DNA of 64,000 bases, from assembly GCA_965262715.1 (NCBI GenBank), contig OZ253553.1, positions 544,001-608,000 of the forward strand, written 5' to 3'. The notes under the pieces were generated by a model. It was not told the origin of the DNA, did not search any database, and worked only from the letters and a program-made list of their open reading frames with translations. Made by a program: the position numbers and the translations under genes. Each line of letters starts with the position of its first letter. Position 1 is the first letter of the stretch. Origin of the DNA: Bdellovibrionales bacterium (GTDB lineage: Bacteria > Bdellovibrionota > Bdellovibrionia > Bdellovibrionales > JAUICD01). Positions 1 to 64,000 of this stretch are shown here, piece by piece.

Positions 1-370
1 TTAAATTGATAGCTTGTTCTATTAGCTCTAATCTATCATTTTCGTTTTCAAATATATGAGGCATTTTTTCTAAGCCAATAAGATATCCATGATTTCTCAA
101 TGTTTTTTGACAAAATCCATGGAATGTTCCTACAAAAACTCTTTTATCTAAAGTAGATATACCATTTAATCTTTCTTTGACTTCTTCTCCCGCTTTATGG
201 GTAAAGGTAAGAGCAAGTATCTGCTTCTTAGTTTTATCTAATAAAATTCTCACTCGTTCTGTAAGAACTCTTGTCTTTCCACTTCCAGCACTGGCTTTGA
301 CACAAATGGGCTTATCCTCAAGGTTGACAATACTTTTTTGAGTTTCAGATAATTCAATTTTTGCTGACAT
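1..370 (-). CDS. UvrD/Rep-type SF1A helicase (GajB-like); runs off the left edge
   Basis: Manual translation from ATG at 370: MSAKIELSETQKSIVNLEDKPICVKASAGSGKTRVLTERV...ILALTFTHKAGEEVKERL...FVGTFHGFC. This contains the Q motif, Walker A and motifs Ia/Ib. It overlaps the end of the upstream OLD gene by 17 nt. Confidence 0.9.
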   Translation of the reverse strand, partial: MSAKIELSETQKSIVNLEDKPICVKASAGSGKTRVLTERVRILLDKTKKQILALTFTHKAGEEVKERLNGISTLDKRVFVGTFHGFCQKTLRNHGYLIGLEKMPHIFENENDRLELIEQAINL

Positions 371-3300
371 TGGTTTTATCCTTATTATTATAGTAATCTT
401 TTATTTTATTAAACAAATTTTCTATTTTTGGAGGAAGTTTGTTACCTTTTATAATTTCTTTTGCCACTGCCTCTCCCATTCTAATCTTATCATCTTTCAT
501 AATTTCAAGAAGTCGTTCATCATCGTAACTTTCAACTTCTTCTTTTTTTGCAGCTTTATGTTGTTCATTCTTGCAATGAAGTGATAAATAGGCTTTCTTT
601 ATTTGCTCTTGGAAGCCATTAGAAATGAGTTGCTTTTCAAAATCATTACCATCATCCAAAAAAACAACAAACACTTTTGGATCCTTCTTTATTTTAAGTA
701 CCTTGGTTTCAACTTCTCCAACAGTATTTTGATCTGCATCACTAAAGATAAAGCAAGGTATATTTAGAGATTTAGCAAACTTTATAAAAGGAGCATAATT
801 TTTTCCTCCAACTCCTACAAAGTTTAAACCTATATCGGAAGGATGTTTCTGAAAGAACTTTTCTGCAAAGATAGGTAGTGCTCGAGATTCAGTTTTTCCT
901 TCTGAAAAAACAATAAAGTTTGAAAAAATAATCTCTCCGTGAGTATGAGTCACATGAACTTCAATTTTGCTTTCATCTTCAGATGATAATCCTGTTACTT
1001 TTCCGCAGGTTACTTGATTGCTTTTATACAATCCTCTAATTTGCCTTATCTTTGCTTTTGCAGCTACATAGGGAGAGTGGGTTGAAATGATCTTTTGGCC
1101 TTCAATAGAATTTATTTGATGATAAAGCTGTTTTTGAGCGTTTGGATGCAAATGAGCTTCAGGCTCTTCTATTGCAAGAATTGGGAAAAACACATTGTCT
1201 TGCTCTTGGAATTTTTTTGTAAGCGATGAAATAAATGCTTTTAAAGTAAGAAGTGATGACCAACTTCTTGTTCCCATACCATGATATTCCATAGAAAAAC
1301 TATCTGTTTGTTCACCATAATAAATGGATAGCCCTTTATTTAAATCTCTTACCTTTTTTGTAAAAGGTGTGATTTCAACATTGGCTTTGTCGTTACCCAT
1401 AGTTGAGTTAATTTCTCCTAGTACAATCTTGATATGTGACAAAATGGCACTGCTATCAACGGCTTTTTCATTAAGTGATTTGATTTGATCTTCAATATCT
1501 TTGATGTCTTTTTCAGTATATTCTATTTTTGAAATCATTTTCCCAAGATAAGAACTTTTAAGCTTTATGTCTTTAAGAATATCTCTTTGAGCATCGATGT
1601 AAAAGAAAGGTATTTCATCAAAATAAAAGCGGATTTTATCCCCATCATCTTTATCAAACCAATTTGTATTCTTGTCTTTAAATTTTGGCCAGCCGTTTAT
1701 AGAAAATTGTTTTTTTTTAAAACTATTTGTTATTGGATCGAATTTTATTTTTGTTCTAAATGGGAACTGGTTTCTATTGGAATCATCAGGATCAGGTTTA
1801 ATATTTGCTGCTTGAAATACAGATACCCAATCATCTGTGAAGTTCTCACATATATTCCCTTCATCATCAACAGGGACAATAAGAGTATCTATTATAATTT
1901 CCTCTGAAGCAGAGTTTTCTTTTATAAAAAAATCATCCTGAGAGATAAACTGGTGATTGCCAAAAGCCAATTGCAATGCATATAGAATAGAAGACTTACC
2001 AGTATTATTTGCTCCTGTTAAAACAGTGGTTTTTTCTAAATCTATTTCAATATTTTCAAGCCCTCTAAAACCTCTAATACGAATAGTTTTGATTAAAATA
2101 TCCTTTGGTTCTTGCTGCTGTATTTTTTCTTCTTTCTTTTGTTGTTCCTTCTTCTTTTCCTCTTTTTGTTCTTTTGCTTTTTCTGCTTTTATTTCATTGA
2201 AAAGTTTTGCCATATCTTGTTTTACTATATAGTCATATCTTTTTTCAAACTGGGGATAATGATCTTTTGTAATTTTTAAGATATCTGCTATAAAGCCATT
2301 TAACTTATAGAGAGGAAAAATTAATGAAGATAGGGCTTCTTTTGCTTGAAGGATCAGGTCTCTTAATTTGTGACCATGCTGTGTATTGGAAAGAGTGATT
2401 TTATTTGCTAAAAGAAAAGCTATATCCAATGCATATATGGGTAACTTTGAGATAGACCTAAAAGCTTCTTGCTCTTTATTTCTACAAATTTGATAAAATC
2501 CTTTTTCATCAAATGATATGGTTTTTTCTTGAGCTATTTTTCTGAGGGGATCCATAAAAAATTTCTGCTCATAAATTTTTAAAATATGTTTGCCTGTATC
2601 AGGAGTAGGTTTTTTATCTGTTGAAGGTACTTCGAACTCTTTATCTGTTGAAGAAATGAAACCACATTCTTTAAAAAAGCTTACAGTATTTTCAGAATTG
2701 TTCCATATATAAGAAGCTATAAAATCTTTTCTTTCTTTGAGAAGAGCACGCTGTATATTATAGATGAGATATTTTTCATCCCCATCAGAAAGTTGCCAAT
2801 TGCTTTCTGATATTATTTTTGTTATAATATCTATAAAATATTGATCTCCATTAAAGAGTTTATTAAAGAATGCCTTTTTTGTAGGTTCCGATTGGTTGTT
2901 CATATAATCATAATAAGATTGGTTAGTTATTAGATTATTATTTGTATTTGCTATAATCCCTTCAATATATTGATCAGCTAGGCCTCTTAAAAGAATCAAT
3001 CTTGTTACTGAAAGATTATTTTCGACTTGAAGATTGTGAGTAATATATCTTTCGTCTTTATCAGAAAAGGTCTGTGCTAAATGAGTATTGATTTCTTCAG
3101 ATCTGTTTGGTTCTTTGAGATGAATATATTTATTTTGATAGAGTTTGAAAATAAACTCCCCTGAAATAGGCTTTTTATTGGCTATCAGTTTATCAAGTTC
3201 TTTTTTAAGTTGTTGATTATTTTGTAAGCTTCTTGAGTGTGTTATTTGCATTTTTTTACAGATGAGATCTAAAAATTGCTTTTTTCTAACAACATCATCT

Positions 3301-3605
3301 CCTTTTAAAACACTCATTAGTTTTTCAAAAAAAGATTCTTCACTACTTCTATTGTAATAAGGAGGAAAAGGAAGAAACTCCTGACGAACTCTTGGAATAT
3401 CTGAAAAAGGCAAAACCCAATCTATATCTTGGTTGTTAGAAATGCTTAGGTTAGCAATAATAGGCAAAAGCTGATCTTCAAATAAAATATCTTTATGTCC
3501 TTGTCCTTCTTCAAGTGCCTTGAAATATTCAATAAACCTTTGACGTATTTCATCACTGGTTAAATGTTTCATAATTGACCTATTTTGATTAATGCATACT
3601 TTCAC
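354..3605 (-). CDS. OLD-family ATP-dependent nuclease (GajA-like ABC ATPase + TOPRIM) with ~500-aa N-terminal extension
   Basis: IRIRGFRGL start of the ATPase, Walker A GANNTGKS, Walker B AIEEPEAHLHP, STHSP, TOPRIM EGKTE and SDAD. Start may be the ATG at 3572. Confidence 0.85.
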   Translation of the reverse strand: MKVCINQNRSIMKHLTSDEIRQRFIEYFKALEEGQGHKDILFEDQLLPIIANLSISNNQDIDWVLPFSDIPRVRQEFLPFPPYYNRSSEESFFEKLMSVLKGDDVVRKKQFLDLICKKMQITHSRSLQNNQQLKKELDKLIANKKPISGEFIFKLYQNKYIHLKEPNRSEEINTHLAQTFSDKDERYITHNLQVENNLSVTRLILLRGLADQYIEGIIANTNNNLITNQSYYDYMNNQSEPTKKAFFNKLFNGDQYFIDIITKIISESNWQLSDGDEKYLIYNIQRALLKERKDFIASYIWNNSENTVSFFKECGFISSTDKEFEVPSTDKKPTPDTGKHILKIYEQKFFMDPLRKIAQEKTISFDEKGFYQICRNKEQEAFRSISKLPIYALDIAFLLANKITLSNTQHGHKLRDLILQAKEALSSLIFPLYKLNGFIADILKITKDHYPQFEKRYDYIVKQDMAKLFNEIKAEKAKEQKEEKKKEQQKKEEKIQQQEPKDILIKTIRIRGFRGLENIEIDLEKTTVLTGANNTGKSSILYALQLAFGNHQFISQDDFFIKENSASEEIIIDTLIVPVDDEGNICENFTDDWVSVFQAANIKPDPDDSNRNQFPFRTKIKFDPITNSFKKKQFSINGWPKFKDKNTNWFDKDDGDKIRFYFDEIPFFYIDAQRDILKDIKLKSSYLGKMISKIEYTEKDIKDIEDQIKSLNEKAVDSSAILSHIKIVLGEINSTMGNDKANVEITPFTKKVRDLNKGLSIYYGEQTDSFSMEYHGMGTRSWSSLLTLKAFISSLTKKFQEQDNVFFPILAIEEPEAHLHPNAQKQLYHQINSIEGQKIISTHSPYVAAKAKIRQIRGLYKSNQVTCGKVTGLSSEDESKIEVHVTHTHGEIIFSNFIVFSEGKTESRALPIFAEKFFQKHPSDIGLNFVGVGGKNYAPFIKFAKSLNIPCFIFSDADQNTVGEVETKVLKIKKDPKVFVVFLDDGNDFEKQLISNGFQEQIKKAYLSLHCKNEQHKAAKKEEVESYDDERLLEIMKDDKIRMGEAVAKEIIKGNKLPPKIENLFNKIKDYYNNKDKTNVSKN

Positions 3606-3686
3606 TATAAAGTGCTTAACTACTTATAAAGTTTATCAAATTTCTTACTGGTTGTCATTTATTGATTATAGATATAAAAAAGAAAC

Positions 3687-4136
3687 ATGTATGCTGTGAT
3701 AAAGTTTTTAGCAACAGGTTGTTATATAGGCTTGATTCCAAAAGCCCCAGGCACTTTTGGGACTTTACTTGGTATTCCGCTTTCTTATCTTTTTTTATTG
3801 TTAGGAGAATATGGCTATTACATAGCTACTTTATTGTTTATATCTTTATCTATTGTTATTGCTGAACTTTATGATAGAACTTTAAAAGAGCATGATCATC
3901 AAACAATTGTTATTGATGAAGTAGCAGGTTATCTAGTTGCCTTTGCAGCACTGCCGTTTCAGGTGTTTTGGGTAGTGCTTGCGTTTTTGCTTTTTAGGTT
4001 TTTTGATGTTCTTAAGCCATTTCCTATCAATCGTCTTGATCGTATGAAAGGTGGTTTAGGGATTGTTTTAGATGACCTAGGCGCTGGACTTATTACAAAT
4101 GTTATTTTACAAATTTTATTTTGGCAGATAGGTTAA
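3687..4136 (+). CDS. pgpA: Phosphatidylglycerophosphatase A
   Basis: APGTFGT, IVIDEVAG, FRFFDVLKPFPI and GIVLDD motifs. Confidence 0.93.
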   Translation: MYAVIKFLATGCYIGLIPKAPGTFGTLLGIPLSYLFLLLGEYGYYIATLLFISLSIVIAELYDRTLKEHDHQTIVIDEVAGYLVAFAALPFQVFWVVLAFLLFRFFDVLKPFPINRLDRMKGGLGIVLDDLGAGLITNVILQILFWQIG

Positions 4137-4138
4137 AG

Positions 4139-4612
4139 ATGATAGAAATAGAAGTTTTTAATCTCTTAAAAAAAAATAAATGGACTGTAAGCTTTGCTGA
4201 AAGCTGTACAGGTGGGATGCTATCATCTCACTTTACATCTGTTCCAGGTGTATCAAGTGTCTTTAAGGGAGCTATTGTCAGTTATTCTAATGAAATAAAA
4301 ATCAAGCATCTACATGTGGAATCCAGCCTCTTAAAATCAAAAGGGCCATTCAATCAGGAAACAGCCCTTCAAATGGCCAAAGGCGTACGGCTTCAGATGG
4401 ATACAGATTGGTCTTTGGCCACAACAGGGATAGCAAGTGCTATACCTGGTCATGAAAAAGACACTGGTAAAGTGTATTTTGCTGTTGTAGGACTAGAAAA
4501 CTTTCAGACAATGGTTTGTGAAACTTTTTCTGGTGACAGAGATGATATCCGACATCAAGCGGTGTTGAAGGCCTTACTTCTTTTTAAGGAGAGCTTGATA
4601 AAGTTGATATAG
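4139..4612 (+). CDS. cinA: CinA C-terminal domain protein (NMN deamidase/PncC-like)
   Basis: AESCTGG, YSNEIK and TTGIA motifs; lies in the usual pgpA-cinA-recA context. Confidence 0.88.
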   Translation: MIEIEVFNLLKKNKWTVSFAESCTGGMLSSHFTSVPGVSSVFKGAIVSYSNEIKIKHLHVESSLLKSKGPFNQETALQMAKGVRLQMDTDWSLATTGIASAIPGHEKDTGKVYFAVVGLENFQTMVCETFSGDRDDIRHQAVLKALLLFKESLIKLI

Positions 4613-4648
4613 GATATTTATTGAACATTAAATAATGTGTTCTTTTTT

Positions 4649-4722
4649 CTGGGAACTGGCAGTCTGGCAAACCGGCAGCAGGTCCCGGGAACTGCCTGCC
4701 AGATTGCCGGAATCCCAGATTG
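4649..4722. repeat. GC-rich CCGG/CTGGC intergenic palindromic repeat (family G)
   Basis: Built of ~9-nt units such as ctggcagtc and ccggcaatc. Related copies at about 11105-11245, 11985-12065, 14171-14210, 14292-14333, 18764-18845, 19245-19290, 30310-30355, 33023-33060, 40626-40700, 46110-46176 and 48835-48890. Confidence 0.7.
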
Positions 4723-4817
4723 CTAAGTTTTGGAATAAAGAAGGCTTAAGTAGTTATAAGCTATAAAATATGCTTATACATAAGTCATTTTATTTTTTAA
4801 AATAAGAGGAATTTTAA

Positions 4818-4845
4818 TTGACATAAGATGGAGATTGGCTATAAG
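4818..4845 (+). promoter_or_regulatory. Putative sigma70 promoter of recA
   Basis: TTGACA-N16-TATAAG upstream of recA. Confidence 0.45.
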
Positions 4846-4958
4846 TATTAGCGTGTTTTGAGAGCTTCTTTAAATAAAATGGGTTTATGTCACTTTCTAT
4901 TGCTTAAGGTCACAGTGTAGGGTTGAGATGAGCTCATAACAAGGTAAGGAGATAAGTT

Positions 4959-6059
4959 ATGCAAAAAGTTAATAATACAGCAAGTCAAACAAGTCAGGAG
5001 AAGAGAAAGGCATTGGACCTTGCTATTGCTTCTATTGAAAAGCAATTTGGTAAAGGTTCAATTATGAAATTAGGAGGTGGTAAGAGCCTTTATGAGAATA
5101 TCCCTGTTATTCCCACAGGCTCATTATCACTTGATATTGCTCTTGGAATAGGTGGTATCCCAAGAGGTCGAATTGTAGAAATTTATGGACCTGAAAGCTC
5201 AGGTAAGACAACTCTAGCTTTATCGATGATTGCAGAGGCTCAACAGCTGGGAGGTACAGCTGCTTTTGTGGATGCGGAGCATGCGCTTGATATAACTTAT
5301 GCTAAAAAATTGGGTGTTCAAACATCTGATATACTCATTTCCCAGCCAGATACAGGAGAACAGGGGTTAGATATTACAGAGACACTTGTGAGGTCTGGAG
5401 CGATTGATGTTTTGGTGGTTGATTCTGTAGCTGCGCTCACTCCAAAGGCAGAGATTGAAGGTGATATGGGTGATCACCACATGGGACTTCAAGCAAGATT
5501 AATGTCACAGGCACTTAGAAAGCTGACAGCTGTGATCAGTAGATCTCATACAACTGTTATTTTCATCAATCAAATACGAATGAAGATTGGTATGGTTTTT
5601 GGCAATCCAGAGACCACAACTGGAGGTAATGCTCTTAAGTTTTACTCTTCTGTGCGGTTAGATGTGCGTAGAATAGGAGCTATCAAAAATGGTGATGAGG
5701 CCACTGGTAATCGAACATCTGTGAAGATTGTTAAAAATAAACTTGCTCCTCCATTTGCTCGCGTAGAATTTGATCTTATGTATGGTATAGGTATTTCAAA
5801 AGAGGGAGAGGTGGTAGACATGGCGGCTAACAAGGATATTATTGAAAAATCTGGAGCTTGGTACAGCTACAAAAAAGAGAGGATTGGTCAAGGTCGGGAA
5901 AATGCTAAAAAATATTTAAAAGAACATCCTAATGTAATGAATGAGATATGCCAGAAGCTTTTTGAACTTCAAGGTATTACAAGGTCGTTTAGAACGACGA
6001 CGGCTGAGAAAAAAGAGATGAATGGAAAAGCTTCTACAAAACAAGTTCAAGCCCATTAG
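4959..6059 (+). CDS. recA: Recombinase A
   Basis: [15 protein letters not shown] and [11 protein letters not shown]...[15 protein letters not shown]. Confidence 0.99.
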
Positions 6060-6142
6060 CTTTTACTTAAGATTGATTTTAGTAGAAATATTTTTCCTTA
6101 ACGCTAATAAAAAATGAAAAGATATTACTTTCTAACAATACC

Positions 6143-6253
6143 TCAAGCTTTCTAAGCAGCAAGCTACTCTCCGATGGTGTTATAACCATCGGGCTTGCTG
6201 CCAGAAGGTGGCCGGAGGCTTGCCTCGAGAGGCTTGCCTCAAGAGGCCAGATG
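6143..6253 (+). repeat. Dispersed copy of structured element family D (same family as the 257-bp array)
   Basis: ctttcta-gcagcaagc...gcttgctgc-cagaagg stem, ccgatggt/accatcgg apical stem, two AGGCTTGCCTCRAG modules, ending aggccagatg. Confidence 0.75.
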
Positions 6254-6484
6254 TTGGCTGTGCTGGTAGTCTGACTTTGCTCGATTGCCAGATTAAAATA
6301 AAGACTTAATCAAATGTAGCTTGTAATTTCAATATCTTATATCGAAACAGCAACGGCCTGTAGCCATGAACCAATCTCTTACTTAAATCCATCTCATAAC
6401 TTCTAGTTTAAGGTAGGCTTGCCACAACTAGATTAGAGGCTTTCCACATACATACAAATATTTGTGCAATAAGGTCATTTGAAT

Positions 6485-7216
6485 TTAGTGTTTTGTTGGA
6501 GGGTCTTCATTAACAATCAATCGGAATTTTCTTGATTTATTTTCTTGGAGAGGTCTTCTTCTTTTTAATCTTTGATATTTTGTCCACACTACAAGAAAAA
6601 TCCAACCAGAAGCGATACCTCCTAGGTGCGCTAGGTAAGAAATCCTAGAGTCTATCCCTTCTTGAAGCATACTTACAAATTGAATAGTGCCTAAAATAAT
6701 CACTATCCACTTTACTTTCATAGGAAAGAAGAACATAAACAGAACTATTCTATCGCCAAATAAAATAGCAAAAGCTAACATGAGTCCGTAAATAGCTCCA
6801 GAGGCACCTATTAAAACAGCATGATTTATAGGACCAATAAATATGCTATATAGAGCATTAAAGGCAAGAAAGATCAGTCCAGCACCAGTTCCACAAGCCA
6901 AATAGTAGGTTAGGAAGAAGCGAGATCCCCAACGAAATTCTAACTCTGCGCCTAACCACCACAAAAGAAGCATATTGAAGAAAATGTGGAAGGCACTTTG
7001 AGAATGTAGAAACATATAAGTTATGGGTTCCCAGATAAAAAAGGAATTAAAAAAATGATTGACAGAAAGACCTAAGACCGAAGTGAAGAAGGGAGTTCGT
7101 AGAATAAGGTTATCTATAATCACTTGAAGAAAAAGCCATATGACCACATTAACAATCACTAACTTTTTAACTACACCAGAAAAAGGGATATGTAGATGAT
7201 TTGTTCTATAATACAT
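6485..7216 (-). CDS. Rhomboid-family intramembrane serine protease
   Basis: TYMFLH, HIFFNM, GASG and AHLGG. Confidence 0.93.
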   Translation of the reverse strand: MYYRTNHLHIPFSGVVKKLVIVNVVIWLFLQVIIDNLILRTPFFTSVLGLSVNHFFNSFFIWEPITYMFLHSQSAFHIFFNMLLLWWLGAELEFRWGSRFFLTYYLACGTGAGLIFLAFNALYSIFIGPINHAVLIGASGAIYGLMLAFAILFGDRIVLFMFFFPMKVKWIVIILGTIQFVSMLQEGIDSRISYLAHLGGIASGWIFLVVWTKYQRLKRRRPLQENKSRKFRLIVNEDPPTKH

Positions 7217-7217
7217 T

Positions 7218-7691
7218 TTAGTTATCTTCTTTTAATTTTTCACTAAATTCTATAAGAACGCCATTTGCTGCACTTGGATGTACAAAAGCTATTTTACAAT
7301 TTTTAGCTCCCAACTGTGGAGTTGTATTTATTAGCTTAATACCATCTGCTTGCATTTTCTTTAAGGTTTCTTCTAAGTCTTTCACACGTAAACAAATATG
7401 GTGCAGGCCAGGCCCTCGCTTTTCTAAAAACTTATGAATTACGCTTGTAGAATCTATAGGTTCTAAAAGTTCAATATCCACCTGGTTGTTTAAAGCAAAA
7501 CAAGCCACCTTTACTTTTTCTGAGTGGATAGTCTCGAAGGAAGGCTTTAATCCTAGAGCCTCATAAAAAGAGAGAGCTTGTTGAATAGATCTAACGGCAA
7601 TACCAATATGGTCCACTTCTATAGAGTTGGTGTTAAGAGTTTTTTTTAAATTATTATTTTCTAAATTGGATTGGGTTTCAGATGATCGCAA
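7218..7691 (-). CDS. mce: Methylmalonyl-CoA epimerase (VOC fold)
   Basis: DHIGIAV, IELLEP, GPGLHHICLRV and GVLIEF. Confidence 0.88.
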   Translation of the reverse strand: MRSSETQSNLENNNLKKTLNTNSIEVDHIGIAVRSIQQALSFYEALGLKPSFETIHSEKVKVACFALNNQVDIELLEPIDSTSVIHKFLEKRGPGLHHICLRVKDLEETLKKMQADGIKLINTTPQLGAKNCKIAFVHPSAANGVLIEFSEKLKEDN

Positions 7692-7863
7692 TGGTTATTT
7701 TCCTTTATCTTTTTATTTCATTCCTCATATCTCTATCAGCGTTGGTTTGGTTTTTATCTATGACAGAGAGGTTTAGAAAAGATTTATTAGAACTCACCTC
7801 AAAATTACTTTTAATGTCCACGTTTTCAAAACAACCTCTTAATTTAAGTACCGTATAAAAGAA

Positions 7864-8027
7864 CTGTTTCACTCAAAATGGACCCTTCCGGCTTTCCGTA
7901 GAGCCACTATCATGGCTCTCGTCAAGTCTGTTCATTTTGAGTAAGAAGCCATCTTTAGTTATATTATGTTTTGTATTTTGCAATTTCGTATTATTTACTG
8001 TTATCATGTATTTTTGAGATGGCTTCT
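7864..8027. repeat. Composite repeat: degenerate family D element (7864-7944) abutting an ~85-bp inverted-repeat mini-element (7944-8027)
   Basis: actcaaaatggac...gttcattttgagt followed by agaagccatct...agatggcttct. The same junction appears inverted at 14343-14445. One arm recurs at about 34605-34640. Confidence 0.6.
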
Positions 8028-8034
8028 AAAAAGT

Positions 8035-8214
8035 TTATTTAATTTCTTTATGGAGTGTGTGTTTTTTTAGAAATGGGTTGTATTTTTTCTTTTCCAATCG
8101 TTCAGGATGGGTCTGTGTGTTCTTTTTAGTTGTGTAACGAGATGGAGAGGCACCTAGTTTCCTAGCTTCTGTACATTCTAAAGTAATAATTTTAACTTTT
8201 CCTTTTTTGGCCAT
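8035..8214 (-). CDS. rpmG: 50S ribosomal protein L33 (missed by the ORF track)
   Basis: Manual translation: [59 protein letters not shown] (59 aa). Confidence 0.96.
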
Positions 8215-8386
8215 TATTAAGTCCTTTCATTTGATTTTTTTATTATGACTAAACCTGTCTTTCATCCATAAAAGATATCTCATTTTTTACTGCTAAAGTC
8301 CACTTTTATAATAAAGGGTCATAAAAAGTATCATTCTAATAGCTGATATATAAAGAGTTCAAAGTATTTGGACGATGTAGATCATT

Positions 8387-9958
8387 ATGAGTCACTTTTC
8401 AAAATACAGTCTCTTTATGATACCTTTTTTTATTGTTTTCATTACAGGTTGTCAACAAGGACAAATAGACCCTGAATATCCGTTTAACGATCTAAAGATG
8501 ACGACTAATTATATTCATATTAATTTAGATCGAGAATCATCAGAATCTTGTTTAACAGACTCTAGTATGGATGCTTGTATTTTTTGGAAGAACCCTGTAG
8601 AGCAAAACCAAGGTCCTCTCTCTGACCACTTAGATATAACAGATGTGTTGCAAAGTTTACAAACTTATGGTGTTGATATCAATGATAGCTTAGTTTCAAG
8701 TACAAGCTCATATACAGGCCAATTTCAACAGCCTTTCAGAGGAGAAGAGTACAATCAAGAGTCTAATTTTCAAGATGATAACTCTATCATAGAGCTTGAA
8801 GAGATTCCAGTCTCAGGTCAAAATTCTATTATCATAGGATTGCAAGCTCATGGAATTTCAATATTGACAGGTTCTTCCCAATTTCCAACAAGGCAGAGGA
8901 ATTTTGTTGATAACAGTTCACGCAGACTTTATAGAAATGTTCTTCAATCAAATGAAAGTGGGGTTTTTCTTCAAAATCACAGTTACGATGTAAGTATAGA
9001 TTATAAAGGAGTTGAAAGAGTAACTCGTCGAGATGATGGTAGTTGGAGATTCGAATATGGAGATTCTGATCATTCTATTGTTCAGGTGATGACATATTAT
9101 TATTTGATGCATCAGGCAGATTGGATGCAGGAAAATGCAGGAGGATGGTATGCTCTTAATAAAAATATTAATGTGATAGCACTAGATGAAGATGTTAAAA
9201 ACAATGCTCATTGGAATCCTCTAGAAAACACAATTAGTTTAGGATTTATTTGCGACTCTAATTTACCATTTCAAATATTAAGGGATGTGACCTGTGACTT
9301 TAAAATGGAAATAGGACTGAGTGCTGAAATCACACTTCATGAGGCAGGTCATGCTAACTTTTACCACTCCAAAGCAAATAATCAGGTCATTACATCTGAA
9401 GAATTTTGCAGGTCACATACAAATTGTGAAGGAACATCTATATGTCAAGATACAGATGAAAGTAAAAAGTCCGTATGTTGTAATGATGCAAGAGGTTGCT
9501 ATTTTGCTATTGATGAAGGGCTAGCTGATTTTCAATCGTCAGTTATTTTTTCAGAATCTCCTCAAATAGGAGAGGCTATCGTAAATGATATTGATGGATT
9601 GAAGTGTCCATCAGACTTGAGTATTCATAGAAATCCAGAGGTTAATATTGATAAGACGGCTGATCAGATATTTTATCAATGCGATCAAGAAGCGTCTGGT
9701 AAAGCTCACAATATGGGAATGTTGTATTCCAGTATATGGTGGTCTCTTTATACAGACTCATCAGTTAACCAACAAGAAATTATGAATCTCTTTACAAACC
9801 ATCTTCCACTTATCACTTCAGATGATAACTTTGAGACAGTTGGTCATAGACTCTTAAATCTTGATCAGTTGTTTTATACAGGCAAATATTCGAATATAAT
9901 AACAAGTGAATTTCAAAAAAGAGGATTGACTCCTCAAGCTGTTGTAGAGAACCTTTAA
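8387..9958 (+). CDS. Lipoprotein gluzincin metallopeptidase (M4/M36-like)
   Basis: Lipobox ITGC, NNAHW, HEAGH zinc motif, downstream DEGLAD and AHNMG; Cys-rich insert. Confidence 0.72.
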   Translation: MSHFSKYSLFMIPFFIVFITGCQQGQIDPEYPFNDLKMTTNYIHINLDRESSESCLTDSSMDACIFWKNPVEQNQGPLSDHLDITDVLQSLQTYGVDINDSLVSSTSSYTGQFQQPFRGEEYNQESNFQDDNSIIELEEIPVSGQNSIIIGLQAHGISILTGSSQFPTRQRNFVDNSSRRLYRNVLQSNESGVFLQNHSYDVSIDYKGVERVTRRDDGSWRFEYGDSDHSIVQVMTYYYLMHQADWMQENAGGWYALNKNINVIALDEDVKNNAHWNPLENTISLGFICDSNLPFQILRDVTCDFKMEIGLSAEITLHEAGHANFYHSKANNQVITSEEFCRSHTNCEGTSICQDTDESKKSVCCNDARGCYFAIDEGLADFQSSVIFSESPQIGEAIVNDIDGLKCPSDLSIHRNPEVNIDKTADQIFYQCDQEASGKAHNMGMLYSSIWWSLYTDSSVNQQEIMNLFTNHLPLITSDDNFETVGHRLLNLDQLFYTGKYSNIITSEFQKRGLTPQAVVENL

Positions 9959-9997
9959 ATTAAAGTAGGCCGTATTGCGGTGCTAAACCAGACGCAA

Positions 9998-10776
9998 ATT
10001 TTGTTGCATGCCTCCATAAATTAAGCATTAAAATCAATATTTTTTGTTCTAACTCTCTTTTTTTATTTATATTTGTAGTCTTAGTTAAAGATTTTGACAT
10101 AATATTTTGAATATGTTCAAATGGCCAATATTTTCCAGAGAAATTTGACTCAAATGTGAAGGAGAGGATGTATGAAATATTCTTTAAAAAAACAAATAAG
10201 CTTATTTTTTATAGTATTTATTGGAGGAAGCCAGCTTTTTGCGCAAGATGATGTGTCGAATGATATTTCAGAACTTATATCACAGACTATAAGTGCTAGT
10301 TATACTATTAGCCCCTCTTTTCCTCATTTAAGAGTAGTTCTTTCAGACCTATTAAGAAGTATAGATAGAGATGTTGAAGAGAGACCAGTGAAGTTTGATC
10401 AGATATTTATGGTACTTACTCCTCTTACAAGAGCAGTTCTCTTAGATCTTATGGATGAAGATGTTTTTAAAGAGAGACCAATGAATTTCCATCAGATATT
10501 TATGCTGCTTGGGAGTTTATGTCCAATATATTCATTTCCAGTAGAGTTATTTGAAATATTTGAGCCAATTCTTCAAGAATCAAGTCAATTTGAAGAAATT
10601 GTTATAAACATTGAGTTTGGTGGAAATGGATCTGAAAGAGAGTCTTTTGTTTTGTCACAGGAAGAAGTACATTTTCTAAGGGAGATAATAAGATGTTCTG
10701 AAGAAGAAGCGGAAATAGAAGAAAGAAATGATTATATTGATTTTAATGCTTAATTTATGGAGGCATGCAACAAAAT
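9998..10776. repeat. Segment bounded by perfect 43-bp inverted repeats (9998-10040 and 10734-10776)
   Basis: attttgttgcatgcctccataaattaagcattaaaatcaatat and its exact reverse complement. Confidence 0.9.
10172..10753 (+). CDS. Hypothetical secreted protein inside the 43-bp inverted-repeat cassette
   Basis: SD GGAG upstream, signal peptide ending LFA, internal repeat ERPVKFDQIFM/ERPMNFHQIFM; the stop codon lies within the right repeat. Confidence 0.65.
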   Translation: MKYSLKKQISLFFIVFIGGSQLFAQDDVSNDISELISQTISASYTISPSFPHLRVVLSDLLRSIDRDVEERPVKFDQIFMVLTPLTRAVLLDLMDEDVFKERPMNFHQIFMLLGSLCPIYSFPVELFEIFEPILQESSQFEEIVINIEFGGNGSERESFVLSQEEVHFLREIIRCSEEEAEIEERNDYIDFNA

Positions 10777-10966
10777 GGGTAATACCAGAGGAGTAGGATG
10801 ATAGCCTGCTGATTGATGTTGATAAGAGAGGAAATCAGAGTTTATAGGACTAAAAAATTTAGAAACAAGAAAGAGAAAAAATCAGCTGTTATAATACACC
10901 CTTGCTTTTCAAGTAGTTTATTTCTGTAATGGTTGGAATTTATTTCTACAGTTTGATCCTTATCTT

Positions 10967-11133
10967 TATCCTTGAAAAAGGATATTCTATATTATTTCAC
11001 TACTTAGTAAAAACTCAAAAGAAGCTTATTTTGAAGGTGTTCATAAGAGGTATAATATTTTATTAAAGAAATAAAAAATATCAATTATTATTTATACAAA
11101 GTTATTTTCCGGGAATCTGGCAACCCGGCAGTC
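10967..11133 (+). pseudogene. Internally deleted hipBA relic: one HipB-type operator plus a copy of the hipA 3' end and flank
   Basis: TATCC-N8-GGATA at 10967-10984; 11003-11133 is a gap-free 131-bp near-copy of 14068-14198. Confidence 0.75.
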
Positions 11134-11422
11134 CGGAAAACAGTATCCGGAATCTGGCATCGGTGATTTTGTTAATTTTTTTTTGTTAAAATTTAAGTTA
11201 CCTGATGCTGTCTCCGGCTTGCCTGATTGCTGGATCCCGGAAAAATTAATATTCTATCAGTTAGAATATATATAAACTTTATTATTATGTCATATTCTGA
11301 GACAGTTTGTTTATCGATGGATAAAAAATTTTGAGTTTTGATATAAGATGATTTTAAAAAAAGTAGCAATGTTAGATAAAATAGGTGATATAATTATAAA
11401 GTAGGGTTAAAGAGGTGAAGCA

Positions 11423-11965
11423 ATGGTAAGGCTTATTTTAAATCAAAAAGGAATATCTATGATAGAGATCCTTATTGTGGTGGTGATTGTTGGCCTTTTG
11501 GCCACTATGGGTATCCCAGGTTATCAACAGTTAAAAAGGAATAGTTACCAGCAATCAGGTATGGCCCAGCTAGCCGCTTACCACCGTGCTGCAAAGATCA
11601 TGATAGGGGAATTTGCCTACAACCCTGGTAATTTTGTAGCTATAGGTTTTAAACTTGAAGGAGATTATTATTATAGGATAAAGGCTGCAGATGGTGAAGA
11701 TCCACCTGATTATTACCCTAATCAAGGGAGTTGTGAATCTACAGAAGTTCCTACGCTACCAGGAGGTTGTTCTCAGTTTTGTGAAGGTTCACCATTAGAG
11801 TGTCCTTGGCGTGAACTATTAAGTTCCTATAAGGATGCATCACCGCTTCCAAGCCCAACAATTTCTGTAGATGGTATGAGGTTCAAAGCATATGCCTATT
11901 CTAATGATGAAGAGAATTATCTTTGTACAGATGAAGCTGGGGTTTATGCTGGTGATTGTCCATAA
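11423..11965 (+). CDS. Type IV pilin-like protein
   Basis: Prepilin cleavage/methylation site KG|ISMIEILIVVVIVGLLA with E5; Cys-rich C-terminus. Confidence 0.85.
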   Translation: MVRLILNQKGISMIEILIVVVIVGLLATMGIPGYQQLKRNSYQQSGMAQLAAYHRAAKIMIGEFAYNPGNFVAIGFKLEGDYYYRIKAADGEDPPDYYPNQGSCESTEVPTLPGGCSQFCEGSPLECPWRELLSSYKDASPLPSPTISVDGMRFKAYAYSNDEENYLCTDEAGVYAGDCP

Positions 11966-12154
11966 TTATCTTCTTTAAGTCATTTTTCTCCCGGAATCTG
12001 GCAATCCAGCAGTCGGGCAATTAGTTCCCGGAAACCGGTTTCCCGGAAGCCAGATCCCTGGTAAATGGGGAATTCTAGGGGCTGGTTACCTTTCGAAGTT
12101 TTATTTAAACAGCTTATGTTGAATAAAATAGACATGAAGTTTAATGATAGAGGT

Positions 12155-12310
12155 AGAAGCATGGAGCTTCTCTTTTTCACTAACTGGCAGGCGTCCTCCG
12201 TGCCATGTATACTGTGACTTTTGATTTTATATAGAATAAAAATCTCTCTAAAAGTGTGTCTCATAAGGCATTGGACAAGAGCTAGTTCACAAGAGAAGCT
12301 GTATGCTTTT
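12155..12310. repeat. ~150-bp long-hairpin element (family H), copy 1
   Basis: aagcatggagcttctctt...aagagaagctgtatgctt ends; inner ccgtgcc, tatagaataaaa and aaggcattgg shared with 22750-22903. Confidence 0.6.
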
Positions 12311-12379
12311 AATTTCAAGAACTTATCGCAAAAGTAAACAGCCCCTTAGTTATAAACTAAATGTTACTTTGCTTGTTTT

Positions 12380-12479
12380 TATCTTTAAAAAAAGATATTT
12401 AGATATAATTTGACTATTTATATCCTTAAATAAGGTTATTATATATTATTCTATTTGTTTTTATCCTTAAAAAAGGATA
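12380..12479 (+). promoter_or_regulatory. Three HipB-type operators
   Basis: TATCT-N8-AGATA (12380), TATCC-N8-GGTTA (12421) and TATCC-N8-GGATA (12462), spaced 41 bp apart. They match the E. coli HipB operator consensus TATCC-N8-GGATA. Confidence 0.8.
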
Positions 12480-12505
12480 TTATTATAAAAAAAAGGGTTA
12501 TTTAT

Positions 12506-12739
12506 ATGAAAAAAGGTATTGAAGAAACAGAGGTATCAAGATTTGGTTTGTTCATTAAACAAAAGCGTAAAAATAGAGGTATAACTCAAAAGGAGTTAGC
12601 TAGGCATGCAAGGGTCAGTTTTACATTGGTCAATCGTATAGAAAATGGAGATATAAAATTAAATATATCTTCTGTAAATAAAGTTTTGAAAGTTTTTGGA
12701 TGCGCACTTGCCCCTGTTCGTTTAGAGATTAAAGAATGA
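12506..12739 (+). CDS. hipB: XRE-family HTH antitoxin (HipB-like)
   Basis: IKQKRKNRGITQKELARHARVSFTLVNRIENG; ATGA overlap with hipA; ATG 12506 preferred over TTG 12455. Confidence 0.82.
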   Translation: MKKGIEETEVSRFGLFIKQKRKNRGITQKELARHARVSFTLVNRIENGDIKLNISSVNKVLKVFGCALAPVRLEIKE

Positions 12740-14139
12740 AAAATATTGCAAATGAAGAGAATTATATGTCAGAGATAAAAAAAATAATAAATACAAAGAA
12801 GGCTTGGGTTTATTTAAGAGATATTCTAGCAGGGGAGCTTGAAAAATCCGATGAGGCTTCTGTAGTTTTTAAATTCACTTATTTTAAAGATTATTTAGAA
12901 AGTCAAAACCCAGAAATAGCTCGAGCTTTTCCTAAAAGAAAAGAATCTTATATCAGTTCAGATTTACACCCTTTTTTTGATAATCTTATTGTTGAAGGAT
13001 GGTTATTAACATATACAGAAAAACTTTTACATATTCATAAATTAGATCGTTTCAAACTGCTTATGGCTACAGGAAGCGCTCCTATTGGGGCTGTAAGTGT
13101 GAGACCTGTTTATAATCAACAACCTATCAATATGACTGAAGTTCTTTTTAATAAAAACACAGAAGTTCACTTTATTAAAGAACCTAATAAGATGAGAGAT
13201 ACATTTCATTTTTGTCCATCTTGTTTTCGGGAATTAGGAGGGGATGAAGTGCATAGAAAGTGTACTATAGCTATGTGGGGCACAACAAGAAAGTTGAAAT
13301 TAAAAATAAATAAAGATAGTCCTGATGAAATGTTTGGATCTACTATTTATGGAGGTTCTATATCTGGTCATCAAAAAAAGGGAATGTTTAAAATCAACAG
13401 CAGGACAGGTGAATTGGTACCTACACCTGATAGAGCAACTCATATCTTAAAGCCATCTGGACATTTACCAGAGTTGCCAGAAAATGAACATGTCACAATG
13501 GCTATTGCAAAAGCTTTGAAATTTCCTACACCTTCGTTTGATTTGTTGGAATTTGAAGGCATAGGGAGAGTGTTTGCCACTGCTCGCTTTGATCGCAGTT
13601 TGGATGGAATGAGATTGCCATTGATGCAAGAGGATATGTGTCAGGTTATAGGGGTTTCAAGTGATAGAAAATATGATCTAAGTTATGAGAAGATTGCAAA
13701 AGCAATTAGAAAACACAGCTTGGCGCCTTTGGTTGATCTTTATGATTTTTATCGTAGGTTTGTTTTTTGTTATCTTGTGCTTAATGGGGATATGCACTTA
13801 AAAAATTGGTCTTTACTTGAAAGTCAAAAAGAGTTAGGTAGCTTTGTATTAGCGCCCTGTTACGATCTTTTAAATACAAGAATTTTTTTATCAAGAGAGT
13901 TAACGGATATAGCTCTACAGTTGAATGGAAAAGATAGGAATCTTACTAAAAAGGATATTTCCTATTTTGGTAAAGATATTGGTCTTAGTGCTGAAACTAT
14001 TGAACTTATTTTTAGCGAGCTTTCAAGCTGGTTGGAGGTGATTAAAAAATACATAAATTTGTGTTTGCTTAGTAAGAAGTCAAAAGAAGCTTACCTTGAA
14101 GGTGTTTATAAAAGGTATAACATTTTATTAAAGAAATAA
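12736..14139 (+). CDS. hipA: HipA-family Ser/Thr kinase toxin (N-terminal couple_hipA domain + kinase)
   Basis: LHPFFDNLIVEGW, SISGHQKK P-loop, ENEH, EDMCQ, NGDMHLKN and APCYD. Confidence 0.92.
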   Translation: MKNIANEENYMSEIKKIINTKKAWVYLRDILAGELEKSDEASVVFKFTYFKDYLESQNPEIARAFPKRKESYISSDLHPFFDNLIVEGWLLTYTEKLLHIHKLDRFKLLMATGSAPIGAVSVRPVYNQQPINMTEVLFNKNTEVHFIKEPNKMRDTFHFCPSCFRELGGDEVHRKCTIAMWGTTRKLKLKINKDSPDEMFGSTIYGGSISGHQKKGMFKINSRTGELVPTPDRATHILKPSGHLPELPENEHVTMAIAKALKFPTPSFDLLEFEGIGRVFATARFDRSLDGMRLPLMQEDMCQVIGVSSDRKYDLSYEKIAKAIRKHSLAPLVDLYDFYRRFVFCYLVLNGDMHLKNWSLLESQKELGSFVLAPCYDLLNTRIFLSRELTDIALQLNGKDRNLTKKDISYFGKDIGLSAETIELIFSELSSWLEVIKKYINLCLLSKKSKEAYLEGVYKRYNILLKK

Positions 14140-14528
14140 AAAATATCAATTATTATTTATACAAAGTTATTTTCCGGGAAACAGGCAACCCGGCAGTCAG
14201 TTTCCGGGATCCATTCAGTCCATTCTTGAGAGCTAGATTATAGTTTATCTAAAAAGATATAGATGAAACTTTCTACTTTCTTAATTCCTAAATCCCGGAG
14301 TTCAGTTTCACAGAGACCGGATTCCGGGTAAAAAGAAGTTCTAGAAGCCATCTCAAAAATGCAGCTAGAGATAACAATTTTAGAAAAAATACCAGCTTTA
14401 TATTATACAAAGAATTCCATGAGATGGCCTTTACTCAAAATGAATAGAAGACAAGCCTCTCGAGGCAAGCCTTTTTGAGGATTGCCCATGAAATAAATCT
14501 AGGTACTGATCCGATGGCAAGAATAAAG

Positions 14529-17500
14529 TTTCCCTAACATTGTGTTAAGAAACAAGAAGATCCTCCCTACTAAAATGCATTAGCCTTTCTAGGCAGTAAG
14601 CTATTTGCTGACGATGTGAACCGCCTGAGCTGACTACCAGAAAGTCGCCAGAGGCTAGCCTCGAGAGGCGAGATGCATTTTAGAGAAAAAAAAGCAGGTT
14701 CATTTTGAGGAAGACAGCTTTTTTATATAAGAAATTAGAGGTAATAGGTACAAATGTTCATAGACTTTTACTGAAACAGCACGATTCCCTTAACATGATG
14801 TTAAATAATGAGGAGTATCTGGTTTACTAAAATGCATCAGGCTTTCCAGGTAGTCAGCTATTTGCTGACGATGTGAACCGCCTGAGCTGACTACCAGAAA
14901 GTCGCCAGAGGCTCGCCTCGAGAGGCGAGATGCATTTTAGTGAAAAAAAAGCAGGTTTATTTTGAGGAAGACAGCTCTTTTATATAAGAAATTAGAGGTA
15001 ATAGGTACAAACGTTCATAGACTTTTACTGAAACAGCACGATTCCCTTAACATGATGTTAAATAATGAGGAGTATCTGGTTTACTAAAATGCATCAGGCT
15101 TTCTAGGTAGTCAGCTATTTGCTGACGATGTGAACCGCCTGAGCTGACTACCAGAAAGTCGCCAGAGGCTCGCCTCGAGAGGCGAGATGCATTTTAGTGA
15201 AAAAAAAGCAGGTTTATTTTGAGGAAGACAGCTCTTTTATATAAGAAATTAGAGGTAATAGGTACAAACGTTCATAGACTTTTACTGAAACAGCACGATT
15301 CCCTTAACATGATGTTAAATAATGAGGAGTATCTGGTTTACTAAAATGCATCAGGCTTTCTAGGTAGTCAGCTATTTGCTGACGATGTGAACCGCCTGAG
15401 CTGACTACCAGAAAGTCGCCAGAGGCTCGCCTCGAGAGGCGAGATGCATTTTAGTGAAAAAAAAGCAGGTTTATTTTGAGGAAGACAGCTCTTTTATATA
15501 AGAAATTAGAGGTAATAGGTACAAACGTTCATAGACTTTTACTGAAACAGCACGATTCCCTTAACATGATGTTAAATAATGAGGAGTATCTGGTTTACTA
15601 AAATGCATCAGGCTTTCTAGGTAGTCAGCTATTTGCTGACGATGTGAACCGCCTGAGCTGACTACCAGAAAGTCGCCAGAGGCTCGCCTCGAGAGGCGAG
15701 ATGCATTTTAGTGAAAAAAAAGCAGGTTTATTTTGAGGAAGACAGCTCTTTTATATAAGAAATTAGAGGTAATAGGTACAAACGTTCATAGACTTTTACT
15801 GAAACAGCACGATTCCCTTAACATGATGTTAAATAATGAGGAGTATCTGGTTTACTAAAATGCATTAGCCTTTCTAGGCAGTAAGCTATTTGCTGACGAT
15901 GTGAACCGCCTGAGCTGACTACCAGAAAGTCGCCAGAGGCTAGCCTCGAGAGGCGAGATGCATTTTAGAGAAAAAAAAGCAGGTTCATTTTGAGGAAGAC
16001 AGCTTTTTTATATAAGAAATTAGAGGTAATAGGTACAAATGTTCATAGACTTTTACTGAAACAGCACGATTCCCTTAACATGATGTTAAATAATGAGGAG
16101 TATCTGGTTTACTAAAATGCATCAGGCTTTCTAGGTAGTCAGCTATTTGCTGACGATGTGAACCGCCTGAGCTGACTACCAGAAAGTCGCCAGAGGCTCG
16201 CCTCGAGAGGCGAGATGCATTTTAGTGAAAAAAAAGCAGGTTCATTTTGAGGAAGACAGCCCTTTTATATAAGAAATTAGAGGTAATAGGTACAAACGTT
16301 CATAGACTTTTACTGAAACAGCACGATTCCCTTAACATGATGTTAAATAATGAGGAGTATCTGGTTTACTAAAATGCATCAGGCTTTCTAGGTAGTCAGC
16401 TATTTGCTGACGATGTGAACCGCCTGAGCTGACTACCAGAAAGTCGCCAGAGGCTAGCCTCGAGAGGCGAGATGCATTTTAGTGAAAAAAAAGCAGGTTC
16501 ATTTTGAGGAAGACAGCCCTTTTATATAAGAAATTAGAGGTAATAGGTACAAACGTTCATAGACTTTTACTGAAACAGCACGATTCCCTTAACATGATGT
16601 TAAATAATGAGGAGTATCTGGTTTACTAAAATGCATCAGGCTTTCTAGGTAGTCAGCTATTTGCTGACGATGTGAACCGCCTGAGCTGACTACCAGAAAG
16701 TCGCCAGAGGCTAGCCTCGAGAGGCGAGATGCATTTTAGTGAAAAAAAAGCAGGTTCATTTTGAGGAAGACAGCTCTTTTATATAAGAAATTAGAGGTAA
16801 TAGGTACAAACGTTCATAGACTTTTACTGAAACAGCACGATTCCCTTAACATGATGTTAAATAATGAGGAGTATCTCGTTTACTAAAATGCATCAGGCTT
16901 TCTAGGTAGTCAGCTATTTGCTGACGATGTGAACCGCCTGAGCTGACTACCAGAAAGTCGCCAGAGGCTCGCCTCGAGAGGCGAGATGCATTTTAGTGAA
17001 AAAAAAGCAGGTTCATTTTGAGGAAGACAGCCCTTTTATATAAGAAATTAGAGGTAATAGGTACAAACGTTCATAGACTTTTACTGAAACAGCACGATTC
17101 CCTTAACATGATGTTAAATAATGAGGAGTATCTGGTTTACTAAAATGCATCAGGCTTTTTAGGTAGTCAGCTATTTGCTGACGATGTGAACCGCCTGAGC
17201 TGACTACCAGAAAGTCGCCAGAGGCTCGCCTCGAGAGGCGAGATGCATTTTAGTGAAAAAAAAGCAGGTTTATTTTGAGGAAGACAGCTCTTTTATATAA
17301 GAAATTAGAGGTAATAGGTACAAATGTTCATAGACTTTTACTGAAACAGCACGATTCCCTTAACATGATGTTAAATAATGAGGAGTATCTGGTTTACTAA
17401 AATGCATCAGGCTTTCTAGGTAGTCAGCTATTTGCTGACGATGTGAACCGCCTGAGCTGACTACCAGAAAGTCGCCAGAGGCTCGCCTCGAGAGGCGAGA

Positions 17501-18299
17501 TGCATTTTAGTGAAAAAAAAGCAGGTTCATTTTGAGGAAGACAGCTCTTTTATATAAGAAATTAGAGGTAATAGGTACAAACGTTCATAGACTTTTACTG
17601 AAACAGCACGATTCCCTTAACATGATGTTAAATAATGAGGAGTATCTGGTTTACTAAAATGCATCAGGCTTTCTAGGTAGTCAGCTATTTGCTGACGATG
17701 TGAACCGCCTGAGCTGACTACCAGAAAGTCGCCAGAGGCTAGCCTCGAGAGGCGAGATGCATTTTAGTGAAAAAAAAGCAGGTTCATTTTGAGGAAGACA
17801 GCCCTTTTATATAAGAAATTAGAGGTAATAGGTACAAACGTTCATAGACTTTTACTGAAACAGCACGATTCCCTTAACATGATGTTAAATAATGAGGAGT
17901 ATCTGGTTTACTAAAATGCATCAGGCTTTCTAGGTAGTCAGCTATTTGCTGACGATGTGAACCGCCTGAGCTGACTACCAGAAAGTCGCCAGAGGCTCGC
18001 CTCGAGAGGCGAGATGCATTTTAGTGAAAAAAAAGCAGGTTCATTTTGAGGAAGACAGCTCTTTTATATAAGAAATTAGAGGTAATAGGTACAAACGTTC
18101 ATAGACTTTTACTGAAACAGCACGATTCCCTTAACATGATGTTAAATAATGAGGAGTATCTCGTTTACTAAAATGCATCAGGCTTTCTAGGTAGTCAGCT
18201 ATTTGCTGACGATGTGAATCGTCAGGCTGACTACCAGAAAGTCGCCAGTCAGGCTGACTACCAGAAAGTCGCCAGAGGCGAGATGCATTTTAGTGAAAA
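14529..18299 (+). repeat. Non-coding tandem array of 15 copies of a 257-bp structured unit (family D)
   Basis: Marker gctgacgatgtgaa at 14607, 14864, 15121, 15378, 15635, 15892, 16149, 16406, 16663, 16920, 17177, 17434, 17691, 17948 and 18205 (exact 257-bp period). No ORF in the track; no unique spacers. Confidence 0.97.
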
Positions 18300-18375
18300 T
18301 AGTTAGATAAAGTTATGAACCACTGGAAATGTTTATTAAGTTTTTATTTTTGAGACCAGTTCTAATTAAGTTGTA

Positions 18376-18687
18376 TCATGCTACTGTGACAGTTAAGTTA
18401 ATGTGTGCATCTCTTAACTTGTCTTGGAGTGCAAGTTGAATCCAATATGCTTCTGGTTCTCCAATAGCACAAGCAATATTTTTTGCTGTTGTAGGAGATG
18501 GGATCTTCTTTCCTTTCTCAATATCAGAAAGACTTTGAACAGATAGTCCCAATAGAGCAGCACATTTACGTAAGGTTAAATTACGACATTGCCTTTCTGA
18601 AGCAATAGCAGATGCAAAAGTGAGTCTTCCAATATCTCGACTAAGTTCTTTTGTTCCATATTTTATCGTATATTTTTTCTTTGCCAT
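18376..18687 (-). CDS. XRE-family HTH protein (HigA-like antitoxin)
   Basis: LTLRKCAALLGLSVQSLSDIEKGKKIPS...YWIQLALQD. Confidence 0.8.
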   Translation of the reverse strand: MAKKKYTIKYGTKELSRDIGRLTFASAIASERQCRNLTLRKCAALLGLSVQSLSDIEKGKKIPSPTTAKNIACAIGEPEAYWIQLALQDKLRDAHINLTVTVA

Positions 18688-18697
18688 TGTATTTCCT

Positions 18698-18760
18698 TTA
18701 ATATTTGTGTTTGTGCACTCAAATTATAATAATAAAATTTATATTTGCATCTATTTTTAT
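18698..18760 (-). pseudogene. Possible C-terminal remnant of a HigB/RelE-like toxin
   Basis: Reads IKIDANINFIIII*VHKHKY* and ends 10 nt before the HTH start. It resembles the ..EVNKHxY C-terminus I associate with toxins preceding such HTH genes. The rest is replaced by repeat DNA. Confidence 0.4.
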
Positions 18761-18821
18761 GTTTTTTCCGGTAGTCCGGTAAACCGGTAGTCGGGCCATC
18801 AGTTCCCGGAAACCGGTTTCA

Positions 18822-19347
18822 CGGAGGCCAGATCCCGGATAAAAAAAGAAACCTTTTGTAAAATATATTGTAACCTCTTGACTATTTGAATAAAAAACAC
18901 ATTCATTTTCCTTAAAATAAACTAACTTCTGTTTCACTAAAATGCATCTGGCCTCTGGCCATTTTCTGGCGATGACCCTGACATGTTTACACTGTCAGTA
19001 TGGTCATCGCCTGGAAAAATTGATGCATTTTAGTAGGGAGGATATCTTCATTGTCTTACGTCATGTTAGGGAAATCCTTGTTGTTTATCAGTCAGCCTGA
19101 CGGGTCGTAGCGTCAGTAAAAAGCTGATTGCCTCAAAAATTCATTTATTTTAAGGAGGGAGATATTCTTTATGTTCTTACATCATGTTAAGGAAAACTTT
19201 CTATAATGTATTTTAAAGATTCATAACTACTTAAACATTTTTCCAAGTTCCCAGAGATCGGATTCCCGGAGGCCATGTCCCGGATAAAAAAAGAAAACTT
19301 TTATAAAATATATTGTAACCCCTTGACTATTTGAATAAAAAACACAT
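18822..19347 (+). repeat. 81-bp direct repeat (18822-18902 and 19267-19347) containing the dnaJ promoter-like motif
   Basis: cggaggcca..tcccggataaaaaaagaaa.ctttt.taaaatatattgtaacc.cttgactatttgaataaaaaacacat occurs twice, 445 bp apart. Confidence 0.85.
18929..19196 (-). repeat. Two family D elements in reverse orientation (18929-19074 complete, 19089-19196 partial)
   Basis: actaaaatgcatc...gatgcattttagt ends; ggcgatgacc/ggtcatcgcc stem; atgttaaggaaa flank. Confidence 0.8.
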
Positions 19348-19349
19348 CT
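19321..19349 (+). promoter_or_regulatory. Putative heat-shock (RpoH-like) promoter of dnaJ
   Basis: CCTTGACT..TTGAA...CACAT, shared with the dnaK upstream region; resembles CTTGAA-N13-17-CCCCAT. Confidence 0.45.
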
Positions 19350-19419
19350 TATAAGAGCGGATGTATCCAAATGGGGTCTATTCTTTCGTCTTATTATAAA
19401 GCAATAAATAGGTTTGAGT

Positions 19420-20547
19420 ATGCAAGAAGATTATTATGATGTTTTAGGTGTTCCTCGTCAGGCTGGGCAGTCGGATATTAAAAAAGCTTACAGGCAGTTA
19501 GCATTAAAGTATCATCCTGATAGAAACCCTAATGACAAGAATGCTGAAGAAAAATTCAAAAAAGCTGCAGAGGCTTATGACGTGCTTGGTAATCCTGAAA
19601 AGCGCAGTCGGTATGATCAATTTGGACATGCTGCATTTCAGCAGACTGGTGGTCAGTATTCTGGATCTATGAATTTAAACGATATATTTTCAAATTTTGG
19701 CGATGTTTTCGAAGACTTTTTCAGCGGAGGTATGGGAGGTGGAAGTTCAAGACAAAGATCAAGATCACACCAAGGGGCAGACCTTCGTTATACATTAGAA
19801 ATTACAATAGAAGATGTCATCAATGGTTTTGAAGAGAGTATCGAGTTTGATTGTGAAGAAAACTGTTTGACATGTGAAGGTAGTGGAGCAGATCCAAAGC
19901 ATGGCTTAGAGATATGTCAAAAGTGTAACGGAACGGGACAAGTTGTTCGTTCTCAAGGTTTTTTTTCTATGGCCTCTACTTGCGCACATTGCAGAGGTCA
20001 AGGCCAGAGAGTTAAATACCCTTGTCATTCTTGTGGAGGGCAGGGCCGATCTGTAAAGCCTAAAAAGGTTGAGGTGAAGGTACCAAAAGGGGTGGATTCA
20101 GGGCTAAAATTAAGATATGAAGGTGAAGGGGAAGGTGGATATAATAAGGGTACTCATGGAGATCTTTATGTGGAAATCCATGTTCTAGACCATAAAGAGT
20201 TTGAAAGAAAAGATGATGATCTCTATGGAGAGGTTCATATCTCATATCTTCAGGCTATTTTAGGGACTCATATTCAGGTCAATACACTTGATGGCAAAAA
20301 GAAGCTTAAAATTCCTTTAGGTACACAACCAAATCAACTGCTCCGGCTCTCTGGCTTAGGCATCCCTCACCTAGACTTAAAAAGCAGGTCTTTTATTAAA
20401 ACCAAAGGACGTGGAGATTTACTTTTTACTGTTTTTGTAGATTTGCCTAAAAAGCCTAAAAAGCAGGAAGAAAAACTTTTAAGACAAATTGCAGAAATGA
20501 AAAAGGAAGATATCAGTGAGTCTCTAGGTTTTCTTGGAAAAAGATAA
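19420..20547 (+). CDS. dnaJ: Chaperone DnaJ
   Basis: J domain with HPD, G/F region and four CxxCxGxG repeats. Confidence 0.97.
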
Positions 20548-20553
20548 GTTATA

Positions 20554-20583
20554 CCTTGACTGATTGAAATTCATAACCACATT
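20554..20583 (+). promoter_or_regulatory. Putative heat-shock (RpoH-like) promoter of dnaK
   Basis: ccttgactgattgaaattcataaccacatt; parallels the dnaJ motif. Confidence 0.45.
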
Positions 20584-20622
20584 ATTTGAGTGACCATAAA
20601 AAACTAAGAAGGAGGATAGAAA

Positions 20623-22569
20623 GTGGGAAGGGTTATCGGAATTGACTTAGGAACAACAAATTCTTGTGTAGCTATTGTTGAAGATGGACAACCTGAGGTA
20701 CTCACAAATCAAGAGGGAGCTCGAACAACACCGTCTGTTGTTGCTTTTACAAAAGAAAATACAAGTTTAGTAGGTCAAATTGCTAAGAGACAATCGGTAA
20801 CAAATCCTGAAAACACTATTTATTCTGCAAAACGATTTATAGGTAAAAACTTTAATGAAGTTAAAAATGAAAAACACAGAATGCCTTATAAGATCATTCA
20901 AAAAGGTGATGGTTGTGCATTTGATATCAAAGGTGAAACCTATACTCCTGAACAAATTTCTTCAATTATTTTACAAAAATTAAAAGCTGCAGCAGAAGAT
21001 TACTTACATGATAAGGTGACAGAAGCGGTGATCACTGTTCCAGCTTATTTTAATGATTCTCAAAGACAGGCTACAAAAGACGCAGGTAAAATTGCAGGCC
21101 TTGAGGTCAAGCGCATTATCAATGAGCCAACGGCTGCTGCTCTTGCTTACGGGTATGGTATTGATAAGAAGAATAATGGCAAGGAGATTAAGAAAGTTAT
21201 TGTATTTGATTTTGGTGGAGGTACTTTTGATATTTCTATTATAGAAATTGATAGTAGCCTTGTAGAAGTTAAGGCTACAAATGGAGATACTCGTTTAGGA
21301 GGAGATGATTTTGATAAAGTTATTTTAGAATGGTTATTTGTCGAGTTTAAAAAAACCAATGGTATTGATCTTTCGACAGATAAAATGGCACTGCAAAGAC
21401 TTAAAGAGGCTACAGAGAAAGCAAAGATTGAATTAAGTGCTGTTATGGAGACAGAGATCAACCTGCCATTTATCACTGCCGATGCTTCAGGTCCAAAGCA
21501 TTTAAATATGAAATTGACTCGATCTAAATTTGAAAGTCTTTCAGAAGATCTTATTCAAAGATCTATTAATTGTTGCAAAATGGCTTTGGAAGATTCTGGG
21601 TTTAAAGTTTCTGAAATTGATGAGGTTTTATTAGTGGGAGGGTCTACTCGTATACCTGCTATTCAAGAAGCCATTAAAGATTTTTTCAAAAAAGAACCTA
21701 ACAAATCAATCAATCCTGATGAAGTTGTTGCATTGGGTGCAGCATTGCAAGGTGGTATCTTATCAAGTGATGTTAAAAATATTTTGTTATTAGATGTCAC
21801 ACCTCTATCTTTAGGTATAGAAACATTAGGAGGTGTTTGTACAAGATTGATTGATAGAAATACAACAATTCCGACTAAAAAATCTCAGGTGTTTTCTACA
21901 TCAACGGACAATCAACCTAGTGTCATTGTTCACATTTTGCAGGGTGAACGTAATATGGCCACAGATAATAAGTCATTAGGGCAATTTGAGCTTTCTGGTA
22001 TTGCTTCTGCGCCTAGAGGTGTACCTCAGATTGAAGTCAATTTTGATATTGATGCTAATGGTATTCTTAATGTGAGCGCAAAAGACCTGCAATCGGGTAA
22101 GGAGCAATCTATACGTATTACATCTCGTTCAAATTTATCACAGGAAGATATTAAAAAGATGATTGATGATGCAGAAGCTTATGCAGAGGCAGATAAAAAT
22201 CATAAAGAAATGGTGGAGTTAAGAAATAATTTAGACCATACTATTTATCAGACAGAAAAACTTGTAAGTAAAAACCCAGATAAAATTTCAAAAGATATTC
22301 AGTCTCAAGTAGAGGAGGAAATAAAACTTGCGAAGGATCTGATATCATCTTCATCTAATGATAAGAAAAAGCTCTCTTCTGTTTCTGATAGTCTTACAAA
22401 ACTTTCTCAAAAAGTAACAGAGGAAATTTATAAAAACACTTCAAAAGAAGATACTCAAAAACAAAAGGCATCTTCATCTGAAGAGAAAAAAGATGCTAAA
22501 AAGGGTAAAGAGGATGTAATTGATGCAGATTTTAAAGATGTCGAAATAGATGCTAAGGATGTCAATTAA
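20623..22569 (+). CDS. dnaK: Chaperone DnaK
   Basis: [25 protein letters not shown] and [11 protein letters not shown]. Confidence 0.99.
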
Positions 22570-22749
22570 AATCCTAATTATTAGTTTTTGTTTGTATGAT
22601 AGAATAAAATTTCTTTAAAATTTTATTCACATCTCAGTTAGTTCATAAAAGAAACCGTAGATTCCTAAATAATATTTGCGCAATAAAACCTATAATTTTC
22701 TGGAGCCTTGTTGCAGAAAGGTTTAAAGAATATGTATATAAAAGTTAGA

Positions 22750-22903
22750 AGAATTATAGCAGGCTTCTTCCATAGGCTCTAGGCAACCCCCGTGCCTTGT
22801 ATTGCTATTATTTTAAGATTTTATTATAGAATAAAATACTTTAAGAGATATTTATTCCCTAAGGCACTGGCCTAATCCTATTCCAGAAGCCTGCCATAAT
22901 TCT
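22750..22903. repeat. ~150-bp long-hairpin element (family H), copy 2
   Basis: agaattatagcaggcttct...agaagcctgccataattct; inner atagg/cctat, taggc/gccta and gtgcctt/aaggcac. Confidence 0.65.
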
Positions 22904-23236
22904 CTTACATGTTTTGTAATAAAGCCATTTTCTGGCTTAAGCCTTTTTACATTCTCAAACTTATCTTTTATACAATAAACCAAAGAATATTGTAAATTCA
23001 GACATTTTTACAAAATACTCAGACAAGCAAATTGTCTGTAATAGATGAAGGTGATTTTTAAGAAACTCATCTTTTCCTGACAAAAAAGGACAACAATAAT
23101 GCCTTTTTTTGGCATTTTTATCATCTTTTTTACCTATTATAAGCATAATAGGAGCTTTTACGTCATTATCATCTGATATCCGCATGGCATTATTTTTGAA
23201 GATATTATTGTAGATCAGAAAATAAAGGAAATCTAA

Positions 23237-25033
23237 GTGATGAAATGCTTAAATGTAACATCTTTAATTTTAACAGTCATGTTGATAAATTCTGCATGTA
23301 GTAATACAGGAATGAATGGTGACATTAAAGGTCCTCGAAGCATAGAAGAGCAGGAAGGTCGAGGAGAGTTTGGGACGTTTTCAGTAGAAGATCGAGAAGC
23401 TTTAACAACAGCTCGTGATGAAATGATAAAAATACATGGGGATAACTTAAAAATAGAGAAAGATCGTCAGGAAGGTATTAGAAGAGAGATTGAAGAGATT
23501 GACAAACTTCTTGGAAGAGATCCTGAGGCTCAAACAGGGTCGGAAGAGCCTAAGTCACCTACTGAATCTGAAGTAGATCAGGATGAAATAAATAAAAGAA
23601 GAGAGTTAGAGGCTTTAGATGAGCAAGCTTTAGAAGAGAGATTACAAGTTCTAACCAGTGAATTTAATGAAGTTTCTCAAGAAGATATTCAGGATTGTCA
23701 AGAAATTGTGATTTGTCAGGCGCTTCTGCAAGAAATAAGACTTGTCAATGATGTTTTGGGAGAAAAAAGAAATAAAGATTTTTCTGAAGATGTAGAGCAT
23801 CTTTCAGAGGAAGAACTTTTACACGTAAGAGGAACTCTTGAAGATGAGCTTGAGGCGATTGAGTTAGAAAAAAGTCGCGCAAAAAATGCTATTGCAACAC
23901 TTGAACAGATACGTCCCAATGATTATCATTTTATTCGTGTTAAGCTATTTCCTAATCGGAGAGGTTATGGAAAGTTTCCGAATGTAGAAGGAGAAGATAG
24001 TAAATATGCCAAACTTCATAATAAAGGTGGATTTAAGGTTGAAGAAGTGGATATATCATCAAATCAAGTATTAAGACAGTTAGGTCAAGGCCATATAGTA
24101 GAGATGTTTTTCAATTGTCCTGAAAGACCTAGATGTTCAGACAATAAAGTTACTTTAGACGGCAATGAAGTTGTTGCACTATCATCATCTAGTAGTGCCA
24201 TATCTGTGACTCCTTTAAATTCAATTTCATCTGAAGGTAATAGTTATTTTGATTTAGGATTTACAAAAATAGAATACAGAGGTGTAAAACAAGGTCAAAA
24301 TGTATCTCATACTGGATTTTTTAGAGGAGGATTCCGTATTCAGTTTGCAAGACAAGGTAAAAATTCTGTAGCAAGTCATTGGTCAGTTATCAATGTTGTA
24401 AGTCTTGACGAATATTTATTATCGGTTACTCCTGCCGAGTTAAACACAAATAAGATTGAAGCTAGAAAAGCGCAAATTATTATTGCTAGAACATATGCCT
24501 TAAGTATGGCTCTTGCGGCTAGAACAAGTATTAAAAAACCTCGTTTGTGGGATGTGCTTCCAACGATTCTCAGCCAACTTTATCTGGGAGCAGAAAAAGA
24601 AAGAGCTGATTATTATCAAACTATTGTGGATACCAGGGGTCAAATCCTGATCAGTGGAGATGAACCTGCTTTAGCAGAGTTTTTCTCTTGTGCTGATCCA
24701 AGAACAATCAGTGAAGCTAGTGTTGCTGAACAAAGATCTAGAAGTGTTCCTTCTGATTCTTGTAAAAAGGTACGGCGCTTATTAAAACCACTTCGAAAAG
24801 ACAAGAGTATTTCTGCTTTTGGGCATGGACGTGGCTTTTGTCAACTTTGTGGTGAAAGGCTAGCTGAGTATGGATGGTCTCTAACTGATCCTAGACAACC
24901 AACTCAAGGAGCGGCTGTTCCTTCCGATCCGTCTAGGCCATGGACAGCTGAAGAGATAGCTCATTACTTTTATGAAGGCACTAAAGTTGGCGATATGTCA
25001 GAACTCTCTAAGTTGTCAGAGGTTTCCATTTAA
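23237..25033 (+). CDS. SpoIID/LytB-domain lipoprotein with N-terminal acidic coiled coil
   Basis: Lipobox NSAC; INVVSLDEYLLSVTPAEL, EARKAQIIIARTYA and GHGRGFCQ. Confidence 0.8.
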   Translation: MMKCLNVTSLILTVMLINSACSNTGMNGDIKGPRSIEEQEGRGEFGTFSVEDREALTTARDEMIKIHGDNLKIEKDRQEGIRREIEEIDKLLGRDPEAQTGSEEPKSPTESEVDQDEINKRRELEALDEQALEERLQVLTSEFNEVSQEDIQDCQEIVICQALLQEIRLVNDVLGEKRNKDFSEDVEHLSEEELLHVRGTLEDELEAIELEKSRAKNAIATLEQIRPNDYHFIRVKLFPNRRGYGKFPNVEGEDSKYAKLHNKGGFKVEEVDISSNQVLRQLGQGHIVEMFFNCPERPRCSDNKVTLDGNEVVALSSSSSAISVTPLNSISSEGNSYFDLGFTKIEYRGVKQGQNVSHTGFFRGGFRIQFARQGKNSVASHWSVINVVSLDEYLLSVTPAELNTNKIEARKAQIIIARTYALSMALAARTSIKKPRLWDVLPTILSQLYLGAEKERADYYQTIVDTRGQILISGDEPALAEFFSCADPRTISEASVAEQRSRSVPSDSCKKVRRLLKPLRKDKSISAFGHGRGFCQLCGERLAEYGWSLTDPRQPTQGAAVPSDPSRPWTAEEIAHYFYEGTKVGDMSELSKLSEVSI

Positions 25034-25266
25034 TAGTTTTATTGAACATTGTTGTATAAATATTAGATATAATGATTCAAAATGAGAGCTTACCGAAGTC
25101 CCTTGTAGTACAATCCATGAATAAAGAAAACTTGCTATTTTAATTTTAACTCAAATTGTAAAAGATAAAGCTTTATTTTTGATGTAGCTTCTATTATTGT
25201 AAATCATATTCCTATGTTAAAATAAATTAAGGTTACTTTCTAACTATCCATAAAAGGGTTTTAATT

Positions 25267-25644
25267 ATGTCTAAAAAATATTTAAATGTACCTTCACCTT
25301 TAGGTCCTTATAGTTCTTTTAGAGAAGTAAATGGGTTTGTATTTTGTTCTGGACAAATTGCTGTCAATCCTCAAACAAATCAAATTGTTTCAGAAGATAT
25401 TAAAGAGCAAACAAAGCAGGTGATGGAAAATATAAAAGCTGTTTTGGCATCTACTGATCTGAGCTTAAAACATATTGTTAAGACAACTATTTTTTTAACT
25501 TCTATAAAAGATGTACCTGAAGTCAATGAAACTTATGCTTCTTACTTTTCAGATACTGCTTTGCCAGCTAGATCATGTGTAGAAGTTTCTAACTTACCTA
25601 AAGATGTTAAAATAGAAATCGAAGTTTTAGCATCTCGATGCTAA
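25267..25644 (+). CDS. RidA/YjgF family reactive-intermediate deaminase
   Basis: GPYS, SGQIA and PARSCVEVSNLPKDVKIEIE. Confidence 0.92.
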   Translation: MSKKYLNVPSPLGPYSSFREVNGFVFCSGQIAVNPQTNQIVSEDIKEQTKQVMENIKAVLASTDLSLKHIVKTTIFLTSIKDVPEVNETYASYFSDTALPARSCVEVSNLPKDVKIEIEVLASRC

Positions 25645-25723
25645 ACCTCTGGAGGCTAGCATCCAGATGTTATAAGGTACATTGCTTATTAAAAAACAGA
25701 TGAGGCTAATGTATTTAGAGAGG

Positions 25724-26389
25724 TCAGGTACACCGCCATTGTCCTCGTCTTTCAACATACCAATTTCTAAATAAGGCTCTGTACATAGCATTTGTATGAC
25801 TTCCTTCTGTGGATATAAAAGATTTGGCACTATTTAAGACTTCTATAGCACTAGAGATATCTGAAGAAGCGATTTGATTTACTGTTAACATCCTAATAGT
25901 CTGTCTTATAAAACTGTGTGTTGGGCTTAACAATAAAGCTTCTTGTAATTTTTCTGCAAGCTCAATCTCGCTATTGTTTGATCTAGTTGTATCTTGCCTA
26001 ATTGTATTTTGCCTAATGTATCGTTCTAAAGATATTATAGACAGTCTGAAGTGCCCCCAGTCTTCACTATTGAGTGAGCGATGTATATCTCTAATGGTGC
26101 GCTCATTTGCTCCCCACCTTTCATATATCCTGCTTTGTACAATTTCTGGCAGGGAAGATGGGCGTGGATTATTATTTGCTCTATTTGAAGAATCTAAAGG
26201 TTGTCTTGTGCCTGGTCGTATTGGTTCTGCTGCTCCCTCTGTTGATCTTGGATCTATTGTTCTGCTTCTTACTTCCGTTCGTGATATTCCTCTGCCTCTT
26301 TTGGCTTGTGATGTTTCAGAAATAAAAATAGCACAAGCAATCATTATGGCGGTCAAGTACTTATATTTAATCATAATATATATCCTCAT
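25724..26389 (-). CDS. Hypothetical secreted protein
   Basis: Signal-peptide-like N-terminus ending SQA; SD GAGGA before the second Met; own promoter-like upstream region. Confidence 0.55.
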   Translation of the reverse strand: MRIYIMIKYKYLTAIMIACAIFISETSQAKRGRGISRTEVRSRTIDPRSTEGAAEPIRPGTRQPLDSSNRANNNPRPSSLPEIVQSRIYERWGANERTIRDIHRSLNSEDWGHFRLSIISLERYIRQNTIRQDTTRSNNSEIELAEKLQEALLLSPTHSFIRQTIRMLTVNQIASSDISSAIEVLNSAKSFISTEGSHTNAMYRALFRNWYVERRGQWRCT

Positions 26390-26546
26390 ATAATATGTAT
26401 TTTTTAAGGATACTAAGATAAAAAGATATTTTTGTCAAGTAAAGCTTAAAAAATCTTAAATAATAAAATGAATACATTAAAGGTATGTAAATATTTCATG
26501 ATTCATTGAAAATTTTATATATTTTAACAGTTACTAATTAATATCG

Positions 26547-29500
26547 TTAAGTGGAAGATAAAACATTTATTTGTTTGTCTTTTTCACTTGAATGTAAAAT
26601 AGATTGTCTTATATTCTCTAAGATAATATTCACAACTTCTAATAGGGCCACACTGTTTTGATCATTTGGTAGTTGTTGTTGAATATAGTTATATGTAGAT
26701 CTCATAGCTTGTACAAGTGTGGCTTCATGTATCATAGGAACTTGTTGTGGGGCATTAGATGTTATTGCGAGTATCTCACCCATAGAAGACCCAAGGCTCT
26801 GTTCTAATTGATCAGCGCATGTGCTATCTGTTATTATTTGTTCAAACTTATGACCTGGATATTCGCTTAATAGTCTAATACAATCTGTATAAGAGTAAAG
26901 GTTATCTAAAAAAGGAGGTTGTTTTGGCAGTAAGGTCATAAGTAGGTTTAGATAATAATCTGTAATATCTCTTTCAAATTGATAGATCCCTAAGGCATAA
27001 CGTCTCATGTCTTCTATATCTCCAAAGTAATACTCGAAAAAAAGCTCATTATCATATACTTCGTTCCTGTAACTGTAATCATTATTATTGTAAGCACCTA
27101 AAAGCTCTTCTCTAAGGACAGTTGTTTGTCTTTCCATATATTCAGATAAAACAGGCACTATTCCTGGTGTAACTTGCTTTTCCCAGAATTCTTCAAAACC
27201 TTCAAGTGTTATTTGGTCACCTACATTTTTAGATACATAATCAAGTAAATTGTAATAATAAACGTCTTGGTTGTTTTCCTGAACTAAAAAAGCATGATGT
27301 ACAGTTTCTATTTGATCACAGAGTGTTGGTCTATCTTTCCATATTCTAGGGGCATTAAACTCTAAACTTCCTAAACCAAATCCACTTCTTTGGATTAAAT
27401 CGATTTCTTCGACAGAGTCCCCACAAACCATACTGATTAATAACTTTTCTAAAGTAGAGTAATAGATGATTCCATAATGTCTTAAGCCTTCGTTGTTGCT
27501 TGAGGGATTAAAGTATTCTGCTCCACTTTGCACAATAGATGTGGGCATATTTGTATTTTGAGTTAAAACGTTTGATGGTTCTTTTTTGATAATCGAAAAC
27601 GCATTAGCAATAGAATCTCTGTCTTCTTCTGGTTGTGATTCTAAAAACTCAACTGCTTGTTGGATGTTTTGTATGCTGGTTGTTTTTAAGAATTCTTGAT
27701 CTAACTTTAAATTAAGAGCTATTTTGAGTACATCAAGATTGTCTGATGTGAGAGCGCGCAGCCGACTCCAATCCCATCCATGATTAGCAAAATGAATATA
27801 ATAATCTCTCATACCTTCTGGTTGATTTTTCACAAATCTTGTAAACTCATAGATTTCTTGTGTATTTTTTAACTTCAAAATATCTGGATTTAATCCTAAG
27901 TCAGTAGCTTCTGTGAGTACTGTCATATCATTATCAGTTAATTGAAGAAGCTGATTCCAACTCCATCCATCATTAGCAAAACGAATATAATAGTATCTCA
28001 GGCTTATTGGTTGATCTTTTAAAAAATTCATAAAATCATAAATTTCTTGTGTGCTTTTTGTATATAGAATGTTTGGGCTTATTGGAGTTGACTTGAAGTC
28101 ATCATTTTCAAAAAACTCAATACGTACTTGAAAGTCAAAATCTTCAAAATTATACATTTGAGAAATATCAAACCCTTTATTTAATAAAGACACTAAATAT
28201 CCGTGATTTTCCGTAGGATTTCCAAAAAAGCTATGTTCACTTGAAAGACGTTGATATAAACGCTGAAGATCAGAGTTAGATAGTTGATGAACTATATGAG
28301 GTTCAACTCCAAGCCTTAAGACATTGGATTCATCGAGCAATCTGTTGGTAAACATACCGTTAGAACTATCTAATGACCTGGAAGCAAAGTAAAGAGCATC
28401 TAGCATTCCTCTGCTTTTATTATTTTGATTAGAAAATAAACTTGTATTGTGGTGATGTCGAGCTCTTGGATTAGTATTTGACTGAGGAGATAAACGCACT
28501 TGAGCTGGAAGTTTAGGTTCTGTTTCAAAGTTAATTTGTTTTTGTGTTCTAATGATGTGTTCATAAAAATTGCGTGTTGTATATTGCCATGAAATTGCAG
28601 GTTTAAAAAACTCTGCCCATCGGTATTGTGTATCATAGAACTCTTTTAACAGAGTTTCTCTATAATGTTGGATATGGAGATTCAATTGAAAAATGCTTTC
28701 TAGAAGAACATCACCTCTAGCCTTTGTGATTTCTCCAGAAGGAAGGTTGGTTTCTATTTGATCTGTTAAATTAGGAATATCTAGTAAGATTTCTGGAAAG
28801 TGTTGATTATTTTTGTCAGAATATTGTAATGGGTTTTGGTCTGGAGATGCGTTTAAAAGACCTATTAAGTTTCTTCGAATACTTAAGTTATCTCGAGTAG
28901 CTTCTCTTTGGCTTGGTGATAAAGGATTGTTAGAAAAAATACTTGTAAGGAAGCCAGCTAAGCCAGCGCGATTTATGTTTGTAGTTGGTTGTTGAACTAT
29001 AGGTATAGGTTGTTGATTATATCCAGCTGTTAAATGTTCAAGAATAGATATTTTATCATGATCCATTTCATCAGAATATTTTCTTAAATCCCATGCTCTT
29101 TCTATTGGGGGTCCAAGGATGTCTTCCCAAGTAAAGAAGAGAATCATATGTCCAACTTGAAGCGTAAAACCTACAATAGGATTTGCAAGTGTAAGTGATG
29201 TACCTGCTTTAAACATGAGGTTTAATGTTGGCAGAAAAATACGCCTCCCAATAACTGGATAGATTGCTTTTTTAAAAACCATCATAGGAATAGAAAATAA
29301 AAGCTTTTGAGTTAGAGAAGAAGCAAAGGCTGATAAAAGTAGTGAAGTTATATGAGGAACGTGTTTTGAATCTGTTACAAATGTTTTAAAAGCATCTTGC
29401 CATGCTCGACTTAAACGTTCTTCCTCAATAGATGTTTTTCCACTTTTAAAGAAATGACTGACTATATATCTTATATTTGGATCAACTAAGAACTCATGGG

Positions 29501-30017
29501 ATAGACTTGAGACAAAACTTCCTGCAGCCATACCAAGATAACCAATAAGAGCTCTAGGAATAAGAGATTGTCCTCCTGTATTTAAAAAATGAGAAACAGA
29601 ATGGTTTGTTGTCATAAATAAAAAAAATGAAAAATATGAAATAGGATTTTTAAGTTCTTGACCAAATTCGGAGCAAGCCATTGGATTGTTTTTTACTTCA
29701 ATAGCACAGTTATAAACAGCTATTGCCCCAAGTGCTGTGTAAAAACCTGCAGCTTCCATAGGAAAACGGTGTATTGTATGATTGAATCCATGACTTACAC
29801 TATTAAGAGTCTGTTTAGCAAGATTTCTAAAATTGTTTGGGCTAGCACCTTCAATATCTTCTGGATTTGCTTTTGGTATAATGATTTCTAATGATTCACC
29901 GTTAGGTCCTGCAACATTGATATTCCAATGATTGTCATTAGGTATATTTGCTTGACCATTTGTTATAAGGATAAATGGCGTAAGCAAAAAAATAAATAGG
30001 AAGATATTTTTTTGCAT
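26547..30017 (-). CDS. Large hypothetical secreted/membrane protein with ~63-aa internal repeats
   Basis: 1156-aa ORF with signal peptide and hydrophobic N-terminal third; repeats TQEIYDF...YYIRFANDGWSW / TQEIYEF...YYIHFANHGWDW. Confidence 0.7.
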   Translation of the reverse strand: MQKNIFLFIFLLTPFILITNGQANIPNDNHWNINVAGPNGESLEIIIPKANPEDIEGASPNNFRNLAKQTLNSVSHGFNHTIHRFPMEAAGFYTALGAIAVYNCAIEVKNNPMACSEFGQELKNPISYFSFFLFMTTNHSVSHFLNTGGQSLIPRALIGYLGMAAGSFVSSLSHEFLVDPNIRYIVSHFFKSGKTSIEEERLSRAWQDAFKTFVTDSKHVPHITSLLLSAFASSLTQKLLFSIPMMVFKKAIYPVIGRRIFLPTLNLMFKAGTSLTLANPIVGFTLQVGHMILFFTWEDILGPPIERAWDLRKYSDEMDHDKISILEHLTAGYNQQPIPIVQQPTTNINRAGLAGFLTSIFSNNPLSPSQREATRDNLSIRRNLIGLLNASPDQNPLQYSDKNNQHFPEILLDIPNLTDQIETNLPSGEITKARGDVLLESIFQLNLHIQHYRETLLKEFYDTQYRWAEFFKPAISWQYTTRNFYEHIIRTQKQINFETEPKLPAQVRLSPQSNTNPRARHHHNTSLFSNQNNKSRGMLDALYFASRSLDSSNGMFTNRLLDESNVLRLGVEPHIVHQLSNSDLQRLYQRLSSEHSFFGNPTENHGYLVSLLNKGFDISQMYNFEDFDFQVRIEFFENDDFKSTPISPNILYTKSTQEIYDFMNFLKDQPISLRYYYIRFANDGWSWNQLLQLTDNDMTVLTEATDLGLNPDILKLKNTQEIYEFTRFVKNQPEGMRDYYIHFANHGWDWSRLRALTSDNLDVLKIALNLKLDQEFLKTTSIQNIQQAVEFLESQPEEDRDSIANAFSIIKKEPSNVLTQNTNMPTSIVQSGAEYFNPSSNNEGLRHYGIIYYSTLEKLLISMVCGDSVEEIDLIQRSGFGLGSLEFNAPRIWKDRPTLCDQIETVHHAFLVQENNQDVYYYNLLDYVSKNVGDQITLEGFEEFWEKQVTPGIVPVLSEYMERQTTVLREELLGAYNNNDYSYRNEVYDNELFFEYYFGDIEDMRRYALGIYQFERDITDYYLNLLMTLLPKQPPFLDNLYSYTDCIRLLSEYPGHKFEQIITDSTCADQLEQSLGSSMGEILAITSNAPQQVPMIHEATLVQAMRSTYNYIQQQLPNDQNSVALLEVVNIILENIRQSILHSSEKDKQINVLSST

Positions 30018-30507
30018 TATTTTTTACTCTCTTGTTTTTATAAATAGAATTTTTGAAATCAAATAATTAATATAACCTGAAGGAAAGCATAGGAAGTGAC
30101 ACAAAAGCTGCTTACAATTAAGAAAAAATTAGAGTGCATCGGCTATATTAATGATGAATGTTATATTAAGTGATAAAAGCAGTTTTGTCAATCTGAATAC
30201 AAAAAATACTTAAAATGATCATGTTATATTTAATAATACACTTTAAGTGTGTAAATATTTCATGGTTTGTTGAATATTTTACATGTTGTTTTTAAAATAA
30301 ATCTTATCTAGGGACTGGCAATCTGGCAGACAGTTCATGAAAACTGATTGCCGGTCTAATAGCTTTGCTGGTTTTCTAAAATCCTAAAGAAAAAATAAAT
30401 GTAAATTATATTTATTTAGAGCTTTTCAGCATGAAGAGTATATCAACTTGCAGTTTATAGAATAGAGATTTTTTCATTTAAAAAAAAAGGGGAGGGGGAT
30501 GGAGCTG

Positions 30508-31132
30508 TTATAGTTGCCTATAAGCTCCCTGGATAAAATTATCAATTTCTAATGGATATTGTATTCCTTGGGCATGCTGTGCTTCTGAATGGCCACAAAG
30601 AAGAATTGGCTGCTGATTAAGCAGTCTTAGGTTATTGTTAGCGGCAGCGCAAGGTGATGTATCGACTTGCTCATGAGAATAAGTACCTGGTATATCTAGA
30701 ATGCCCGGATTATAATAGTAATCATCTCCCACTACATTAGTACATCGGGTACCATTTATTAAAGGAGCCTGCTGTTGACAAGGACTTAAAAGATCAGGAG
30801 AGTAGTCTGAATATGCTATTTGTTCACCTCTAATTATTTGGTAAATTAAAAAATTCACCATTTCCAATATTTGCCATTTCTTTTAGAATATCTGTTACAC
30901 CAAGAAGATCTGAATTTGTATTAAGATAAGCTTCATCAGCTTGGTGTGCCCATCCATAATAAGCTGTAGAGAAAAAGATTCTTCCAGGTTTTAGATCTAC
31001 AATCTCTTCTACCTTGTTATAAACATAATCATTAAATGGATACCTATTTTGAAGGTATCTCTCACTAGGAGCCTCTCCTGAAATAAAGTAAATTAGATAA
31101 ATCGCATTATCGTCTTCTTCGTTTGTTTCTAA
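30508..31132 (-). pseudogene. 5'-truncated, frameshifted paralogous copy of the C-terminal ~200 codons of the adjacent lipoprotein
   Basis: Reads ETNEEDDNAIYLIYFISGEAPS...GNGEFFNLPNN*, then in a shifted frame IRGEQIAYSDYSPDLL...; one extra base near 30836 relative to 31107-32606. Confidence 0.8.
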
Positions 31133-32606
31133 CTCTTCTTTCAGAAGTCTCTCTGTTAATAGTGCTATCTCTTAATGGACATTGTATTCCTTGGGCATGC
31201 TGTGCTTCTGTATGGTTACAAGGAAGAAGAGTTGGCTGCTGATTAGGCAGTAGCCTTAGGTTATTGTTAGCGGCAGCGCAAGGTGGTGGTGTATTGACTG
31301 GCTCATGAGAATAAGTGCCTGGTAGATCTAGAAGGGTAGGAATGTTCTGATTATAGTAATCCTCTTCCACTATATTACTACATATAGCCCCATTTGTTAC
31401 AGGAACCTGCTGTTGACAAGAACTTAGAACATTAGGAGAGTAGTCTGAATGTGCTATTTGTTCACCTCTAACATTTGGTAAATTAAAAAATTCACCATTT
31501 CCAATATTTGCCATTTCTTCTAGAATATCTATTACACTAGGAAACCTTGTGTTACGAGCCTGATGATCAAGATATGCCCATCCATAATAAGCTGTGGAGA
31601 AAAAGATTCTTTCAGGTTTTATATCTACAATATCCTTTACTTTTTCATAAACATAATCATCAAGTTGAAACCTACCCGTAAATCTATTACTAGGAGCCTC
31701 TCCTGAGATAAAGTAAACTAGATAAATCGCATTATCATCTTCGTTTGTTTTTAAATCTTCTTTTATAAGTTCTTTTGTTAATTCTAATGCTGCTCCATAC
31801 TGTATTTTTCCACTCTCTCTATCTTGCCCTGGGCCATCTGGTAAAGTGAAATCATTCATTGCTTGCAAAACAATATTATGATCGTTTGTAAAAACAGGTT
31901 TCTTTCTAGGGTTATTCTCATGAGTAATAGAAGCTCTAGCAAAACCCCTCCACCCGCGATGTGCTCCTTTAAAAGTGATCATACTCCAAGAAAACTGTCT
32001 GTTTCTATGGCTCTCAAAAAATTGACTGATATGGTGTATACGTGTTGCCTTATAGAAATCATTCGCTCCAGGAGAATAGGCCGTAGGTATGTAATTGTGA
32101 CTTCCTTTATCAACAACAAAAACTATTTTTATCTGTGGAGGAACAAAAGGATTCACCATATTGATTGTATTACTATTACAAGGAGGTGTTGCAGCAAATT
32201 GAGGGCAACCAGATTGACAAGGGGGATTTGGCACTTGAGGACAAGATGGACAAGTGGCTTCTGCTGGAAGCCTTTCTGGAACATGAGATGGATTATTAAA
32301 AGAAAGTTCTAGAGGTGTAGCAGGAATAGGAGGACGAGGTATTGGTCTGTGTTGAGGTGTTGGTCTATGTTGAGATGTTGTTGGAGGCATATTATTAGGT
32401 AAACTCAGACCTCCTGAAACTTCTGAACCTGTGTTTTCATTTAAAGTTAAACCAGTATCAGAATTTTCTAAAGATAGTTCTCCTTCATTATTATTTTCAT
32501 TATTATTTAATACAGAATCTTCGTTAATTGGCTCCATCTTTGACCCAGAACATGCTGAAATTAAACAAATAAGTAAAGCTAATAAAATAGGTTTTAATAA
32601 TTTCAC
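31107..32606 (-). CDS. Lipoprotein with Pro/Cys-rich linker and vWA-like domain
   Basis: Lipobox ISAC; IKIVFVVDKGS (degenerate MIDAS), YGAAL, VYFISGEAP and LEEMANIGNGEFFN. Confidence 0.6.
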   Translation of the reverse strand: MKLLKPILLALLICLISACSGSKMEPINEDSVLNNNENNNEGELSLENSDTGLTLNENTGSEVSGGLSLPNNMPPTTSQHRPTPQHRPIPRPPIPATPLELSFNNPSHVPERLPAEATCPSCPQVPNPPCQSGCPQFAATPPCNSNTINMVNPFVPPQIKIVFVVDKGSHNYIPTAYSPGANDFYKATRIHHISQFFESHRNRQFSWSMITFKGAHRGWRGFARASITHENNPRKKPVFTNDHNIVLQAMNDFTLPDGPGQDRESGKIQYGAALELTKELIKEDLKTNEDDNAIYLVYFISGEAPSNRFTGRFQLDDYVYEKVKDIVDIKPERIFFSTAYYGWAYLDHQARNTRFPSVIDILEEMANIGNGEFFNLPNVRGEQIAHSDYSPNVLSSCQQQVPVTNGAICSNIVEEDYYNQNIPTLLDLPGTYSHEPVNTPPPCAAANNNLRLLPNQQPTLLPCNHTEAQHAQGIQCPLRDSTINRETSERRVRNKRRRR

Positions 32607-32687
32607 AGTTGCACCTCATGCTTTTTGTTTGTTGTTAATAAAATTAAATTGGTTAGCTTTTAAAAAACACAATTCTAATCATATAGA

Positions 32688-32703
32688 GGCAAAATGGGGG
32701 CCA
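32688..32703 (-). promoter_or_regulatory. Putative sigma54 -24/-12 promoter
   Basis: TGGCCC-N5-TTGCC on the minus strand, ~80 bp upstream of the lipoprotein gene. Confidence 0.4.
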
Positions 32704-33229
32704 TAATCATGTCTCTAATTGAAACAAATGATAGAAACTCATACTCAATATGACTTTTGATACTACTTAAATATGACCTTTGACACTATAAAAATTGATA
32801 ATCTCTAGCCTATATATTAGAAAAGATGAAATTATTATTTTTTAAAAAATCAATATTTAGAAAAAACAAGACATAGGCTTTGAGCTTTTCATAACAGAGT
32901 CTAGCTTCTGCATAAAACAAAAGATGAGGTAAACACTGGTTTTTCTGTCAAAAATATAACTCTGTTAAATATATAAACAAAAAAATGCTTTTTAGTATTT
33001 TACAGGTTTTGTAGATCACAAGTTGCCGAAAACAGATTGCCGGCTTGCCAGACCCCAGACAAAACTCTTACTAAAGGAATAAACATCTTTTTTGTCACTT
33101 TAATGTCCCTTTCGGGGAAGGCTCCCAATCCCTCACCTTTAGACGACGCTCAATTTTCAGTTATGTGAATTTACAAGCTTATAATATCAGATATAGTATA
33201 GTACTTATTGCTAATAATTTAGATTAAAG

Positions 33230-33378
33230 AGCCTACAGCAGGTATCTTCACTTGCAGCAGGCACCCCCGCACATCACAAAAGATTGTGACTATAATTTTT
33301 TTGATAGGATAAACATTTTTTTAGAATTTTTGGTTTAAATGTGGTGGCCTGAGCCAGGTCAGAAACCTGCCGTAGGCT
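33230..33378. repeat. ~150-bp long-hairpin element (family H), copy 3
   Basis: agcctacagcaggtatct...agaaacctgccgtaggct; inner caggc/gcctg, aggcacccccg and gataggataaa. Confidence 0.55.
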
Positions 33379-33417
33379 TAAATAAATTTTAGTCAACTTC
33401 TAATTGACTTTTCATTT

Positions 33418-33450
33418 AAACCCCTCGACTTCAAGTCGAGGGTTGTTTAG
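33418..33450 (-). terminator. Strong hairpin just after the 33454-34431 gene (terminator, or IS200/IS605-type end)
   Basis: Perfect palindrome ccctcgactt-c-aagtcgaggg, 11 nt after the stop codon and followed by GTTT on the minus strand. Confidence 0.5.
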
Positions 33451-33453
33451 TTA

Positions 33454-34431
33454 TTAGATTGTAGTCGTGGTAGTAGTAGTAGTAGTAGTAGTAGTGGGGA
33501 TATTAGTGGTTGTTGTAGAGGTGCTAGTAGTAATTGTAGATGTGTAAGTGGTAGTTGTGGAAGTGCTAGTAGTAGGTGAGGTTTCATCTAAAAGCAGTAT
33601 ACCACTAGTCATTTTATAACTTTCTTCACTATAAGTGATACAATTCTCACCTTCTAGCTGAGTGAAAAATTCTAATGTGATGATATCCCCCTCTACGATG
33701 TTTAATCCAATTAAACTCAACAGGGTGTGTTGACCAACATTGAATGGGCTACCTTCAACTCTTTGACCATTATGTCTTACTTCCCATAGGCCATTGCTTA
33801 TATTCATTACCTCTCCGTCGGATCTATCCACAAAAAATGAAAATTCATTGAGCGGCAACGAAGTTGATGTAGAGTTTAAGATATCTTCAAGAGGTGGATC
33901 GTCTGATACAGTTTCATTATTATAAATCTCTAAAGGGGAGTCTGCGCATTGTCCAATCACTATATTTCTACCTATAGTTAATGGAGATACATTCTCTAAA
34001 GCTGTTATATCTACTGAAATATCATATACACCTATTTTATTAAAAGACCATTCGTAATTGGGTTGATCTGTTATCCTTTCGCTATCATCTTGGTTGAGAA
34101 CAGCTAGATTACCCAAATCTTCATGTAGAGAAATAAACCATTCAAAATTTGTGTACGCTTCAAGTTCAGCCTGGTCGCTAAAAGCCTCTACAACAAATGT
34201 CACTGAAGTATTAACAGCAAAATCATCAGCGAGAATCTTTACAACATTCGAGCCTCCATCTGGTAGTAGTAAAAGGTTAACAGTATTTGTTGTTGATTGG
34301 CGATGTGATGCTAGATCGATTATATGTCTTTGATTTTGACAATTTTGAAATCCAATTATTAAAATCAGAAAAAAAGAAAATGATATGAAGATAGATAGAT
34401 ATTTCTGACTTTTTTTTCCAAATCTTTGCAT
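33454..34431 (-). CDS. Lipoprotein with GFQNC signal, possible Ig/PKD-like region and Thr-rich tail
   Basis: IIGFQNC; YEWSFNKIGVYDISVDI; poly-Thr C-terminus. Confidence 0.65.
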   Translation of the reverse strand: MQRFGKKSQKYLSIFISFSFFLILIIGFQNCQNQRHIIDLASHRQSTTNTVNLLLLPDGGSNVVKILADDFAVNTSVTFVVEAFSDQAELEAYTNFEWFISLHEDLGNLAVLNQDDSERITDQPNYEWSFNKIGVYDISVDITALENVSPLTIGRNIVIGQCADSPLEIYNNETVSDDPPLEDILNSTSTSLPLNEFSFFVDRSDGEVMNISNGLWEVRHNGQRVEGSPFNVGQHTLLSLIGLNIVEGDIITLEFFTQLEGENCITYSEESYKMTSGILLLDETSPTTSTSTTTTYTSTITTSTSTTTTNIPTTTTTTTTTTTTI

Positions 34432-34480
34432 TATTGAAATACCTTTAAAAAGATATAATTGACGGCTTTTTATATAAGTA

Positions 34481-34507
34481 TTTCGGTAGAAGCCTTAAAA
34501 TACTTAA
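34481..34507 (-). promoter_or_regulatory. Putative sigma28/FliA-type promoter
   Basis: TTAAG-N16-CCGAAA on the minus strand, 50 bp before the start; a similar TTAAT-N16-CCGATG lies at 42027-42053. Confidence 0.35.
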
Positions 34508-34668
34508 ATAAAATATCTCTTTGTCTATGGATTTATATTAAGTATCAAATAAATCTGATAGCCTTATTGTAATTTCTTGCCTAAAACTGCATTTCTGAAA
34601 TCTAATTTACTGCTATCATGTATTTTTGAGATGGCTTTTAAAAGAAAGCTTTTTAGACTAAAAATCTT

Positions 34669-35208
34669 TTGAATTTTTTTCATTTTAGTGTTTTAATATT
34701 ACTTATGAGAGAAGGTAAGATTTTACATACGAGGCAAATTGATAAAAGGGTTTTTGATCAAGATCTAAAATTTCTACATAGAACCAATTTAACCCCTACA
34801 TTAAAAAATGACACAAATGTAGAGCCAATAAAGGAAACATCAATTAAGAATTCTTTATTCTCTTCAGGTATCAATGAAGCTCAAGATAAAAAAGAGTATT
34901 TTCAACTCTTAAAAAAGATTCAATTTTTAGAGAATAATTTTCAATGGATGTTGGAATGCCTAAAACAAACCATAAAGGATCATAAAAAGCAATATGATAA
35001 GTTATTTGAAAAAATCCAAACCATTAAAAAGAAAGATGAGCAAATAGAAATACTTGTGGAAAGGCAAGACCAGATGGTTTTAATGTTCCAGCAGAAAGTT
35101 CATCAATTGCAAAATCTCATTAAACAGCAAGAAGTCAAACTTATCAACACTCAGTCAGCATTGAGTGAAGCTCGTCAGCACTTAGAGCGTATGAAAAATA
35201 GTAAATAA
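34669..35208 (+). CDS. Hypothetical coiled-coil protein
   Basis: Q/K/E heptad-rich C-terminal half; true start probably the later ATG (MREGK). Confidence 0.6.
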   Translation: MNFFHFSVLILLMREGKILHTRQIDKRVFDQDLKFLHRTNLTPTLKNDTNVEPIKETSIKNSLFSSGINEAQDKKEYFQLLKKIQFLENNFQWMLECLKQTIKDHKKQYDKLFEKIQTIKKKDEQIEILVERQDQMVLMFQQKVHQLQNLIKQQEVKLINTQSALSEARQHLERMKNSK

Positions 35209-35325
35209 TTTTCCTAAAAGTCATTCGTTTATATCATATATTATAAAAAATGCTTGTTAAGCTCTAAGAAGTTGTTATACATAGGTTATTAAAAAATTGT
35301 AAGAACAATTAAAGGTAATAATAAA

Positions 35326-36555
35326 GTGGACTTTTCCTACATTCAAGATCAATTTCCAATTTTAAAGCAAAAGATAAATGGATATCCTTTAGTTTATTTA
35401 GATAGTGCAGCCACTAGTCTTAAACCAAAGTTTGTTATAGATAGAATAACCCAGCATTATTTGATGCAGGCTTCAAATGTTCACAGGGGATCTCATACGT
35501 TAAGTGATCAAGCTACCACAGACTATGAAAATGCAAGGTCTACTCTACATCAGTTTTTAAATACATCCTCAAATGAAGAAGTGGTTTTTACTCGCAGTAC
35601 AACAGAATCTATTAATCTTATAGCAAGTTGTTTTGGGGAAGTCTACTTACAGAAAGGTGATGAGATATTGATCACAGAGATGGAACACCACTCTAATATT
35701 GTTCCTTGGCAAGTTTTAGCTCAAAAAAAAGAATGTACTCTTAAATTTGTTAAAGTAAATGAATATGGAATTCTTAATCTTGATCAGGTGCAGGAGTTAT
35801 TAAGTCACAAAACGAAGATCTTTGCATTCACTTTTATTTCAAACACTCTTGGAACAGTAAATCCGATCAGAGATTTGATAACATTGGGTCATAAAGTAGG
35901 GGCAAAAGTGATTATAGATGCTGCTCAAGCTTTAGCGCATACTCAGATAGATATTCAAAAACTTGATTGTGATTTTTTAGTTGGTTCTGCCCATAAGATC
36001 TTTGGACCTACAGGTATTGGTTTTCTATGTGGTAAAAAGGATTTATTAGAAATGATGTTACCTTATCAATATGGTGGTGGAATGATATCAAAGGTCAGCC
36101 AATATGAAAGCACCTATGCAGATATTCCCCAAAAGTTTGAAGCAGGAACCCCTCATATTGCAGGTGCCATTGGTTTTGCTGAAGCTCTTAAATTTTTTCA
36201 AGGCTTTGCCTATACATCTATTGAGCAACATGAGCAAGAATTAATAAAACAGGCAATAGATGGTTTAGCAGATATAAAACGTGTACGTCTTATTGGTAGA
36301 GTAGATCAGGTGGGAGCTTGTAGAAAATCTGTGATCTCATTTGTTGTAAAAGGATGTCATCATCAAGATATAGGGCAGCTTCTCAATAACTATGGAGTGG
36401 CTGTAAGGACAGGCCATCACTGCACTCAGCTTTTAATGGATAGATTTCAAATAGAAGGTACAGTGAGGATCTCTTTTGGTCTTTACAATACCCGCCAAGA
36501 TATTCAGCACTTTTTAACATCTCTAGAGAAATCCATTCAGCTTTTAAAGGCTTAA
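35326..36555 (+). CDS. sufS: Cysteine desulfurase, SufS subfamily
   Basis: YLDSAAT, EHHSN, SAHK, FEAGTP and RTGHHC. Confidence 0.93.
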   Translation: MDFSYIQDQFPILKQKINGYPLVYLDSAATSLKPKFVIDRITQHYLMQASNVHRGSHTLSDQATTDYENARSTLHQFLNTSSNEEVVFTRSTTESINLIASCFGEVYLQKGDEILITEMEHHSNIVPWQVLAQKKECTLKFVKVNEYGILNLDQVQELLSHKTKIFAFTFISNTLGTVNPIRDLITLGHKVGAKVIIDAAQALAHTQIDIQKLDCDFLVGSAHKIFGPTGIGFLCGKKDLLEMMLPYQYGGGMISKVSQYESTYADIPQKFEAGTPHIAGAIGFAEALKFFQGFAYTSIEQHEQELIKQAIDGLADIKRVRLIGRVDQVGACRKSVISFVVKGCHHQDIGQLLNNYGVAVRTGHHCTQLLMDRFQIEGTVRISFGLYNTRQDIQHFLTSLEKSIQLLKA

Positions 36556-36665
36556 TTATAGGCTTTTTAAGAAAGTCTATCTGTTTTTAATGTTTGACTT
36601 ATTCTCATTAATTATATAAAAAAACCTTATGTTTATATAAAGTATGAACACAAATAAGGTCAATT

Positions 36666-37673
36666 ATGTTAAAATATTTTTTAAGCCGTCTTTATGCTTT
36701 GATATTCACATTTATTGGTGTTTCCATCGTAGCCTTTGGATTTATACGTGCTTTACCTGGAGACCCAGTTCAAGTCATGCTTGGAGAGAGAGGTGCTGAC
36801 CCTAAAGTTTATGCTGAAATGAGGGCTACTCTAGGCTTGGATCAACCTCTTCATATACAATATTTTAAATTCCTTTATAGGGCTCTGCAAGGAGATCTTG
36901 GTGCTTCTATTATAACAAATACTCCTGTTACTGAGGAGTTTTTTGCGCGTTTTCCTGCCACACTTGAATTAGGCTTTGCCGGACTCCTATGGGCTATCCT
37001 ATTAGGTGTTCCACTTGGTATCCTTATTGCTCTTAAAAGAAATTCTTCTTTTGATTACACTGTGATGACAGGCGCTCTCTTTGGTTATTCCATGCCTATT
37101 TTTTGGTGGGGACTTATGCTAATTTTATTTTTTTCTGTCTACTTAGGAATAACTCCTGTATCTGGGCGTATAAATGTTTTATACGATATTCCAACGATCA
37201 CAGGATTTTTATTCATTGATTCCTTATTTAGTGGGCAACAAGGGGCTTTTTTCAGTGCTTTCAGCCATTTGATCCTGCCAGCTATTGCCCTTGGAACCAT
37301 CCCTTTAGCAGTGATCACACGTATGACCAGATCCAGTATGCTAGAGGTTTTAAGTGAGGATTATATCCGAACAGCCAAAGCAAAAGGATTAAGCAAATTT
37401 GATGTAGTGGCCATTCATGGTTTAAGAAATGCCCTGATCCCTATTGTTACGGTGATTGGCCTTATGTTGGGCACTATCATTACAGGGGCTATTTTAACAG
37501 AAACCATTTTTGCTTGGCCGGGTATTGGCAGATGGTTGGTTTTTAGTGTAAATTCTAGAGATTACCCTGTTATTCAAGGGGGTATTTTACTGATTGCTAT
37601 TATGATTATGTTGATCAACATGGCAGTAGATATGACCTACGTGATTATAAATCCTAAAATTAGAGGTCTATGA
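36666..37673 (+). CDS. dppB: Dipeptide ABC transporter permease
   Basis: PGDPV, RFPATLEL and EDYIRTAKAKG (EAA motif). Confidence 0.9.
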   Translation: MLKYFLSRLYALIFTFIGVSIVAFGFIRALPGDPVQVMLGERGADPKVYAEMRATLGLDQPLHIQYFKFLYRALQGDLGASIITNTPVTEEFFARFPATLELGFAGLLWAILLGVPLGILIALKRNSSFDYTVMTGALFGYSMPIFWWGLMLILFFSVYLGITPVSGRINVLYDIPTITGFLFIDSLFSGQQGAFFSAFSHLILPAIALGTIPLAVITRMTRSSMLEVLSEDYIRTAKAKGLSKFDVVAIHGLRNALIPIVTVIGLMLGTIITGAILTETIFAWPGIGRWLVFSVNSRDYPVIQGGILLIAIMIMLINMAVDMTYVIINPKIRGL

Positions 37674-38570
37674 ATGAGTGAAACATGTTCTGCGCCACAG
37701 AAAAAGCAGTTACCTATGCACCCTTTAATAGAGTTTTGGTATTTCTTCTCTCAAAATAGGGGAGCTGTTATTGGGTTATTTCTTATCATCATATTTATAT
37801 TTATTGCTCTACTAGCTGATTTAATTGCGCCTCATAATCCTAGTGAGCAATTCACAGACCATATAAGGGTATTTCCTGTATGGACAGGAGGTAACTGGAG
37901 ATTCATTTTAGGTACTGATGACTTAGGACGAGATGTTTTAAGCCGTCTTATTTATGGAACAAGAGTATCTCTGACTGTTGGGTTTTTAGTGGTTTGTTTT
38001 TCAGCTACAACAGGGGCAACTCTCGGGTTGATTGCAGGTTATAGCAGAGGGTTTTTAGATCAAGCTATTATGAGACTTACTGACATATTAATGGCTTGGC
38101 CCAGTGTTTTGCTGGCTATTATTGTAGCATCGCTTTTAGGTCCTAATCTATTCAATGCCATAGTCGCTGTAAGTGTTGTAGCTATACCTAGCTTTATCAG
38201 AGTTGCAAGAGCCTCTGTGTTAGCTGAAAGAAATAAGCAATATGTGATAGCAGTGAAAAGCTTTGGCAGCAGTCATTTTCGAATACTGATTTTGAATATC
38301 CTTCCTAACTGCATTGCGCCACTCATTGTACAAGCGGCATTGAGTTTCAGCGATGGTATTTTAAATGTGGCTGCCTTGGGCTTTTTAGGGTTTGGTGCTC
38401 AACCTCCTACAGCAGAGTGGGGAACCATGTTATCAGATGCTCGTGATTATATTCAGACAGCATCCTATTTAGTCACACTTCCTGGCCTTTGTATTTTAAT
38501 TGTTGTTCTTGCTTTTAACCTTTTAGGAGATGGGCTTCGGGATAGTTTTGATCCGAAGTTAAAGAGATAA
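37674..38570 (+). CDS. dppC: Dipeptide ABC transporter permease
   Basis: LGTDDLGRDVLSRLIYG, GAQPPTAEWG and FNLLGDGLRD. Confidence 0.9.
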   Translation: MSETCSAPQKKQLPMHPLIEFWYFFSQNRGAVIGLFLIIIFIFIALLADLIAPHNPSEQFTDHIRVFPVWTGGNWRFILGTDDLGRDVLSRLIYGTRVSLTVGFLVVCFSATTGATLGLIAGYSRGFLDQAIMRLTDILMAWPSVLLAIIVASLLGPNLFNAIVAVSVVAIPSFIRVARASVLAERNKQYVIAVKSFGSSHFRILILNILPNCIAPLIVQAALSFSDGILNVAALGFLGFGAQPPTAEWGTMLSDARDYIQTASYLVTLPGLCILIVVLAFNLLGDGLRDSFDPKLKR

Positions 38571-39574
38571 TGAATCTGTTAACTGTAAAAAATCTTACTA
38601 TAGAATTTGAAACACTGAGAGGAAGGCTTAGGGCAGTTGATAATGTCAGTTTCGAGCTTAAAAAGTCAGAAACATTGGGCATTGTCGGAGAATCAGGATG
38701 TGGAAAAAGCCTTACAAGCCTTGCAATTATAAGACTGCTCTCTCCAAATGCTATTATAAAAGCAGACACTTTGATGTTTAAAGATATTGATCTTTTAACT
38801 GCAAGTCCAAAAACGTTGCGTTCTTTGCGCGGATGTTCTATTTCGATGATTTTTCAAGACCCTATGACAAGCCTTAACCCTAGCTTTACTGTAGCTTTTC
38901 AAATGAATGAGATTTTACGTGTTCACAATATGGGGACAAGGCTTGAACGTAAAGATCGAGTTTTAGAGCTATTGCATTTAGTGGGTATACCCGATCCAAA
39001 ATCTTGTATCAAAAGATACCCTCATGAGCTTTCAGGTGGAATGACTCAAAGAGTGATGATTGCTATGGCCATGTCTTGCAATCCAGATCTGCTTATTGCT
39101 GATGAGCCTACAACAGCATTGGATGTCACAATGCAGGCACAAATTCTTGCCCTACTTCAAGAGCTTCAAAAAAACTATGAAATGGCACTTATGCTCATTA
39201 CACATGATATTGGGGTGGTTGCTCAGATGGCTGATAGGATACAAGTGATGTACACAGGACGAATTATAGAATCAGCATCAGCTGATAGCATTATTCGAGA
39301 GCCTCAACACCCTTATACTCATGGATTACTGCAAGCTCTTCCTGAATTTCAAGGATCGTTGGATGATAATAAAAGAAAACGCCTTAATAGCATCAAAGGC
39401 GTTGTACCTGACCTTATCCATAGACCTACAGGTTGCCAGTTTCATCCAAGATGTGGTTTTTGCCAAAGTAAATGTGAACAAGAGACTCCCACTTATACAC
39501 AGACCAAAACAAATCACTACACCAAATGTTTTTTTCCTCTTTTATCTAAAGAAGCAAAGGAAGATATCTTATAA
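38570..39574 (+). CDS. dppD: Dipeptide ABC transporter ATPase
   Basis: [22 protein letters not shown] and HPYT. Confidence 0.9.
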
Positions 39575-39606
39575 TGAAGAATGTTCAAGAGAAGGAATAT
39601 CACTAA

Positions 39607-40572
39607 ATGATCAACAAACCTATTCTATCTGTTAACAATGTTAAGAAATATTATAAGATCAAAGGGTTTTTCTCTAATAAGGGTATAGTTAAGGCTGTAG
39701 ATGATGTGAGTTTTGAGTTGGTAAAAGGAGAAACCCTATCTATTGTGGGCGAATCAGGCTGTGGTAAAAGCACTCTTGCAAGGTTATTGATGAGGGTAGA
39801 GCCAAGAACAGCTGGAAAATATATGCTTTGTGACAAAGATATAGATATAAAGGGTCATTGGCCCAAAAATGAATTTCATAGAACTATACAAATGATTTTT
39901 CAAGATCCTTATAGCAGCATAAACCCAAGAAAAAAGGCATGGCAAATTGTTGCAGAACCACTTTTTGTCAATACCAATTTTTCAGTTAAAGAGTGCCGCC
40001 TAAAGGCGATGGAGGCCTTTGAGCAAGTTGGAATTAGAAGAGAGTGTATCAATCGCTATCCTCATATGTTTAGTGGTGGACAGAGGCAGCGCATTGGTAT
40101 TGCAAGAGCTTTAGTATTAAAACCTAAAATTTTAGTATGTGATGAACCTGTCTCTGCGCTTGATGTCTCTGTTCAAGCACAAGTTTTGAACTTATTAATG
40201 GATATTCAAGAGCAGATGGACTTAAGTCTTATTTTTATTTCACATGATCTTTCTGTTGTAAGACATATTTCTGATCGTGTTTTGGTCATGTATTTAGGCA
40301 GAATTGCAGAGATTGGAGCGCGTAATGATGTGTTTCAAAAACCCATGCACCCTTATACAAAAGCTCTTTTAGAAAGTAGACCTCAAATACTCAAAGGTAA
40401 AATAACACAACATCGCTCTTTAAAAGGAGAGTTGCCTTCACCGATGAATCCCCCTCCAGGTTGTATCTTTCATTTGAGATGTCCAAAGGCTACTGATATT
40501 TGTAAAAAGAAGATTCCTCCTTTAAGGCAAATAAGTAATCAAAAAGTGGCTTGCCACCACCCTGAGGTTTAG
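39607..40572 (+). CDS. dppF: Dipeptide ABC transporter ATPase
   Basis: [20 protein letters not shown] and DEPVSALD. Confidence 0.9.
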   Translation: MINKPILSVNNVKKYYKIKGFFSNKGIVKAVDDVSFELVKGETLSIVGESGCGKSTLARLLMRVEPRTAGKYMLCDKDIDIKGHWPKNEFHRTIQMIFQDPYSSINPRKKAWQIVAEPLFVNTNFSVKECRLKAMEAFEQVGIRRECINRYPHMFSGGQRQRIGIARALVLKPKILVCDEPVSALDVSVQAQVLNLLMDIQEQMDLSLIFISHDLSVVRHISDRVLVMYLGRIAEIGARNDVFQKPMHPYTKALLESRPQILKGKITQHRSLKGELPSPMNPPPGCIFHLRCPKATDICKKKIPPLRQISNQKVACHHPEV

Positions 40573-40853
40573 AAGTTTTTCCTAGTGGTTATTTACCTTT
40601 CAGAGAGAAAGTATAACCTATGTGTCCAGGATGGGCCTCTGGCAATCGGGCAAGCCGGCAATCAGTTCCCAGCAGCTGCTTGCCGGACTACTCCCGGGTA
40701 GATAAAGATACTTTGAAATTGAACTATCGTGTTATTTGTGCAATATATATGAATCTGTCCGTCAAGCAAGTAAAAAAATATTGACTTTGCAATCTCTTTA
40801 ATCAAAATATGCCTTAGGTAACTTCAACTTTATTTAAAATCAAAGGAGTCATT

Positions 40854-41450
40854 ATGGCTATAGAATTGCCACCACTGAATTATAAACAGGACGCTCTAAG
40901 TCCTTACATTTCAGATGAAACAGTGAATTTTCATTACACAAAACACCATAAAGGTTATGTCAATAAGCTCAATGCAGCTATTTTGGACACACAGTGGGAT
41001 ACAAAATCTTTAGAAGAGATTATTCAGCAAGTCCCTCAGGAAGGGAAAGGGATAGGTATTTTTAATAATGCCGCACAGATATGGAATCATACACTTTATT
41101 GGAATAGCCTTTCACCTCAAGGAGGAGGCATTCCCACAGGGTCTCTTCAAGATGCTATTTGTGAGAGTTTTGGTTCTTTTGAATCTTTCAAAAATGATTT
41201 TACCAAAGTAGCTACAACGACTTTTGGCTCTGGTTGGGCATGGGTTGTTCTATCATCATCTTCAAAAAAGCTAGAAATTATGTCTACAAGTAATGCTCAA
41301 ACACCTTTAACAAATAGTGGGCTTAAACCTATTCTTACTTGTGATGTTTGGGAACATGCCTATTATATTGACTATCGCAACGCAAGGGATAAATACATTG
41401 ATGCTTTTTGGAATGTTGTCAATTGGAAGTTTGCTGCTCAAAATCTTTAA
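40854..41450 (+). CDS. sodB: Fe superoxide dismutase
   Basis: HYTKHH, FNNAAQIWNH (Fe-type) and DVWEHAYY. Confidence 0.93.
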   Translation: MAIELPPLNYKQDALSPYISDETVNFHYTKHHKGYVNKLNAAILDTQWDTKSLEEIIQQVPQEGKGIGIFNNAAQIWNHTLYWNSLSPQGGGIPTGSLQDAICESFGSFESFKNDFTKVATTTFGSGWAWVVLSSSSKKLEIMSTSNAQTPLTNSGLKPILTCDVWEHAYYIDYRNARDKYIDAFWNVVNWKFAAQNL

Positions 41451-41541
41451 TTTTTAGCGACAACATTGTAATTTCTGTGCAGATAAGATTCCAATAAGTA
41501 AGTATAATAGTAGCTTAAATATTTATCAAACCAATAATTAA

Positions 41542-41973
41542 TTAAGCTACTTTTAATACCTTTCTTTGACTGCGTGGTCTGGATAGATCAATGTTGTATA
41601 ATTTTACCTTTCTATAAAGTGTTGCTCTACCAATACCAAGAGATGCAGCTGTTTTTGTAAGATTACCTTTAAATACATAAATAGCTTCTTGAATGGCTAC
41701 TTTTTCTACATCCTTGATTGTTGAGGTTGATGGACCTGTTGCTTCTGAGTGTTTTGAAGTATTATCAGGAAAAGGTACAACTTGCCCCATGTTTGAATGG
41801 TTAGGAGTTGTGAAAAATCTTGACCTGAAAGCAGGGTTAGAAAGCCCATTTTGCCATTGAAGCGAAGTAAAAGTCTTGATGTTATAATTATATTCGTTTG
41901 ACCATTGCCTGGCTTTGTGAATATCGTCCTGGTTATCACTGATAAAAATTAAAGTAGAGTTGGGATTGATCAT
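41542..41973 (-). CDS. Fis-type HTH protein without an AAA+ domain
   Basis: VEKVAIQEAI..FKGNLTKTAASLGIGRATLYRKVK. Confidence 0.8.
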   Translation of the reverse strand: MINPNSTLIFISDNQDDIHKARQWSNEYNYNIKTFTSLQWQNGLSNPAFRSRFFTTPNHSNMGQVVPFPDNTSKHSEATGPSTSTIKDVEKVAIQEAIYVFKGNLTKTAASLGIGRATLYRKVKLYNIDLSRPRSQRKVLKVA

Positions 41974-42392
41974 AACAACCTTCCTTTTTGGTTTTTTTTA
42001 TTAAAATTTATTCTTTGTATTAAATACATCGGTTCATTGTATTAATTTATTAAATACTTTCTGATACATTTTATATCATAAAAGTCCTGTCACATTTAAA
42101 CTATATAACCGACTAATATTACAAAGAAAAAATACTGATATAGCTTTTAATATACAGGCTATTTCCATTCATTTAGACACAATATTTACAATCATCTCTT
42201 ATTTTAAATGTGCTTTTTTAAAACATTTTGTTTCACTGAAATGCATTTGATTTTACTTAATGTCATGAAAATAAAAACTGTTAAAGAAAATATCAGAACA
42301 GAACAAAATTTGTCATCTAAGAGAATTGCCTTAGTAAAGGATATAAAGAAAGACTTCTTCTTGAAATAAAAGGACTTTAAGAGAGTATTTTT

Positions 42393-42408
42393 TGGCACTA
42401 ACTTTGCA
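42393..42408 (+). promoter_or_regulatory. Putative sigma54 -24/-12 promoter
   Basis: TGGCAC-TAACT-TTGCA, a consensus match 43 bp upstream of the ATG. Confidence 0.6.
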
Positions 42409-42450
42409 CTTACTAAATATAAGCAATTAAGAAAGCAAGGAGATAATCTT

Positions 42451-42963
42451 ATGATGACAAAACAAAATAATAAGCAAATACAGTCTATTTTATACGTAAC
42501 ACTGTTATTCTCAACTTTAATACTTACCACAGGGTGCTTTGGTAAGCCTGACGGAGCTGTTGTTAATACTGGCGGCCACAGAATGGGTAACAATGGATAT
42601 CCTAATCCAAATCAACTAAATCAACCTCAAAATGGCTCATATATATCAAATTCTGTTTTTGAAAGCTTTGTAGGTGAGCCTTTAGTAGGAGCTGTTATAG
42701 ATATGACAGTTGAATTTTATGATAATGGTGATATTGTTACCATAGTTATATTGGACGAACATCCCTTACAAGATCCTTTTGAAGCTACCTTAAATTACAG
42801 CGGCCATGATCAAGGATTTGTCTCTTTTAGTGATGATACAGGTACAGTCTATTTTGAAATAACAGAGGATCCATCAGTTTCTCAGATTTACTTTGAAAAT
42901 ATAGATGGCACATCTGGTATCTTAGGAGATATTGATACTTGTAGAGTAGAAGGCACCTGCTGA
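42451..42963 (+). CDS. Hypothetical lipoprotein
   Basis: SD AGGAG, lipobox TTGC, acidic mature domain. Confidence 0.65.
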   Translation: MMTKQNNKQIQSILYVTLLFSTLILTTGCFGKPDGAVVNTGGHRMGNNGYPNPNQLNQPQNGSYISNSVFESFVGEPLVGAVIDMTVEFYDNGDIVTIVILDEHPLQDPFEATLNYSGHDQGFVSFSDDTGTVYFEITEDPSVSQIYFENIDGTSGILGDIDTCRVEGTC

Positions 42964-43061
42964 AACATCTTATAATCTTCAGCTGAGCTTTTTAAACCTC
43001 AAAAGTGACCTTTAGATTTTATACTTGCAAAGCTATGGTTATTTGAGTAAATGAGTGTATT

Positions 43062-43790
43062 ATGCTTCACACTCAAAACAGTAATACTCTACAAAGCCAG
43101 CATTCATCAATCAATAAAGCAACTATTGGCCTTATAGATTCCTGGAAGAATCTACTTTTAGAAGAGTTTGACAAAGACTATATGAAAGAGCTGAAGGCCT
43201 TTTTAGCTTCAAGATACTTAGCACAAAAGACTATATATCCTCAAAAAAATCAAATTTTTAATGCTTTCAATATAACTGCCTTTGAATCAGTTAAAGTTGT
43301 TCTTTTAGGCCAAGATCCCTACCATAACCCTTTTCAAGCTCATGGACTTAGTTTTTCTGTGAATAAGGGCATTAATCTACCTCCATCGCTTAAAAATATC
43401 TTTCAAGAATTAAAAGACGACTTAAACATCAATAACAATCAACATGGAGATCTTTCTCATTGGGCAAAACAAGGCGTACTTTTACTTAACTCTATTTTAA
43501 CAGTTGAAAGAGGGAAGCCAGGATCACACCAAAACAGAGGATGGGAGAGGTTTACAGATGCTATTATCCAAAAATTAAATGATAAAAGAGATCATTTAGT
43601 TTTTCTCTTATGGGGAAGCTATGCAAAAAATAAAGGACAACTTATAGATACCACTAAACATTTAGTGCTCACTGCGCCTCACCCATCTCCTTTTTCAGTA
43701 CATAAGGGGTTTTTTGGTTCCAGGCCTTTTTCAAAAATAAACTCTTACCTCACAAGGCGAGATCAAAAACCTATTGATTGGACTAATTAA
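43062..43790 (+). CDS. ung: Uracil-DNA glycosylase (family 1)
   Basis: GQDPYH, PPSL, GVLLLN and HPSPFS. Confidence 0.96.
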   Translation: MLHTQNSNTLQSQHSSINKATIGLIDSWKNLLLEEFDKDYMKELKAFLASRYLAQKTIYPQKNQIFNAFNITAFESVKVVLLGQDPYHNPFQAHGLSFSVNKGINLPPSLKNIFQELKDDLNINNNQHGDLSHWAKQGVLLLNSILTVERGKPGSHQNRGWERFTDAIIQKLNDKRDHLVFLLWGSYAKNKGQLIDTTKHLVLTAPHPSPFSVHKGFFGSRPFSKINSYLTRRDQKPIDWTN

Positions 43791-43937
43791 TGATTTCTAT
43801 AAATGATCTAAAAAAAATAATGATTTTTAGCTTGCCTTATATTATTTTTAACATAAGTATATAAAAGTACATCTCATATTGTTTGATATTGTTGAGATAT
43901 AAATCATTTAATAAAATATAATTGTTAGGAGGTAAAC

Positions 43938-44192
43938 ATGAATTTTTTTAATCTTTTAAAAACTGTATCTTTCTTATCTTTGTTGTTGGCTTTTATTTCA
44001 ACCACTTCTTGTACTAGAAATCAGGAAGAAGCTGCTGAAGAAACAATGGAAGAGCCAACAGTAGAAGAGGCAGTAGTAGAAGAACCAGTAGCGGAGGAAG
44101 AGCCACCAGCAGAAGAACCTACTACTGAGGAAACAACTGACACAACAGAAGGTGCAGAGAATAAAGAAGAAGTGGAAGAAAAAACAGAATAA
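43938..44192 (+). CDS. Small acidic lipoprotein
   Basis: SD AGGAGG, lipobox TTSC, Glu-rich tail. Confidence 0.7.
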   Translation: MNFFNLLKTVSFLSLLLAFISTTSCTRNQEEAAEETMEEPTVEEAVVEEPVAEEEPPAEEPTTEETTDTTEGAENKEEVEEKTE

Positions 44193-44246
44193 TTACAAGT
44201 TAAGAAATCAATGCATTAAATAGGGCGCGTATTTCAATTAAAGTGC

Positions 44247-45023
44247 TTATTTTTGAATTTTTTCAAAAAATTTGTAGAAATGATGATTTCGAGCTTGAAA
44301 GTAAATATGTCCAAAGTCTTCTGTTGAAAGTAGATTAATTCCGTTTATTTTTAAAAGCTTAGAAATAAATGGATGTGGATGTCCGTATCTTTTTTTTCTG
44401 GCACTGCTGATTGCGGTACCTCCTTTTTTCAAGGACTTTACCAACTCTTTTGAGGTACTATTTTTAGATCCATGATGTCCTAAAATCAGATATTGACTTT
44501 TTTTATTAAAAAGTGAGTTTAAAATAGGAAGCCACTTTTGATCTGTTTTTTTAGAGCCATCTCCAGGAATAATAATAAGAGAATTAAAAAAGACACGCGA
44601 CCAGTTGTTACTTGTTTTAATAGAGCCTTCTGGTGAATAAGCATAGAAGGGTATGTTAGAAGTGTTTTTGCAAGAAGGTAGAGTAGAGAGAAATTGTCTT
44701 TTATAAGATGAAGATGGGCCATTTGGAAGATAAAGGATACAAGAGTTTAAGACAGTTCTTGCCAATTTACGAGTAAGTCCTATATGATCCCAATCCCAGT
44801 GAGAGAAAGAGAAAATATTATCTTTATTTTTGCAATATTTTTTAAACTTTTTATAGTCAAAAAATTCTCCTCCTGCATCAAAATGATAACATATATGATT
44901 ATCTATATAAGATACACATTGGCCTTGGCCTACGTGCCATACAACCCAAAAAGGCAGGACCCCTTCATTGATTTGTTGACAAAAGCAAAAGATATAAAAA
45001 GTAGTAGATAAAAAGTATTTCAT
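44247..45023 (-). CDS. ComEC-associated metallo-beta-lactamase-fold hydrolase
   Basis: HVGQGQ, SHWDWDH, GHHGS and YGHPH. Confidence 0.85.
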   Translation of the reverse strand: MKYFLSTTFYIFCFCQQINEGVLPFWVVWHVGQGQCVSYIDNHICYHFDAGGEFFDYKKFKKYCKNKDNIFSFSHWDWDHIGLTRKLARTVLNSCILYLPNGPSSSYKRQFLSTLPSCKNTSNIPFYAYSPEGSIKTSNNWSRVFFNSLIIIPGDGSKKTDQKWLPILNSLFNKKSQYLILGHHGSKNSTSKELVKSLKKGGTAISSARKKRYGHPHPFISKLLKINGINLLSTEDFGHIYFQARNHHFYKFFEKIQK

Positions 45024-45910
45024 AATAACCTTGATTTTTTTACAGGTGGTCTAACAAAGGAGAAATACAGACAGATAAAGAGATGCAAGCTTAATAAGTA
45101 AAAAAAACCTTGTTGTAAGCTGAGATGAGCTTCTGGTTTGAAAAGTGGTAGCTCTTTGGCAATGATATTTAAAAAATACAACAAAAAGGACCAACTACCA
45201 TCTACAACTATTACAAATGGGGAAATAAACACACTCAATAATGTTAAAGGGAAGAAAAAAAGACCAAATAGAGGTAGAAATAGAGTATTTATCAAAATAC
45301 TTACCGGATGAGGATGGCTCATGCTTCCAAGTAAAGGAGCCATCATCAAATAGACAATAAGGTTTCTTGCAAGTAGGCTTTTATCTTTACCTAGTGCCAA
45401 AGCCAAAGAAGCAGCCCAACTCAATAAAAAAGAAAAAGAATTGTACCAGTGAGAAAAAAATAACAGGGCTATAAACGAAACATACCAAACAGAAAGTGTA
45501 TGATTCCAATTGAGAGCAAAGCGTTTTCTAATAAAAGTTATAATAAGAGAAAACCATGCTCTAACAACTGGAGGATTAAGGCTTGTGCTAAGAGCGTAGA
45601 TGGCTAAAAGCACAGCCTGAAAAATAAAAGGCATTTTTATTTTAGACAGCGCATTACGTAAACCACTTAAATGCATTCCAGAGACAACAAAAATATGCAA
45701 GAGTCCTGTTGTTACAAACATTTCACGCAAGCCTAAATCTTCAATCCTTTTCCCACAAACTAAAGCCTCATACACTTGAGGAAATTTTGTCTGAGGGAGC
45801 AGTGACAAACATTTATGATGCAAGAAGTTAATAGGCAGATCCAATAAATCTTTAGGATCTATTTGAAGGATATGAAAAGAAATTAAGAAAAATAAGAGAC
45901 TCAACCACAT
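45020..45910 (-). CDS. comEC: ComEC/Rec2 competence membrane domain
   Basis: TGLLHIFVVSGMH, PPVVRA and SFLLS; ATGA overlap with the MBL gene. Confidence 0.85.
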   Translation of the reverse strand: MWLSLLFFLISFHILQIDPKDLLDLPINFLHHKCLSLLPQTKFPQVYEALVCGKRIEDLGLREMFVTTGLLHIFVVSGMHLSGLRNALSKIKMPFIFQAVLLAIYALSTSLNPPVVRAWFSLIITFIRKRFALNWNHTLSVWYVSFIALLFFSHWYNSFSFLLSWAASLALALGKDKSLLARNLIVYLMMAPLLGSMSHPHPVSILINTLFLPLFGLFFFPLTLLSVFISPFVIVVDGSWSFLLYFLNIIAKELPLFKPEAHLSLQQGFFYLLSLHLFICLYFSFVRPPVKKSRLL

Positions 45911-45925
45911 ATCTCAAGAAAAATA

Positions 45926-45941
45926 AGCAATTTTGGTGCCA
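45926..45941 (-). promoter_or_regulatory. Putative sigma54 -24/-12 promoter of comEC
   Basis: TGGCAC-CAAAA-TTGCT on the minus strand. Confidence 0.55.
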
Positions 45942-46300
45942 ATTAAAAACCTGTTTTTTGGCAGTTTCAGGTCCGTAATTCATACAATGTGCTGTTTCCC
46001 TAAAAATAGGTCCATTCTTGAGACATAGGTTACAGTTTATTTAAGAAGACATAGATAATACTTTTTATTTTATACGCTAGATGCACTTTCTTAAAATATT
46101 TTTATTTATCCGGGAAACTGGCAGTTTGTTTCCGAGAACTGTCTTCCGGATTTCCGGGAGCTAGATCCCGGACAAATGAAAGGGCCCATTCTGGAGACAT
46201 AGGTAACAGATTCTTCAAGACAATATGTCTAGCTACTCATTTGAATATTCAGATAAGTTCTTTTTTTCACACTTGATTTCTCGACATCATTTCTATTTAT

Positions 46301-47110
46301 TTGTATGGTAAATTTATGTTGATGATTTTTGTATCCACTTTATTTCTTATGATTCATTTAAACGGCACTACAGTCATAGCTGTATCTGATGTAGATATAA
46401 TATTAGGGAAAGGTTTAAAGAACTATCAACAAGGTCAGTATGTAGAGGCTCAAAATGCATTTCAATCTCTCTTAGAATCATATCCTAATAACCCTACCTT
46501 GCTCTTTAATTTAGGTTTAGCCCATTACCGACTAGGACATTATGGTTTTGCAACAGGCTTGTGGCATAAAGTGCTTGATCAAAACCCTTATTTTGTAAAA
46601 GCGACTGAGGCCATCAATTTTACCCAAAAACAAATATCTATTCAAGGACCATCAAGCCAAACTTCGTGGGGAGAAAGAATTAGAAAATGGGTGTTAGTTT
46701 ATATTCCCTGGGATGTCTGTTTATTTTTAACAGCTATTTTTGGTTTCTTTTTTTTATGGCTAAAAATCAAGTATCTTGCTATTTGCAGATTTGTTGTAAA
46801 AAAAGGTGATGAACGCCCTGCTATACCGACAAGTTTAATTGTTCTAGGTCTTACTTTTGTATTTGTTCTTTTTGTAACCCTGATGAAGGTAAAAGATCAT
46901 ACAACCCTAAGAGCTATTACTATATCCCCTAAATCTCTTGTTTATGTCAGTCCTAGTCAAGAGACAGCTTCTTTATTTGAGCTATCTGAAGGTTCACATG
47001 TTATTATAGAGCAAGTCAACAACAATTGGGTCCAAGTTATTGATCTAAAAGGACAAATAGGCTGGGTTCAACAGAAAGATATCTTTCATTATGCAGGTGA
47101 AAAACTATGA
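46301..47110 (+). CDS. TPR + SH3 domain membrane protein (BatE-like)
   Basis: TPR LFNLGLAHYRLG, two TM helices and an SH3b-like WVQV...GQIGWV. Confidence 0.75.
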   Translation: MYGKFMLMIFVSTLFLMIHLNGTTVIAVSDVDIILGKGLKNYQQGQYVEAQNAFQSLLESYPNNPTLLFNLGLAHYRLGHYGFATGLWHKVLDQNPYFVKATEAINFTQKQISIQGPSSQTSWGERIRKWVLVYIPWDVCLFLTAIFGFFFLWLKIKYLAICRFVVKKGDERPAIPTSLIVLGLTFVFVLFVTLMKVKDHTTLRAITISPKSLVYVSPSQETASLFELSEGSHVIIEQVNNNWVQVIDLKGQIGWVQQKDIFHYAGEKL

Positions 47111-47655
47111 TAAATGATCTTTGGGTGAATCTCTTTAAAAAAACGAATAAAGAAGATCATCATTTAGCTATTTTAAGAAAAAATATACTTTTTGAGACTC
47201 TCAACAAATCAGAGCTTTATTTCGTTAGCAAAACCATCCATGAACGTAGCTATCATACTGAGGAAGTTATTTTTCAGCAAGATAGCTTAGGAACAGGAAT
47301 GTATGTGATCGTTAAAGGAAGTGTTGATATTTTTATTAAAGAAATGGATCCAAAACAAGGAACTATTCACAGCGTACACGTAGCTCACCTTATAGAAGAA
47401 GATTTTTTTGGAGAGATGTCTTTGGTAGAAGAAGATAATAGACGAACTGCAACAGCTGTAGCCGTTGAAAACACAACTCTGATAGGGTTTTTCAGACCAG
47501 ACTTACTAGAGATTGTAAACAGAAACCCTATAATAGGAGGGAAGATCACTTTCCAGTTAGCAAAAATCCTGTTGCGTCGATTGCAAGCCACAACAAGTAA
47601 GATCACGCACCTTAAAAAAGAGTTAAAAGTTTTGGCAAGTTTTCAAAAAAAATAA
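47107..47655 (+). CDS. Cyclic nucleotide-binding domain protein
   Basis: GMYVIVKGSV, FFGEMSL and RRTATAVA. Confidence 0.85.
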   Translation: MINDLWVNLFKKTNKEDHHLAILRKNILFETLNKSELYFVSKTIHERSYHTEEVIFQQDSLGTGMYVIVKGSVDIFIKEMDPKQGTIHSVHVAHLIEEDFFGEMSLVEEDNRRTATAVAVENTTLIGFFRPDLLEIVNRNPIIGGKITFQLAKILLRRLQATTSKITHLKKELKVLASFQKK

Positions 47656-47690
47656 GATACACAAAGAAGTATGATCAAAAAGGCTTTTGA

Positions 47691-48806
47691 ATGGCTTTAA
47701 ACACATCAACCAATGATAAAATGTATCCCAATATATATCAAAGAGACTTTCTCGTTCATACAGGTATGCGGCGTGAGACATGGTGGAAGTTAACAGTTAT
47801 TACAGGAATTGTTCTCTTATTCATCACGGTACTTGTGACAGTAGACAACATGCTCTCATCCTTTATATTTGCTTTTGCAATCAGCTATGTATCTGAACCT
47901 CTTATCAGTTATTTTGAACGTAGAGGAGTCAGGCGCACTTTTAGCATCTCTTTATATTTTATCTTTACTGGCCTTATTCTAACTATTTTAATCGTCAAGT
48001 TAGCTCCTCTTATCACTCAACAAGCGACTCTTTTACAGTCAGAAATACCCAAATATGTTGAAGGCATCACACAATTTTTATTCATTTTAGAAAGTAACCT
48101 TTCAGGTCCGTTCTCTTCTGTTTATGATCTTCAATTTAGTTCTAGTATAGGAGGTCTTTTTCAAAAGTGGATTGAGCTTTTTATTGGAAGCGTCCCTGTT
48201 ATTGCTCAAAATACAGTAACTATTCTTATTTTATCTCCTTTTTTGGCCTTTTTTCTTTTAAAAGATGGACAGGTCATGCGTAAAAAATTCTTAACACTAG
48301 TACCTAATCTGTTTTTTGAAATGGCTCTTAATCTCACTCATAACCTCAATCTCCATATAGGAGGCTTTATCCGTGCTCGTCTCCTTGAAGCCATGATTGT
48401 TGGCCTTGTGGTTTTTTTAGGACTAACCATCGTTCAATTTCCCTACACAGCTTTTTTAGCATTATTTGCAGGTATTACAAATCTGATTCCTTATATAGGG
48501 CCTATTATTGGAATGATTCCAGCCTATATGATTGCGCTGGCTGGTGAGAATTTAGAAATCACTATTTTACTGATAACTTTTGTGTATTTAATTGCACAGC
48601 TTATTGATGTTTTCTTTATTATTCCTCTTGTGGTCGCAAGAATTGTAGACTTGCACCCCATAACTGTTGTTGTCGTTATCATTATTGGGTCTCAGGTTAT
48701 GGGAGTTCTTGGAATGATTATTTCAATTCCTGTGATAAAGTGCATTAAATTAACTGTTTCAACGATTTACACACATCTTGTCGAGTTTAAGTCAGAGCAT
48801 GTATAA
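47691..48806 (+). CDS. AI-2E family transporter
   Basis: NLIPYIGPIIG and LHPITVVVVIIIG; multi-TM. Confidence 0.88.
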   Translation: MALNTSTNDKMYPNIYQRDFLVHTGMRRETWWKLTVITGIVLLFITVLVTVDNMLSSFIFAFAISYVSEPLISYFERRGVRRTFSISLYFIFTGLILTILIVKLAPLITQQATLLQSEIPKYVEGITQFLFILESNLSGPFSSVYDLQFSSSIGGLFQKWIELFIGSVPVIAQNTVTILILSPFLAFFLLKDGQVMRKKFLTLVPNLFFEMALNLTHNLNLHIGGFIRARLLEAMIVGLVVFLGLTIVQFPYTAFLALFAGITNLIPYIGPIIGMIPAYMIALAGENLEITILLITFVYLIAQLIDVFFIIPLVVARIVDLHPITVVVVIIIGSQVMGVLGMIISIPVIKCIKLTVSTIYTHLVEFKSEHV

Positions 48807-48887
48807 AAACATAAGTCACAGTAGGAACGTGGGAGGAAACTGGCAATCCGGCGGCAGACTGCTGTAGGGAACTAATTCCCAGCTTGC

Positions 48888-49297
48888 CAGAGGCTTGCCT
48901 CGAGAGGCTTGCCTTGAGAGGTTCGCCTTGAGAAGGTCAGAGGTATTTTTAGGGATACAGCTTTTAACATTGTGTCAAAGAACGAAAAGAGTCTCTTTCC
49001 TCAAAATGAACAGATTTTTGAGGCGGTTAGCATTTTATTGAAGGCGTGAGCCTTCATGCTGACCGCCAAAAAATGGTCAGAGGCTCATCTCAAGAGACCA
49101 GCTCATTTTTAGAGGAAGAGGTAGTAAGAGGAACTTTCCCTTAACATCATATTAAAAAACGAGGGGAGTCTCCCTAGTAAAAATGAACGGATTTTTGAGA
49201 CGGTTAGCATTTTATTGAAGGCGTGAGCCTTCATGCTGACCGCCAAAAAATGGTCAGAGGCTCACCTCAAGAGACTAGTTCATTTTTAGTGAAACAG
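48888..49297 (+). repeat. Mini tandem array of family D (one partial and two complete units, 177-bp period)
   Basis: Two copies of cggttagcattttattgaaggc-gtga-gccttcatgctgaccg with aaaatgaac/ttcatttt ends and a ttaacat flank. Confidence 0.85.
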
Positions 49298-49361
49298 TAT
49301 TTGACTTTTTAACGGTACAGTTTATATATTCAATAGGTGTTTTATTTATAGGGTACTTTCA

Positions 49362-50267
49362 ATGATGGCAAGATGGGTATTATTACTTTTTTATGTAAGT
49401 TTTATTGGTTGTTCTTCTGTTCAGAACAATGAGGTGGGTTCTGCTGCAGATGCTAAGATTTTATTTCAAAAAGCTATGGATTTAAAAGAGAAGCGTTATT
49501 ATGAAGAGTCCTTAGAAGTATTTACAAAGGTGAGAGATCAATATCCTCATTTAGATTATAGTGTAAAGTCAAAGCTAGAAATGGCCAATATTTATTTTAA
49601 ACAGAGGGAATACATATTTGCTCAAGGTTCTTATGAAGTTTTTAAAAAGTTACATCCTAACCACCGGCCTGATTATGTGTTTTATCAATTAGGACTATCT
49701 TATTACCACAGCTTACCAGGAGCTATTGATAGGGACCTTTCTCTCGCAGTCAAATCTGTTGATTATTTCCATGAGCTTTTAACGAGGCATCCTCAATCTG
49801 AGTTTGCTAAGGATGGACAGGCTAAGTTAAGAGAGGTACAAAAAAAACTAGTTCAAAAAGAACTCTACATTGCTGATTTTTATTTTAAACAAAAGACATA
49901 TAAAAGTGCTTTGTTACGTTACACCCAGATGATTCATGATGCAGTCTATGCTGATTATTGGCAATCTCTTCTTAAAAATACTTCTTCTCTTAAGGGTTGG
50001 ACCAAAACGATAGACAATGCAGACCAAATAGCAAAACTACCAGGTGAGCAAAAAAAACAGCAATTATATAGAAATACTTTATTAAAATACTCTCAAGAGG
50101 GTTATTCTTATTTATTACCAAAGCTTCTTTTTAGAGGGGGGATCAGCGCAGCAGAAGTTAATGAGAAAACACAAAGCAAATACTACTTTGATATATTAAA
50201 ACTCAATTTTCCTACATCTGCAGAAGCTCAAAAGGCGCAAAAGGCAATTCAAAAATATGAATTATAA
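49362..50267 (+). CDS. bamD: Outer membrane protein assembly lipoprotein BamD
   Basis: Lipobox FIGC, TPRs, LHPNH, IDRD and KELYIADFYFK. Confidence 0.85.
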   Translation: MMARWVLLLFYVSFIGCSSVQNNEVGSAADAKILFQKAMDLKEKRYYEESLEVFTKVRDQYPHLDYSVKSKLEMANIYFKQREYIFAQGSYEVFKKLHPNHRPDYVFYQLGLSYYHSLPGAIDRDLSLAVKSVDYFHELLTRHPQSEFAKDGQAKLREVQKKLVQKELYIADFYFKQKTYKSALLRYTQMIHDAVYADYWQSLLKNTSSLKGWTKTIDNADQIAKLPGEQKKQQLYRNTLLKYSQEGYSYLLPKLLFRGGISAAEVNEKTQSKYYFDILKLNFPTSAEAQKAQKAIQKYEL

Positions 50268-51003
50268 TCAAAATGACAGTATCGACAATAATTTTGATGA
50301 ACTCTTAGACCTTGCAAGACAAAATTTTATTGAAGGTCGGTACAGACAAGCAGAGCCAATACTTCAACAGGTTTTGTTAAAAAATAATAAAGAACCTGAA
50401 ATTTTCCAAATGCTAGCTACTATTTACTATGATCGAGGAAAATTCAATAAGGCCATTAAAACTTTTAAGAGGGCTTTAGAAATTGACCCTTCCTACACGG
50501 ATGCCTCTGTGGGTTTATCTATTATTTTAAATGACTTAGGCCGTTATGAAGAAGGTCAAGAGGTATTTGAAGTAGCTCAAAAGGTTTTAGAAGAAAAAAA
50601 GAAAAAAAATGATCCATTTATCGATAAACTAATAGCTCAAAAACATGAGGAGTTAGGTGATATTTATTTTGACAATAAAAGATATAAAGAAGCTATTGAA
50701 GAGTTTTTAAAAGCAAGGCAGCTGAGCGAAACAAAGGTTGATATCCATTTAAAAATGGTGGATGCTTTGATAAAGGATGAACGTCCTTTTGATGCTGTCA
50801 AGCAGCTGCGCCAGATGATTGCAGACCACCCTGAGTGCTTTATGGCAAGGCAAAAGTTAGGTCAGCTTTATTATGATGCAGGCAGAGTGGTGGATGCGAT
50901 TGAAACATGGGAGTCTGTTTTGTTACATGATCCTCATAATTTGCTGGCAAAAACTTCTCTTAAATTAGCTTCTGAAGCAAAACTCACAGTTTCTAAAGTG
51001 TGA
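50257..51003 (+). CDS. Tetratricopeptide repeat protein
   Basis: Multiple TPRs, e.g. LATIYYDRGKFNKAIKTFKRALEIDP. Confidence 0.85.
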   Translation: MNYNQNDSIDNNFDELLDLARQNFIEGRYRQAEPILQQVLLKNNKEPEIFQMLATIYYDRGKFNKAIKTFKRALEIDPSYTDASVGLSIILNDLGRYEEGQEVFEVAQKVLEEKKKKNDPFIDKLIAQKHEELGDIYFDNKRYKEAIEEFLKARQLSETKVDIHLKMVDALIKDERPFDAVKQLRQMIADHPECFMARQKLGQLYYDAGRVVDAIETWESVLLHDPHNLLAKTSLKLASEAKLTVSKV

Positions 51004-51032
51004 TCATATTAAAATAAAAAAAGAGAGAAAAG

Positions 51033-51593
51033 ATGATAAATAACAGAAGAGATAAAATTTCAAGAGTTATGAAGGAAGATTTAACTCTTTATATCACAAA
51101 ACAAGAAATCGATGAAATGGTCACTAGACTTGCTAAGGAAATTCAAGATGAATACCAAGAAGATGAAGTTATTTTGATTTGTCCACTTAAAGGCTCTTTT
51201 TTATTTGCAGCCGACCTTATAAGAAAAATGAACTTGCTCCTCAAAATAGATTTTATAAAACTAACAAGTGCATCTTTAGAAAATGAACTTAATGATGGTA
51301 CCATTAAAATAATTAAAGATATTTCTCTTAATGTTTTGAATAAAAACATTCTAATTATAGAAGAGATTATTGATGAGGGCCGTATCCTCAATTTTTTAAA
51401 AAACAGATTGTTAGACAGTCATCCAGCTTCTATTAAGATCGCCACTCTCTTGAACAGACCCGCGAGGCGATTGATTAATATCCAACCTGACTTTATTGGG
51501 AAGGTCATTGAAGACCGTTTTGTTATCGGTTATGGCTTAGATGATAATGAAATTGGACGTAATTATGCAGATATTTACCATTTCAAGCAATAA
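51033..51593 (+). CDS. hpt: Hypoxanthine phosphoribosyltransferase
   Basis: LKGSFLFAADL, ILIIEEIIDEG and FVIGYGLD. Confidence 0.85.
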   Translation: MINNRRDKISRVMKEDLTLYITKQEIDEMVTRLAKEIQDEYQEDEVILICPLKGSFLFAADLIRKMNLLLKIDFIKLTSASLENELNDGTIKIIKDISLNVLNKNILIIEEIIDEGRILNFLKNRLLDSHPASIKIATLLNRPARRLINIQPDFIGKVIEDRFVIGYGLDDNEIGRNYADIYHFKQ

Positions 51594-51655
51594 AGAATTA
51601 TTAAAATAGAGAGAAATCTTATAAGTTCATACCTAGTTAAGAGCTTTTAATAGAT

Positions 51656-52894
51656 ATGAAAAACTTCAGACTCATTGTTTATTTTATCTTGTCTATATTA
51701 TCATTAAGTACATCTTTAAACTGTTTTGCCTCCAAAGATGCACCTGCTTTAAAACCAAACAAAAAAAGTAACAGACAAATAGCTTATACAATAGATTCTG
51801 AAAATCAAAAAATCATTGTCGAACATCTTTCAAAATCTTGGTCTGAAGACTTAGGAGTTATATGGGGTTTTGACTTTCTTCCTTTACCTAGGGGTGCTGA
51901 TCAGGATCTTCCAAGATTGATTGTTACGGAAAGGGGTGGGAGTATGTACTTTCTTTCTTTAACAAATGGTCATCAGGAACCTATTTCTGGTCTTCCTCAA
52001 ACGGTAGAGGTGGGTCAAGGAGGATTGATGGATGTGAAGCTTCATCCTCAGTTTGCTAAAAATAAATTAGTTTTTTTTTCTTATGTGGCTAGGTATGAGG
52101 GGGGTACAGGAACAATTGTTGCTAGAGCTAAGCTGCAAGGGTCAAAATTAAGAGATATTAAGACTTTATTCAAATCATCTCCTCCTGGATCAAGCGGCCG
52201 TCATTTTGGTTGTCGTATTGTGTTTAAAAACGGTAAAGTCTACTTTGCTATAGGTGATAGAGGAGATAGGCATAAAGCGCAAGACCTAAGTTATCCTAAC
52301 GGGAAAGTCTATCGTATTTATGAAGACGGTTCTATTCCGGAGGACAATCCTTTTGTAGGAAGGGAATTAAAGAATGGACGTAAGGCTTTACCTGCTATTT
52401 GGAGTTATGGACATCGAAATCCACAGGGGTTGGCAGTACATCCGCACACAGGTCAGCTTTGGGAACAGGAACATGGGCCAAGAGGCGGTGATGAAATTAA
52501 CCTCATTCAAAAGGGGAGGAATTATGGTTGGCCTGTGATCACTTACGGAAAAGAGTACTGGGGGCCTTCTATTGGAACAACTCATAAAAAAGGAATGGAG
52601 CAACCTATAAAATTTTATGTTCCATCTATTGCCCCTAGCTCTTTAATGATCTATTCAGGCCGTTTATTTGCCAATTGGAAGGGTGATTTTTTTTCAACAG
52701 CTTTAAAAAACCCTTATATTAGTCGTGTTGTGATAAAAAATAAGAAGAAGTCTAGTCAAGTGAGTTTTAAAGTTGTCAAAGAGGAGTCTATTTTAAATGA
52801 CTTTCCTCATAGGATCCGGCATATAAGTGAGTCTCCTAATGGGCAGATTATTTTTTCTACTGATTCAGGGCACTTTTATAGATTGAAGCTATAA
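51656..52894 (+). CDS. PQQ-dependent soluble aldose/glucose dehydrogenase (YliI-like)
   Basis: GQGGLMDV, RHFG, YGHRNPQG and EHGPRGGDEIN. Confidence 0.9.
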   Translation: MKNFRLIVYFILSILSLSTSLNCFASKDAPALKPNKKSNRQIAYTIDSENQKIIVEHLSKSWSEDLGVIWGFDFLPLPRGADQDLPRLIVTERGGSMYFLSLTNGHQEPISGLPQTVEVGQGGLMDVKLHPQFAKNKLVFFSYVARYEGGTGTIVARAKLQGSKLRDIKTLFKSSPPGSSGRHFGCRIVFKNGKVYFAIGDRGDRHKAQDLSYPNGKVYRIYEDGSIPEDNPFVGRELKNGRKALPAIWSYGHRNPQGLAVHPHTGQLWEQEHGPRGGDEINLIQKGRNYGWPVITYGKEYWGPSIGTTHKKGMEQPIKFYVPSIAPSSLMIYSGRLFANWKGDFFSTALKNPYISRVVIKNKKKSSQVSFKVVKEESILNDFPHRIRHISESPNGQIIFSTDSGHFYRLKL

Positions 52895-53052
52895 TAGGCT
52901 CAAATAGATTCAAAATTATAAAAAGAATATGTATTATGATAGACAAGCTATAAAGATTCTTGATAAGAGGTATTATTATAGTATATGATTATTATATTAA
53001 TATTAAAAATCACTGATACATTTAAACCTTTAGTATTGAGGAGGGTCATATT

Positions 53053-53757
53053 GTGAAATATTTTAAGAATTTAAATCTTTTAATTTTACTTTTATTTGTT
53101 ATGTCTGCTTCTGTGTCGTGCAGTCATGGAAATGGAAAAAGGGATAAGCACAAAAGTCATAAAAGCATGTGGAAAAAGATGGATGTCAATAAAGACCATC
53201 AAGTTTCACATGAAGAGTTTATGAAAGCTCACGAGAAAAAATTCAAAAAGATGGATGCCGATGGTGATGGCAAAGTATCAAAGGCAGAGAAAAAGGCATG
53301 GAAGAAAAAGAAACACAAGAAACACAAGAAACAACATACCGCATGTAAAGAGGGATGTACTTGTGAAAAATGTGAAAAGAAACGCCATAAGAAGCATATG
53401 TGGAAAAAGATGGATGCTGATAAAGATGGCCATGTTTCACGTGAGGAGTTCATAGGTGCTCATGAGCGTAAATTCAAAAAGATGGATGCTGATGGCGATG
53501 GTATGATCACTAAGGCGGAAAAAAAGGCATGGAAGAAAAAGAAGCATAAGAAGCACAAAAAGGAAAAATCTGAGTCTTCTGATGATACAGCAGCTGAAGC
53601 AAAAGATGAGTCCAAATCAGAGGATAATAAGGGAGAGAAAGAAGAAGCTGAAGCTGAAGCTGAAGAAGAAAAGGCTGAAAGTAAGACTGATGAGAGTGCT
53701 AGTGCTGACAAAGACAAAGAAGATTCAGACACCACTACAACTACTCAAAAATCATAA
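53053..53757 (+). CDS. EF-hand lipoprotein with His/Lys-rich repeats and a Cys cluster
   Basis: Four DxxxDGx-type loops, KKKKHKKHKK twice, CKEGCTCEKC and an acidic tail. Confidence 0.8.
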   Translation: MKYFKNLNLLILLLFVMSASVSCSHGNGKRDKHKSHKSMWKKMDVNKDHQVSHEEFMKAHEKKFKKMDADGDGKVSKAEKKAWKKKKHKKHKKQHTACKEGCTCEKCEKKRHKKHMWKKMDADKDGHVSREEFIGAHERKFKKMDADGDGMITKAEKKAWKKKKHKKHKKEKSESSDDTAAEAKDESKSEDNKGEKEEAEAEAEEEKAESKTDESASADKDKEDSDTTTTTQKS

Positions 53758-53792
53758 AGTTTTGATTTATTTATGTGATCTAGAAAAATAAT

Positions 53793-53821
53793 TGCCCATT
53801 TTGTTACATACAAAGTGGGCA
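53793..53821 (+). terminator. Hairpin downstream of the EF-hand gene
   Basis: tgcccattttgt-tacat-acaaagtgggca; no immediate U tract. Confidence 0.4.
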
Positions 53822-53984
53822 TAGATCATAAAAATCTTTTTTTTAAGTAGACATAACTAGACAGTTGAATACTTGTTTATCTATTTCTCTCCTCTTCTCC
53901 ACTTATATCATTAGTATTTGACATGTCTTTTTCATTTAGATTGCTATCATTACTATATATGAATTCTTTATCCTAAGTGGTGAT

Positions 53985-54067
53985 ATTGATGGTGTTAATC
54001 GCCTGAGCTAATTGTCCAAAAATTGTCAGAGACTCGTCTCAAGAGACCAGTTCATTTTTAGTGAAAC
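53985..54067 (+). repeat. Partial family D element (3' half)
   Basis: cgcctgagct...gtcagagactcgtctcaagagaccagttcatttttagtgaaac. Confidence 0.7.
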
Positions 54068-54899
54068 GAATTAAGTGCAAAAATTTAAAGTTACTGATGA
54101 CAGATACAGCTTGACGGATGACCGGTTGCTCGAATGCCAGAAGAAGATAAAGACTTAGTAAGATATAACTTGGAATTTCAAGAGCTTATCATGAAATGGC
54201 AACAGCCCTTAGTTATTTTTCAAATAATTAAAGCAAAACATCATGAAGCTATGGACTATTTTATTAATTAGAGCTATTTCTTTGCTTATTTCAAATAAAC
54301 CAATTACTAATTTATACATTAGCTCTAAAAAATTATAAACTTTCAAAAAGAGAGGTATATATATGAGGTTATTTATCTTTTTATTCTTAACTGTCACAAG
54401 TTTAAGTATGGCAGAAGCACAAAATACAAGCTGCCCACGGCTTGCAGAAGGTTCGACAACACATAAAGTCTCAATGCAATGTTTTTTTTATGGACCTCAA
54501 ATATCGATGGAATATGGAAGCATTTACTTTAATATAGCAAGAGATGATCATGAGGTTCTTTTGCTTCTGCTGCGGGTTCAAAGAACTGAAAGAAATAGAT
54601 ATACACCAGATAAAATGAGAAATTTGATAGAATACTTAGTATTGAATATCCACAGGCAGTTATGGAAAGATTTTACCTTCTGGAGAAAAATATTACCTGA
54701 AGAAGCTGTAGCCAAGATGTTAGAGGTGCGCAAAGAATTCACCGATAGATTTACAGATATTGAGAGGGTTAATGATGAGGCATCCAATGATTTTGTTTTA
54801 TCTTTCTCTAGAGATTTCTCACAGTCCAAATTAGATGAGCTGCATGACTGGCTTGTTAATAATAAAATAGGAGACTTCAACGAACAACTTGATCCACTT

Positions 54900-56855
54900 C
54901 CCGACTTCGTCATATTGCGCATGCGTCATTCAATGATTACAATAGCTTATGTAGTTCAGGGGTCACTACACTTTTTGTTGATTTGATGGAATTTTACGAG
55001 AATATATTTAACTTATTGGAAACTCTTTTTCTCCTAAGAATCTTGCTTGAGTGAATTTGATATTAAGAGCTTCATAAATTTGTTTATGAAGACTTGTGAT
55101 GTTTGAAGGTAAAATGAATCTCTTGTTCGTCGTCTTATCTAATACAATACTATATTGTATAATCTTTAACTCATCCCTAAGTCTCTTGAAGCTAAGATCA
55201 ATGTTCTTCTGTTTTAATTGAAATTTAATAAAGGTCAGTACACTATATGCTATATAACAAATTAAAATATGAGCCCTAATTCTTCTCGGTGTCCAATGGT
55301 AGATAGGACGCATCTTAAGGTCATGCTTATTAACTCTAAAAGCATTCTCTATCTGCCATAAACCCTTGTATCTTTCTAAGACCTCTGATGGTTTTAAATC
55401 CTCTGGTTTATGATTAGTGATAACTCCGTGAATACCATCCCATTGAGCCTCTTCATCTATCTTCTCTTGATTTAAAGTTGCTTCTTGTTTATTCTTCCTA
55501 TCAATCTTAAGATACTTCTTAGTTCCTGTATTCTTTATAAGACTCGATAAAGATATCTTACCCTCATGCATCTGTCTTTTAAGCCTCTCAATAAGATTTA
55601 AACGATTCTTCTCATCTTGATAAGCTCTATCCTTACTATAACTTATAATTAATCTCTGATTCTCATATTCATAACTCTTACTAAAAAAAGACTTGTTAGG
55701 CATCTGCCTCCGACTCTCTTGTACATCTGTAACTATCTGGGACTTCATAGCTCTAGACATTGTCTTTAGCTTAGCAGCTACTATAAACTTAGTCCCCTTC
55801 TCATGTAGAGCTTGTAAGTTTTGCCTTGTAAACATCGCCCTATCTGCTACTATGGATACATCTAAAATACTATATGTCTTCTCAATCTTTTCTATAACTC
55901 TGATCAATGTCTTACCTTCATACGTATTACCCGGGAAAAGCTCATAACCTACAGGAAGACCTTCTACACTTGTCATAAGAGCTAGTACCACTTGAGTCTC
56001 TTTCACCTTATTGTCTTTGCTATAACCACATAACCGAAGTGTATCCGGATCAAAACTCTCAAAATATAATGTCGTCACATCAAAAAATAAAACATGTACT
56101 TCTTCCTCTAATAAACTCAATGTCCTACGAAACATCCTTGCTTTTATCTCATCCTCTCTCTTATACAGCTTATCCATCATCCGATACACTTTATTTAAAT
56201 CAAATTGCTGATAACGATGTCTTTCTATATCTTTAACACTTTTTCTCTTACTCGATGGATCACTTAAGCGAGCAAGAACAATCTCTTTTAAAAGCGTATT
56301 AAACTCTCCTGTCTTATAACCATCTCCTATAATCTTATGAAGCTCTAATTGCTCAAAAGACTTGCCAAATACATCTTCTATACCTTGATGAACACGAGCC
56401 TTCTCTTTTAAAGTTTCTAAACATACCAAGTTATCAGGAATATTCTGTCTCTTTTTTTGAGGTGTATGTACTGACTCCAAACCTTCAAAAGTAGGGTTAA
56501 TTTCATTCTTTATCTTTATAACCATCTCCTCACCTATCTTTTGAAATCTTGAAATCTCCTTAACTTTATCCTTATGAGTATGCCCTATACAGCAGACATT
56601 CTTTTGTTTCATCTTTCCATTGATCCGTTTATTCTCAACGATCCTTACGGAAACATGGTCATTTGGTCTTTTTACAAGGCGGACAAACATGCTCATAAAA
56701 ATAAAATCGCAATATTAAAAAGCTCTGTCAATAGCAAGGGACACTACAAGAAACAACAAAAATTAAAAAAAATGAAAATCCCGAATTGATAAGCTTCCTA
56801 AGAACTCAAAACGTACTTATCAATATCAAAAGTAAACGAAAATGACGAAGTCAGG
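54900..56855 (-). mobile_element. IS1634-family insertion sequence, 1956 bp
   Basis: TIRs cccgacttcgtcat / atgacgaagtcagg (13 of 14 match); exact 38-bp direct repeat at 54862-54899 and 56856-56893. Confidence 0.92.
55008..56696 (-). CDS. IS1634-family DDE transposase
   Basis: FFDVTTLYFE, GYSKD, VADRAM, YKGLWQIENAFR and MRPIYHW. Confidence 0.93.
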   Translation of the reverse strand: MSMFVRLVKRPNDHVSVRIVENKRINGKMKQKNVCCIGHTHKDKVKEISRFQKIGEEMVIKIKNEINPTFEGLESVHTPQKKRQNIPDNLVCLETLKEKARVHQGIEDVFGKSFEQLELHKIIGDGYKTGEFNTLLKEIVLARLSDPSSKRKSVKDIERHRYQQFDLNKVYRMMDKLYKREDEIKARMFRRTLSLLEEEVHVLFFDVTTLYFESFDPDTLRLCGYSKDNKVKETQVVLALMTSVEGLPVGYELFPGNTYEGKTLIRVIEKIEKTYSILDVSIVADRAMFTRQNLQALHEKGTKFIVAAKLKTMSRAMKSQIVTDVQESRRQMPNKSFFSKSYEYENQRLIISYSKDRAYQDEKNRLNLIERLKRQMHEGKISLSSLIKNTGTKKYLKIDRKNKQEATLNQEKIDEEAQWDGIHGVITNHKPEDLKPSEVLERYKGLWQIENAFRVNKHDLKMRPIYHWTPRRIRAHILICYIAYSVLTFIKFQLKQKNIDLSFKRLRDELKIIQYSIVLDKTTNKRFILPSNITSLHKQIYEALNIKFTQARFLGEKEFPIS

Positions 56856-57072
56856 ATAAAATAGGAGACTTCAACGAACAACTTGATCCACTTGCAAACA
56901 ATTGCCCTATAACAGGTGATTTGAGTCCGATTTTGGAATCTACACAAGAGTGTGCAGTATGGAATAGCATTAATCAAAATGCAGAGCCGAACTTTTAATA
57001 ACATCAGAATTGGGTTAAAAAAGAACTAGTTACAAGTCTTCTTTAAACCATATCTTACATTCCAAAGAAAAG

Positions 57073-57669
57073 TTAACTACTTACGGGGGAAATAACTGAT
57101 CTTTTTTCATCCCACTTATTTTTATAAGTGTTTTCTGAAGGTATTTGTTGATCTCTGTTGAAAAAAGTTTGTGGAACCATTTCCTGTTGTTGCATCATCA
57201 TTGGTGTTGAAACTTCAGGCAGCGCGCTGATTTGTTCATTAAGCAGTTGTAGATGGGCTTGAAGTAAGGCTCTTAAATTTGCCTCAATTTGGACTTTAGT
57301 CCTCTTTAACTCACCGATCTCATAATAAATACGTTTTAGAGACTCCTTTGCATCACGAATAATAAAATCGGCCTTTTGTTGAGCATCGTTAATAATGAGC
57401 TTACCTTCACGATCACATTCTTCCCTAATTTTTTGACTCATTTTTTGAGCGGTCTCTATAGTGTTTTTAAGAGCTTTATCTTGGTCTTTGTGCTTTAAAA
57501 TCTGGGTTTCTCTATCTCTTAGAGTTTCTTTGAGATTGTTATTTTCCCTAATAAGTCTCTCCATTTCATGTGTAACAAATTGCAAAAACTCTGAGACTTC
57601 TTCAGTGTTGTAACCAAGCATCTTTTTATTAAAGGTTTTATGTGCAATATCTTTTGGAATGATTTTCAT
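57073..57669 (-). CDS. DivIVA-domain protein
   Basis: PKDIAHKTFNKKMLGYNTEEVSEFL followed by a coiled coil. Confidence 0.88.
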   Translation of the reverse strand: MKIIPKDIAHKTFNKKMLGYNTEEVSEFLQFVTHEMERLIRENNNLKETLRDRETQILKHKDQDKALKNTIETAQKMSQKIREECDREGKLIINDAQQKADFIIRDAKESLKRIYYEIGELKRTKVQIEANLRALLQAHLQLLNEQISALPEVSTPMMMQQQEMVPQTFFNRDQQIPSENTYKNKWDEKRSVISPVSS

Positions 57670-57830
57670 ATCTGCCCCCTTATGATATTAAAGTAACCTT
57701 TAATATTATGATATAAAATGTCTATTTATGAAGCAACTACTATTAAATAAACAAAAACTTTTTTTAGATTTTAAAGCGTGTTAAGTTGTTTTTTGTAAAA
57801 TGAAGTATAAAAAATGCAAAGAGAGAAAAA

Positions 57831-58727
57831 GTGCCTATTATCAAAGAAAACATAAACTTATCTCCTTATTCTGCATGGCGTGTGGGAGGATATGCTGATT
57901 TCTTTGCTGAACCTCAAAGTATTGAGGATATTAAGTGGATAGAGACACAATCAAAAAATCAAAAATGGCCAATAACCATTATCGGAGGAGGTACAAATTG
58001 CCTGATTTCTGATGATGGTTTAAAAGGTCTAGTTATTTCCTTAAAAAAACTGGTAGGCATCACCTCTTTTGTAGAAGATGACTTCTTAAAAATTGAATGC
58101 CTTGCTGGGACACCTAAACTTCTCTTAATGAAGAAACTTTTAAAATATCAGTTAGCACCTGCTATTTTTTTATCAGGTATTCCTGGTTGTGTAGGAGGAG
58201 GAGTTGTAATGAATGCAGGTGTGAGTGAAAATATAATGCCTTACGAGTTTTCTCAAATTGTTGATTGGATTGATATCGTTTATGACTATCAGGTTGTTCG
58301 AAAAAAACATTCTGATATAAAATGGTCTTATCGAAGTTCAGGAGGTTGGCAGCCGGGAATTATAACTCGTGTTGGGTTTAAGTGGCCACTTCAGCCTATA
58401 GAACATCTATCTCAAAAAGTTAAACAGGCAAGAGATATGAGGTTATCAAAACAACCTTTAAAGGATGCCAGTTGTGGCTCCACATTTATTAATCCTAAAA
58501 AACACACAAAGCTTAGTGCTGGACAGCTTATTGAACAAAGTGGACTTAAAGGGTTTCAAATAGGCCAAGCTAAAGTTTCTGATAAACATGCTAATTTCAT
58601 TGTCAACTTAGGAAAAGCAACAGCGTGGGACATTCATTCGGTTATTTCTCATGTTCAAAAATCTGTTTACGACAAAACAGGGATTCTCCTCCAAACAGAG
58701 ATTAAGTATTTAGGAAACTGGGAGTAG
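57831..58727 (+). CDS. murB: UDP-N-acetylmuramate dehydrogenase
   Basis: IGGGTN, GIPGCVGGGVVMNAG, SCGSTFINP and KHANF. Confidence 0.95.
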   Translation: MPIIKENINLSPYSAWRVGGYADFFAEPQSIEDIKWIETQSKNQKWPITIIGGGTNCLISDDGLKGLVISLKKLVGITSFVEDDFLKIECLAGTPKLLLMKKLLKYQLAPAIFLSGIPGCVGGGVVMNAGVSENIMPYEFSQIVDWIDIVYDYQVVRKKHSDIKWSYRSSGGWQPGIITRVGFKWPLQPIEHLSQKVKQARDMRLSKQPLKDASCGSTFINPKKHTKLSAGQLIEQSGLKGFQIGQAKVSDKHANFIVNLGKATAWDIHSVISHVQKSVYDKTGILLQTEIKYLGNWE

Positions 58728-58739
58728 GGAGATACTTCT

Positions 58740-59370
58740 CTGTTTCCCTAAAAATGAACTGGTCTCTGACCATTTTTGGGCAATCAGCCTGACGGTTAGC
58801 ACCGTCAGTAAAATGCTGATTACCTCAAAAACTTGTTCATTTTTAGGAGGGAGACTCTCCTCGTTTTTTGACAAAATGTTAAGGAAAATTTCCTCTTATC
58901 GTCTCCTCCCTTTACAAATTACACCAAATCTTTTCATACCAACTTAAAATTTGATGTTTATGGCAAAAACAAGTTCTTTCACAGAGCGATAGCTCGAGGA
59001 CTACTCGGATTTGCCATAAATATCAAATCAAAGCCTTCAAAGATTTTTTCCTGTTTTTCTAAAAAAACAACACTTCCCTGGCCTCTCGAGGCGAGCCTCT
59101 CGAGGCGAGCCTCTCGAGACAAGTCTCTGGCCACTTTCTGGCGATGCCCCCGACGACTCCGTCGGTAAAATGGTCATCGCCTAGAAAGCTTGACTATTTT
59201 TAGGAGGGAGATACCCCTCGTCTCTTTACAAGATGTTAAGGAAATCGTTTACTTACTTTCTCTCCTTACAAATCACACTAAATCTTTATATCTAGATATC
59301 TAGATTAAAGTTTGCCATAAACATCAAACCAAAGCTATTAAGGGGTTTCTTATTTTTTCTAAAAAATAAT
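58740..59370 (-). repeat. Two tandem, diverged family D elements with a shared extended flank
   Basis: Cores at 58740-58890 and 59079-59248; both are followed by ttacaaat.acac.aaatcttt...tttgccataaa.atcaaa.caaagc. Confidence 0.8.
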
Positions 59371-59483
59371 CTCTACATAACTGTGTCAAAAAGAGTCAAT
59401 AAAAAGAGTTGAGCAAAAGTTTTAACTCTAAAGTAACCGATATATTTGAGAGAAAAATAGATACTTAAAGGAATAAGTGGATA

Positions 59484-61598
59484 ATGAAATTAAAAGTTTC
59501 CCAGTTAGAAACACCTCTGCAAGAAATTTGTTTCTTATTAACAGTAATGATGGCTATTTTCACTGTTGTAGGAGGCATGATTTTTCTTCTAACTCCTGTT
59601 GAAGAACTTCATACATTTTTTGGTGTATTAGGAACGAATTTCCTTTTTCAAATCTTTCACATCTTAGGACTTTCAACTTTTTTGATCTCTGTCAGCATTC
59701 TTTATATAGGTGGAAATATGACAGCTAGATGCCATCAGCTTTCAGATATTCCTAGAAATTATCTCTTTTTTAGCTCACAAGTGCTCTTTCATAGTTGTTT
59801 TTTAATCCTAATTTCTAGTCTTTTTACAGTTTTGCAATTGCATTTTCAATACCTAACTCTCGATCGCTTGCAACAAGGAGCTGGAGGGATCATTGGTCAA
59901 ACTACAGGAGGTATTCTTTATGATAACTTTGGCCTTTATGGTGCTTTAACAGTATTAGTTTGTACTGCTCTCATTGTTGGTATTACTTCTGGACAAATAG
60001 CTCTTGTTAACATTCTATTATGGATTAAAGATCATATTCAGATATCCATTTCTTACGTTCTTTCTACCTTTAAAATGGGATTTAAATATGTCTTATTTCA
60101 TTTAAATAGTGTCACTAAAAAAATAGGATTAGACTTTTATCCTAAAGCATCTCTTGTTTCTCCTCTTAATGTTGTTCAAAATGAAGATTATCAAAAAGGA
60201 CATAATTCTTTAAAAAAACAATATCTTCAAGATATTATCTCTGATAGTGAGGATAGCATCGATGATGAAGGCGATATAAAAGAAGAAGAAGATAAATATG
60301 AAAAAAATCAACGGCAAGTTTCATCAAAAGAAGATCTATCTAAACGAAAAGCCACAAAGAAAGCTGAATCTCCACAAAAAGAAATCCGAGAAGATCAAGA
60401 TAGTCAAGGTCTTTCTATCACTGTGAAAAAATGGGTGAAATCCTATAAAAAACCTGACGTTAATTTACTGAGCTCTCCGCAAAAAATGCCTAAGAAAACA
60501 GATAATCAATCCAAAAATCTTGAAGAATGCCTTCAAAATTTTCAAGTTTCTGGTAAAGTTGTGAATTTTCATGTTGGAGCTACACTTACAATGTATGAGT
60601 TCCAGCCTAATTCTGGAGTTAAAGTCAGTAAAATCTCAAATCTTAGCGATGATTTAGCTCTCTTATTAGGTGCAAAGTCAATTCGTATACTCACACCTAT
60701 TCCTGGTAAAATGACTGTGGGTATTGAGGTACCTAATAAAAATCCTTATATGGTTTCTTTTAGGCAAATGGTTCAACCTATGCAAAAAAGTAGAAAACAG
60801 CTGCCATTAGCATTAGGATTGGATGTTTATAATCAAGCTATCATAGAAGATTTATGTGACATGCCCCATCTTTTAGTATCTGGAACAACTGGTTCTGGTA
60901 AAAGTGTATTTATCAATACAGCTATCAATAGCCTTTTATTTAATAAGTCTCCCAAATATCTTAGATTTCTTATGATCGATCCGAAGATGATTGAATTAAA
61001 TCCATATAATAGAATTCCTCATTTGCTTTATCCTGTTGTTACAGACCTTACAGAAGCAAAAGATGTACTGTGCTGGGCAGAAAAAGAAATGGATATGCGT
61101 TATCAGAAATTTTCTGACCTTCATTCTCGAAATATTGATTCTTTTAATGAAACTATTAAAAAAGATTCTAAAAAGACAGCGCAAAGACGTGCAGGAAGAG
61201 AATTTCAATGGGAATGGGCTGAACTGCCTTATATTGTTATTGTTATTGACGAGCTAGCAGACCTCATGATCACTCAAGGCAAATTAGTCGAATTGCCAAT
61301 CACTCGTATTGCTCAAAAAGCAAGAGCATGTGGTATTCACATGATCATGGCCACCCAAAGACCTTCTGCTGAAATTGTGACTGGATTGATAAAGACAAAC
61401 TTCCCTACACGTATCGCTTTTAAAGTTTCTTCATCCATAGATTCTCGAACAATCTTAGATTCAACAGGAGCTGAAAAACTTTCAGGAAATGGTGATATGC
61501 TTTTCATGAAACAAGGGCAGAATATTGAACGCTTGCAAGGTTGTTTCCTCTCGGAGGGAGAAGTTAAAAAAGTCAATGATTTTCTTAAATCATCATAA
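59484..61598 (+). CDS. ftsK: DNA translocase FtsK (TM + motor; no gamma domain visible)
   Basis: PHLLVSGTTGSGKS, IDPK, VIDELADLM, ATQRPS and DSRTILD. Confidence 0.92.
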   Translation: MKLKVSQLETPLQEICFLLTVMMAIFTVVGGMIFLLTPVEELHTFFGVLGTNFLFQIFHILGLSTFLISVSILYIGGNMTARCHQLSDIPRNYLFFSSQVLFHSCFLILISSLFTVLQLHFQYLTLDRLQQGAGGIIGQTTGGILYDNFGLYGALTVLVCTALIVGITSGQIALVNILLWIKDHIQISISYVLSTFKMGFKYVLFHLNSVTKKIGLDFYPKASLVSPLNVVQNEDYQKGHNSLKKQYLQDIISDSEDSIDDEGDIKEEEDKYEKNQRQVSSKEDLSKRKATKKAESPQKEIREDQDSQGLSITVKKWVKSYKKPDVNLLSSPQKMPKKTDNQSKNLEECLQNFQVSGKVVNFHVGATLTMYEFQPNSGVKVSKISNLSDDLALLLGAKSIRILTPIPGKMTVGIEVPNKNPYMVSFRQMVQPMQKSRKQLPLALGLDVYNQAIIEDLCDMPHLLVSGTTGSGKSVFINTAINSLLFNKSPKYLRFLMIDPKMIELNPYNRIPHLLYPVVTDLTEAKDVLCWAEKEMDMRYQKFSDLHSRNIDSFNETIKKDSKKTAQRRAGREFQWEWAELPYIVIVIDELADLMITQGKLVELPITRIAQKARACGIHMIMATQRPSAEIVTGLIKTNFPTRIAFKVSSSIDSRTILDSTGAEKLSGNGDMLFMKQGQNIERLQGCFLSEGEVKKVNDFLKSS

Positions 61599-61643
61599 TA
61601 TAATTATATAATTTCATATCTTATAAAATAGAGTAGGCAAAAA

Positions 61644-62243
61644 ATGCAGAGTAAATGGGTAAATGAAAGTTTCACTTATGACGGATATCAACTGAGATCC
61701 TCATTTGGGTATTCACAATATGGTATATTAGGTGACTCTTTAATAAGCTGGAGAGGATCTTGCGACGTACAAAGAGATCATATTGTGGATATAGAAGACT
61801 TGTTGAACAAATCAGAGATTCATAGCCAAGAGATGGTTCATTTTATTATTGAAATGTTTAATCAGCCATTATCTACTGCTGTTGCTTACCAACGCCTGTT
61901 TGTCACATTAACTAAAGATGTGATTTGTCAGTTCTTATCTGAAATACCTCATAACAACATTCCATCTCATCTAACAAAGTTCTATGATAAGCTCAAAAGA
62001 AAAGGAGATGATCTCTATTTTGAGGATAAAAAAATAAATGTGAGTGTTGCAACAACAAGTCCTATCTCTAGTTTAATACATGTTGGAGTGAATGTTATTT
62101 CTAAGGGAACACCTGTACCTACAATGGGGTTAAATGATTTCAATATAGATCCTTATGAGTTTTCAAAAAAGATCATGGACTGTTTTGTGGAAGAGTACAA
62201 CTCTATGAAAAAGGCTATGTGTAAAGTCAAATGGGTCCGCTGA
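61644..62243 (+). CDS. DUF366-family protein
   Basis: YDGYQL, VDIED, MVHFIIE, RKGDDLY and KINVSVAT.SPIS.LIHVGVN. Confidence 0.75.
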   Translation: MQSKWVNESFTYDGYQLRSSFGYSQYGILGDSLISWRGSCDVQRDHIVDIEDLLNKSEIHSQEMVHFIIEMFNQPLSTAVAYQRLFVTLTKDVICQFLSEIPHNNIPSHLTKFYDKLKRKGDDLYFEDKKINVSVATTSPISSLIHVGVNVISKGTPVPTMGLNDFNIDPYEFSKKIMDCFVEEYNSMKKAMCKVKWVR

Positions 62244-62358
62244 TTTTTTATTTTTCAAAAACAGACTTGAAGAAAGCTGAAACCTAGATATGCTCCGAAG
62301 ATTATGTCAATATAATGGAGTTTAGACTTTAGAGCCTAGAGTGAATTTGTTGATAAGC

Positions 62359-64000
62359 TTATTTTCCGATTTCTTGATAGACAAAACTAGGTCGCCTCAA
62401 TAAATTGAATGTATCCACAGTGATAGGCTCTGTGCTTTGTCTAGCTTCTTTCATTGCATTTGCAACTAATGGGGCTTGAGCATTTTTATTCCAAAAGGGA
62501 TGCAAAATGATAATGTTTTTTCCATTTATACAAAACCCAGGCAACTTACCATATTCTTTTGGTTTGCAATCAAAATTCAAACAAAATTTATTTCGCAGAG
62601 ATATTGCTCCATTTATCCCATCTATCCACCCTTCAAGTTCAGGAGCAGAGAAATCATTATCGATACCACACTTGTAACTTGAACTAAAAAAGGTTTTAAG
62701 AAGAGATACAGCTAATCGCCAATCAAGAAGGCCATGATAATGAATATTGCGATAAGCTTTCAAACATTTATGACAAGATGAGTCACACCCTTGAATATGC
62801 TCTTCTTCATAAAGACTCTGCATAAATCGGCTATTTATAGGGTTTTTTATTTCATTTAGAATTGTTGGGAGGGTTTTTTCAATTTGAGTAGAAAATCCAG
62901 CACCATTAGGCAGATGGTCATTCAATCTGATTTCTCCACTATCTTTTCCAGTTTGTAATCGTTTTCTGACGATATTTCCGACATCTAGTTCCTCTGGATC
63001 AATATCTAAATGTTCTGCAACAAGTGTTCTTAGTAGAAAGGCAGCAGAATAGTAAGCCCCTTTCATAGCAGAATGTTTTTTCAAAAGATTCAAATCCAAA
63101 TCATTAGGAATAGAAGCATGTATAATGCTAAAAACCTCTGTTTGTTTTCTAGAAGCCAAAGCAACAGTCATGTTTTCATTAGATTCAGATATGAATTTAA
63201 AGCCATTTTTATTTTGCTGATATTCTGAGGCAATCCATTGTTGATTTAATTCCCTACTATTCTTTTTCACAGTACCTATAGATCCAGAAAAAAACTGTTT
63301 GTTGTTATCATTGATTCTAAACACATTCCCTTCATTTGTGACGCTTATTTTGCAATTAAGGTTATCTAATAATTCATGATTGAAATCTTTTTCAATAAAA
63401 CTTCCTGCTCCCTGAAACACAGGCAGATCAATATCTTCAGCATCTTTTCCATTGGAAAAATCAGTTCGAAAGCCCTTTGGAATCACATATTTAAATTCAA
63501 CAATATATTTTTCTTTTATATTTATCTCACATTTTGGACATTTTACATAATTAGGTTTATTGTCAGATGACTCAATACACCGGCATGATTCACACCGAAA
63601 GAGCCACTTTTCCTCATAGATTGGATCATCTGTTTTTATATGATTATATTGTCCATATAAAGGTGATGTGAAACCAATAGCTGTATGAATTTTTTTATCT
63701 TTTGTTTTTTGAGAACCAGGAGCGAAATCAGAAATAGCTATCTCTAAATCCCTATCAATTGTTTGAAAGTCTTTTCCACGTTGACCATGATACAGATATC
63801 GAACTCTTGAAGGCATTCCAAACATAGGTAGAAGATTTTTTTCTGCCAAAGCCTCTGCTAAACCCATTTTAGGATTTTGACCTTTAATACTCTTGTCAAT
63901 CAATGCATAAAGCTCATTTTGAATAAATTCTTTGATGTGATTTTTATCTATATTTTCAACACCTACTGTCAGAGTTTCTATTATAGAATTAAAATTTCTT
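62359..64000 (-). CDS. C-terminal part of a large DEAD/DEAH helicase with DUF1998 (DruE/MrfA-like); 5' end outside the window
   Basis: LLPMFGMP, DRDLEIAISDFAPG, LPNGAGF and CDSSCHKCL..YRN. The frame stays open to the window edge. Confidence 0.8.
   Translation of the reverse strand, partial: RNFNSIIETLTVGVENIDKNHIKEFIQNELYALIDKSIKGQNPKMGLAEALAEKNLLPMFGMPSRVRYLYHGQRGKDFQTIDRDLEIAISDFAPGSQKTKDKKIHTAIGFTSPLYGQYNHIKTDDPIYEEKWLFRCESCRCIESSDNKPNYVKCPKCEINIKEKYIVEFKYVIPKGFRTDFSNGKDAEDIDLPVFQGAGSFIEKDFNHELLDNLNCKISVTNEGNVFRINDNNKQFFSGSIGTVKKNSRELNQQWIASEYQQNKNGFKFISESNENMTVALASRKQTEVFSIIHASIPNDLDLNLLKKHSAMKGAYYSAAFLLRTLVAEHLDIDPEELDVGNIVRKRLQTGKDSGEIRLNDHLPNGAGFSTQIEKTLPTILNEIKNPINSRFMQSLYEEEHIQGCDSSCHKCLKAYRNIHYHGLLDWRLAVSLLKTFFSSSYKCGIDNDFSAPELEGWIDGINGAISLRNKFCLNFDCKPKEYGKLPGFCINGKNIIILHPFWNKNAQAPLVANAMKEARQSTEPITVDTFNLLRRPSFVYQEIGK

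Follow-up and report, generated by a model that had tools for sequence, protein, structure and literature searches.

The window, by which we mean the whole 64,000-nucleotide stretch analysed here, belongs to a Bdellovibrionales genome (G000) that consists of a single 2.94-Mb contig. Between a hipBA pair and a downstream HTH gene it holds a ~330-bp carrier element bounded by terminal inverted repeats (TIRs), with hairpin elements nested inside; a tandem array with a 257-bp period sits wholly within the resulting larger TIR-bounded element, which runs from 14342 to 18364. The features to which we refer, by position in the window, are as follows.

12455-14139, + strand: HTH (HipB-like) gene and hipA, a toxin-antitoxin pair upstream of the array (Pfam HTH_3, 2.7e-12; HipA_C, 2e-45; Couple_hipA, 3.1e-19).
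14342-14361, + strand: left TIR, TAGAAGCCATCTCAAAAATG, of the ~330-bp carrier ('HT') element, placed by the sharp ends in an alignment of seven simple carriers.
14342-14528, + strand: carrier head, including the left arm of the hairpin core native to the carrier, broken up by nested insertions (BLAST of head and tail against the genome; simple carriers and composite loci compared).
14529-14567, + strand: left module (TTTCCCTAACATTGTGTTAAG...) belonging to the first, core-A-type hairpin element (nhmmer match at 14524-14695, model positions 8-180).
14568-18248, + strand: tandem array of 14.3 x 257 bp (TRF, unit table, segment-wise genome copy numbers, comparison with the simple carrier).
14568-14824, + strand: unit 1, with a recombinant core whose first ~38 nt are A-type and whose remainder is B-type (alignment with A cores from four other loci and with unit 3).
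15853-16109, + strand: unit 6, a copy of the edge recombinant inside the array (D(1,6)=0 in the matrix of pairwise differences).
18166-18299, + strand: terminal partial unit, with a B-type core of a different variant (direct sequence reading).
18300-18364, + strand: carrier tail, ending in the right TIR (…TATTTTTGAGACCAGTTCTA; BLAST, simple-carrier alignment, sequence).
18376-18687, - strand: small HTH_3 protein downstream (Pfam HTH_3, 4e-11).
18926-19203, - strand: two more copies of the hairpin family just downstream, in the orientation opposite to the array (nhmmer).
48884-49298, + strand: three adjacent family copies, one of them partial (nhmmer; the two full copies 80% alike).

TRF reported the array at 14568-18248 with a period of 257, 14.3 copies, 98% matches, 0% indels and a score of 7103. 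The preliminary description, made from the letters of the window, had counted 15 units of exactly 257 bp; the period is indeed exact, but the count comes to 14 full units followed by a partial one, whose core, the fifteenth, closes the array at 18166-18299 and contains a 27-bp x 2 internal duplication at 18221-18275 (TRF). When the 14 full units are cut in register, each departs from unit 3 at 0-9 of its 257 positions. They abut without unique spacers, as had been stated, which together with the lack of a Cas protein among the nine neighbouring ORFs speaks against a CRISPR array. The same nine ORFs, scanned against Pfam, include neither cas genes nor an integrase, and no ORF of at least 50 aa lies between 14140 and 18375, both in keeping with the earlier account. 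No tRNA was found, and no link was found between the hipBA pair and the array. The head-to-tail units, constant 257-bp period, ordered variants and higher-order register are those of a VNTR or satellite-like locus.

Each unit is composed of one ~165-bp three-way-junction hairpin repeat and 72 bp of the second, TIR-bounded ~330-bp repeat that hosts it. Unit positions 1-122 form the three-way-junction core, positions ~127-198 are the 72 bp of carrier-internal sequence and include a right-end remnant of the carrier core, positions ~199-213 are a solo right-end motif, and positions ~214-257 make up the following element's left module. Outside the array, a BLAST search of the genome with the unit returned 336 HSPs, with coverage of 120-200x for the core and ~94x for the left module and only 20-45x for the middle 72 bp, which correspond to the interior of the carrier in seven aligned simple copies. 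Two extra end-like motifs had been noticed outside the core; both are present, but as ends they belong elsewhere, one being the right end of the carrier's own hairpin core and the other the solo right end of another copy. In the seven aligned carriers TAGAAGCCATCTCAAAAATG pairs with the reverse complement of ...TTTTTGAGACCGGTTCTA; the left TIR motif occurs at 186 genome sites at ≤4 mismatches, the carrier tail is common to >20 other loci at 84-95% identity, and the flanks of the seven simple carriers display no consistent target-site duplication, with TA readable in some. The two ends of the ~165-bp hairpin element, TTTCCTTAACAT... and ...GAAACAG, are asymmetric, and the element has no TIRs beyond its own stem. 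Its left module, for which a left-end logo was built on 362 sites, contains a conserved palindrome-like TTAACAT..TGTTAA and TTTCCTTAACAT, the most conserved stretch of the family.

The fold of the unit is as first proposed, with a core closed by ACUAAAAUGCAUC/GAUGCAUUUUAGU that holds a long inner stem and the CUCGCCUCGAGAGGCGAG hairpin. For the + strand the folding energy of the unit is -74.5 kcal/mol (z -4.05; none of 200 shuffles did as well) and for the - strand -72.6 kcal/mol (z -4.77); a terminator scan found one weak terminator-like hairpin per unit. Across the family this fold is strongly preserved through compensatory changes, as evidenced by pairing in 94.5% of cells compared with 35-48% in shifted controls, by 1813 double-change cells at 37 pairs in 242 distinct G000 copies compared with 125-224 in shifted controls, and by compensatory changes in 27 of 40 pairs across G000, its congener G001 and contigs of a third bin, G004. 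G:T outnumbers A:C in the family stems (270 versus 161), exceeding it in 27 of 37 pairs with the reverse in seven. Fold loss in the array units is ruled out, given that ordinary units have one of 37 consensus pairs broken against a family median of two; only both recombinant units reach three, which in unit 1 is two beyond the single pair broken in all array units.

The hairpin repeat is present in ~494 copies, amounting to 2.2% of the genome, and 480 of these lie outside ORFs of at least 110 aa. G000 contains 45 arrays with a period of at least 100 and at least 90% matches; 29 are non-coding, and 27 of the 29 hold family copies, all in direct orientation, the 14.3-unit array being the largest. 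Family arrays elsewhere have periods of 156-431 bp with differing filler sequence, and several arrays in G000 are 99-100% identical. The earlier label of an undescribed system must be narrowed in this light: the family is highly structured and lacks a match in Rfam, in plasmid and phage collections or in the literature searched, but the array is one of 27 built on one dispersed repeat and not a separate system.

Family copies cluster head-to-tail, far more than tail-to-tail. Neighbouring copies share their orientation in 365 cases versus 128 in opposite orientation, and within 300 bp the counts are 223 versus 29. Adjacent full-length copies that share their orientation and lie within 300 bp form 106 pairs, 61 of them at least 95% identical, which indicates local duplication. 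Twelve of the 20 abutting full pairs (gap ≤30) are, on the other hand, <85% identical, and 11 of these 12 have a closer relative >5 kb away, implying that independent copies were placed head-to-tail; at the junctions the right end ...ACAG is followed, after 0-15 nt, by TTTCCTTAACAT. A 177-bp-period array that had been reported elsewhere in the window turned out to be the three adjacent copies at 48884-49298, whose starts are 164 bp apart, which are 80% alike and for which TRF made no call.

From these sequence comparisons we propose that the array is a 257-bp segment of a nested composite of two non-coding repeat families, amplified most likely by unequal homologous recombination between two same-orientation ~165-bp hairpin copies 257 bp apart, and we put the probability of this reading at about 0.65. 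G000 carries a matching series of loci, with the carrier alone at seven loci, the carrier with core A at 345k and 791k, the carrier with cores A and B 257 bp apart at 91.9k and 699k, and a second locus with the 257-bp unit (3.2 copies at 1620217-1621026, 97-99% identical to the 14.3-unit array). Because diverged copies lie head-to-tail far more than tail-to-tail, same-orientation insertion beside an existing copy would be the likely source of the starting dimer; a first unequal exchange (or slippage) could then use the two cores as direct repeats, and further unequal exchange, including multi-unit offsets, would expand and homogenise the array. The array itself begins and finishes within a family copy. 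Units 1 and 6 are identical at all 257 positions, units 8 and 13 and units 7 and 10 are further identical pairs, and the mean unit difference is minimal at a 5-unit shift (2.44; the remaining shifts between 1 and 8 give 3.6-4.6). The recurrence of the unit 1 recombinant as unit 6, together with the 5-unit register, makes unequal homologous recombination the best reading of the array, in preference to rolling-circle copying or an array of RNA genes.

We expect the array to be 'bacterial satellite DNA', neutral or slightly costly, and not a gene; it probably has no function of its own. The hairpin element is probably a selfish repeat recognised via its fold as a single-stranded nucleic acid. The genome would then keep each step in the making of such arrays, from one nested repeat up to 14 units, and the birth of satellite DNA from selfish repeats would be traceable in 2.9 Mb. 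For practical purposes, we suggest annotating the array, like the 26 others, as amplified repeats and not as novel RNA genes or defence loci.

Exchange between flanking copies cannot account for every array, since only 11 of 28 family-holding arrays begin and finish within a family copy. Eight of the 28 have a boundary at the element right end and a micro-array of the right-end motif alone exists (25 bp x ~14). Slippage or a site-specific process associated with this end may play a part. A bolder proposal, which we regard as unlikely, makes the three-way-junction element actively mobile: recognised by its fold, it would insert in one orientation beside its own kind via an enzyme outside the tested transposase families, and a site-specific event at its conserved right end (...GAAACAG) would directly trigger local re-copying; if so, the 27 arrays, including the 3.7-kb one, would be by-products of a new transposition chemistry making satellite DNA in a bacterial chromosome.

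No tested transposase family (Y1_Tnp, PF07282, DDE_3, IS110, RVT_1) co-occurs with the repeat in both carrier genomes. PF01797 (Y1) matched once in G000, in an IS200-like gene whose ends and flanking hairpins bear no relation to the family, and had no match in G001 or G004; the only ORFs matching PF07282 (TnpB-type zinc ribbon), of 1343 and 1365 aa, are not of IS size; none of five genomes gave a match to DDE_3 (IS630), IS110 was found in neither G000 nor G001, and reverse transcriptase (RVT_1) in G000 and not in G001. A search for Y2_Tnp (IS91) returned no match, but its control was equally silent and the search is hence uninformative. Twelve intervals bounded by TIR-like sites contained no transposase between inverted ends and no cognate IS. 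An IS200/IS605-derived palindrome-associated element was rejected, there being no Y1 TnpA/TnpB with matching subterminal hairpins, and no replichore pattern, the test for lagging-strand transposition of the IS200/IS605 kind, was evident in the orientation of family copies.

This survey also bears on whether the array is a concatemer produced by the element's own mobility, with a small unit inserting repeatedly beside its own right end, or being copied by rolling circle, to give head-to-tail copies. The orientation bias, the diverged abutting pairs with closer relatives at a distance, the ...ACAG junctions and the right-end boundaries are what such a process might leave, but the 257-bp period holds 72 bp of carrier sequence outside the ~165-bp element, other loci preserve a precursor state of exactly two cores separated by one period, the recombinant unit and its 5-unit offset indicate homologous exchange, and the Y1, DDE_3, IS110 and reverse transcriptase results supply no shared enzyme. 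We consider the concatemer rather unlikely; a rolling-circle or self-insertion origin, one of two offered in the preliminary description, fits the array poorly, and what is kept of it is same-orientation insertion beside an existing copy.

The other proposal, that the 14 units are transcribed and work as structured RNAs or as elements in RNA stability or processing, appears improbable. The preserved fold, the G:T excess and a sense bias in co-directional intergenic regions (176 copies sense, 100 antisense) leave an RNA-level role of the elements, and hence of the array, compatible with the data, and sense copies lie between rpsQ and rplN, where co-transcription would be expected. Nothing array-specific favours a polycistronic RNA array, however: promoter-like sites are at chance (3 versus 3.1 expected), both strands fold about equally well, the recombinant units were retained and re-copied in spite of their two extra broken pairs, and the other arrays differ in period and filler. 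The array is also missing from the congener, in which dnaJ-dnaK is kept and no array lies upstream at the syntenic site. In the 64-kb window every Rfam family stays below its gathering score, and at E≤5 the interval 14300-15100 gave only four weak matches of 21.8-23.2 bits against cut-offs of 50-80, the best at 23.2 against 65.2.

A DNA-level function, in which, for example, iterated protein-binding sites or cruciforms would serve nucleoid organisation, partition or replication control, could be read from the left module, of which each unit offers one site, comprising TTAACAT..TGTTAA together with the family's best-conserved stretch; yet the same module stands at ~360 dispersed sites, follows no replichore pattern, has no identified partner protein and is not kept as an array in the congener, and we hold this role to be very improbable.

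The copy number of the array is real and has support beyond the assembly itself. Among the short-read unitigs of run X1 the array-specific pieces have depths of 260.7 and 266.3, compared with 14.8 and 12.8 for the unique flanks (~18-fold), and in run X4, from another study, 33.2 compared with 2-4.07 (8-16 times), where ~18-22 genome copies of array-specific words are expected. That an assembler over-expanded a repeat is scarcely credible against these depths, the ordered variants among the units and the single 2.94-Mb contig, even though no contig spans the array in four runs, all of short-read contigs, and several G000 arrays are 99-100% identical. No read or contig displays a gain or loss of units here; joints in the short-read contigs have other letters between their two sides and match other repeat copies, and they were not taken as variants of the array locus.

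Long-period non-coding tandem arrays are rare in bacterial chromosomes. Among the closest parallels to the hairpin family are the REP, BIME and REPIN repeats of enterobacteria and Pseudomonas, which are associated with RAYT transposases and thought to be recognised as folded single strands. Like them, the family is intergenic, non-coding and present in hundreds of clustered copies whose fold is kept by compensatory changes. The element here is, however, a ~165-nt three-way junction with asymmetric ends and not a ~20-40-nt palindrome, its copies lie head-to-tail where REP and BIME form inverted doublets or alternating arrangements, and no RAYT was found, the single IS200-like Y1 of G000 having unrelated ends and G001 having none. 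We thus did not assign the family to REP/REPIN with RAYT, having found neither short inverted doublets nor a co-occurring Y1 flanked by the repeats. The Rickettsia palindromic elements are hairpin-forming selfish repeats of ~100-150 bp confined to a narrow lineage, as this family is, but they often lie in frame inside genes, whereas the copies here are nearly all outside ORFs and form arrays. BOX elements of Streptococcus pneumoniae and MIRU-VNTR of mycobacteria are modular intergenic repeats with periods of 45-100 bp, some inside operons. They share with the present family an internally repeated module whose copy number differs between close relatives, as in the family array between rpsQ and rplN (4.0 units in G000 versus 1.9 in a near-identical contig of the G004 bin), but here the periods are 156-431 bp and each unit is a full ~165-nt folded element plus unrelated filler.

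The carrier, by comparison, resembles bacterial MITEs such as Correia, RUP and Nezha, reviewed in Delihas 2011 (PMC3184786), in its ~20-bp TIRs, ~330-bp length, non-coding sequence, many copies and acceptance of nested insertions; it differs in that none of the 12 TIR-bounded intervals yielded a cognate IS sharing these TIRs and no clear target-site duplication is seen, and the likeness does not extend to the nested hairpin element, which has no TIRs beyond its own stem. The route that we favour, from two same-orientation copies to an array, is the one described for Drosophila, where insertion-site preference makes tandem dimers of transposable elements that expand to satellites, Hobo reaching ~16 copies (McGurk & Barbash, bioRxiv 10.1101/158386). 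Two same-orientation cores 257 bp apart would here have led to 14.3 units; unlike the Drosophila case, the setting is a bacterial chromosome of 2.9 Mb, with non-autonomous units and a period that takes in carrier sequence.

The repeat family is, as far as we found, undescribed: we found no publication on interspersed repeats in Bdellovibrionales, and none describing the family among the matches listed for MITEs and tandem arrays in bacterial genomes. A distant-mode search of plasmid and phage collections with window positions 14338-15100 gave no match, and JGI metagenome contigs gave 0 matches to an array-specific 29-mer and 0 to the left-module pattern. A pattern scan of genome contigs returned at least 100 stretches; among the matches listed, 48 were singletons in unrelated taxa, none of which was confirmed by the family HMM, and the other 52 were in G001, all 52 confirmed. 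The family is present in three of the 121 genomes of the order that were searched, namely G000, G001 and G004, and, being fold-preserved and restricted to this lineage with no co-occurring tested transposase, it offers a useful case for how such elements move. G004 is ruled out as an independent second genus with the family, all of its matches being on contigs C11, C1 and C4, which are probably mis-binned. The L14 of C11 is 98% identical to that of G000 and the bin holds a second L14 at 78%, indicating that C11 probably does not belong to it.

The dominant tandem array of the window runs from 14568 to 18248 with a period of 257 bp, 14.3 copies, 98% matches and no indels (TRF), and no ORF of at least 50 aa was found between 14140 and 18375. 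The preliminary description of this locus, made from the sequence alone, had it as a non-coding, highly structured array of 15 units; the period and the non-coding character hold, while the count becomes 14 full units, which when cut in register differ from unit 3 (the reference) at 0-9 positions, and a partial fifteenth core. The unit folds as described on either strand, at -74.5 kcal/mol (z -4.05) on the plus strand and about as well on the minus strand (-72.6, z -4.77). No tRNA was found at the array, and the Rfam search that the same description had proposed returned zero families at threshold and just four matches at E<=5 (21.8-23.2 bits). The entire array lies inside a carrier, a repeat bounded by terminal inverted repeats (TIRs), which occupies a convergent gap with hipA on one side and an opposite-strand HTH gene on the other:

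12455-14139, hipB-like HTH gene and hipA (HipA_C 2e-45), directly upstream of the carrier
14342-18364, start and end of the carrier enclosing the array
18166-18299, partial fifteenth core, which closes the array and has its own 27-bp x 2 duplication
downstream of the array, small opposite-strand HTH gene, followed by dnaJ and dnaK

The dnaJ gene stands immediately upstream of dnaK on the same strand (19414-22569), an order kept in the congener G001. The window occupies C1:544001-608000 of the genome under study (G000), a single contig of 2.94 Mb with 33.6% G+C. No short-read contig spans the whole array. Unitig depth in the short-read run X1 was 260.7 and 266.3 for array-specific pieces versus 14.8 and 12.8 for unique flanks, and in X4, from another study, 33.2 versus 2-4.07. 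Array-specific words occur in ~18-22 copies in the assembly (14 in the window array, 3 in a second array and several singles), and the depth ratio is therefore consistent with the assembly.

A BLAST comparison of one unit with the genome gave 336 HSPs outside the array, and their distribution along the unit revealed a mosaic of two dispersed repeats. Positions 1-122, the core, were covered 120-200 times and positions 218-250 ~94-fold, with a mere 20-45-fold coverage of the middle, at about 125-215. The core belongs to a hairpin element of ~165 bp, for which iterated nhmmer recovered 494 copies (261 on the plus and 233 on the minus strand) spanning 64,817 bases, or 2.2% of the genome. The element opens with a conserved left module (TTTCCTTAACAT..TGTnAA), continues as a long hairpin and finishes in ...TTTTAGTGAAACAG, with conservation lost abruptly at both ends. 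The middle of the unit is part of the carrier, ~330 bp long with TIRs of ~20 bp (TAGAAGCCATCTCAAAAATG). Seven simple copies can be aligned over their whole length and have unrelated flanks, and the genome holds 186 TIR-like sites at no more than 4 mismatches. Two further motifs, previously taken to be end-like, proved to be right ends: one (…ATTCATTTTGAGGAAGACAG) belongs to the hairpin core of the carrier itself, and the other is the solo right end of another copy.

Earlier states of the array persist elsewhere in the genome. Seven loci have just the carrier; at two others (345k and 791k) a single type-A core is nested in it, and at two more (91.9k and 699k) it holds cores A and B in one orientation, spaced by exactly one period. 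The last of these states is a second array of 3.2 units on the minus strand (1620217-1621026) that is 97-99% identical to the window array. Unit 1 of the window array is a recombinant, its left arm being A-type for ~38 nt, with four diagnostic bases common to the A cores at all four other loci, and B-type thereafter, with two extra stem pairs broken. Units 1 and 6 are identical across the full 257 bp, as are units 8 and 13 and units 7 and 10, and the mean difference between units is minimal at a shift of five (2.44 versus 3.6-4.6 for the other shifts from 1 to 8). Given this re-copied edge unit and the multi-unit register, we therefore read the array as an expansion from two direct repeats 257 bp apart, driven by unequal homologous exchange, with a probability of roughly 0.65; the exchange itself we infer from the sequence. 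The two direct repeats would have seeded the expansion, and exchange would have re-copied the recombinant edge unit into the interior, leaving the multi-unit register. The main alternatives are mobility-linked copying at the right end of the element and a role at the RNA level. The concatemer proposed earlier fits poorly in either of its forms, since rolling-circle copying of one template would leave neither an interior recombinant copy nor a multi-unit register, and serial insertion of the hairpin element would not do so either, its ~165 bp not matching the period.

The window array has counterparts across the genome, where 45 arrays have a period of at least 100 bp and at least 90% matches (TRF). 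Family copies, in direct orientation every time, are present in 27 of the 29 that are non-coding; these sibling arrays have periods of 156 to 431 bp and up to 8.6 copies, the window array being the largest. Other large non-coding family arrays are:

G000:C1:858218-861235, 431 bp x 7.0 (100% identity)
G000:C1:2868172-2870190, 235 bp x 8.6
G000:C1:86510-88082, 231 bp x 6.8

Neighbouring family copies share their orientation in 365 cases versus 128 in opposition, and within 300 bp in 223 versus 29. Among 106 adjacent same-orientation full-length pairs, 61 are at least 95% identical, which indicates local duplication, and 37 are under 85% identical; for 36 of the 37 a more similar copy lies over 5 kb away, which marks them as independent copies set side by side. 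Head-to-tail junctions read …ACAG, then 0-15 nt, then TTTCCTTAACAT. The near-identical and the diverged pairs therefore point to two processes, same-orientation placement beside an existing copy, which would yield dimers, and local amplification, which would expand them. The same dimer-to-satellite route is proposed by McGurk and Barbash (bioRxiv 10.1101/158386) for transposon-derived satellites in Drosophila. By TRF boundaries, which are approximate, only 11 of 28 family-holding arrays both start and end inside a family copy, and in 8 of 28 one boundary coincides with the right end of the element. At G000:C1:2908425-2908752, outside the window, a full family copy is followed by a micro-array in which its final 25 nt alone (CGAGATGCATTTTAGTGAAAAAAGA) recur ~14 times in tandem. 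A further source of duplication may be linked to the right end, through slippage at the base of the hairpin or through a site-specific nick.

The hairpin element has a consensus fold of 37 pairs, computed with RNAalifold from 242 distinct full-length copies: a three-way junction in which an outer stem encloses a small hairpin and a long inner stem, the latter capped by an apical hairpin. Canonical pairs fill 94.5% of cells versus 35-48% with partners slid by 1-3 columns, and double changes 1813 cells versus 125-224. The same fold came from aligning 40 copies across genomes (8 from the window, 30 from G001 and 2 from a contig of G004, a genome bin of the same order), with compensatory changes in 27 of 40 pairs. 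G:T exceeds A:C by 270 to 161 and is the more frequent at 27 of the 37 pairs (A:C at 7), an excess that favours the strand as written as the folding strand, whether as RNA or as single-stranded DNA. Since the copies share ancestry, none of these counts amounts to a probability. Copies lie outside ORFs of at least 110 aa in 480 of 494 cases, and in co-directional intergenic regions 176 are sense versus 100 antisense; no replichore bias of the copies was seen. A sense array of four family copies (201 bp x 4.0) sits in the rpsQ-rplN gap (G000:C1:2842702-2843520, outside the window; L016:2935-3322), with the last ~45 nt of rpsQ inside every unit and a different element variant in unit 3. A near-identical contig in the G004 bin has 1.9 units and one more copy there, and G001 has a ~25-bp spacer without the element.

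The family was present in 3 of 41 genomes by BLAST with the unit. When 121 genomes of the order were searched with a covariance model derived from the 40-copy alignment, three had it: G000, G001 and G004. The G004 matches are confined to three short contigs, C11, C1 and C4. This bin holds two L14 genes, that on C11 98% identical to the G000 gene and that on C14 78%, so C11, and with it C1 and C4, probably derives from a close relative of G000 and is in the wrong bin, and we rejected these matches as the bin's own. Across 185,579 species genomes, a search by pattern gave at least 100 matching stretches; 52 were in the G001 record, all confirmed by the family HMM, which confirmed none of the other 48 listed, singletons elsewhere. 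In JGI metagenome contigs, two scans gave no match. The survey of relatives suggested earlier did uncover one array: the G001 loci also form head-to-tail clusters, and one of these loci has an array of 182 bp x 2.5 at 98% identity.

In profile searches for a mobilising enzyme, PF01797 (Y1) matched one IS200-like gene of G000 and nothing in G001 or G004; the hairpins beside that gene bear no relation to the family. PF07282 matched solely within ORFs of 1343 and 1365 aa, DDE_3 and IS110 were not found in the genomes that carry the family, and a reverse transcriptase was present in G000 and not found in G001 or G004. The Y2 profile had no match, but its control was likewise silent. No transposase lay between inverted ends in any of twelve intervals delimited by TIR-like sites. 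Putative transposases, in large ORFs of ~510-553 aa, lie between copies of the carrier TIR-like motif that are in direct rather than inverted orientation, and may have inserted into carrier elements:

G000:C1:517395-520029
G000:C1:1496338-1500036
G000:C1:2524508-2526686

In kind the hairpin family is familiar, resembling the small structured selfish intergenic repeats REP/REPIN, MITEs, BOX and RPE. It failed the defining tests of REPIN/RAYT, and likewise those for classical MITEs that have a cognate IS. Rfam has no entry matching it, and no paper describing it was found among those listed. What had been put forward as a candidate undescribed system is more aptly called the largest satellite-like amplification within an undescribed repeat family. 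Unusual are its strong head-to-tail clustering, the many long-period arrays that it seeds, and the full series of intermediate states within one genome.

Other repeats that TRF shows in G000 include five CRISPR-like arrays of repeats and spacers, their periods 60-75 bp and the largest with ~58 repeats:

G000:C1:482275-483087
G000:C1:1355418-1357173
G000:C1:2351392-2352436
G000:C1:2450825-2451225
G000:C1:2603446-2607152

Tandem repeats with a tRNA-like or partial-tRNA consensus occur at G000:C1:2198524-2198951 and 1103547-1104407 (periods 89 and ~227 bp). Coding tandem repeats comprise many of 153-bp (51-aa) period in cysteine-rich ORFs (for example C1:62521-63945, 73813-75547 and 415233-416796), as well as ankyrin-like 99-bp and TPR-like 102-bp repeats.
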